In this document: positions 1 to 5,280 of the stretch, in pieces
How the letters are laid out: each line of letters begins with the position of its first letter
How positions within the stretch are numbered: position 1 is the first letter of the stretch
IMG/VR virus record: IMGVR_UViG_2778261453_000016
DNA length: 5,280 nucleotides
Source of the DNA: a virus
Lineage: Duplodnaviria; Heunggongvirae; Uroviricota; Caudoviricetes
Strand: one strand, 5' to 3'
The notes under the pieces: generated by a model
Database searches by the model: none
The model's input: only the letters and a program-made list of their open reading frames with translations
What the model was told of the DNA's origin: nothing
Position numbers and translations under genes: made by a program

Positions 1-22
1 GTCTAAAAACTAGTATTAAGAC

Positions 23-42
23 TATCACTTATTTAAGTGATA
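23..42. repeat. Interrupted inverted repeat TATCACTTA-tt-TAAGTGATA upstream of the holin gene
   Basis: Seen directly: 23-31 TATCACTTA is the exact reverse complement of 34-42 TAAGTGATA, with a 2-nt spacer. No T-tract follows. TATCAC resembles lambdoid operator half-sites. Function unknown. Confidence 0.5.
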
Positions 43-108
43 CTGGTTGTCTGGAGATTCAGGGGGCCAGTCTAATATTGCACCATCTGTGTACATCGGG
101 GTGAGGAT

Positions 109-324
109 ATGAAATCAATGGATAAGTTAACAACAGGTATCGCCTATGGCACATCGGCTGGTAATGCTGGTTTCTGGGCATTGCAGTTACTCGATAAAGT
201 AACTCCGTCACAGTGGGCTGCAATCGGTGTGCTGGGTAGTCTGGTTTTTGGCCTGCTGACATATCTGACAAACCTTTATTTCAAGATTAAAGAAGACAGG
301 CGTAAGGTTGCGAGAAGAGAGTAA
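109..324 (+). CDS. Class II holin / pinholin (phage 21 S21-like), 71 aa, with dual-start motif
   Basis: Translation starts MKSMDK (Met1/Met4 dual start as in the S21 antiholin/holin pair). Two predicted TMDs: a Gly/Ala-rich TMD1 ([18 protein letters not shown]) and TMD2 ([23 protein letters not shown]), then a charged C-terminus ([13 protein letters not shown]). GAGG Shine-Dalgarno just upstream; stop TAA at 322-324. It is the first gene of the lysis cassette. Confidence 0.85.
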
Positions 325-328
325 TCCA

Positions 329-880
329 ATGACTCAAGACTATGAACTGGTTGTGAAAGGAGTTCGCAATTTTGAGAATAAAGTGGCGGTAACTGTAGCC
401 TTACGGGACAAAAAACACTTTGACGGTGAAATTTTTGACTTGGACATCTCGCTGGACCGTGTTGAAGGTGCCGCGCTGGAGTTTTATGAGGCAGCAGCCA
501 GAAGGAGCATCAGACAGGTCTTCCTGGATGTTGCTGCCGGGTTATGTGAAGGGGATGAGCAGTCGCCGGAAAAGCGCCCCATAATTTTAGAGGCGCAGAA
601 TGTGTGGATAACCTACAAAGGAAAGCTACCGGGAAGAATTACTGGTTCTCTGAAGACGCCACCGACGGCATTGCGGTCAGAAAAAGATGATATTGAATCG
701 CCCATTGAAAAACTGGAGGGCAGCGTCGCTGATCTGAATAAAAAATTGTCGGTGCTGATTCCTTCTGAAGATGAAAAAAAACGCCGCGATGAGCAGTTTG
801 CGGCGTTTTACGATTATTGCATTGAAGTTACTCGCAGGAATTTTGTGAAGATTTTTGAGGAGGGTAAATCTCTTCAGTAA
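329..880 (+). CDS. Hypothetical protein, N-terminal region YdfR/DUF1327-like (recollection-level assignment), 183 aa from ATG 329
   Basis: ORF track gives 308-880 from a TTG; the first ATG is at 329, preceded by a purine-rich stretch (GAGAAGAGAG), 4 nt after the holin stop. The N-terminus (MTQDYELVVKGVRNFENKV...GAALEFYEAAARRS) resembles the small prophage protein YdfR that sits between holin and lysozyme in E. coli Qin, as I recall it. The C-terminal ~110 aa are charged and have no family I recognise. Confidence 0.6.
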   Translation: MTQDYELVVKGVRNFENKVAVTVALRDKKHFDGEIFDLDISLDRVEGAALEFYEAAARRSIRQVFLDVAAGLCEGDEQSPEKRPIILEAQNVWITYKGKLPGRITGSLKTPPTALRSEKDDIESPIEKLEGSVADLNKKLSVLIPSEDEKKRRDEQFAAFYDYCIEVTRRNFVKIFEEGKSLQ

Positions 881-1088
881 GCTTATTGGCGGACGCTGCA
901 ATTAATTCAGGAAGGTCCGCAAGGTCATCTGTCAGTGGATATGATGAAAAATCGGCGGCAGTTCTGTTAAGAAGCGCTTTAACTAATTCCTTTTCCTTCT
1001 CCGGCATCAAGTTGATTAGAGCTACGACTGCTTGCCTGAGTGCGATTAAATCAGCAAAAGTTTGTTTTGGTAGATTTGTGTAATCCAT
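828..1088 (-). CDS. Hypothetical small acidic protein (86 aa), convergent with and overlapping the 3' end of the 329-880 gene
   Basis: Minus-strand ORF with ATG at 1088-1086, preceded in the mRNA by AGAGGCGACU-AUG (GAGG, 5-nt spacer). The predicted protein is helical and acidic (MDYTNLPKQTFADLIALRQAVVALINLMPEKEKELVKALL...). It overlaps the upstream + gene by 53 nt. No recognisable family. Confidence 0.4.
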   Translation of the reverse strand: MDYTNLPKQTFADLIALRQAVVALINLMPEKEKELVKALLNRTAADFSSYPLTDDLADLPELIAASANKLTEEIYPPQKSSQNSCE

Positions 1089-1201
1089 AGTCGCCTCTGT
1101 GTTTATCAGATTGACATCCTCCTCCCGCCAGTGCCCATCACTGGTGAGGTAAGATTTAACATATCCGGGGATTTGAAGCCGATAAATCCTGATAAATATC
1201 C

Positions 1202-2229
<1,028 letters not shown>

Positions 2230-2412
2230 ATTAATATTAAATCGGATTATTTTTAGCGCTGAATGTGAAATTTAAATAAAAAGGACTCTTCCATGAGTCA
2301 AAATCCTTGAAATCTTAAGGGTAAGATAAAAGGTCATTAGACAGAATGACACGTTTTATTAATAAATAAAGCTATTGTTTCATTCGTGTGTTTTTCTTTA
2401 CAAAAGTAATCC

Positions 2413-2441
2413 TTGCTATGGTTGGTTAATCATGCGTTAAT
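2413..2441 (+). promoter_or_regulatory. Candidate sigma70 promoter of the cold-shock gene (-35 TTGCTA, 17-bp spacer, -10 GTTAAT), with AT-rich upstream element
   Basis: Hexamers at 2413-2418 and 2436-2441. The layout resembles the cspA promoter (TTGCAT/CTTAAT as I recall it). It predicts a 5' UTR of about 140 nt, typical of CspA-family genes. A GGTTTGTTACAAA motif at 2448-2462 resembles the cspA cold box. Confidence 0.4.
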
Positions 2442-2589
2442 GGTGTTCTGGTTTGTTACAAAATTATCTGAAGCAGTCATTGTTATAATTTTATTATTTG
2501 TACCTCTTGAGATTTCCTTGTTGGTTTTTCTCTCTGATATTTTTTTTCGGACCATTCTGCCCAAGGGCTAACTTCTTCAAAAGGTAATA

Positions 2590-2805
2590 ATGATGTCTAA
2601 CAAAATGACTGGTTTAGTGAAATGGTTTAACCCTGAAAAAGGTTTTGGTTTCATCACGCCGAAAGATGGTAGCAAAGATGTGTTTGTCCATTTCTCAGCT
2701 ATTCAGAGCAACGATTTCAAAACGTTAACTGAGAATCAGGAAGTCGAATTTGGTATTGAGAACGGACCTAAAGGCCCCGCGGCTGTTCATGTTGTGGCAC
2801 TTTGA
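2590..2805 (+). CDS. cspI: CspA-family cold-shock protein (CspI/CspB-like), 70-71 aa
   Basis: Translation [41 protein letters not shown]... carries the RNP1 (KGFGFI) and RNP2 (VFVHF) motifs of the cold-shock domain. AAGG Shine-Dalgarno at 2581-2584. The true start may be the second ATG at 2593 (MSNKMTG). Paralog assignment (cspI versus cspB) is from memory and from synteny with the Qin prophage, and is not certain. Confidence 0.9.
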
Positions 2806-3004
2806 GGTAGAAAATATTACAAACCATATTCACTTTAGATGCCCGTGTTGCCATGGTTCTCAGTATAGAACATCATCTTTTGATGTTTCTGACAGGAATC
2901 CTTTCGGGGCAAAATGTATCTTTTGTAAATCAATGATGATTACATTTGATAATATTTCACAATACTTAAATGTTAGCCGTCTGTCGTTAGATTTAAGAAA
3001 GTGA
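2789..3004 (+). CDS. Hypothetical Cys-rich small protein (possible zinc-ribbon, C-x-C-C...C-x2-C), start uncertain
   Basis: ORF 2750-3004 (TTG start); the first ATG at 2789 overlaps the last 17 nt of the csp gene. It contains [12 protein letters not shown]...GAKCIFCKS. Its stop lies 6 nt before a strong intrinsic terminator. No clear Shine-Dalgarno, so translation would need coupling to csp. It may be non-coding 3' UTR. Confidence 0.3.
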
Positions 3005-3009
3005 AAATG

Positions 3010-3032
3010 AAGGCTCCTTCGGGAGCTTTTTT
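3010..3032 (+). terminator. Rho-independent terminator (8-bp stem incl. one G.U, UUCG tetraloop, T6 tract)
   Basis: AAGGCTCC-TTCG-GGAGCTTT followed by TTTTTT (T-run 3027-3032). An A-run on the 5' side means it could work in both directions. It probably ends the csp transcript. Confidence 0.75.
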
Positions 3033-3076
3033 GCTTAGTGTCTAGTCGATGGATACTCACATATTACGGTAACATT

Positions 3077-3307
3077 ATGAAAAAAATAATAGTTTTTTTT
3101 AACTCTGAACCAGCAATGGTAGTGCCAGTGATGACCGGAGTTAACACCATCATGCGTGAATATCCAAATGGCGAAACAACACACCTCACTGTAATGGCTG
3201 CAGGGTTTCCATCTCTGACCGGAGATCATAAAGTCATTTATGTAGCAGCGGATCGACATGTAACTTCAGAAGAAATTCTGGAAGCAGCAATGAGACTCTT
3301 GAATTGA
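3077..3307 (+). CDS. Hypothetical small prophage protein (76 aa from ATG 3077)
   Basis: ORF track 3038-3307. The internal ATG at 3077 gives MKKIIVFFNSEPAMVVPVMTGVNTIMREYPNGETTHLTVMAAGFPSLTGDHKVIYVAADRHVTSEEILEAAMRLLN. It lies just downstream of the terminator. Weak Shine-Dalgarno. No family recognised. Confidence 0.45.
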   Translation: MKKIIVFFNSEPAMVVPVMTGVNTIMREYPNGETTHLTVMAAGFPSLTGDHKVIYVAADRHVTSEEILEAAMRLLN

Positions 3308-3479
3308 TTTGATTCTAATGCATTGATAATAAATGATAATCATCTTTATCTGTTTGTGTGAAATTTAGACCGTCGTATGTTGATTATTGCGATGTTTCAT
3401 CTTATCTTTTATACGTTTGCTCCATATAATTGACACTACTGTGTACCAGGAAAGTCATAACAGACTAAAAGAGGAAATG

Positions 3480-3653
3480 ATGAACATTGAAGAGTTAAAA
3501 ACAAAAACAGAAGCAGATATTTCTGAATATATAACAAAAAAAATCATTGAGCTTAAGAAAAAGACCGGGAAAGAAGTTACCAGTATCCAGTTTACTGCAC
3601 GGGAAAAAATGACTGGTCTTGAAAGCTATGATATCAAGATTGATTTAATCTAG
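3480..3653 (+). CDS. gnsB: GnsA/GnsB-family protein (57 aa)
   Basis: Translation MNIEELKTKTEADISEYITKKIIELKKKTGKEVTSIQFTAREKMTGLESYDIKIDLI closely parallels the recalled E. coli GnsA/GnsB sequences (MNIEELKKQAE...TGKEVSEIRFTAREKMTGLESYDVKI...) and has the same length. GAGG at 3471-3474 is 5 nt before ATG 3480. The ORF track's longer 3387 start is unlikely. GnsB lies next to cspI in the Qin prophage. Confidence 0.75.
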   Translation: MNIEELKTKTEADISEYITKKIIELKKKTGKEVTSIQFTAREKMTGLESYDIKIDLI

Positions 3654-3717
3654 TCTGTTTATAGTATTAGCATCAATTTCTTGTCAGATGCTATTCAACA
3701 ATACAATTTACCCATAA

Positions 3718-3742
3718 ACCTCGTTTTTACGGGGTTTTGTTA
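3718..3742 (+). terminator. Candidate rho-independent terminator downstream of gnsB-like gene
   Basis: AACCTCG-TTTTTA-CGGGGTT stem (6-7 bp incl. one G.U) followed by TTTGTT, about 65 nt after the gnsB-like stop. Confidence 0.4.
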
Positions 3743-3948
3743 TATTTAAACATTACCGAATAGATATAAATCTCGATAGTCGGTGGTATTGGTTGTGTGA
3801 CAATACCTAGTCTTTTCGGTATGCCTGGAGAGAATACAAACGACAGATTATGTAAGGGAAACGCGCTGAAACTTTCACACTTTCATGCTGAGTGATTTGA
3901 CGTTATATTTTTAGCCGCAAGTGAAGAGCAAACGCATGGAGCGACAAA

Positions 3949-4155
3949 ATGCATAAAGATCAATACACTGATGACTCATCCCTGGATCAGGTCCGTGTAA
4001 AAACTATGCTCACTAGCACCATTTCTATGAGTTATCCGGATGTTGTAATTGCATGTATAGAACATCAAGTGTCTCTGGAAGCATTCAGGGCAATTGAGGC
4101 AGCGTTGGTGAAGCACGATAAGAATTCGAAGGATTATTCCCTGGTGGTTGACTGA
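3949..4155 (+). CDS. Hypothetical small prophage protein (68 aa), possibly YbcW/YnfO-like by position
   Basis: ATG at 3949 with GGAG at 3937-3940 (7-nt spacer). Translation [68 protein letters not shown]. Size and position (second gene before the terminase small-subunit gene) match the 68-aa ybcW slot in DLP12, but I cannot confirm homology from memory. Confidence 0.5.
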
Positions 4156-4405
4156 TCACCATAACTGCTAACCATTCAAACTATTTCACCTGTGACAGAG
4201 TCAATATCGCATTCTGTCACTGTCAGGCTAATACAGAACTACAATTCAACTACTGCAATGCCTCGTAATTAGGTGAATTTACAATATCGTCCTGTTCGGA
4301 TGCCAACTGCATTTCTGAGGATAAGGCGTTTATGACTCACATATTTGTCCCACACGCTCGCCAGTCCTGTGCGGGGTGGGAGGGGAGGTAAAGAAACCGG
4401 GATGT

Positions 4406-4600
4406 TCATCCATCATCACTTTGGATTGATGTATATGCTCTCTTTTCTGACGTTAGTCTCCGACGGCAGGCTTCAATGACCCAGGCTGAGAAATTCCCAG
4501 CCCCTTTTTGCTCAAGAGCGATGTTAATTTGTTCAATCATTTGGTTAGGAAAGCGGATGTTGCGGGTTGTTGTTCTGCAGGTTCTGTTCTTCGTTGACAT
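4406..4600 (-). CDS. Small ribbon-helix-helix-like putative DNA-binding protein (64 aa), possibly YlcI/DUF3950-like
   Basis: Minus-strand ORF. The mRNA has GGGG 7 nt before the AUG. Basic N-terminus (MSTKNRTCRTTTRNIR) then a pattern compatible with RHH: beta-strand (IRFPNQMIEQI), helix, G-x-x-S turn (GAGNFSAW), helix (VIEACRRRL). It sits just upstream of cos and is divergent from nu1, the position of ylcI next to nohD in DLP12 as I recall. Confidence 0.5.
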   Translation of the reverse strand: MSTKNRTCRTTTRNIRFPNQMIEQINIALEQKGAGNFSAWVIEACRRRLTSEKRAYTSIQSDDG

Positions 4601-4767
4601 GAGGTTGCCCCGTATTCAGTGTCGCTGATTTGTATTGTCTGAAGTTGTTTTTACGTTAAGTTGATGCAGATCAATTAATACGATACCTGCGTCATAATTG
4701 ATTATTTGACGTGGTTTGATGGCGTAGATGCACGTTGTGACATGTAGATGATAATTATTATCATTTT

Positions 4768-4790
4768 GCGGGTCCTTTCCGGCGATCCGA
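4768..4790 (+). other. cosQ-like region upstream of cosN (by similarity to the lambda right end)
   Basis: GGGTCCTTTCCGGCGATCCGACAGGTTACG directly precedes the cohesive-end sequence and matches my recollection of the lambda right-end/cosQ region. Exact cosQ boundaries are not determinable from sequence alone. Confidence 0.45.
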
Positions 4791-4799
4791 CAGGTTACG

Positions 4800-4811
4800 G
4801 GGCGGCGACCT
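4800..4811 (+). other. cosN cohesive-end sequence GGGCGGCGACCT (lambda-type 12-nt cos overhang)
   Basis: Exact match to the 12-nt lambda cohesive end. The downstream sequence (CGCGG...TTTATGAAAATTTTCCGGTTTAAGGCGTTTCCGTTCTTCTTCG...) tracks the lambda left end nearly base for base. Confidence 0.85.
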
Positions 4812-4851
4812 CGCGGTTTTTCACTATTTATGAAAATTTTCCGGTTTAAGG

Positions 4852-4865
4852 CGTTTCCGTTCTTC
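4852..4865 (+). promoter_or_regulatory. cosB R3 element (gpNu1 binding site), CGTTTCCGTTCTTC
   Basis: R-element consensus CGTTTCC-TTCT at the lambda-equivalent position downstream of cosN. Confidence 0.7.
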
Positions 4866-4906
4866 TTCGCCGTAACCTAATGTTTTTATTTAAAACACCC
4901 CCTGAA

Positions 4907-4922
4907 AAGAAAGGAAACGACA
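4907..4922 (-). promoter_or_regulatory. cosB R2 element (inverted orientation)
   Basis: AGAAAGGAAACGACAG is the exact reverse complement of 4949-4964 (a 16-bp perfect inverted repeat). It matches the lambda R2/R1 arrangement. Confidence 0.75.
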
Positions 4923-4948
4923 GGTGCTGAAAACGGGCTTTTTGGCCT

Positions 4949-4964
4949 CTGTCGTTTCCTTTCT
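4949..4964 (+). promoter_or_regulatory. cosB R1 element, CTGTCGTTTCCTTTCT
   Basis: Perfect inverted partner of R2. It lies about 25 nt upstream of the Nu1 start, as in lambda. Confidence 0.75.
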
Positions 4965-4988
4965 CTGTTTTTGTCCGTGGAATGAACA

Positions 4989-5280
4989 ATGGAAGTCAAC
5001 AAAAAGCAGCTGGCTGACATTTTCGGCGCGAGTATCCGTACCATTCAGAACTGGCAGGAGCAGGGAATGCCCGTTCTGCGGGGTGGTGGCAAGGGTAATG
5101 AGGTACTTTATGACTCTGCCGCCGCCATAAAATGGTATGCCGAAAGGGATGCTGAAATTGAGAACGAAAAGCTGCGCCGGGAAGTTGAAGAACTGAGGCA
5201 GGACAGCGAGACAGATCTCCAGCCAGGGACTATTGAGTACGAACGCCATCGACTTACGCGTGCGCAGGCCGACGCACAGG
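4989..5280 (+). CDS. nu1: Terminase small subunit Nu1 (lambda gpNu1 / NohA-NohD family), N-terminal 97 codons; 3' end beyond window
   Basis: ATG at 4989. Translation [69 protein letters not shown]... is near-identical to the lambda Nu1 N-terminus (winged HTH that binds cosB). The ORF runs in frame to the window end, so it is truncated by the window. Confidence 0.92.

What the first reader, a model, noticed from the sequence alone, without database searches (positions are those of the whole stretch)
329..1088. Two uncharacterised genes wedged inside the lysis cassette between pinholin and endolysin
A 183-aa ORF (YdfR/DUF1327-like N-terminus plus a charged ~110-aa extension I cannot place) and a convergent, overlapping minus-strand 86-aa ORF with a good Shine-Dalgarno split the holin from the endolysin. 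Canonical S-R-Rz cassettes are contiguous. Genes here are well placed to modulate lysis timing or act as morons expressed from the late transcript, and a convergent overlapping pair suggests antisense regulation.
Basis: partly seen in the sequence, partly recalled or inferred. Interest (0 to 1): 0.55.

Follow-up and report, generated by a model that had tools for sequence, protein, structure and literature searches.

The report
Convergent accessory gene pair in prophage lysis cassette
Between the holin and endolysin genes of this E. coli lambdoid prophage sit a common YdfR-family late gene that has been fused to a small coiled-coil gene, and a real, separately transcribed opposite-strand gene for an 86-residue helical protein; the coiled-coil gene and the opposite-strand gene travel together as a mobile accessory cassette of unknown biochemical function.

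Summary
Both ORFs exist as described (329-880 +, 183 aa; 828-1088 -, 86 aa; 53-nt convergent overlap; AGAGG Shine-Dalgarno). The window is a Qin-like lambdoid prophage late region of E. coli. A ydfR/DUF1327 gene between S and R is normal for this cassette type (DNA in 4348 of 5426 complete E. coli genomes). What is special is a ~505-bp, low-GC cassette (677-1181), present in 296 of 5426 genomes. It contains the last 67 codons of the plus ORF, which are a separate 65-73-aa coiled-coil gene ('C') in other E. coli and Salmonella prophages. It also contains the minus-strand gene ('m86'). m86 is a real gene: remote homologues at 40-48% identity, dN/dS 0.17-0.45 where dS is about 0.85 or more, and 84 of 85 loci intact. 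It has its own terminator hairpin plus U8 (809-774), which lies inside the C coding sequence and is kept in three diverged lineages. C and m86 always occur as a convergent pair overlapping by 53-59 nt, either after the holin or after Rz. No function can be assigned by sequence or fold. Best reading: a moron-like two-gene accessory cassette, with m86 expressed against late transcription. A role in lysis timing is untested. Modest novelty.

The parts
109..324 (+). Class II pinholin (essQ-like, 71 aa; Met1/Met4 dual-start motif)
   Evidence: PF04971 E 7e-34; annotated essQ in a 99.9% identical genome
329..664 (+). DUF1327 (YdfR) part of the 183-aa hybrid late gene, residues 1-112
   Evidence: PF07041 E 2.6e-42. 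Shared with the short 116-aa form of PhiR40_1 up to residue 112. AF2 gives three strands plus a long helix for residues 1-73 (pLDDT 62-80) and disorder for 74-122
677..880 (+). Module C: last 67 codons of the hybrid gene, a predicted helical hairpin or coiled coil. It is a free-standing 65-73-aa gene in other prophages
   Evidence: Free-standing homologues P0069 (67 aa, E. coli, directly after the holin) and P0156/P0161 (73 aa, Salmonella, start overlapping the Rz stop). Fused to several different N-termini
828..1088 (-). m86: gene for an 86-aa acidic three-helix protein (PHROG 2572, no Pfam)
   Evidence: annotated WP_001557934.1 by PGAP
828..880 (.). 53-nt convergent coding overlap of module C and m86
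   Evidence: The overlap is 59 nt in the two diverged lineages
774..809 (-). Intrinsic terminator of m86: stem 809-800/787-778, 12-nt loop, then U8. It starts 18 nt after the m86 stop and encodes KRRDEQFAAF on the plus strand
1094..1098 (-). Shine-Dalgarno AGAGG of m86
1158..1186 (-). Candidate weak sigma-70 promoter of m86 (-35 TTTATC 1186-1181, 17-nt spacer, -10 TATGTT 1163-1158); inferred only
   Evidence: My own scan. The same architecture lies at a similar distance from the start in the diverged lineages. It was not found by the stricter consensus scan
1128..1144 (.). Inverted repeat CCAGTG-N5-CACTGG in the predicted m86 5' UTR; kept in the E. coli alleles
   Evidence: function unknown
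677..1181 (.). Extent of the mobile cassette (module C + m86 + its upstream region); absent from the short ydfR forms
   Evidence: Alignments; GC 0.41-0.43 against 0.50-0.56 in the flanks
1202..1735 (+). SAR-type endolysin (rrrQ-like, 177 aa)
   Evidence: PF00959, annotation

Best explanation
The S-R interval holds two things. (1) A normal ydfR-family late gene (DUF1327; in K-12 the first 72 residues of this domain were reported to bind the catalytic half of RNase E). Here recombination has joined it in frame to a separate small coiled-coil late gene, C. (2) A ~505-bp low-GC accessory cassette of the moron type, made of C plus a convergent, independently transcribed gene, m86, for an 86-aa cytoplasmic three-helix protein. 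m86 has its own ribosome-binding site, a probable weak promoter in the spacer before the endolysin gene, and a Rho-independent terminator that sits inside the coding sequence of C. Shown: both genes are real, they are inherited together, and the hairpin is conserved. Inferred: m86 is made from the prophage, against the direction of late transcription. It is then shut down when Q-modified polymerase reads through it, by transcriptional interference and a roughly 380-nt sense-antisense duplex. C (here YdfR-C) is made only late. The biochemical activities of C and m86 are unknown. Because m86 never occurs without C but C occurs without m86, m86 most likely acts on or with C, as regulator or antagonist, rather than on lysis itself.
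For: Identity of the locus: 99.8-99.9% identical to E. coli CFSAN004176 and to the viable phage PhiR63_1. Cassette boundaries come from comparison with the short forms. The same cassette is joined to different DUF1327 alleles and to a non-DUF1327 N-terminus. It follows a different holin family in Salmonella. C is free-standing directly after the holin in STEC prophages and after Rz, before terS, in Salmonella prophages. m86 homologues are present in every locus that carries the C tail. m86 is coding: remote homologues P0042 and P0043 were found by exhaustive HMMER (E 1e-13 and 3e-11). dN/dS is 0.17-0.45 where dS is 0.84-1.6. Replacements are conservative in the minus frame but radical in the plus frame that shares its third positions. 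Indels are in frame. 84 of 85 full-length loci are intact. The AF2 model has three helices, pLDDT 73.8. Terminator: dG -17 kcal/mol, z -2.8 on the m86 strand, followed by U8. The 8-bp core is unbroken in all 8 sequences from three lineages, with one compensatory GC-to-AU change. One G.U wobble pairs only in the m86-sense RNA. Composition differs from the flanks. RNase E binding by K-12 YdfR residues 1-72: PMC13232886.
Against: There are no expression data, and the promoter is only a weak consensus match (3/6 and 4/6) that the stricter scan missed. The U-tract after the hairpin is poor in the Salmonella and L020 lineages. The hairpin covariation is not significant against shuffles. The hairpin also persists in Stx-phage variants that lack m86, so the KRRDE..AA peptide may be selected for its own sake. 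Within E. coli the m86 alleles give dN/dS of 0.3-1.3 on very few changes. One sub-lineage has lost the m86 start codon. In both genera C lies next to, and closely spaced with, lysis genes, which fits a lysis-related role as well as it fits a moron site.
Confidence: 0.55

Rival explanations
1. Lysis-cassette regulators: YdfR-C and/or m86 tune holin triggering or the endolysin supply, and the m86 antisense RNA controls the late S-ydfR-R mRNA.
For: C always lies next to, and closely spaced with, a lysis gene. It starts 4 nt after the S stop here and in STEC, and its start overlaps the Rz stop in Salmonella. The predicted m86 RNA is complementary to the untranslated 321-nt gap just upstream of the poorly ribosome-bound endolysin start.
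Against: Most cassettes of this type work without it: K-12 Qin, PhiR40_1 and 95% of genomes. The cassette occupies two different junctions, S|R and Rz|terS, so there is no constant mRNA target. Neither protein has a membrane segment or resembles a known antiholin, spanin or releasin.
Confidence: 0.2
2. Effector-antidote pair (toxin-antitoxin-like or exclusion-type): C is harmful or active when made, and lysogen-expressed m86 neutralises it at the protein or RNA level. The 3'-overlapping convergent layout recalls prophage type I TA loci of Bacillus (my own knowledge, not tested here).
For: There is strict one-way dependence: m86 is never found without the C tail, whereas C occurs without m86. 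The 53-59-nt 3' overlap has survived saturating divergence. The lineage that lost the m86 start codon also carries a 7-aa deletion in C.
Against: C is hydrophilic and has no match in PADLOC or any toxin family. C variants without m86 are common in Stx phages. The physical overlap alone explains the co-inheritance. The 7-aa deletion is one heptad and may be neutral.
Confidence: 0.12
3. m86 is a small anti-defence inhibitor protein (Acr-like).
For: It is a small acidic helical protein. AcrIIC4 is the only Foldseek PDB hit (E 4.1) and also appears in the sequence-profile search of the PDB (E 0.14, 62 aligned residues).
Confidence: 0.05
4. The minus-strand ORF is a chance open frame opposite non-coding or plus-strand-coding DNA.
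For: The plus-strand ORF 886-1083 shares third codon positions with it, so third-position bias alone does not discriminate. Some genomes leave it unannotated.
Against: See the coding evidence above: remote homologues kept at the protein level, low dN/dS, conservative changes only in the minus frame, an ATG with SD, its own terminator, and 84 of 85 loci intact.
Confidence: 0.04

Closest known systems
YdfR (b1555) of the K-12 Qin prophage / Pfam DUF1327
   Same: Same position directly after the class II holin. The N-terminal domain is about 90% identical over residues 1-68. This is the part reported to bind the RNase E catalytic half (PMC13232886).
   Different: K-12 YdfR is 103 aa and its stop overlaps the rrrQ start. 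Here the domain continues into a linker and the 67-aa module C, and a 321-nt gap holding m86 separates it from the endolysin gene.
Lambdoid morons such as lambda bor (own knowledge)
   Same: A small gene in the late region near the lysis genes, on the strand opposite to late transcription. It has its own expression signals and a base composition different from its neighbours.
   Different: bor encodes a lipoprotein and does not overlap a late gene. m86 has no signal peptide, overlaps a late gene by 53 nt and places its terminator inside that gene. No phenotype is known.
Lambda OOP RNA / cII convergent overlap (own knowledge)
   Same: A convergent transcript whose 3' end overlaps the 3' end of a protein-coding gene and ends at a hairpin inside it.
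   Different: OOP is a non-coding 77-nt RNA in the early region. m86 is a protein-coding mRNA, and no RNase III-dependent regulation has been shown.
PHROG 2572 (m86) and PHROG 2091/1085/36381 (YdfR-C variants)
   Same: Full-length matches: E 1e-52 for m86 and 8e-112 for the 183-aa protein.
   Different: These families carry no functional annotation, and the pairing of the two has not been described in anything I could find.

Membership tests
YdfR family / DUF1327 | Match to PF07041 above the gathering score | tested here: met
   143.4 bits against a cut-off of 25; residues 1-112, profile 1-92/93
YdfR family / DUF1327 | Position directly downstream of the holin in a lambdoid lysis cassette | tested here: met
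YdfR family / DUF1327 | Binding to the RNase E N-terminal domain (reported for K-12 YdfR only) | not testable with these tools
   PMC13232886; inferred from about 90% identity over residues 1-68
Moron (autonomous accessory transcription unit in a phage late region) | Present or absent between otherwise collinear phage genomes | tested here: met
   Short forms lack 677-1181; present in 296 of 5426 genomes
Moron (autonomous accessory transcription unit in a phage late region) | Own terminator | tested here: met
   Hairpin plus U8, 18 nt after the stop codon. Weaker U-tract in the other lineages
Moron (autonomous accessory transcription unit in a phage late region) | Own promoter, expression from the prophage | tested here: inconclusive
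   Only a weak candidate, though conserved in position; none in the strict scan; no expression data
Moron (autonomous accessory transcription unit in a phage late region) | Base composition different from the neighbours | tested here: met
   GC 0.41-0.43 against 0.50-0.56
Anti-CRISPR AcrIIC4 | Significant sequence or fold similarity | tested here: not met
   Foldseek E 4.1, hmmsearch E 0.14, hhalign probability 8%
Known anti-phage defence or toxin-antitoxin proteins | Match to a PADLOC, Pfam or NCBIfam model | tested here: not met
   No hits for either protein

The most novel reading that the evidence does not exclude
C and m86 form a previously undescribed two-component switch. The lysogen-phase gene (m86) and the late gene (C) are locked together by a 3' overlap, and the m86 terminator hairpin dictates the most conserved peptide of C (KRRDE..AA). 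Late transcription then silences m86 while producing C. m86 protein or RNA keeps C, and the RNase E-binding YdfR domain fused to it, inactive in the lysogen.
Probability: 0.15. Interest if true: 0.6.

Novelty: new member of a known kind. Interest (0 to 1): 0.38.

Why it matters
The gene slot after the holin in phage-21/Qin-type lysis cassettes is present in most E. coli genomes and is highly mosaic, yet it has no assigned function. This analysis shows that one common variant is a fusion of an RNase E-binding domain to a separate small gene. It also shows that this small gene is always paired with a convergent, self-terminating gene. That gives concrete constructs to test: deletion of 677-1181, an m86 start-codon mutant, and C with or without m86. 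The locus is also a clean case in which an RNA hairpin appears to constrain a protein sequence on the opposite strand. Practically, it corrects two annotation habits: calling the 183-aa gene a truncated pseudogene, and leaving the 86-aa gene unannotated.

Full report
What the window is. The 5.3-kb window is the late-region start of a Qin-like lambdoid prophage of E. coli. In order it carries:
- pinholin 109-324
- YdfR-family gene 329-880
- minus-strand ORF 828-1088
- SAR lysozyme 1202-1735
- Rz 1732-2229, with an embedded Rz1
- cspI, ynfQ, ynfN, gnsB, a YbcW-like gene and a YlcI/YnfO-family gene
- the start of nu1
The window is 99.8-99.9% identical over 100-1300 to E. coli CFSAN004176 and to the propagated phage PhiR63_1, and 98.8% identical to CFT073, APEC O1, S88 and phage 2H10.

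Observation. They converge and overlap by 53 nt, and the minus ORF has AGAGG 5 nt before its ATG. Pfam DUF1327 covers residues 1-112 of the plus protein, so the unplaced tail is 71 aa.

A ydfR gene between S and R is ordinary. K-12 Qin has essQ-ydfR-rrrQ, with the ydfR stop overlapping the rrrQ start. DNA for the DUF1327 part is found in 4348 of 5426 complete E. coli genomes, up to 10 copies per genome. Many deposited phages annotate a YdfR-family gene between S and R.

The unusual part is a cassette. Short forms lack window positions ~666-1180 (K-12, 103 aa; PhiR40_1, 116 aa). The differing segment has GC 0.41-0.43 against 0.50-0.56 in the flanks. At 80% coverage or more it occurs in 296 of 5426 genomes. 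It is joined to different DUF1327 alleles in PhiR12_1 (169 aa) and PhiR5_1 (211 aa).

The tail of the plus ORF is a separate gene elsewhere. A profile of the last 67 residues finds free-standing genes of 65-73 aa. In STEC prophages the 67-aa gene follows the holin directly, with no DUF1327. In Salmonella prophages a 73-aa homologue (29% identity; shared motif E.KRRDE..AA.Y...RN..K..K..Q) starts on the Rz stop codon and precedes terS. The same module is fused to K-12-type YdfR (P0131, 174 aa) and to a non-DUF1327 N-terminus (P0090). In Stx phages it is fused to extra C-terminal domains, giving proteins of 213-329 aa. I call it module C. AF2 predicts a helical hairpin for it at low confidence, and a moderately confident three-strand-plus-helix domain for residues 1-73.

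The PGAP label 'YdfR pseudogene, missing C-terminus' is therefore an annotation artefact. The whole DUF1327 profile is present, and the 183-aa ORF is intact in a protein cluster with 681 member sequences.

The minus-strand ORF is a gene.
- Close relatives are confined to Escherichia, with three allele groups. Their indels are in frame.
- An exhaustive HMMER search of 1.84 billion representatives added P0042 (93 aa, 48% identity) and P0043 (89 aa, 40% identity).
- Between lineages dN/dS is 0.17-0.45 where dS is 0.84-1.6.
- Within E. coli the substitutions fall 4/3/10 by codon position. The replacements are conservative in the minus frame and radical in the plus frame that shares its third positions.
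- 84 of 85 full-length loci keep the ORF.
- One sub-lineage has ATG changed to ACG, together with a 7-aa deletion in C.
- AF2 gives three helices (8-27, 30-48, 56-74) at pLDDT 73.8.

C and m86 travel together. Every locus with the C tail has an m86 homologue converging on it, overlapping by 53 nt (E. coli and one Salmonella type) or 59 nt (the two diverged lineages). This holds at the S|R junction, behind a different holin family, and at Rz|terS. C variants with other tails lack m86, and one locus keeps only the last 37 codons of m86.

Expression signals of m86.
- Terminator. Eighteen nt after the stop codon lies AAAACGCCGC-N12-GCGGCGUUUU followed by four more U (809-774). It has dG -17 kcal/mol and z -2.8. 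On the plus strand it encodes KRRDEQFAAF, the most conserved peptide of C.
- Hairpin conservation. The 8-bp core is unbroken in 8 sequences from three lineages, while the loop and flanks differ. L020 has a compensatory GC-to-AU change accompanied by amino-acid changes (RR to HH, AA to GV). The STEC allele has a G.U wobble that pairs only in the m86-sense RNA. With so few sequences the shuffle controls are not significant. The U-tract is weaker outside E. coli.
- Promoter. A candidate (TTTATC-17-TATGTT, 1186-1158) is weak but recurs at a similar distance from the start in the other lineages. The strict scan found none.

Function. I found no informative match in any library or fold search. The weak AcrIIC4 resemblance failed hhalign. 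The only experimental lead is for the DUF1327 part: K-12 YdfR residues 1-72 bind the RNase E N-terminal half in two-hybrid and pull-down assays, and the preparation carries RNA (PMC13232886).

Verdict. The best-supported reading is a moron-like, mobile two-gene cassette. Its late-strand member has been fused to ydfR here, and its opposite-strand member is an autonomous gene whose terminator lies inside its partner. Roles in lysis timing, antisense control or effector-antidote pairing remain open. All of them can be tested directly with a few phage constructs.

Noticed in passing
window 2435-2851: Full-length match to the Rfam cspA thermoregulator (RF01766, 109.8 bits, E 3e-28), covering the 5' UTR and coding region of the prophage cold-shock gene cspI (2590-2805).
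   Followed up: no
window 1925-2179 (+): Embedded Rz1/rzoQ-type lipoprotein frame inside rzpQ ([23 protein letters not shown]...). Its position matches K-12 rzoQ relative to rzpQ.
   Followed up: partly
L006:2103-2417 (-) (Stx2a phage Stx2_12E129): A different minus-strand gene (104 aa, PHROG 1853, unknown function) occupies the same slot between a module-C-containing late gene and the endolysin. The S-R interval therefore looks like a recurrent site for opposite-strand accessory genes.
   Followed up: partly
window 1181-1201 and L105:3873-3891: The motif ATATTTATCAGG(A/C)(T/C)TTATC lies directly upstream of the endolysin start in E. coli, including cassette-free forms. It also lies upstream of the m86 homologue in Salmonella, where no endolysin is adjacent. 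It may be a recombination joint or part of the m86 promoter.
   Followed up: partly
L016, L085-L091 (E. coli/Shigella lineage with 176-aa YdfR-C): Loss of the m86 start codon (ATG to ACG) co-occurs with a 21-bp in-frame deletion (one heptad, GSVADLN) in module C.
   Followed up: partly
L114:559-1259: In the Salmonella prophage carrying the cassette, a ParE-toxin gene and an HTH gene sit between Q and the holin. This is another accessory insertion in the late leader region.
   Followed up: no
window 109-120: The holin starts MKSM, the Met1/Met4 dual-start motif. Some gene callers choose the 68-aa form (L012, L013).
   Followed up: no

Follow-up and report, generated by a model that had tools for sequence, protein, structure and literature searches.

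The stretch from 2816 to 3004 of the window (the window being the whole 5,280-nucleotide piece of viral DNA that was analysed) is, with high confidence, the gene ynfQ, the Qin-prophage paralogue of the chromosomal gene ymcF. In the cold-inducible cspI mRNA it would be the second cistron, with translation starting at AUU 2816 by reinitiation and yielding a small protein with a CxxC...CxxC core. The gene is not new, because it is already found in RefSeq, in the Pfam family PF23641 and in a K-12 gene list, where it is placed between ynfR and rzpQ (PMC11551758); it adds nothing to the gene inventory. What retains interest is the function of the protein and the association of its ATT start codon with an intact upstream csp gene.

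The window is the late/lysis region of a Qin-type lambdoid prophage of E. coli, having the gene order essQ, rrrQ, rzpQ, cspI, ynfQ, ynfN, gnsB. Megablast of the segment 2400-3400 matched 2,149 of 5,426 complete E. coli genomes, with identities of 90-100%. The RefSeq order in two matching genomes is essQ, ydfR, rrrQ, rzpQ, cspI, ynfQ/ymcF, (ynfR), ynfN, gnsB and, further on, the terminase. The cspI-ynfQ cassette is also present in active phages, among them Escherichia phage 2H10, mEp460, HannyBb and Tritos, in most records of which the small ynfQ frame has been left unannotated. The features of the region are as follows.

2435-2851, plus strand: match to the cspA-type thermoregulator mRNA model (5' untranslated region and csp coding region; Rfam RF01766).
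2593-2805, plus strand: cspI, cold-shock protein of 70 amino acids, the first cistron (RefSeq; Pfam CSD; NCBIfam CspG/CspA models).
2789-2815, plus strand: ATG 2789 and a 9-codon extension, outside the conserved gene (haplotype counts; varies between genera).
2804-2808, plus strand: Shine-Dalgarno sequence GAGGT of ynfQ, overlapping the cspI stop codon, 7-8 nt 5' of the ATT (direct reading).
2816-3004, plus strand: ynfQ (YmcF-like) coding region of 62 codons, from ATT 2816-2818 to the TGA stop at 3002-3004 (RefSeq; PF23641; dN/dS).
2840-2851, plus strand: first putative metal knuckle, Cys9-Pro-Cys11-Cys12, with Cys9 and Cys12 as the CxxC pair (invariant columns).
2915-2926, plus strand: second putative metal knuckle, Cys34-Ile-Phe-Cys37, within the invariant GAKCIFCK (alignment).
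3007-3045, plus strand: ynfR remnant of 12 codons (21 in K-12), flagged "too short" in the RefSeq genome H2.
3009-3032, plus strand: intrinsic-terminator-like hairpin (five G-C-rich pairs, UUCG loop) followed by T6, ending the cspI-ynfQ bicistron.
3077-3307, plus strand: ynfN, 76 amino acids, the next gene in the cold-shock cassette (RefSeq; phrog_3425, E 1e-55).

The cspI product matches the Pfam CSD model with an E value of 1.7e-31, and its reading frame closes at TGA 2803-2805. The match to the thermoregulator model RF01766 reaches 109.8 bits (gathering score 78; E 6e-29). This match extends about 46 nt beyond the cspI stop and covers the ribosome-binding site and start of ynfQ.

The frame of ynfQ is free of stop codons from ATG 2789 (or TTG 2750) to TGA 3002-3004 and carries the motifs CPCCH and GAKCIFCKS. 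Its length alone is marginal evidence of coding: stop-free runs of at least 71 codons arise in 4% of dinucleotide shuffles of 2789-3032, and runs of at least 62 codons in 11%. The coding status is established by comparative evidence from homologous sequences. The product matches PF23641 (YmcF-like) at 112.6 bits against a gathering cutoff of 27, with an E value of 9.9e-33, over model positions 1-61 of 62. In 66 unique 62-codon sequences from Enterobacterales, codons 5-44 have a dN/dS of 0.076 and the C-terminal tail one of 0.52, and the entropy is 1.20 at third codon positions versus 0.30 at first and 0.18 at second positions. The allele in the window differs from that of K-12 by 7 nt and 3 amino acids. 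The initial annotation, which had taken the Cys-rich frame for a real small protein gene and had named its conservation and dN/dS in homologous csp loci as a check, is borne out on this point, the core being conserved under purifying selection. It had also implied that the gene is unannotated, which applies to some phage records only.

A fortuitous frame within what is merely the cspI 3' untranslated region, or within a small RNA derived from it, would be compatible with the shuffled sequences that reach the same length and with a weak, sub-threshold match to the small RNA Atu_C8 (19 bits; gathering score 50). However, neither the strong purifying selection nor the codon-position signature would be expected of such a region, and the 62-residue length is kept in at least 20 genera that share a dedicated Pfam family. 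As judged from the selection acting on the codons, this reading is effectively refuted and its probability is negligible.

The RefSeq label varies by genome, being either ynfQ ("cold-shock protein") or ymcF ("cold shock small protein YmcF"), and the name implies that the protein is induced by cold shock. The name ynfQ has been used twice: in Table 1 of VanOrsdel et al. 2018 it denotes a 37-amino-acid hydrophobic protein at 1632890. The first gene of the Qin region starting at 1632890 is ynfT (PMC11551758). Among the NCBIfam models, no YmcF-specific one matched the product. A literature search found neither a functional study of YmcF/YnfQ nor a primary report of its discovery or cold induction, and the protein is not mentioned in the Weaver 2019 preprint, in Baek 2017 or in Venturini 2020.

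The RefSeq coding region, mapped onto the window, begins with ATT 2816, which lies 10 nt past the cspI stop, and the PF23641 match begins exactly at the residue encoded by this codon. In 22 aligned csp-linked loci the sequence T[AG]AGG occurs without exception 7-8 nt before the start. The aligned start codon is ATT in 61, ATC in 4 and ATG in 16 of 81 loci (80 from species-representative genomes, plus the window). Such an exchange between near-cognate codons and ATG at one aligned position is the behaviour of a true initiation codon.

The start had initially been placed at the first ATG of the frame, at 2789. Translation from there would give a 71-residue protein that begins within the end of cspI, overlaps it by 17 nt and has no Shine-Dalgarno sequence. 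The frame is indeed open from this ATG in the window, and some database entries, mainly from Citrobacter and one phage metagenome-assembled genome (MAG), have been called as 70-71 amino acids long with such an extension. However, this ATG is formed across the cspI codons CAT-GTT (His-Val) and hinges on synonymous csp codons (xAT-GTx versus AAC-GTx); in other genera it occurs only where csp has AAT-GTx instead of AAC-GTx. In the five nearest loci (L003-L007), one of which has a 100% identical ynfQ, the ATG is directly followed by TAG. Counts of haplotype-specific 41-mers gave 162 E. coli genomes with the open form ATG-TTG and 332 plus 1,575 with the closed form ATG-TAG, showing that the extension is closed in about 92% of the typed E. 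coli genomes that have the locus (1,907 of 2,069). The residues that the extension would encode after the csp stop vary across genera. Together with the Pfam domain and the RefSeq coding region, both of which begin at ATT 2816, these observations make a start at ATG 2789 very unlikely. The overlap of 17 nt and the missing Shine-Dalgarno sequence reported initially are properties of ATG 2789, which has no usable one, and not of the gene: with its start at ATT 2816 and GAGG(T) at 2804-2808, ynfQ neither overlaps cspI nor lacks a Shine-Dalgarno sequence. A naive first-ATG gene model is thus wrong here, the start being a near-cognate ATT whose Shine-Dalgarno sequence is situated inside the upstream stop, and the gene is still absent from the annotation of several deposited phage records.

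The junction has the short-gap geometry of a termination-reinitiation pair, with a gap of 10 nt and a GAGG that overlaps the TGA of cspI. The csp-linked set, consisting of 52 loci with an intact csp plus that of Dickeya, was drawn from 87 loci. In 52 of these 53 the distance from stop to start is 9-11 nt, and in one it is 29 nt. Behind an intact csp the start codon is always ATT or ATC and never ATG (0 of about 53). The 16 loci with ATG, and four further lineages that were examined, all lack an intact csp. A csp remnant is still recognisable in the ATG lineages Klebsiella/Raoultella, Kluyvera and Citrobacter sedlakii. In Enterobacter, Leclercia and Silvania, and also in K. quasipneumoniae, the gene stands alone with an ATG and its own, stronger AGGAG. 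The exceptions are Pseudescherichia, Atlantibacter and Shimwellia, which have kept ATT without an intact csp. ATG has been gained roughly 4-5 times independently, the loci themselves being phylogenetically non-independent.

Initiation at AUU has been found to proceed at about 1-2% of the level at AUG (bioRxiv 10.1101/063800), and AUU competes especially poorly at low temperature (PMC5499595). Being weak, and poorest in the cold, AUU would be an odd choice for de novo initiation on a cold-shock cistron. Taken with the occurrence of ATT or ATC behind csp and of ATG after csp loss, this suggests that ynfQ is translated mainly by reinitiation after cspI. Coupling of ynfQ translation to cspI by termination-reinitiation is therefore plausible, the sequence pattern behind it being correlative. 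Ribosomes that have just terminated on cspI would supply most of the initiation on ynfQ, and would initiate at AUU 2816 by way of the GAGG(U) Shine-Dalgarno sequence situated on the cspI stop. The weakness of the AUU would keep the output of YnfQ at a small fraction of that of CspI.

The main alternative is that ynfQ is translated from the same AUU 2816 by ordinary, Shine-Dalgarno-driven de novo initiation of 30S subunits, independently of cspI translation, with the AUU serving as an attenuator that is possibly sensitive to IF3. A usable Shine-Dalgarno sequence is present and no hairpin sequesters it. Moreover, the ATT retained without an intact upstream csp in Pseudescherichia, Atlantibacter and Shimwellia would fit such a mechanism, and infC and pcnB demonstrate that AUU is able to serve de novo. 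The E. coli genes infC and pcnB resemble ynfQ in having a conserved, non-canonical AUU start that works at about 1-2% of AUG. They differ from it in that both are initiated de novo, infC being autoregulated through IF3, whereas in ynfQ a very highly translated gene ends 10 nt before the AUU, and the AUU is replaced by AUG once that gene is lost. The absence of ATG from all of the roughly 53 csp-linked loci, despite its repeated appearance in lineages without csp, is not readily accounted for by de novo initiation, nor are the strictly kept distance of 9-11 nt and the poor performance of AUU in the cold. Initiation independent of cspI is thus a real possibility, albeit a less probable one than its opposite.

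A different form of coupling, in which the passage of ribosomes over the upstream gene unmasks a sequestered ribosome-binding site, was considered and rejected. The fold of 2750-2860 is no better than that of shuffled sequences (z +0.46), and RNAalifold detected no conserved pairing at the Shine-Dalgarno sequence or the start in 22 csp-linked junctions. As there is no conserved hairpin masking the Shine-Dalgarno sequence, classical structure-unmasking coupling is unsupported. The initial proposal of coupling to csp is accordingly retained in part: coupling itself is made plausible by the ATT/ATC pattern, and the overlap of the two genes from which it had been argued is replaced by a reinitiation geometry.

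The end of cspI reads CUU UGA G (CTT TGA at 2800-2805), which is the core of the programmed +1 frameshift site of prfB. The +1 frame UUU GAG GUA GAA AAU AUU (2800-2818) is open into ynfQ. A programmed frameshift at this site would produce a CspI-YnfQ fusion that joins a cold-shock domain to a zinc ribbon. The CUU UGA and the open +1 frame are common to all three E. coli haplotypes, and C. sedlakii provides one natural case of csp and ymcF fused in frame. However, the stimulatory Shine-Dalgarno sequence 3 nt upstream of CUU is missing, the upstream sequence being GTTGTGGCA. The site is not conserved either, its counterpart reading CUC UAA at the ymcF locus and CGC UAA or GUA UAA elsewhere. Since the gap between stop and start varies from 9 to 11 nt, the frame relation of the two genes differs between lineages. 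Frameshifting at this site is highly improbable, and a cspI-ynfQ fusion product is unlikely as a selected feature.

In the C. sedlakii locus (L010, 1258-1686) a decayed csp is fused in frame to a YmcF-like open reading frame with an ATG start. Its csp has Trp11 changed to Glu, VFVHF changed to VFVPS and the C-terminus deleted. Having lost Trp11 and VFVHF, it looks like a pseudogene, which also diminishes the weight of this fusion as a precedent for frameshifting.

The hairpin that follows ynfQ has the stem GCTCC 3013-3017 / GGAGC 3022-3026 and the T6 run at 3027-3032, about 204 nt past the csp stop. The extended fold has an energy of -14.8 kcal/mol (z -2.8). A simple hairpin scan listed the 3013-3026 hairpin for the minus strand only. 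These measurements agree with the initial observation of a long interval, of about 200 nt, between csp and its terminator that is filled by the reading frame. In 56 of the 87 loci a hairpin and T run closely follow the YmcF-like stop, at a distance of about 30 nt or less in most, with differing stem sequences. No terminator was found between cspI and ynfQ, and, with the terminator situated past ynfQ, the csp terminator is common to both genes. In published transcriptomes cspI, ynfQ and ynfN are co-regulated (PMC11228462, PMC11728337), with ynfN co-induced (PMC11228462), and cspG and ymcF likewise move together (PMC11228462, PMC11728337, PMC10920338). Co-transcription of ynfQ with cspI, ending at a common terminator after ynfQ, is thus supported. 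The shared mRNA and the co-regulation also lend indirect support to the cold-shock induction of the protein that its RefSeq name suggests.

The small gene ynfR begins 2 nt past the ynfQ stop and overlies the terminator hairpin. In K-12 it has 21 codons (L002, 3108-3173; MKAPSGAFLLGVYSMDTHILR), and in the window a TAT-to-TAG change shortens it to 12 codons. Because of its position over the hairpin, a full-length product would require read-through of the terminator. Tagged YnfR (YnfR-SPA) is induced by cold shock (PMC6001520).

The protein search returned 132 clusters, and PF23641 was present in all 120 of those listed. Among these, nearly all clusters bearing a name are called "cold-shock (small) protein", and the genera with PF23641 are Escherichia, Citrobacter, Salmonella, Klebsiella, Raoultella, Enterobacter, Kosakonia, Leclercia, Kluyvera, Atlantibacter, Shimwellia and Dickeya. 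An exhaustive profile search of 1.84 billion representatives gave 42 matches, all but two of them small stand-alone proteins, and added only Erwiniaceae (Pantoea, Erwinia, Winslowiella), Cedecea, Mangrovibacter, Phytobacter and Superficieibacter. The two remaining matches are repeat proteins (P0146 and P0154) in which the similarity is confined to "AKCIFSKS", and they were rejected as spurious. No informative domain fusion was present among the 42 matches. Both searches show the YmcF-like family to be narrow, restricted to Enterobacterales and always a small stand-alone protein. The family motifs CPxC-x-GSQ[YF]R-x-S and NP-x-GA-x-CIFCK are kept in distant members and are all present in the protein of the window.

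The closest known relative is YmcF of K-12, which is encoded downstream of cspG. It also has 62 residues and is 65-68% identical to the protein of the window. Its gene starts with ATT 10 nt past the csp stop, has a TAAGG/TGAGG Shine-Dalgarno sequence (L050, L051), and is followed by a terminator and then by a gene of the ymcE/ynfN type and one of the gnsA/gnsB type. It differs in its setting, ynfQ of the window following cspI, not cspG, in the late region of a Qin-type prophage.

YnfQ has 62 residues, five cysteines, three histidines and a pI of about 9.0. The invariant columns of the family are F7, C9, P10, C12, G14, S15, Q16, R18, S20, D23, N28, P29, G31, A32, K33, I35, F36, C37, K38 and M41. 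Cys9/Cys12 and Cys34/Cys37 are conserved family-wide, giving two CxxC knuckles with four putative Cys ligands, and Cys11 is dispensable, as the variable position of CPxC is occupied in distant members by A, K, T, H, R, Q, S or N. The protein thus appears to have a single, putative zinc-ribbon-like core formed by Cys9, Cys12, Cys34 and Cys37. This agrees with the possible zinc ribbon seen initially in CPCCH and CIFCK, whose CxxC...CxxC signature is present and conserved. The core of the AF2 model has pLDDT values of 86-90. Its best structural matches, which are weak, are to the zinc ribbons of TFIIE-alpha and TFIIB and to zinc-ribbon ribosomal proteins, with which it shares two CxxC knuckles flanking short beta strands. 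A sequence search of PDB chains gave only motif-level matches, to UvrA zinc fingers and to Rieske box II, with E values above 0.04.

The metal might instead be iron, bound either as a rubredoxin-like Fe(Cys)4 site or as an Fe-S centre using Cys11 and His13. An AF3 model of YnfQ has been described as having a rubredoxin-like topology and metal site with Fe2+ (PMC13348028, a 2026 review). The sequence CP-CHGSQY resembles Rieske box II, with a motif-level match to cytochrome b6f at E 0.07-0.2, and in close homologues the conservation of Cys11 and His13 is 90% or more. However, distant members replace both Cys11 (by A, K, T, H, R, Q, S or N) and His13 (by Q, L, G or S), leaving only four cysteines family-wide, and the Rieske/Fe-S reading of CPCCHGSQY was downgraded on these grounds. 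Only the box II-like CP(C)CHGSQY is present, and there is no box I (CxHxGC). No rubredoxin family, nor any Pfam family besides YmcF-like, matched at E values up to 0.1. Iron is therefore unlikely to be the metal, and the four-cysteine zinc-ribbon-like core is preferred.

Another small protein of the same prophage, YnfU/ECs_2282 (PF23499, NF047912), was compared with YnfQ. It too is small and basic (about 56 amino acids), has CxxC...CxxC at a similar spacing and is encoded near csp genes. There is, however, no detectable homology between the two: the NCBIfam match is 17 bits against a cutoff of 37, and the hhalign probability is 1.4%, so that a relationship was rejected. In Shimwellia blattae (L086, 411-1398) the YmcF-like gene has a YnfU-family gene (PF23499) and a CSD gene next to it in divergent orientation. 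This makes a second case of csp associated with an unrelated CxxC...CxxC small protein, comparable to cspB and ynfU in the Qin prophage of K-12.

YmcF/YnfQ is under very strong purifying selection and is seated in the cold-adaptation cassettes of lambdoid phages. The extreme conservation of two surface motifs, GSQYRxS being one of them, implies a specific macromolecular partner. With low confidence, this partner may be RNA or a part of the translation machinery, and YnfQ may act alongside Csp in the cold. By analogy, YnfQ/YmcF could be a dedicated zinc-ribbon partner of RNA chaperones of the CspG/CspI type, held at a fixed small fraction of Csp by reinitiation at AUU. This proposal is speculative and unlikely. 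Lin28 and the plant cold-shock domain proteins (CSDPs) combine a cold-shock domain with a CCHC zinc knuckle. As in cspI-ynfQ, a cold-shock domain is expressed together with a small Cys-rich zinc module; unlike them, cspI-ynfQ encodes two separate polypeptides, whose interaction is hypothetical, with a putative C4 ribbon instead of a CCHC knuckle. If the proposal were true, the pair would be a two-polypeptide bacterial analogue of these eukaryotic cold-shock-domain and zinc-knuckle proteins, reinitiation would bypass the poor de novo use of AUU at low temperature, and the loss of csp would be compensated by the change to AUG. The occurrence of ATT or ATC behind csp and of ATG after its loss provides in any case a testable hypothesis concerning a non-AUG start behind a very highly translated gene.

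Several minor features of the DNA were also observed. An out-of-frame open reading frame at 1883-2179 (plus strand) is embedded within rzpQ (1732-2229) and has a lipobox-like LTSC; from its sequence it looks like the Rz1-type spanin partner, rzoQ. A 190-codon open reading frame follows the holin at 308-880 (plus strand), where K-12 has the 103-amino-acid ydfR, and the same site in a near-identical genome is annotated as an incomplete pseudogene of the YdfR family. Three loci assigned to other bacteria, namely a Veillonella parvula MAG (L005), a Mucilaginibacter MAG (L049) and a Chryseobacterium sp. (L075), contain csp-ymcF/ynfQ DNA of enterobacterial origin, almost the same as that of E. coli, which is probably due to contamination or mis-binning.

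Follow-up and report, generated by a model that had tools for sequence, protein, structure and literature searches.

What are the three short open reading frames (ORFs) that lie between the lysis genes and the cohesive-end site of this phage DNA, and do they belong together? A reading made from the letters alone (the sequence-only reading) had described them as a cluster of small orphan genes in the moron position, which might form a cold- or envelope-adaptation module with the neighboring csp gene. The window, by which we mean the whole 5,280-nucleotide stretch analyzed here, does contain three plus-strand ORFs, at 3077–3307 (76 amino acids), 3477/3480–3653 (58/57 amino acids), and 3949–4155 (68 amino acids), and all three fall in the interval from the Rz spanin gene to cosN, as that reading had placed them. 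However, they are not orphans. They are the already-named, widely distributed lambdoid prophage genes ynfN, gnsB, and ybcW (lambda p79), each of which carries its gene name in RefSeq or K-12. The finding holds up but is mostly ordinary, the genes being already known. We consider it likely, taking the explanation as a whole, that a lambda-like E. coli prophage has two unrelated accessory cassettes here, each of which contributes a part of the interval.

Identity and Layout of the Interval

At the DNA level, the window shows 100% identity with annotated E. coli prophages and with phage PhiR63_1, and the section 2230–4800 is present (at least 80% coverage) in 574 complete E. coli genomes. To the left is the lysis cassette, with a holin gene (109–324), a lysozyme gene (1202–1735), and the Rz spanin gene (1732–2229). 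To the right, the cosN cohesive-end sequence GGGCGGCGACCT can be read directly on the plus strand at 4800–4811; in pairwise blastn, the alignment with lambda stops at 4799, equivalent to lambda base 48502 and the end of lambda homology, and the Nu1 ORF starts at 4990. Convergent with ybcW is a minus-strand gene (4406–4600) whose product is 94% identical to K-12 YlcI; PGAP names it “YlcI/YnfO family protein,” and the K-12 annotation gives DUF3950.

The three small proteins have full-length PHROG matches: YnfN to phrog_3425 (E-value 1.1e-55, residues 1–76 of 76), GnsB to phrog_2301 (2e-39), and YbcW to phrog_657 (1.2e-46, residues 1–68 of 68). The 76 and 68 amino acid proteins, which had been left without a family, are thus YnfN and YbcW/lambdap79. 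As for the supposed AT-richness of the genes, it is clear for gnsB (GC content 0.310) and the spacers, whereas ynfN (0.407) and ybcW (0.425) are average for the window (0.427).

A Mosaic Junction within the Interval

When the window is aligned pairwise by blastn with K-12 Qin, DLP12, and lambda, a mosaic junction falls at 3790–3825: homology to Qin covers 1192–3790 (91% DNA identity), and homology to lambda/DLP12 covers 3825–4300. Left of the junction is a Qin-type cold-shock cassette (cspI-ynfQ-terminator-ynfN-gnsB); right of it is a lambda/DLP12-type cos-proximal segment (ybcW-ylcI). The block 2230–3825 is missing from lambda and DLP12 at the corresponding site, and its GC content is 0.346 versus approximately 0.5 in the flanking lysis genes. 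Such presence/absence polymorphism between homologous phage backbones, combined with deviant base composition, is the mark of a moron, and the moron position proposed earlier fits. In the prophage Tritos of strain LF82, homologous genes are transcribed in the lysogen, i.e., from a repressed prophage (PMC9928086 and its preprint).

Are the genes also individually promoted or terminated, as had been suggested? The block has signals of its own, namely terminators after ynfQ and after gnsB and a cspA-type leader, and the suggestion holds only in part. In our scan of the window, neither ynfN nor ybcW had a promoter or terminator to itself, and promoter-like sites were not in excess (seven found versus 7.5 expected in shuffled sequence); with a scan no better than shuffled sequence, we rejected a separate promoter for each gene. 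A search for repeats or inverted repeats framing the cluster returned just short, chance-like pairs.

The closest known arrangement left of the junction is the K-12 Qin block cspI-ynfQ-ynfR-ynfN-gnsB (b1552–b1550), which has the same gene order, strand, terminator hairpin, and −10 element as the window. The two differ as follows: ynfN is intact (76 amino acids) in the window and a frameshifted remnant in Qin; ynfR encodes 12 amino acids in the window and 21 in Qin; and gnsB is followed by ybcW in the window and by ydfO (DUF1398) in Qin. Right of the junction, the lambda gene for lambdap79 (47738–47944) and DLP12 ybcW encode proteins of the same 68 amino acid length as window YbcW, and all three genes lie approximately 650 nucleotides upstream of cosN and are followed by a ylcI-like region. 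In contrast, the upstream neighbors are gnsB and its terminator in the window but bor and lambdap78/ybcV in lambda/DLP12, and the window has an extra 90 bp (4301–4390) downstream of ybcW.

The cspI and ynfQ Genes and the Hairpin That Follows Them

The cassette begins with cspI (2593–2805, plus strand; PF00313, 1.7e-31), which encodes a cold-shock protein 100% identical to K-12 CspI; the gene also bears the name cspI in E. coli A32, whose record is identical. The long 5′ UTR and the cspI coding region together match the cspA-type thermoregulator RNA (Rfam RF01766; 2435–2851, plus strand) over the full model (1–428) with 109.8 bits, versus a gathering score of 78, and an E-value of 2.9e-28. Next is ynfQ (2816–3004, plus strand; PF23641, 1.5e-32), which has an ATT start codon and encodes a small YmcF-like CxxC zinc-ribbon protein, 95% identical to K-12 YnfQ and 68% to YmcF, that PGAP calls a “cold shock small protein.”

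Between ynfQ and ynfN, on the plus strand, is an intrinsic terminator or attenuator hairpin (3009–3032) with a UUCG loop and a run of six T residues (minimum free energy −12.4 kcal/mol, z −2.15). Hairpin and T-run are kept in nine species representatives, among which one base pair shows a compensatory change (UA to CG). The hairpin overlaps the short ORF ynfR (3007–3045, 12 amino acids here). Since YnfR-SPA in K-12 is strongly cold-induced (PMC6001520), transcripts apparently do pass this hairpin.

A paralogous arrangement exists on the K-12 chromosome, where cspG-ymcF-ymcE-gnsA encode a Csp protein, a zinc-ribbon protein, a 76 amino acid protein, and a 57 amino acid Gns protein. The window proteins are 79% (CspI/CspG), 68% (YnfQ/YmcF), and 63% (GnsB/GnsA) identical to those of the cspG locus, and DNA identity is 73–75% in the csp/ymcF and gns parts, a similarity that the middle gene does not share. 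The chromosomal genes overlap and have no internal terminator, while in the window ynfQ, ynfN, and gnsB are separated by spacers of 72 and 172 nucleotides, with a terminator after ynfQ. Both middle genes encode 76 amino acids and occupy the same position; nevertheless, we rejected homology between YnfN and YmcE, as there is neither a BLASTP match nor DNA homology.

ynfN, an Intact Gene That Is Frameshifted in K-12

YnfN (3077–3307, plus strand) is a small acidic cytoplasmic protein. It is 94% identical to K-12 YnfN over residues 26–76, and the identical protein is annotated as YnfN in E. coli A32. In K-12 the gene carries a 1-bp frameshift, with T7 in place of the T8 run found in the window at 3094–3101, so that the annotated protein has 51 amino acids and starts at Met26. 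The N-terminus is conserved down to 37% identity, an intact ORF of approximately 75 amino acids is found in 44 of 46 species loci, and dN/dS relative to Citrobacter is 0.06–0.16, which indicates purifying selection.

In approximately 40 of the 46 Enterobacteriaceae species loci, csp and/or ynfQ lies directly upstream of ynfN on the same strand; upstream csp or ynfQ is absent from six. The same order recurs in the unrelated phage PHB10, where ynfN again directly follows csp and/or ynfQ, beside an integrase gene and umuDC. Published expression data point the same way. Under AZT induction in K-12, ynfN, ynfQ, and cspI rise 5.8-, 5.9-, and 6.5-fold with matching SspA dependence; in long-term stationary phase of K-12 the expression of the three genes tracks one another; and YnfN and CspI are both expressed in the Tritos lysogen.

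The AlphaFold2 (AF2) model of YnfN (pLDDT 88.9, pTM 0.75) predicts a five-strand sheet and a C-terminal helix. Neither Pfam, NCBIfam, nor PADLOC gave a match to YnfN, and a Pfam search with all 25 family members was also blank. Foldseek returned nothing at an E-value of 0.001 or below (best TM-score in the PDB 0.36; best E-value in BFVD 6e-3, to an uncharacterized protein), and sequence and profile searches of the PDB gave chance-level matches only. As none of the sequence, profile, and fold searches gave YnfN a relative, its role is assigned by association only. On this basis we infer that YnfN is an accessory protein of the csp-ynfQ cold-shock operon, acting through protein-protein contacts. 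It is tempting to go further and propose that the csp-ynfQ cold-shock operons of Enterobacteriaceae have in YnfN a third, conserved component that has gone unrecognized, a protein with a small beta5-alpha fold seen in no solved structure. A conserved attenuating terminator would control its expression, Csp proteins would permit read-through in the cold, and its function would have been missed in K-12 through the frameshift. We hold this larger proposal tentatively and think it rather unlikely to be right in full.

gnsB, a Member of the GnsA/GnsB Family

That the 57 amino acid protein is GnsB-like, as first noticed, is borne out. The product of gnsB (3480–3653, plus strand) matches PF08178 with an E-value of 2.2e-33 and 114.4 bits, versus a cut-off of 27, residues 2–55 aligning with profile positions 1–54 of 54. 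It is 93% identical to K-12 GnsB and 63% to GnsA, and it matches the GnsA structures (PDB 4XO1/4XO2) over its full length (residues 1–56; 4XO2_A, E-value 7.9e-20), with the core FTAREKMTGLESYD conserved between the two proteins. Unlike gnsA, the window gene is carried by a prophage and lacks a ymcE neighbor. A dN/dS of 0.06–0.18 indicates strong purifying selection.

The gene has its own Shine-Dalgarno sequence. A consensus −10 hexamer, TATAAT (3425–3430, plus strand), lies 47 nucleotides upstream of the first gnsB ATG and has a weak −35 element. It is one of two exact matches in the window, a number not significant in itself, and the sole consensus −10 near the three small genes; it is conserved in K-12 Qin. 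As the promoter scan was no better than chance, we regard it as a candidate gnsB promoter. Downstream, an intrinsic terminator (3716–3747, with the hairpin at 3716–3737, plus strand; 9-bp stem and T-rich tail; minimum free energy −11 kcal/mol, z −2.16) marks the right end of the Qin-type cassette.

Over-expression of GnsA/GnsB reportedly increases the unsaturated fatty acids and rescues mutants that are cold-sensitive (Sugai 2001/2004, cited second-hand), and multicopy K-12 gnsA/gnsB suppress the cold sensitivity of a secG null mutant as well as fabA6(Ts). The published rescue used pCAgnsB, which carries K-12 gnsB, and all of these phenotypes refer to multicopy over-expression of the K-12 genes. 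Our search for cold induction of gnsB found no direct evidence of it. Scanning IMG/VR with GnsB for diversity of context yielded only 100% identical copies in a single architecture and was uninformative.

ybcW and Its Lambda Homolog

YbcW (3949–4155, plus strand) is an acidic protein of 68 amino acids, probably helical and encoded in the cos-proximal late region; it is 80.9% identical to both K-12 YbcW and lambdap79 (aligned at lambda 47738–47941). The gene sits where members of its family are expected: in the late region, past the lysis genes and before cos, convergent with ylcI. A GGAG Shine-Dalgarno sequence lies 9 nucleotides upstream, every homolog examined keeps the ORF intact, and dN/dS, calculated from few substitutions, is 0.2–0.45 (approximately 0.26 in the conserved C-terminal 43 codons). 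The AF2 model shows three helices at low confidence (pLDDT 66). Searches of Pfam, NCBIfam, and PADLOC gave no match, sequence and profile searches of the PDB stayed at chance level, and Foldseek with the low-confidence model was blank. The list of YbcW homologs (1360 clusters) consists mostly of ENA contigs of approximately 3.5 kb that are 75–80% identical to the query, which we interpret as reads of lambda control DNA that are full of errors and not as true diversity; the true sequence diversity of the family is small.

In the literature, lambdap79 is a non-essential late-region protein. It has been described as the trigger of the Vulcan NADase (NIR-NADase) defense system: lambda-vir without lambdap79 escapes Vulcan, and co-expression of lambdap79 with Vulcan is toxic (2026 preprint). 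Vulcan activation was shown for the lambda protein and not for window YbcW, which carries 13 substitutions, chiefly in the N-terminal 22 residues; as 13 of 68 residues differ, the sensing may not transfer. K-12 ybcW is transcribed and Hha-induced, and K-12 ybcW-ylcI is listed as a convergent excludon. The gene has no cold or envelope link; its homolog is known only for its non-essentiality and for Vulcan activation.

Weighing the Alternative Explanations

Could the three small genes and cspI nevertheless be a single cold- or envelope-adaptation module carried as a unit, as the sequence-only reading proposed? All 80 IMG/VR loci with an identical GnsB share the order Rz-cspI-ynfQ-ynfN-gnsB-ybcW, and the conservation of 2230–4800 in the complete E. 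coli genomes would also fit. But the 80 loci are near-identical copies rather than independent events, and the mosaic joint at 3790–3825 parts ynfN-gnsB from ybcW. The two halves also occur apart: in K-12 Qin, ydfO comes after ynfN-gnsB, and ybcW is absent; in lambda and DLP12, ybcW is present but csp, ynfN, and gnsB are all missing; and none of the ynfN loci outside Escherichia has ybcW nearby. Moreover, the sole functional data on a ybcW homolog concern phage defense sensing. We therefore regard a single module as improbable. What survives of the cold-module idea is ynfN, through its adjacency to csp/ynfQ and its co-variation with cspI, and plausibly gnsB; ybcW drops out. A still more skeptical view, that one or more of the ORFs, above all ybcW, is a chance ORF or a non-coding stretch and not a protein gene, seems to us very improbable. 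Lambda ybcW is annotated only as “Predicted by GeneMark,” an antisense frame at 3976–4116 is open in both the window and lambda, and the low-confidence model and small real diversity of the YbcW family would agree with such a view. However, Vulcan is activated by plasmid-expressed lambdap79, and phage lacking lambdap79 escape, two findings that imply a gene product; ybcW itself has a dN/dS below 0.5, an intact ORF in the homologs examined, and the GGAG sequence, and ynfN and gnsB are under strong purifying selection.

A different proposal takes YnfN and GnsB as a toxin-antitoxin (TA) pair in which YnfN neutralizes GnsB, just as YmcE (antitoxin) is paired with GnsA (toxin). The GnsA/GnsB family is labeled a TA toxin by Pfam and PGAP, and ymcE-gnsA is listed as a TA pair in reviews citing Wei et al. 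2015. The ynfN gene takes the place of ymcE directly upstream of a gns gene, both products have 76 amino acids, and ynfN and gnsB occur together without csp in three distant loci (L045, L048, and L050). Against this, YnfN has no similarity to YmcE, and ymcE and gnsA overlap by 11 nucleotides, whereas 172 nucleotides separate ynfN from gnsB, a gene with a Shine-Dalgarno sequence and −10 element of its own; gnsB is thus not a toxin gene translationally coupled to an upstream ymcE-homologous antitoxin gene. No gnsB lies within 4 kb in 30 of the 46 ynfN loci, K-12 keeps an intact gnsB beside a frameshifted ynfN with no apparent harm, and PADLOC and TA-domain searches were blank. We judge the TA proposal to be quite unlikely.

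A Proposed Two-Cassette Scheme and Its Meaning

We return to the explanation by two cassettes, which, with the expression steps proposed here included, we think is probably correct. Cassette 1 (approximately 2230–3790) would be a Qin-type cold-shock moron comprising cspI, ynfQ, the terminator/ynfR, ynfN, and gnsB. The cspI promoter would start its transcription, and at low temperature the thermosensing leader of the cspA type would render the mRNA both stable and translatable. Most of the cspI transcripts would end at the hairpin 3009–3032, and a read-through fraction, probably larger in the cold with Csp proteins as antiterminators, would express ynfN. The gnsB gene would probably be transcribed from its own weak promoter (−10 at 3425–3430) and end at its own terminator; abundant GnsB may then shift the membrane lipids toward unsaturated fatty acids and acidic phospholipids, as published for K-12 GnsA/GnsB. 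Cassette 2 (3825 onward) would be a lambda/DLP12-type cos-proximal segment with ybcW convergent with ylcI. YbcW would be a non-essential small protein of lytic growth, probably made from the late transcript, and its homolog in lambda is what the Vulcan NADase defense system senses.

Because K-12 ynfN is frameshifted, knock-out and over-expression screens in K-12 did not probe the real 76 amino acid YnfN. The conservation of csp-ynfQ-ynfN over many enterobacterial genera makes YnfN, with its undescribed predicted fold, a reasonable candidate for a cold-acclimation accessory protein. The main value of the present analysis is one of correction: what looked like a cluster of orphans consists of named, widely distributed prophage genes in two independent cassettes. 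In addition, natural variants of lambdap79 such as window YbcW could help to map what Vulcan recognizes.

Identity of the small genes

The window, 5280 bp in length, lies at the end of the late region of a lambda-like E. coli (pro)phage. Its plus strand encodes a holin of the P21 type (109-324), a YdfR/DUF1327 protein (329-880), a lysozyme (1202-1735) and an Rz/DUF2514 spanin (1732-2229), then a csp gene and three small ORFs at 3077-3307 (76 amino acids), 3480-3653 (57 amino acids) and 3949-4155 (68 amino acids). These are followed by a convergent ylcI-family gene (4406-4600, minus strand), cosN (GGGCGGCGACCT, 4800-4811) and, from 4990 onward, the beginning of Nu1. The sequence-only reading had located the three ORFs correctly and called them orphans. 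We find a match for each: YnfN (phrog_3425, 1e-55), GnsB (PF08178, 2e-33, full length) and YbcW (phrog_657, 1e-46). With these families and the identities to K-12 and lambda proteins, the label of orphan fits none of them. YnfN shares 94% identity with the K-12 protein over residues 26-76, and YbcW is 81% identical both to YbcW of the K-12 prophage DLP12 and to lambda ORF 47738-47944 (lambdap79). The 57 amino acid protein, suggested to be GnsB-like, is indeed GnsB (93% identity to K-12 GnsB, 63% to GnsA) and matches the GnsA crystal structures 4XO1 and 4XO2 (8e-20). That the other two lack a family is true of Pfam, NCBIfam and PADLOC, where neither has a match, and untrue of PHROG, where both have families as well as established names.

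All three are real genes. Of 46 species-representative loci, 44 keep an intact ynfN ORF of approximately 75 amino acids. The dN/dS ratio is 0.06-0.16 for ynfN (comparisons with unsaturated dS), 0.06-0.18 for gnsB and, on few substitutions, 0.2-0.45 for ybcW. The supposed AT-richness applies to gnsB (GC 0.31), the spacers and the block 2230-3825 (0.346), while ynfN (0.407) and ybcW (0.425) are ordinary for the window (0.427).

The stretch 2230-4800 is 100% identical in the E. coli A32 chromosome and phage PhiR63_1, and 574 of the 5426 complete genomes of E. coli carry it at a coverage of at least 80%. RefSeq annotates it as cspI, ynfQ, ynfN, gnsB, a hypothetical protein (named YbcW in the PhiR63_1 record) and a YlcI/YnfO-family protein. 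Upstream, the YdfR/DUF1327 ORF is 183 amino acids long (phrog_2091) versus 103 in K-12; in the A32 record, which is identical in sequence, RefSeq marks it as a pseudogene (incomplete). The 3' end of this ORF is overlapped by an antisense ORF of 86 amino acids (828-1088, minus strand), which has a PHROG family of its own (phrog_2572, 1e-52). An Rz1/RzoQ-type o-spanin ORF with an LTSC lipobox (1925-2179, +1 frame) is embedded in the Rz/DUF2514 gene, as is K-12 rzoQ.

The K-12 reference ynfN is frameshifted

In the alignment of the window with the K-12 prophage Qin, a run of eight T residues (3094-3101) is reduced to seven in ynfN of K-12 MG1655 (b1551); most homologs have eight. The loss of one T accounts for the annotated K-12 start at the internal Met26, which gives 51 amino acids, and the reference ynfN is therefore a frameshifted remnant of the 76 amino acid gene. 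The N-terminal 25 residues (MKKvIVFFNS...) are kept across genera in homologs down to 37% identity and form the first two beta-strands of the AlphaFold model; therefore the 76 amino acid form is the functional gene. Intact forms are also the commoner ones in the protein-cluster database (two clusters of 613 and 688 members, against three 51 amino acid clusters of 109, 156 and 5). An exhaustive HMMER search recovered only 35 relatives among 1.8 billion representative proteins, so the family is small.

The sequence-only reading had proposed profile searches and structure prediction, which yielded a confident fold for YnfN, a weak model for YbcW and no profile match in PDB or Pfam for either. The YnfN AlphaFold2 model (pLDDT 88.9, pTM 0.75; 25-sequence alignment) has beta-strands at residues 2-7, 14-18, 24-28, 34-45 and 51-58 and a C-terminal helix at 64-74. 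Foldseek finds no match to it in PDB or BFVD at E ≤ 0.001, and neither PDB nor Pfam gave a profile match. YnfN is slightly acidic, lacks a signal peptide and any membrane segment, and conserves the polar positions N9, N31, T48-G49-D50-H51, D59-R60 and E66.

A cold-shock cassette with an internal terminator

Upstream of ynfN lie a full-length cspA thermoregulator (2435-2851, Rfam, 109.8 bits) and, directly after cspI, ynfQ (2816-3004), which encodes a YmcF-like CxxC...CxxC zinc-ribbon small protein (PF23641). Because ynfQ is annotated with an ATT start, ordinary ORF finders show it only inside a longer TTG ORF (2750-3004). YnfN homologs were compared in 46 species-representative genomes, apparently all from Enterobacteriaceae. 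In approximately 40 of these, ynfN is directly preceded on the same strand by a csp and/or ynfQ-like gene, the ynfQ match usually ending some 75-95 nt before the ynfN ATG; GnsB follows in approximately 16. In phage PHB10, a 60%-identical YnfN also follows a csp gene, but adjoins an integrase and umuDC instead of lysis genes. Three loci (an unclassified Enterobacteriaceae MAG, Siccibacter and Silvania; YnfN at approximately 50% identity) have a GnsB homolog downstream and neither csp nor ynfQ upstream, which hints at a ynfN-gnsB association independent of csp. Two assemblies with enterobacterial ynfN loci carry the labels Veillonella parvula MAG and Chryseobacterium sp., and a lambda-identical YbcW sits in a record named Campylobacter phage CJLB-4; contamination or mis-binning is the probable source of these labels.

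Are the genes individually promoted or terminated, as had been supposed? A hairpin with a T-run follows ynfQ (3009-3032) and gnsB (3716-3737), and none comparable was found after ynfN or ybcW. Promoter-like sites are at chance level (seven seen, 7.5 expected); the sole consensus TATAAT near these genes (3425-3430, 5' of gnsB) is not significant alone. Between ynfQ and ynfN, the GC-rich hairpin with its T-run is shared by Escherichia, Citrobacter, Raoultella and Klebsiella, and one of its base pairs shows a compensatory change. The ynfR peptide overlapping this hairpin has 12 amino acids in the window (3007-3045, shortened by a TAT-to-TAG change) and 21 in K-12; elsewhere it is different or absent, and it is not conserved outside Escherichia.

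CspA-family proteins are known antiterminators, as reported by Bae and colleagues in 2000. On this basis, Csp proteins may antiterminate at the ynfQ-ynfN hairpin and so permit read-through. Expression of ynfN by read-through fits the published K-12 data. C-terminally tagged YnfR, whose ORF crosses the hairpin, rises strongly after cold shock (PMC6001520), a detection that probably reports terminator read-through and not a functional peptide. Genes cspI, ynfQ and ynfN are induced together by AZT (6.5-, 5.9- and 5.8-fold) and depend alike on SspA (38-, 42- and 51-fold; PMC11228462), and in long-term stationary phase the profiles of cspI and ynfN are almost identical (PMC7406224). The lysogen of the LF82 prophage Tritos (DNA approximately 92% identical over 79% of the 2230-4800 query) transcribes YnfN and CspI, and GnsB is among the morons listed for Tritos.

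For GnsB, the studies of Sugai (2001/2004, as cited in PMC10607373) describe that multicopy gnsA or gnsB raises unsaturated fatty acids and suppresses fabA6(Ts) and a cold-sensitive secG null, and that gnsA over-expression raises acidic phospholipids at low temperature. A relA fadR strain is defective in growth at low temperature, and plasmid-borne gnsB corrects this defect. We did not find direct evidence that gnsB is cold-induced.

Could YnfN and GnsB instead form a toxin-antitoxin pair? Pfam and PGAP label the GnsA/GnsB family as a toxin, with YmcE as the antitoxin of GnsA, and the chromosomal cspG-ymcF-ymcE-gnsA locus is clearly paralogous to the cassette (DNA 73-75% identical in the csp/ymcF and gns parts). 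However, the middle genes ymcE and ynfN are unrelated, and the genes of the chromosomal locus overlap, while 172 nt separate ynfN from gnsB. Moreover, 30 of the 46 ynfN loci lack gnsB, an intact gnsB next to a broken ynfN is tolerated in K-12, and there are no PADLOC or toxin-antitoxin domain matches, so we rate such a pair unlikely. The best-supported statement is that YnfN is an accessory product of csp-ynfQ operons.

YbcW lies across a mosaic joint

Pairwise blastn of the window against Qin, DLP12 and lambda divides the supposed single cluster into two cassettes. The segment 1192-3790, from rrrQ through gnsB and its terminator, matches Qin at 91%; 3825-4300, spanning ybcW, matches lambda and DLP12 at 85%; and 4391-5280 (ylcI, cos, nu1) matches all three at 95-96%. 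The change of type therefore places a joint at approximately 3790-3825, between gnsB and ybcW. Qin has ydfO at the position of ybcW, and the position of the csp block is taken in lambda and DLP12 by bor and a DUF1398 gene. The convergent ybcW/ylcI intergenic region holds an extra 90 bp (4301-4390), where lambda and DLP12 have 3 bp.

The YbcW model is weak (pLDDT 66, three helices), and no fold or sequence relatives were found. Its diversity is small, every phage record being at least 80% identical. Our homolog list is mostly made up of ENA contigs of approximately 3.5 kb, which account for hundreds of clusters (P0085-P0172), each 75-81% identical to the query. They resemble error-rich assemblies of the lambda control amplicon for nanopore sequencing and inflate the apparent family size; one homolog is labelled as a plant (Dovyalis caffra) protein. 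K-12 transcribes ybcW; Hha induces the gene 17-fold, and its transcript overlaps that of the convergent ylcI. Older literature treats lambdap79 as non-essential; it came out as essential only by CRISPRi (PMC10695390), plausibly through a polar effect on the late operon. In a preprint on the NIR-NADase phage-defence system Vulcan, seven of seven lambda-vir escapers had deleted lambdap79 by recombination with Qin, and its co-expression with Vulcan was toxic, so that lambdap79 is the Vulcan activator (September 2026, 10.64898/2026.09.04.749371). The Qin recombination route agrees with our mosaic map.

We found no link of ybcW to cold or the cell envelope, and the proposed cold module thus keeps ynfN and gnsB, in their csp-linked cassette, and loses ybcW, on the other side of the joint. 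The observation itself holds, but the genes were already known and named, and a cold module of ynfN and gnsB largely restates the known Qin and cspG loci. The results are incremental: a frameshift in the K-12 reference ynfN, a csp-ynfQ-ynfN synteny that is broad and includes a conserved internal terminator, and a fold for YnfN that is confidently modelled but unmatched.

Follow-up and report, generated by a model that had tools for sequence, protein, structure and literature searches.

A YlcI/YnfO-family gene beside cos in a lambda-like phage encodes a predicted ribbon-helix-helix protein and putative transcription regulator

What does a 64-aa protein do when it is encoded beside the packaging site of a lambda-like phage and on the strand opposite to nu1? 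We addressed this question in a window of 5,280 nucleotides from a tailed phage (Caudoviricetes; IMG/VR record IMGVR_UViG_2778261453_000016). The window covers the right end of a lambda-like genome and, across cos, the left end to which it is joined; its features are as follows:

109-324: holin gene
between the holin and endolysin genes: YdfR-like DUF1327 gene
1202-1735: endolysin gene
after the endolysin gene: Rz-like gene
after the Rz-like gene: cold-shock gene with a cspA-type leader
after the cold-shock gene and before gnsB: ynfN-like gene
3477-3653: gnsB (GnsA/GnsB 'toxin' family)
3949-4155: ybcW/lambdap79-like gene, ahead of the 64-aa ORF in window order
4269-4409, minus strand: putative 46-aa downstream ORF, its ATG overlapping the stop codon of the 64-aa ORF (ATGA)
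4406-4600, minus strand: YlcI/YnfO-family (DUF3950) coding sequence, an intact 64-aa ORF with its ATG at 4600, from the ORF listing
4608-4611, minus strand: Shine-Dalgarno-like GGGG, 7 nt upstream of the ATG, read from the sequence
4770-4776: cosQ, GGGTCCT, read from the sequence; context only, outside the unit of the 64-aa ORF
4800-4811: cosN, the lambda cohesive end GGGCGGCGACCT, read from the sequence; context only, outside the unit of the 64-aa ORF
ATG at 4989, strand opposite to the 64-aa ORF: nu1 (Pfam Phage_Nu1, E 3.5e-60)

The 64-aa ORF (4406-4600, minus strand) translates as MSTKNRTCRTTTRNIRFPNQMIEQINIALEQKGAGNFSAWVIEACRRRLTSEKRAYTSIQSDDG. An earlier note on this DNA had placed it about 200 bp from cosN on the strand opposite to nu1; the sequence gives 199 bp from the ATG at 4600 to the cosN nick, with the ORF divergent from nu1. 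In an alignment against lambda, cosQ and cosN of the window were identical to the lambda ends; the anatomy of cos has been reviewed (PMC9026076).

The 64-aa ORF is the lambda-family orthologue of Escherichia coli K-12 ylcI (prophage DLP12) and ynfO (Qin). Its product scored 70.8 bits against Pfam DUF3950 (PF13132; cut-off 25) and 39 bits against NCBIfam YlcI_YnfO_N (NF041551; cut-off 30), and it matched phrog_949, which has no assigned function, with an E-value of 9.3e-34. The conserved NFS(A)W motif, part of a family core of about 30 residues, is present as N36-F37-S38-A39-W40. Across 20 diverse DUF3950 members, I15, R16, F37, and V41 are invariant, and F17, I25, S38, A39, W40, A44, and C45 are almost invariant. 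DUF3950 (YlcI/YnfO) was a catalogued family before this analysis, and its probable assignment to the RHH (ribbon-helix-helix) regulators is made here. The earlier note was silent on the cataloguing and on the routine annotation of the family by PGAP.

The gene is widespread in mobile elements of Enterobacterales. Its DNA was found in 3,776 of the 5,426 complete E. coli genomes (~70%), often in several copies and in up to 10 per genome, at 90–99% identity to ylcI-labelled genes. PGAP labels these copies 'YlcI/YnfO family protein' and in many cases adds the gene name ylcI or ynfO. Phage lambda itself carries an intact 64-aa copy at complement 48109-48303 that is absent from the annotation of both J02459 and RefSeq NC_001416; a lambda-derived RefSeq record (phage O276) does annotate the lambda-type copy. 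The window and lambda proteins differ by five amino acids (R8C, S34A, and three in the C-terminal tail), and the 123 bp upstream of the gene are 100% identical between them. A naming coincidence deserves mention: the 'orf-64' of the lambda literature is lambdap73, located between Q and S, and is a different ORF from the ylcI-type gene. Because its 'orf-64' is lambdap73, the CRISPRi essentiality map of lambda never included the ylcI-type gene among its targets. The function had been described as unestablished, in agreement with our literature search, which returned no paper on YlcI/YnfO function, and with a 2024 survey of poorly characterised E. coli genes, in which ynfO was still uncharacterized (PMC11551758).

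The ORF is a real protein-coding gene, and purifying selection acts on its family. A search of 1.84 billion cluster representatives yielded only 135 related clusters, many of them frameshifted copies on short (~3.5 kb) lambda-like contigs that probably stem from lambda DNA added as a spike-in or control. In a scan of a single genome for each species, with lambda contamination in unrelated assemblies set aside, we recovered about 45 distinct intact homologues of 51–129 aa, most of 51–77 aa. The genuine hosts are all Enterobacterales: Escherichia, Shigella, Salmonella arizonae and diarizonae, Klebsiella, Enterobacter, Citrobacter, Serratia, Pectobacterium, Brenneria, Pantoea, Erwinia, Tatumella, Buttiauxella, Leminorella, Xenorhabdus, and Rouxiella. 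The conclusion that the ORF encodes a protein follows from these diverged homologues, among which pairwise dN/dS was 0.03–0.2 wherever dS was measurable. In other diverged pairs, synonymous sites were saturated while the core K-x-I-R-F-P ... N-F-S-A-W-V-x-E/D-A-C was kept. The window–lambda pair, with 2 synonymous and 5 non-synonymous changes located mostly in the tails, has too few changes to inform on selection. Diverged homologues also carry stronger GAGG or GGAGG elements at the equivalent start, and ylcI and ynfO have stayed intact although their K-12 prophages, DLP12 and Qin, are decayed.

The protein probably adopts the ribbon-helix-helix fold. It comprises a basic N-terminal arm (residues 1–12), a predicted β-strand (13–18, RNIRFP), helix A (19–32), a G-A-G-N-F-S loop, and helix B (34–60). 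An AlphaFold 2 monomer (pLDDT 68) placed helices at 19–32 and 34–60 and left residues 1–18 unstructured, which fits an RHH protomer because the strand is expected only in the dimer. When the family profile was compared with all PDB sequences, the best match was a CopG-family RHH protein (9kkd_A), in register, with an E-value of 0.17. Foldseek against the PDB returned mostly ParD2, Arc, and TCP-domain (RHH or RHH-like) structures, the ParD2 match with TM-scores of 0.52/0.65, and against the BFVD viral library the top match and three others were CopG/RHH; all E-values in both searches exceeded 1.

Profile–profile alignment pointed the same way. With hhalign, the family profile scored 21.0 (P 3.4e-4) against 15 classical RHH cores. 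An HTH control set scored 10.7, and 100 column shuffles gave 7.1 ± 1.5 (maximum 13.6). The core sequences, a hand-compiled set, comprised Arc, Mnt, CopG, NikR, ParD, omega, ParG, FitA, AmrZ, CcdA, RelB, DinJ, PutA, and the two TraY repeats. The alignment set I-R-F-P on Arc L-R-W-P, followed by helix A, the Gly loop, and helix B. Neither the protein nor the family matched any Pfam RHH model directly; a permissive Pfam scan of 20 family members gave a single RHH_6 match (E 0.09) and nothing else useful. All proteins returned by an intermediate-sequence search from P0248, the most divergent member, were unannotated. These form a Firmicutes-type sister family that includes one protein from an Oscillospiraceae metagenome bin; profile comparison found it homologous to DUF3950 with 98.8% probability, and it matched the RHH profile with 61% probability (P 8e-5). 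The support for the fold is thus a set of several weak but concordant tests, none decisive alone and with profile probabilities of only 33–61%; together they favour the earlier RHH-like call. There is good support for a protomer like those of Arc, Mnt, CopG, and AmrZ, which would dimerise; the dimer would read DNA through the N-terminal arm and a two-stranded β-ribbon (residues 12–18, T-R-N-I-R-F-P).

How the gene might be expressed is suggested by the region between its ATG and nu1, which contains the following elements:

4634-4639, minus strand: -10-like hexamer GACAAT of a candidate promoter, starting about 29 nt after the centre of the FNR box
4661-4674: perfect FNR box TTGATGCAGATCAA, 10/10 against TTGAT-N4-ATCAA
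4670-4702: inverted repeat ATCAATTAATACG / CGTCATAATTGAT, with 13-nt arms that are 85% complementary and 7 nt apart
4737-4764, plus strand: promoter-like GTGACA-16-TATCAT, overlapping the Fur box and pointing to cos and nu1
4744-4762: Fur box GTAGATGATAATTATTATC, in the shared ylcI–nu1 intergenic region just left of cosQ

The FNR box is centred at 4667.5, 67 nt upstream of the ATG. The surrounding 24 nt at 4656-4679, TTAAGTTGATGCAGATCAATTAAT, exactly equal the published nohA/nohB FNR target and were found in 0 of 200 shuffles. Grainger et al. identified an FNR ChIP-chip target upstream of nohA and nohB and confirmed it by EMSA; the only lacZ fusion in that work faced nohA and showed low activity (PMC1802558). 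Myers et al. reported FNR ChIP-seq peaks at 'ylcI/nohB', with ylcI as the estimated target, and at 'nohA/ynfO'; the motif score of the ylcI site, 16.68 bits, is the highest among their entries listed, and both loci are classed as showing no FNR-dependent expression change (Table S9, PMC3688515). Read from the sequence, the FNR box and GACAAT have the class II (−41.5) geometry of a candidate promoter facing the 64-aa gene. A scan for consensus sigma-70 promoters found none on the minus strand.

Perfect or 9/10 FNR boxes also lie at −69 in Salmonella SPI-5 copies and in one Citrobacter copy (L045, L048, L068), with TAAAGT or GAAAGT hexamers at the equivalent offset in Salmonella and Citrobacter copies (L045, L068). 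We read the box at −67/−69 in these three lineages as functional conservation rather than common ancestry of the surrounding DNA, because the proteins of these copies are only ~37–55% identical to that of the window, the box varies at its four central bases, and the −10-like hexamers sit at a matching offset. The inverted repeat at 4670-4702 overlaps the right half of the FNR box and is identical in lambda; it is a candidate operator, but it may only reflect the FNR half-sites.

The Fur box corresponds to the published nohA/nohB Fur sites, of which nohA −233 was confirmed by gel shift and nohB −133 was predicted (PMC2189734). Its lambda version matches the Fur consensus at 16 of 19 positions (0/200 shuffles). 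With an FNR box in class II placement in the promoter region and a Fur box further upstream, the gene's expression would be coupled to anaerobiosis and iron status in the host. No Rfam match was found in the ylcI–cos region, and the RNA 3′ of the gene folds no better than shuffles. The strong FNR and Fur sites long credited to 'nohA/nohB' lie in an intergenic region that the ylcI-type gene shares, and the FNR box is positioned like a promoter element of that gene.

We clustered the neighbours of 43 genuine loci and found no neighbour family that recurs from one context class to another. In lambda-type and Qin-type loci the gene is divergent from nu1, and in Qin-type loci a DUF1398 gene (ydfO), absent from the window, follows ynfO after 43 bp on the same strand. 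In Stx phages that have an unrelated HNH/TerS/TerL module, the homologue is again divergent and lies at the edge of that module. In satellite-like islands encoding a P4-type integrase, AlpA, an AntA antirepressor, and a primase, the homologue is located between alpA/antA and the primase operon; a 2026 paper lists YlcI/YnfO among the accessory genes that recur in Enterobacter capsid-forming PICIs (cf-PICIs; PMC13612085). In Salmonella arizonae and diarizonae it occupies the SPI-5 position, flanked by sopB (IpgD family) and pipD, and the SPI-5 'orfX' may be this Salmonella homologue. In Tatumella and Pantoea it adjoins housekeeping genes. The homologue is a lone small gene in most of the ~40 loci, and linkage to cos or terminase is confined to the lambda-type and Stx-type phages. 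The nearness to cos looks incidental, with no indication of a packaging role, because the gene is the last of a variable accessory cluster between the lysis and packaging modules.

The satellite copies give a clue to function. In cf-PICI-like elements, 2–4 copies of a 12-bp GTG-N6-CAC repeat lie upstream of the gene, at about −100, −77, and −30 from the ATG (spacings of ~23 and 46 bp). The −30 repeat overlaps a −10-like TATAGT, and the −77 repeat abuts an opposite-strand TTGAC(G) facing the primase operon. The repeats are uniform within one element and different between elements. Their centres vary with the residues preceding I-R-F: T-K-G accompanies YAYAWA, Y-K-G accompanies TKTAAA, K-K-G/N/H accompanies TGCRYA, and x-K-K accompanies CGGCCA or CCCCCA. 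Linkage alone could yield this co-variation of repeat centres and strand residues. A conserved hairpin in the satellite leaders had no Rfam match. We infer from the repeats and divergent promoters the anatomy of a repressor with its operators. The lambda-type upstream region contains no GTG-N6-CAC array and no convincing shared operator.

A role in packaging, in which the protein would bind in or near cos and help or restrain terminase, or shield the prophage cos, is suggested by the 199-bp distance to cosN in lambda-type phages and by the recurrence of the homologue, again divergent, at the edge of a different HNH/TerS/TerL module in Stx phages. The only hint of a physical link is a satellite homologue, P0195 (129 aa, complete ORF), in which the domain is joined to the HTH region from the N-terminus of a Terminase_2 small subunit, a match above Pfam's cut-off. 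Against these observations, an HNH gene separates the homologue from the terminase genes in an Stx phage, and cosQ, cosN, cosB, terminase, and IHF account for lambda packaging (PMC9026076). The cos-binding idea raised in the earlier note is not supported, since family members also lie at a distance from any cos: in PICI-like satellites, at the sopB–pipD (SPI-5-like) position, and at chromosomal sites in Tatumella and Pantoea; we consider a packaging accessory distinctly unlikely. The same note had also proposed an antitoxin, which as an orphan or unrecognised member of its class would neutralise a toxin nearby or elsewhere and regulate its own synthesis. Many antitoxins have the RHH fold, the better Foldseek matches include ParD2, and there is a weak HicB-like PHROG match (E 0.08). 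Each candidate partner has a counter-argument: gnsB is on the other strand, ~750 bp away, and absent from lambda; the DUF1398 gene of Qin-type loci has no counterpart in the window; and the 46-aa ORF overlapping the stop codon, which in the window holds an in-frame 87-bp insertion, shrinks to 17 aa in lambda and matches no family (Pfam, PHROG), PADLOC giving only a chance-level match. The antitoxin idea finds no support, because the ~40 loci have no conserved co-oriented partner gene, the 43 clustered loci show no toxin partner conserved across relatives, and PADLOC matched nothing at the gene's neighbourhood beyond chance level. The C-terminal tails are moreover short and unconserved, leaving no toxin-binding extension, and an antitoxin appears very unlikely.

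The satellite arrays suggest a different possibility: YlcI-family RHH proteins may primarily be repressors, and hence immunity determinants, of Gram-negative cf-PICI satellites, with the phage copies acting on or mimicking that repressor as a helper–satellite channel. The satellite protein would bind the GTG-N6-CAC operators over the divergent promoters of its own gene and the primase operon, and FNR/Fur-wired phage copies (lambda, Stx, and other lambdoid) would allow a helper phage and a satellite to detect or silence one another; phage lambda would then have an overlooked regulatory gene. Consistent with this are the operator-like arrays, whose centres track β-strand residues, the recurrence of YlcI/YnfO in Enterobacter cf-PICIs, and a K/R-x-I-R-F-P ... 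NFSAWV core common to phage and satellite copies. The cf-PICI paper describes no repressor for these elements; Gram-negative PICIs are described as activated through AlpA. The argument is, however, entirely inferential: the lambda-type locus is without such arrays, phage and satellite proteins are only ~40–45% identical, and the family also occurs in contexts that are neither phage nor satellite. We regard this channel as unlikely. Alternatively, the protein might be dispensable and the DNA or an antisense transcript might matter, for example by transcriptional interference with the late operon or ybcW. K-12 RNA-seq detected ybcW–ylcI as a convergent excludon, a pair of overlapping convergent transcripts (PMC12288877), the gene runs antisense to lambda's late operon and, in satellites, to the alpA–primase operon, and the identity of the upstream 123 bp between window and lambda would fit. 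Strong purifying selection on amino acids with saturated synonymous sites, a protein motif that persists across 37–55% identity, and good ribosome-binding sites at a conserved start all speak for the protein, and the transcript-only explanation seems extremely unlikely.

Taken together, the reading that we favour, and hold at somewhat better than even, is a small RHH transcription regulator in its own backward-facing unit, with an FNR box occupied in K-12 in its promoter region, a Fur box further upstream, and a nearness to cos that looks incidental. There is moderate support for a sequence-specific regulator, most likely a repressor that would also control its own promoter, because the satellite copies sit behind element-specific repeats at divergent promoters. 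The gene would have an independent transcription unit, for which the ybcW–ylcI excludon of K-12 speaks; like lambda bor, this unit would point back into the late operon. Putative regulation of late or moron genes by the RHH protein, as the earlier note suggested, is plausible. If the satellite homologues are repressors, they would supply a missing piece in the silencing of Gram-negative phage satellites. If they are not, the gene would be an ordinary small accessory regulator.

Comparison with known systems helps to place the family. Lambda Nu1 and PICI Rpp are also encoded next to cos. Unlike the 64-aa protein, they are MerR-type winged HTH proteins with cosB-type binding sites and TerL as their partner; nothing ties DUF3950 to either activity. 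A link to Rpp, the PICI packaging redirector of lambda terminase, was considered and rejected, since Rpp is a winged HTH protein and not a DUF3950 member. RHH antitoxins (ParD, CopG-type, and the HicB C-terminal domain) probably have the same fold as the 64-aa protein, which differs in having neither an adjacent toxin gene nor a conserved C-terminal neutralising segment. Stl, the satellite master repressor of SaPIs, is a functional analogue of the satellite copies only. Like Stl, these are genes for small, predicted DNA-binding proteins, divergent from a replication operon, with repeated element-specific sites over both promoters; unlike Stl, they have a different fold, and their repressor role is putative.

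The closest relatives are K-12 YlcI (DLP12, b4589) and YnfO (Qin, b4533), which belong to the same family by curated HMM cut-offs. Their genes are likewise divergent from Nu1 homologues, nohD (nohB) and nohA, and their loci carry an identical FNR site and an equivalent intergenic Fur box. The YnfO type differs in a distinct, longer C-terminus (77 aa) followed by the DUF1398 gene. At the level of the fold, the nearest parallels are Arc, Mnt, AmrZ, and CopG, which in the profile alignments show the same order and register of an x-I/L-R-F/W-P strand, helix A, a Gly-containing loop, and helix B, with N/S-x-S at the start of helix B. DUF3950 departs from them in its 12-residue basic, Thr-rich N-terminal arm and in the motif NFSAWV-x-E/D-AC, with its conserved Trp and Cys. 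Arc and Mnt are, in addition, small phage-encoded proteins. Arc residues N11 and R13 contact bases, and they align with N14 and R16 of the 64-aa protein.

In the cf-PICI-like satellites, arrays of a GTG-N6-CAC repeat spaced at ~23 and 46 bp lie in the interval that separates the primase operon from the DUF3950 gene. The repeats are element-specific, and their centres co-vary with β-strand residues of the DUF3950 protein. Judged from these sequence patterns, the arrays and the protein look like an undescribed repressor-operator system. A highly conserved, GC-rich hairpin of the type GAGGCCCGG-TTAGTGTTAGCGCAC-TGCCGGGCTTC is also present in the leader of the operon on the primase side; a scan of five satellite loci at Rfam's gathering threshold matched it to no family.

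Features of the homologue loci (L-numbers, each in its own coordinates)
L004 4590-4700; L046, L053, L059 and L072 ~4880-4990; L073 3650-3740: GTG-N6-CAC arrays
L046 ~4790-4850, and the corresponding position in L004, L047, L049, L053, L054, L059, L063-L066, L072 and L073: GC-rich hairpin
L004 4714-5103: homologous protein P0195, a complete 129-aa ORF, a fusion of the DUF3950 domain with the HTH region found N-terminally in a Terminase_2 small subunit
L045 and L048, ~5001-5171: DUF3950 homologue of Salmonella enterica subsp. diarizonae and arizonae

P0195, whose Terminase_2 match scores 29.1 bits against a cut-off of 26.1, is encoded in an integrase/AlpA/primase island. The Salmonella homologue is flanked by sopB (IpgD family) and pipD (Peptidase_C69), has an FNR box at -69, and may be the SPI-5 gene orfX.

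A sister family of unannotated proteins (P0248, P0253-P0280; ~41-91 aa, most ~60) has no Pfam domain and is homologous to DUF3950 (hhalign, 98.8%). One of its members comes from an Oscillospiraceae metagenome bin, so that the family extends beyond Enterobacterales. Lambda right-end DNA (L005-L036; P0001-P0120) makes the YlcI/YnfO family look more diverse, and its host range wider, than they are; this DNA occurs on short contigs in unrelated assemblies (Streptomyces, Algoriphagus, Cohnella, Staphylococcus and others) and on many error-laden contigs of ~3.5 kb. Both kinds of contig are probably spike-in or control DNA.

Within the window, features were found both around the gene under study and further away.

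Features of the window
828-1088, minus strand: 86-aa ORF located between the ydfR-like and endolysin genes, on the opposite strand
2435-2851, plus strand: cspA thermoregulator (Rfam; 109.8 bits, gathering score 78)
3477-3653, plus strand: gnsB-like gene (Pfam 'GnsA/GnsB toxin', E 2e-33)
4269-4409, minus strand: small ORF overlapping the stop codon of the gene under study (ATGA)
4303-4389: 87-bp insertion relative to lambda, just downstream of the gene under study
4744-4762 (lambda 48447-48465): strong Fur box, directly left of cosQ

The lambda Fur box agrees with the consensus at 16 of 19 positions, a match equalled by none of 200 shuffled controls. Its window equivalent is the counterpart of the published Fur sites of nohA (-233, confirmed by gel shift) and nohB (-133, predicted) (PMC2189734). 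The assignment to nohA and nohB predates the annotation of ylcI and ynfO.

GTAGATG occurs twice in the window, 20 bp apart (4724-4730 and 4744-4750). Lambda lacks the first copy, having CTCCACG in its place, and this is the chief difference in an otherwise near-identical intergenic region. The 87-bp insertion is in frame with the small ORF and lengthens its product from 17 aa in lambda to 46 aa; the ORF matched no family, and the RNA fold predicted here was unremarkable.

Elsewhere, the 86-aa ORF had no significant Pfam match, and the thermoregulator match spans the leader and coding region of a cold-shock gene (2590-2805). A ynfN-like gene lies upstream of the gnsB-like gene. Together, the ynfN-like, gnsB-like and cold-shock genes form a Qin-type accessory-gene set that is present in the window and absent from lambda.

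Follow-up and report, generated by a model that had tools for sequence, protein, structure and literature searches.

The closest described counterparts of the locus analyzed here are the cos site of phage lambda and the cos-nohA region of the cryptic prophage Qin of Escherichia coli K-12. The group of phages with a lambda-type complex cosB includes lambda, 434, phi80, 21, Monarch, and Gifsy-1 (PMC4669245). Published work on such sites describes several features: (i) the 7-bp cosQ is highly conserved (PMC4669245), (ii) cosN comprises approximately 22 bp (PMC4856287), possesses a partial two-fold symmetry, and is nicked after bp 12 (PMC9026076), and (iii) packaging specificity resides in the contacts of the recognition helix of the small terminase subunit (TerS) with the R sites (PMC4669245, PMC9026076), the recognition helix of Nu1 being formed by residues 17-24 and the wing by residues 31-39 (PMC9026076). 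In the I2 segment, Sippy et al. replaced the block of bp 18-29 entirely and found the yield only mildly affected; bp 30-35 were critical (PMC4856287). Near-identical lambda-like cos sites are also carried by co-resident prophages of E. coli O157 Sakai, and the terminase of one such prophage can package another (PMC2669165).

The window analyzed in the present work is a stretch of 5,280 nucleotides from the IMG/VR virus record IMGVR_UViG_2778261453_000016. Its positions 4765-4970 correspond, base for base, to the joined right and left ends of the lambda genome in a pairwise alignment with NC_001416, where window position 4799 is aligned with lambda bp 48502 and position 4800 with lambda bp 1. 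For this alignment, the last 400 and the first 500 bases of lambda were joined and compared with window 4400-5280, and the collinearity is unbroken over that entire interval. In a BLAST search, window 4700-5000 was 94.0% identical to lambda-type records (E = 1e-126), and its identity to other lambdoid phages reached 97.7%; by BLAST and the pairwise alignment, the region is approximately 94-95% identical to lambda. We conclude, with a probability of about 0.9, that this region represents the cos of an E. coli lambdoid prophage resembling Qin, with the packaging specificity of lambda. It is an intact and ordinary textbook element, present in a very common allele and already known. The initial annotation had placed a complete lambda-type cosQ-cosN-cosB inside the window and had proposed an alignment to the lambda ends as a check; this alignment bears the proposal out, the I2 segment included, with a collinear match containing 10 substitutions and one 1-bp deletion over 4765-4970. 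A chance match was rejected, given the BLAST E-value of 1e-126, the exact and single cohesive-end sequence, and the collinear alignment with lambda. Headful packaging was likewise rejected on the BLAST match, the lambda alignment, the matches in E. coli genomes, and the exact cohesive end.

The heptamer GGGTCCT at 4770-4776 (plus strand), which, together with its coordinates, we take to be the packaging-termination element cosQ, is identical to lambda bp 48473-48479 and lies at the same distance from cosN as in lambda. It is invariant in all 13 cos sequences that were aligned, namely those of the window, lambda, K-12 Qin, the prophage of strain A32, an O157 copy, 2H10, Kati, PhiR63_1, PhiR34_1, PhiR42_1, PhiR47_2, an Stx2k phage, and an Stx1a phage. 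The sequence and position of the 7-bp cosQ were reportedly given by Wieczorek and Feiss in 2001; a full-text literature search for GGGTCCT together with cosQ returned nothing relevant. The 22-bp nicking site cosN occupies 4795-4816 (lambda bp 48498-17), and the alignment contains no difference from lambda between bp 48487 and bp 17. Since all 22 bp of cosN are identical to lambda, the two-fold symmetry described for this site (PMC9026076) is kept. The 12-nt cohesive end GGGCGGCGACCT was found on the plus strand exactly where the initial annotation had located it, at 4800-4811; it occurs only once in the window, without mismatches, and is identical to lambda bp 1-12 at all 12 positions, while approximately 0.11 matches would be expected in the window by chance even if two mismatches were allowed. 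By analogy with lambda, the top strand would be nicked at 4799/4800 and the bottom strand at 4811/4812. A terminator-like match at 4798-4813 consists of the cosN symmetry followed by the T-run of I2, and was not taken as a terminator.

For the segments that follow, the limits of I2 and I1 were adopted from PMC4856287 and those of R3 (bp 50-65) from PMC9026076. The bent AT-rich spacer I2 between cosN and cosB (4817-4849, lambda bp 18-50) retains its length and carries two substitutions, G18T (4817) and G24A (4823). The critical Nu1 (TerS) site R3 (4849-4864, plus strand) is identical to lambda bp 50-65, its core CGTTTCCGTTCT being located at 4852-4863. It is followed by I1 (4864-4889, lambda bp 65-90), the candidate segment for the IHF site and the intrinsic bend, with substitutions at 4870, 4872, and 4877; two further substitutions, at 4896 and 4901, are situated between I1 and R2. 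The inverted Nu1 site R2 (4908-4923, minus strand) is identical to lambda bp 109-124, and the accessory Nu1 site R1 (4949-4964, plus strand) is identical to lambda bp 151-166. The spacer between them (4924-4948) is 1 bp shorter than in lambda and contains one substitution (4933). The R-site core CGTTTCCKTTCT is thus found three times without mismatches, at 4852-4863 (plus), 4908-4919 (minus), and 4953-4964 (plus). Their arrangement is R3-I1-R2-R1, R2 pointing the opposite way to R3 and R1, as in the lambda-type complex cosB; R2 pairs with R1 in an inverted repeat of 26 nt and with R3 in one of 13 nt. The distances from cosN to R3 and from R3 to R2 are the same as in lambda, and there is no indel from cosN to R3. 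The start codon of nu1 lies downstream, at 4989 on the plus strand, and the view that three intact R sites are collinear with nu1 holds. The nu1/nohA gene for the small terminase subunit (4989-5280, plus strand; Pfam Phage_Nu1, E = 3.5e-60) is represented by its first 97 codons and runs off the window end. Residues 1-97 of the encoded protein are 97% identical to lambda Nu1, and residues 1-45 are fully identical.

The 10 substitutions within 4765-4970 fall at lambda bp 48471, 48486, 18, 24, 71, 73, 78, 97, 102, and 134, and the 1-bp deletion is near bp 137; none of these differences lies inside cosQ, cosN, R3, R2, or R1. The initial annotation named only those between R3 and R2 (bp 71, 73, 78, 97, and 102), and passed over the pair in I2, the pair to the side of cosQ, and the changes of the R2-R1 spacer (one substitution and the 1-bp deletion). 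The same five bases between R3 and R2 (C71, G73, C78, C97, and C102) are present in the Stx1a-converting phages and in PhiR47_2, the record of which is a complete phage genome with E. coli C as the named host (the phage status of the PhiR records, PV3405xx, rests on GenBank fields naming the propagation host). The R2-R1 spacer is 1 bp shorter in all 12 non-lambda sequences of the comparison, including 2H10, Kati, PhiR63_1, and PhiR34_1, lambda being the outlier. T18 and A24 were observed only in the window and the O157 copy among the 13 cos sequences compared, and are absent from all 94 matching phage records. The T18/A24 allele has so far been seen in prophages and IMG/VR contigs only; a search of IMG/VR for this allele produced 15 matches, none of them at a contig end in the loci examined. 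Both bases lie inside bp 18-29 of I2, and the critical bp 30-35, as well as the whole of bp 25-50, are unchanged.

The deviations from the lambda sequence are allelic variation of a kind that is ordinary among lambdoid phages, and a change of specificity is not expected. Judging from the sequence, the variants could at most modulate the efficiency of packaging or its dependence on IHF. The earlier description of the site as probably functional appears reasonable, because all genetically defined elements are unchanged from lambda and the variants either occur in deposited phage genomes or are located in a replaceable segment (PMC4856287). The cos region also looks recombinant in its own right: on the side of cosQ (4765-4799), it agrees with 2H10, Kati, PhiR63_1, and A32, and from lambda bp 25 on the sequence matches the Stx1a phages and PhiR47_2, T18/A24 being found in O157-type prophage copies only.

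The genes preceding cos are those of a lambdoid right arm. They encode a P21-type holin (109-324), an ORF of the DUF1327/YdfR family (308-880, plus strand), a phage lysozyme (1202-1735), a DUF2514 Rz-type spanin (rzpQ, 1732-2229), cspI (2590-2805, plus strand) with a cspA-type 5' thermoregulator (Rfam match at 2435-2851), ynfN (3038-3307), gnsB (3480-3653), and an ORF similar to lambdap79/ybcW (3949-4155). The last right-arm gene before cos is a ynfO/ylcI-like gene on the minus strand (4406-4600; Pfam DUF3950, E = 8.7e-20), which is 97-98% identical to the corresponding lambda DNA and is annotated as 'YlcI/YnfO family protein' in near-identical prophages. The gene order is that of the K-12 cryptic prophage Qin, essQ-ydfR-rrrQ-rzpQ-cspI-ynfQ-ynfN-gnsB-...-ynfO-cos-nohA. 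When the DNA is integrated, circular, or concatemeric, the late operon (holin, lysozyme, Rz, and accessory genes) extends across cos to nu1, which makes cos internal; this is exactly what an integrated lambdoid prophage should show. The contiguity of lysis and accessory genes with nu1 had been read as a sign of a prophage, circular, or concatemeric form, and near-identical copies of the window are indeed integrated in E. coli chromosomes.

The cspA thermoregulator (RF01766) match at 2435-2851 (plus strand) is full-length, scores 109.8 bits against a gathering score of 78, and spans the 5' leader and the coding region of cspI. The YdfR-family ORF at 308-880 encodes 190 aa versus 103 aa for K-12 YdfR, and in the nearest genomes the gene bears the annotation of a truncated pseudogene; an exact match to the 190-aa protein was observed on only one contig of a large assembly collection (Logan ERR3970525). 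Inside rzpQ (1732-2229), in another frame, an ORF at 1883-2179 (plus strand) contains a 15-residue stretch resembling a lipoprotein signal and occupies the position of rzoQ (Rz1) in K-12 Qin.

At least 80% of the window is present in 233 complete E. coli genomes, but no complete genome of this species agrees with it over the entire 5,280 bases. Of 5426 complete E. coli genomes, 4514 contain a lambda-type cos that matches the 206-bp stretch, and a single genome may hold as many as eight copies; 465 records are at least 99% identical to this stretch, and the exact allele (100%) was found in at least 30 genomes among the matches listed, mostly those of O157:H7. Strain A32, whose match of 99.6% starts from base 75 of the window, contains an integrated prophage, with an integrase and the early region upstream; downstream follows a complete head and tail module of the lambda kind, made up of nu1, A, W, the portal and protease genes, D, E, FI, and the tail genes as far as J. 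Window 1-74 is unaligned in the closest relatives, the matches of which start at base 75; these 74 bases are 100% identical to another IMG/VR contig (L023) and also fall within the more distant matches H51-H53, which hints at a further site of recombination ahead of the holin gene. An apparent mosaic breakpoint is located at approximately 4373-4384 (locus L015), just upstream of ynfO and cos. On the Logan contig named above, window 81-4373 is matched at 97.7% and is followed by another packaging module, consisting of a DUF1441 small terminase and a large terminase of the GpA type; for O157-type prophages whose upstream genes are of the DLP12 type, a good match begins only at 4384.

The identity of the site leaves room for different states of the prophage that carries it. 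An intact site may belong to a defective prophage, as in K-12 Qin and many Sp prophages of O157, in which case cos would be either a relic or would be cut only when terminase and heads are supplied by a co-resident prophage of lambda specificity (cross-packaging). This reading concerns the state of the prophage rather than the identity of the site, and we consider it less likely than not. Members of the lineage to which the window belongs are often defective. K-12 Qin retains cos and nohA without head genes; in CFSAN004176, the most similar complete genome (99.9%), nu1 is interrupted by the IS66-family element ISEc23, which is accompanied by a duplication of the 8-bp target (window 5186-5193), and the portal gene is likewise incomplete, being truncated. 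One tail gene is frameshifted in the A32 prophage, and the O157 copy with an identical cos belongs to a prophage without an early region. Sp4 of O157 Sakai, which is without an intact terminase, is nonetheless packaged, according to the authors most likely by the terminase of Sp14, the putative cos of which is nearly identical (Asadulghani et al. 2009, PMC2669165). The ISEc23 insertion at 5186-5193 is shared by CFSAN004176 and one IMG/VR contig (loci L010 and L029), whereas the window is uninterrupted there: it contains no insertion sequence at these positions, and its nu1 shows no interruption as far as the window extends. Moreover, in the closest IS-free relative, the IMG/VR contig L026 (99.85% over window 1869-5280), nu1, A, and the portal gene are intact, with full-length ORFs of 181, 641, and 533 aa, respectively.

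A second alternative assigns a role to the variant bases themselves. The T18/A24 variant, combined with the GC-richer flanks of I1, shows 100% identity from one prophage to another, in most cases within O157:H7 strains. It might represent either a selected allele that alters packaging efficiency or IHF dependence, or a shared signal that lets one terminase mobilize several co-resident, partly defective prophages. We regard such a role as unlikely.

The initial annotation further stated that the interval between R3 and R2 differs from lambda in its AT-rich bend/IHF segment and that this may affect packaging specificity. The differences themselves are real: five of the 43 bp that separate R3 from R2 are substituted, in each case from AT to GC. 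To assign them to the bend segment is, however, an overstatement, as the T5/A4 tract TGTTTTTATTTAAAA at 4882-4896 is unchanged from lambda, and the substitutions flank it. The IHF consensus WATCAANNNNTTR has two candidate matches in I1 on the minus strand, at 4878-4890 (one mismatch) and 4873-4885 (two mismatches), of which the former is identical in lambda and the latter differs from lambda only at an unspecified N position. We infer a candidate IHF core from these consensus matches in I1; matches with two mismatches are common in this AT-rich window (100 observed versus approximately 79 expected). A specificity other than that of lambda would be favored by the five substitutions and by the I1 bend, which belongs to the proposed R3-IHF-R2 hairpin that docks the Nu1 dimer (PMC4669245, PMC4856287). 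The published determinants of specificity nevertheless map to R3, R2, and R1 and to Nu1 residues 1-45, all of which are identical to lambda; the R3-R2 spacing is unchanged along with the T5/A4 tract, the candidate IHF match at 4878-4890 is untouched, and that at 4873-4885 is altered only at the N position. PhiR47_2 combines the same five bases with a lambda-type Nu1. Thus, the suggested effect on specificity is not borne out, because the R sites and the Nu1 helix are identical to lambda and the same I1 variant exists in a deposited phage genome, and we consider a non-lambda specificity very improbable. The recognition helix (residues 17-24), the wing (residues 31-39), and R3 (bp 50-65) are all of the lambda type, which, by the definitions of PMC9026076 (R-site bp 55-63), corresponds to lambda specificity. 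Finally, although lambda cos is a common vector component, an origin from a cosmid, a lambda vector, or lambda contamination of the assembly instead of a resident prophage is refuted by the divergence of the region from lambda (only about 94-95% identity) and by its presence, at 98-99.9% identity, in complete E. coli chromosomes that are independent of each other and number in the hundreds, and cos is joined without a break to natural prophage genes of the Qin type across all 5.2 kb; such an origin can be practically dismissed.

If the site operates as its lambda counterpart does, packaging would proceed as follows. Induction would lead to rolling-circle replication, by analogy with lambda. 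Dimers of Nu1 would attach to R3 and R2, spanning an I1 bent by IHF, with R1 as an accessory site, and the bound Nu1 would position the large subunit gpA on cosN. Nicking by gpA at 4799/4800 on the top strand and at 4811/4812 on the bottom strand would generate the 12-nt 5' cohesive ends. The terminase would then stay on the cosB end, dock on the prohead, and translocate the DNA until the next cos, where cosQ (4770-4776), cosN, and I2 would trigger the terminating cut.

For the lambdoid prophage, the site marks the junction of the right and left arms, and has little import beyond annotation; given an active prophage or helper, the ends of the virion DNA can be predicted from it. Identical cos sites of lambda specificity in the prophages of one strain allow cross-packaging and the transfer of defective prophages together with their cargo genes (PMC2669165). 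Since cross-packaging has been described in O157 Sakai (PMC2669165), even a relic site used in trans would be known biology.

The cos region can also be compared with individual known systems. In the icd-linked prophage of O157:H7 PV15-279, the 206 bp of 4765-4970 are 100% identical to the window, T18 and A24 included; its upstream genes, however, are of the DLP12 type (bor-ybcV-ybcW-ylcI) rather than the Qin type, and the early region is absent. Approximately 15 kb upstream of this cos-bearing prophage, beside phoQ, PV15-279 harbors a small satellite-like element (locus L009, 1-5300), which encodes a RepA-family helicase, the capsid components major capsid protein and head decoration protein, and a small terminase subunit of its own. 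The Stx1a phages (LC645428 and others) and PhiR47_2 (PV340567) agree with the window at every base from lambda bp 25 until past R1, except for one difference of PhiR47_2 in the R2-R1 spacer. At bp 18 and 24 they carry G, like lambda, the Stx1a phages additionally have A at bp 16, unlike the window, and the sequence upstream of cosQ diverges from it.

The cos/nohA region of K-12 Qin (NC_000913, approximately 1636368-1636755) shares with the window the gene order from essQ to nohA, the cos architecture, and the shorter R2-R1 spacer. Unlike the window, it has the lambda bases at bp 48471, 48486, 18, 24, 71, 78, and 97, and its R3 contains a G-to-A change (lambda bp 54). Qin contains ydfO in place of the ybcW/lambdap79-like gene of the window, and after nohA it lacks the head genes and most tail genes. 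The cos of lambda itself (NC_001416, bp 48468-48502 joined to bp 1-171) differs from the window in the upstream accessory genes, which are bor and lambdap78 in lambda and the Qin-type cspI, ynfN, and gnsB in the window. The two sites have the same order and spacing of cosQ, cosN, I2, R3, I1, inverted R2, and R1, followed by nu1, save for the R2-R1 spacer.
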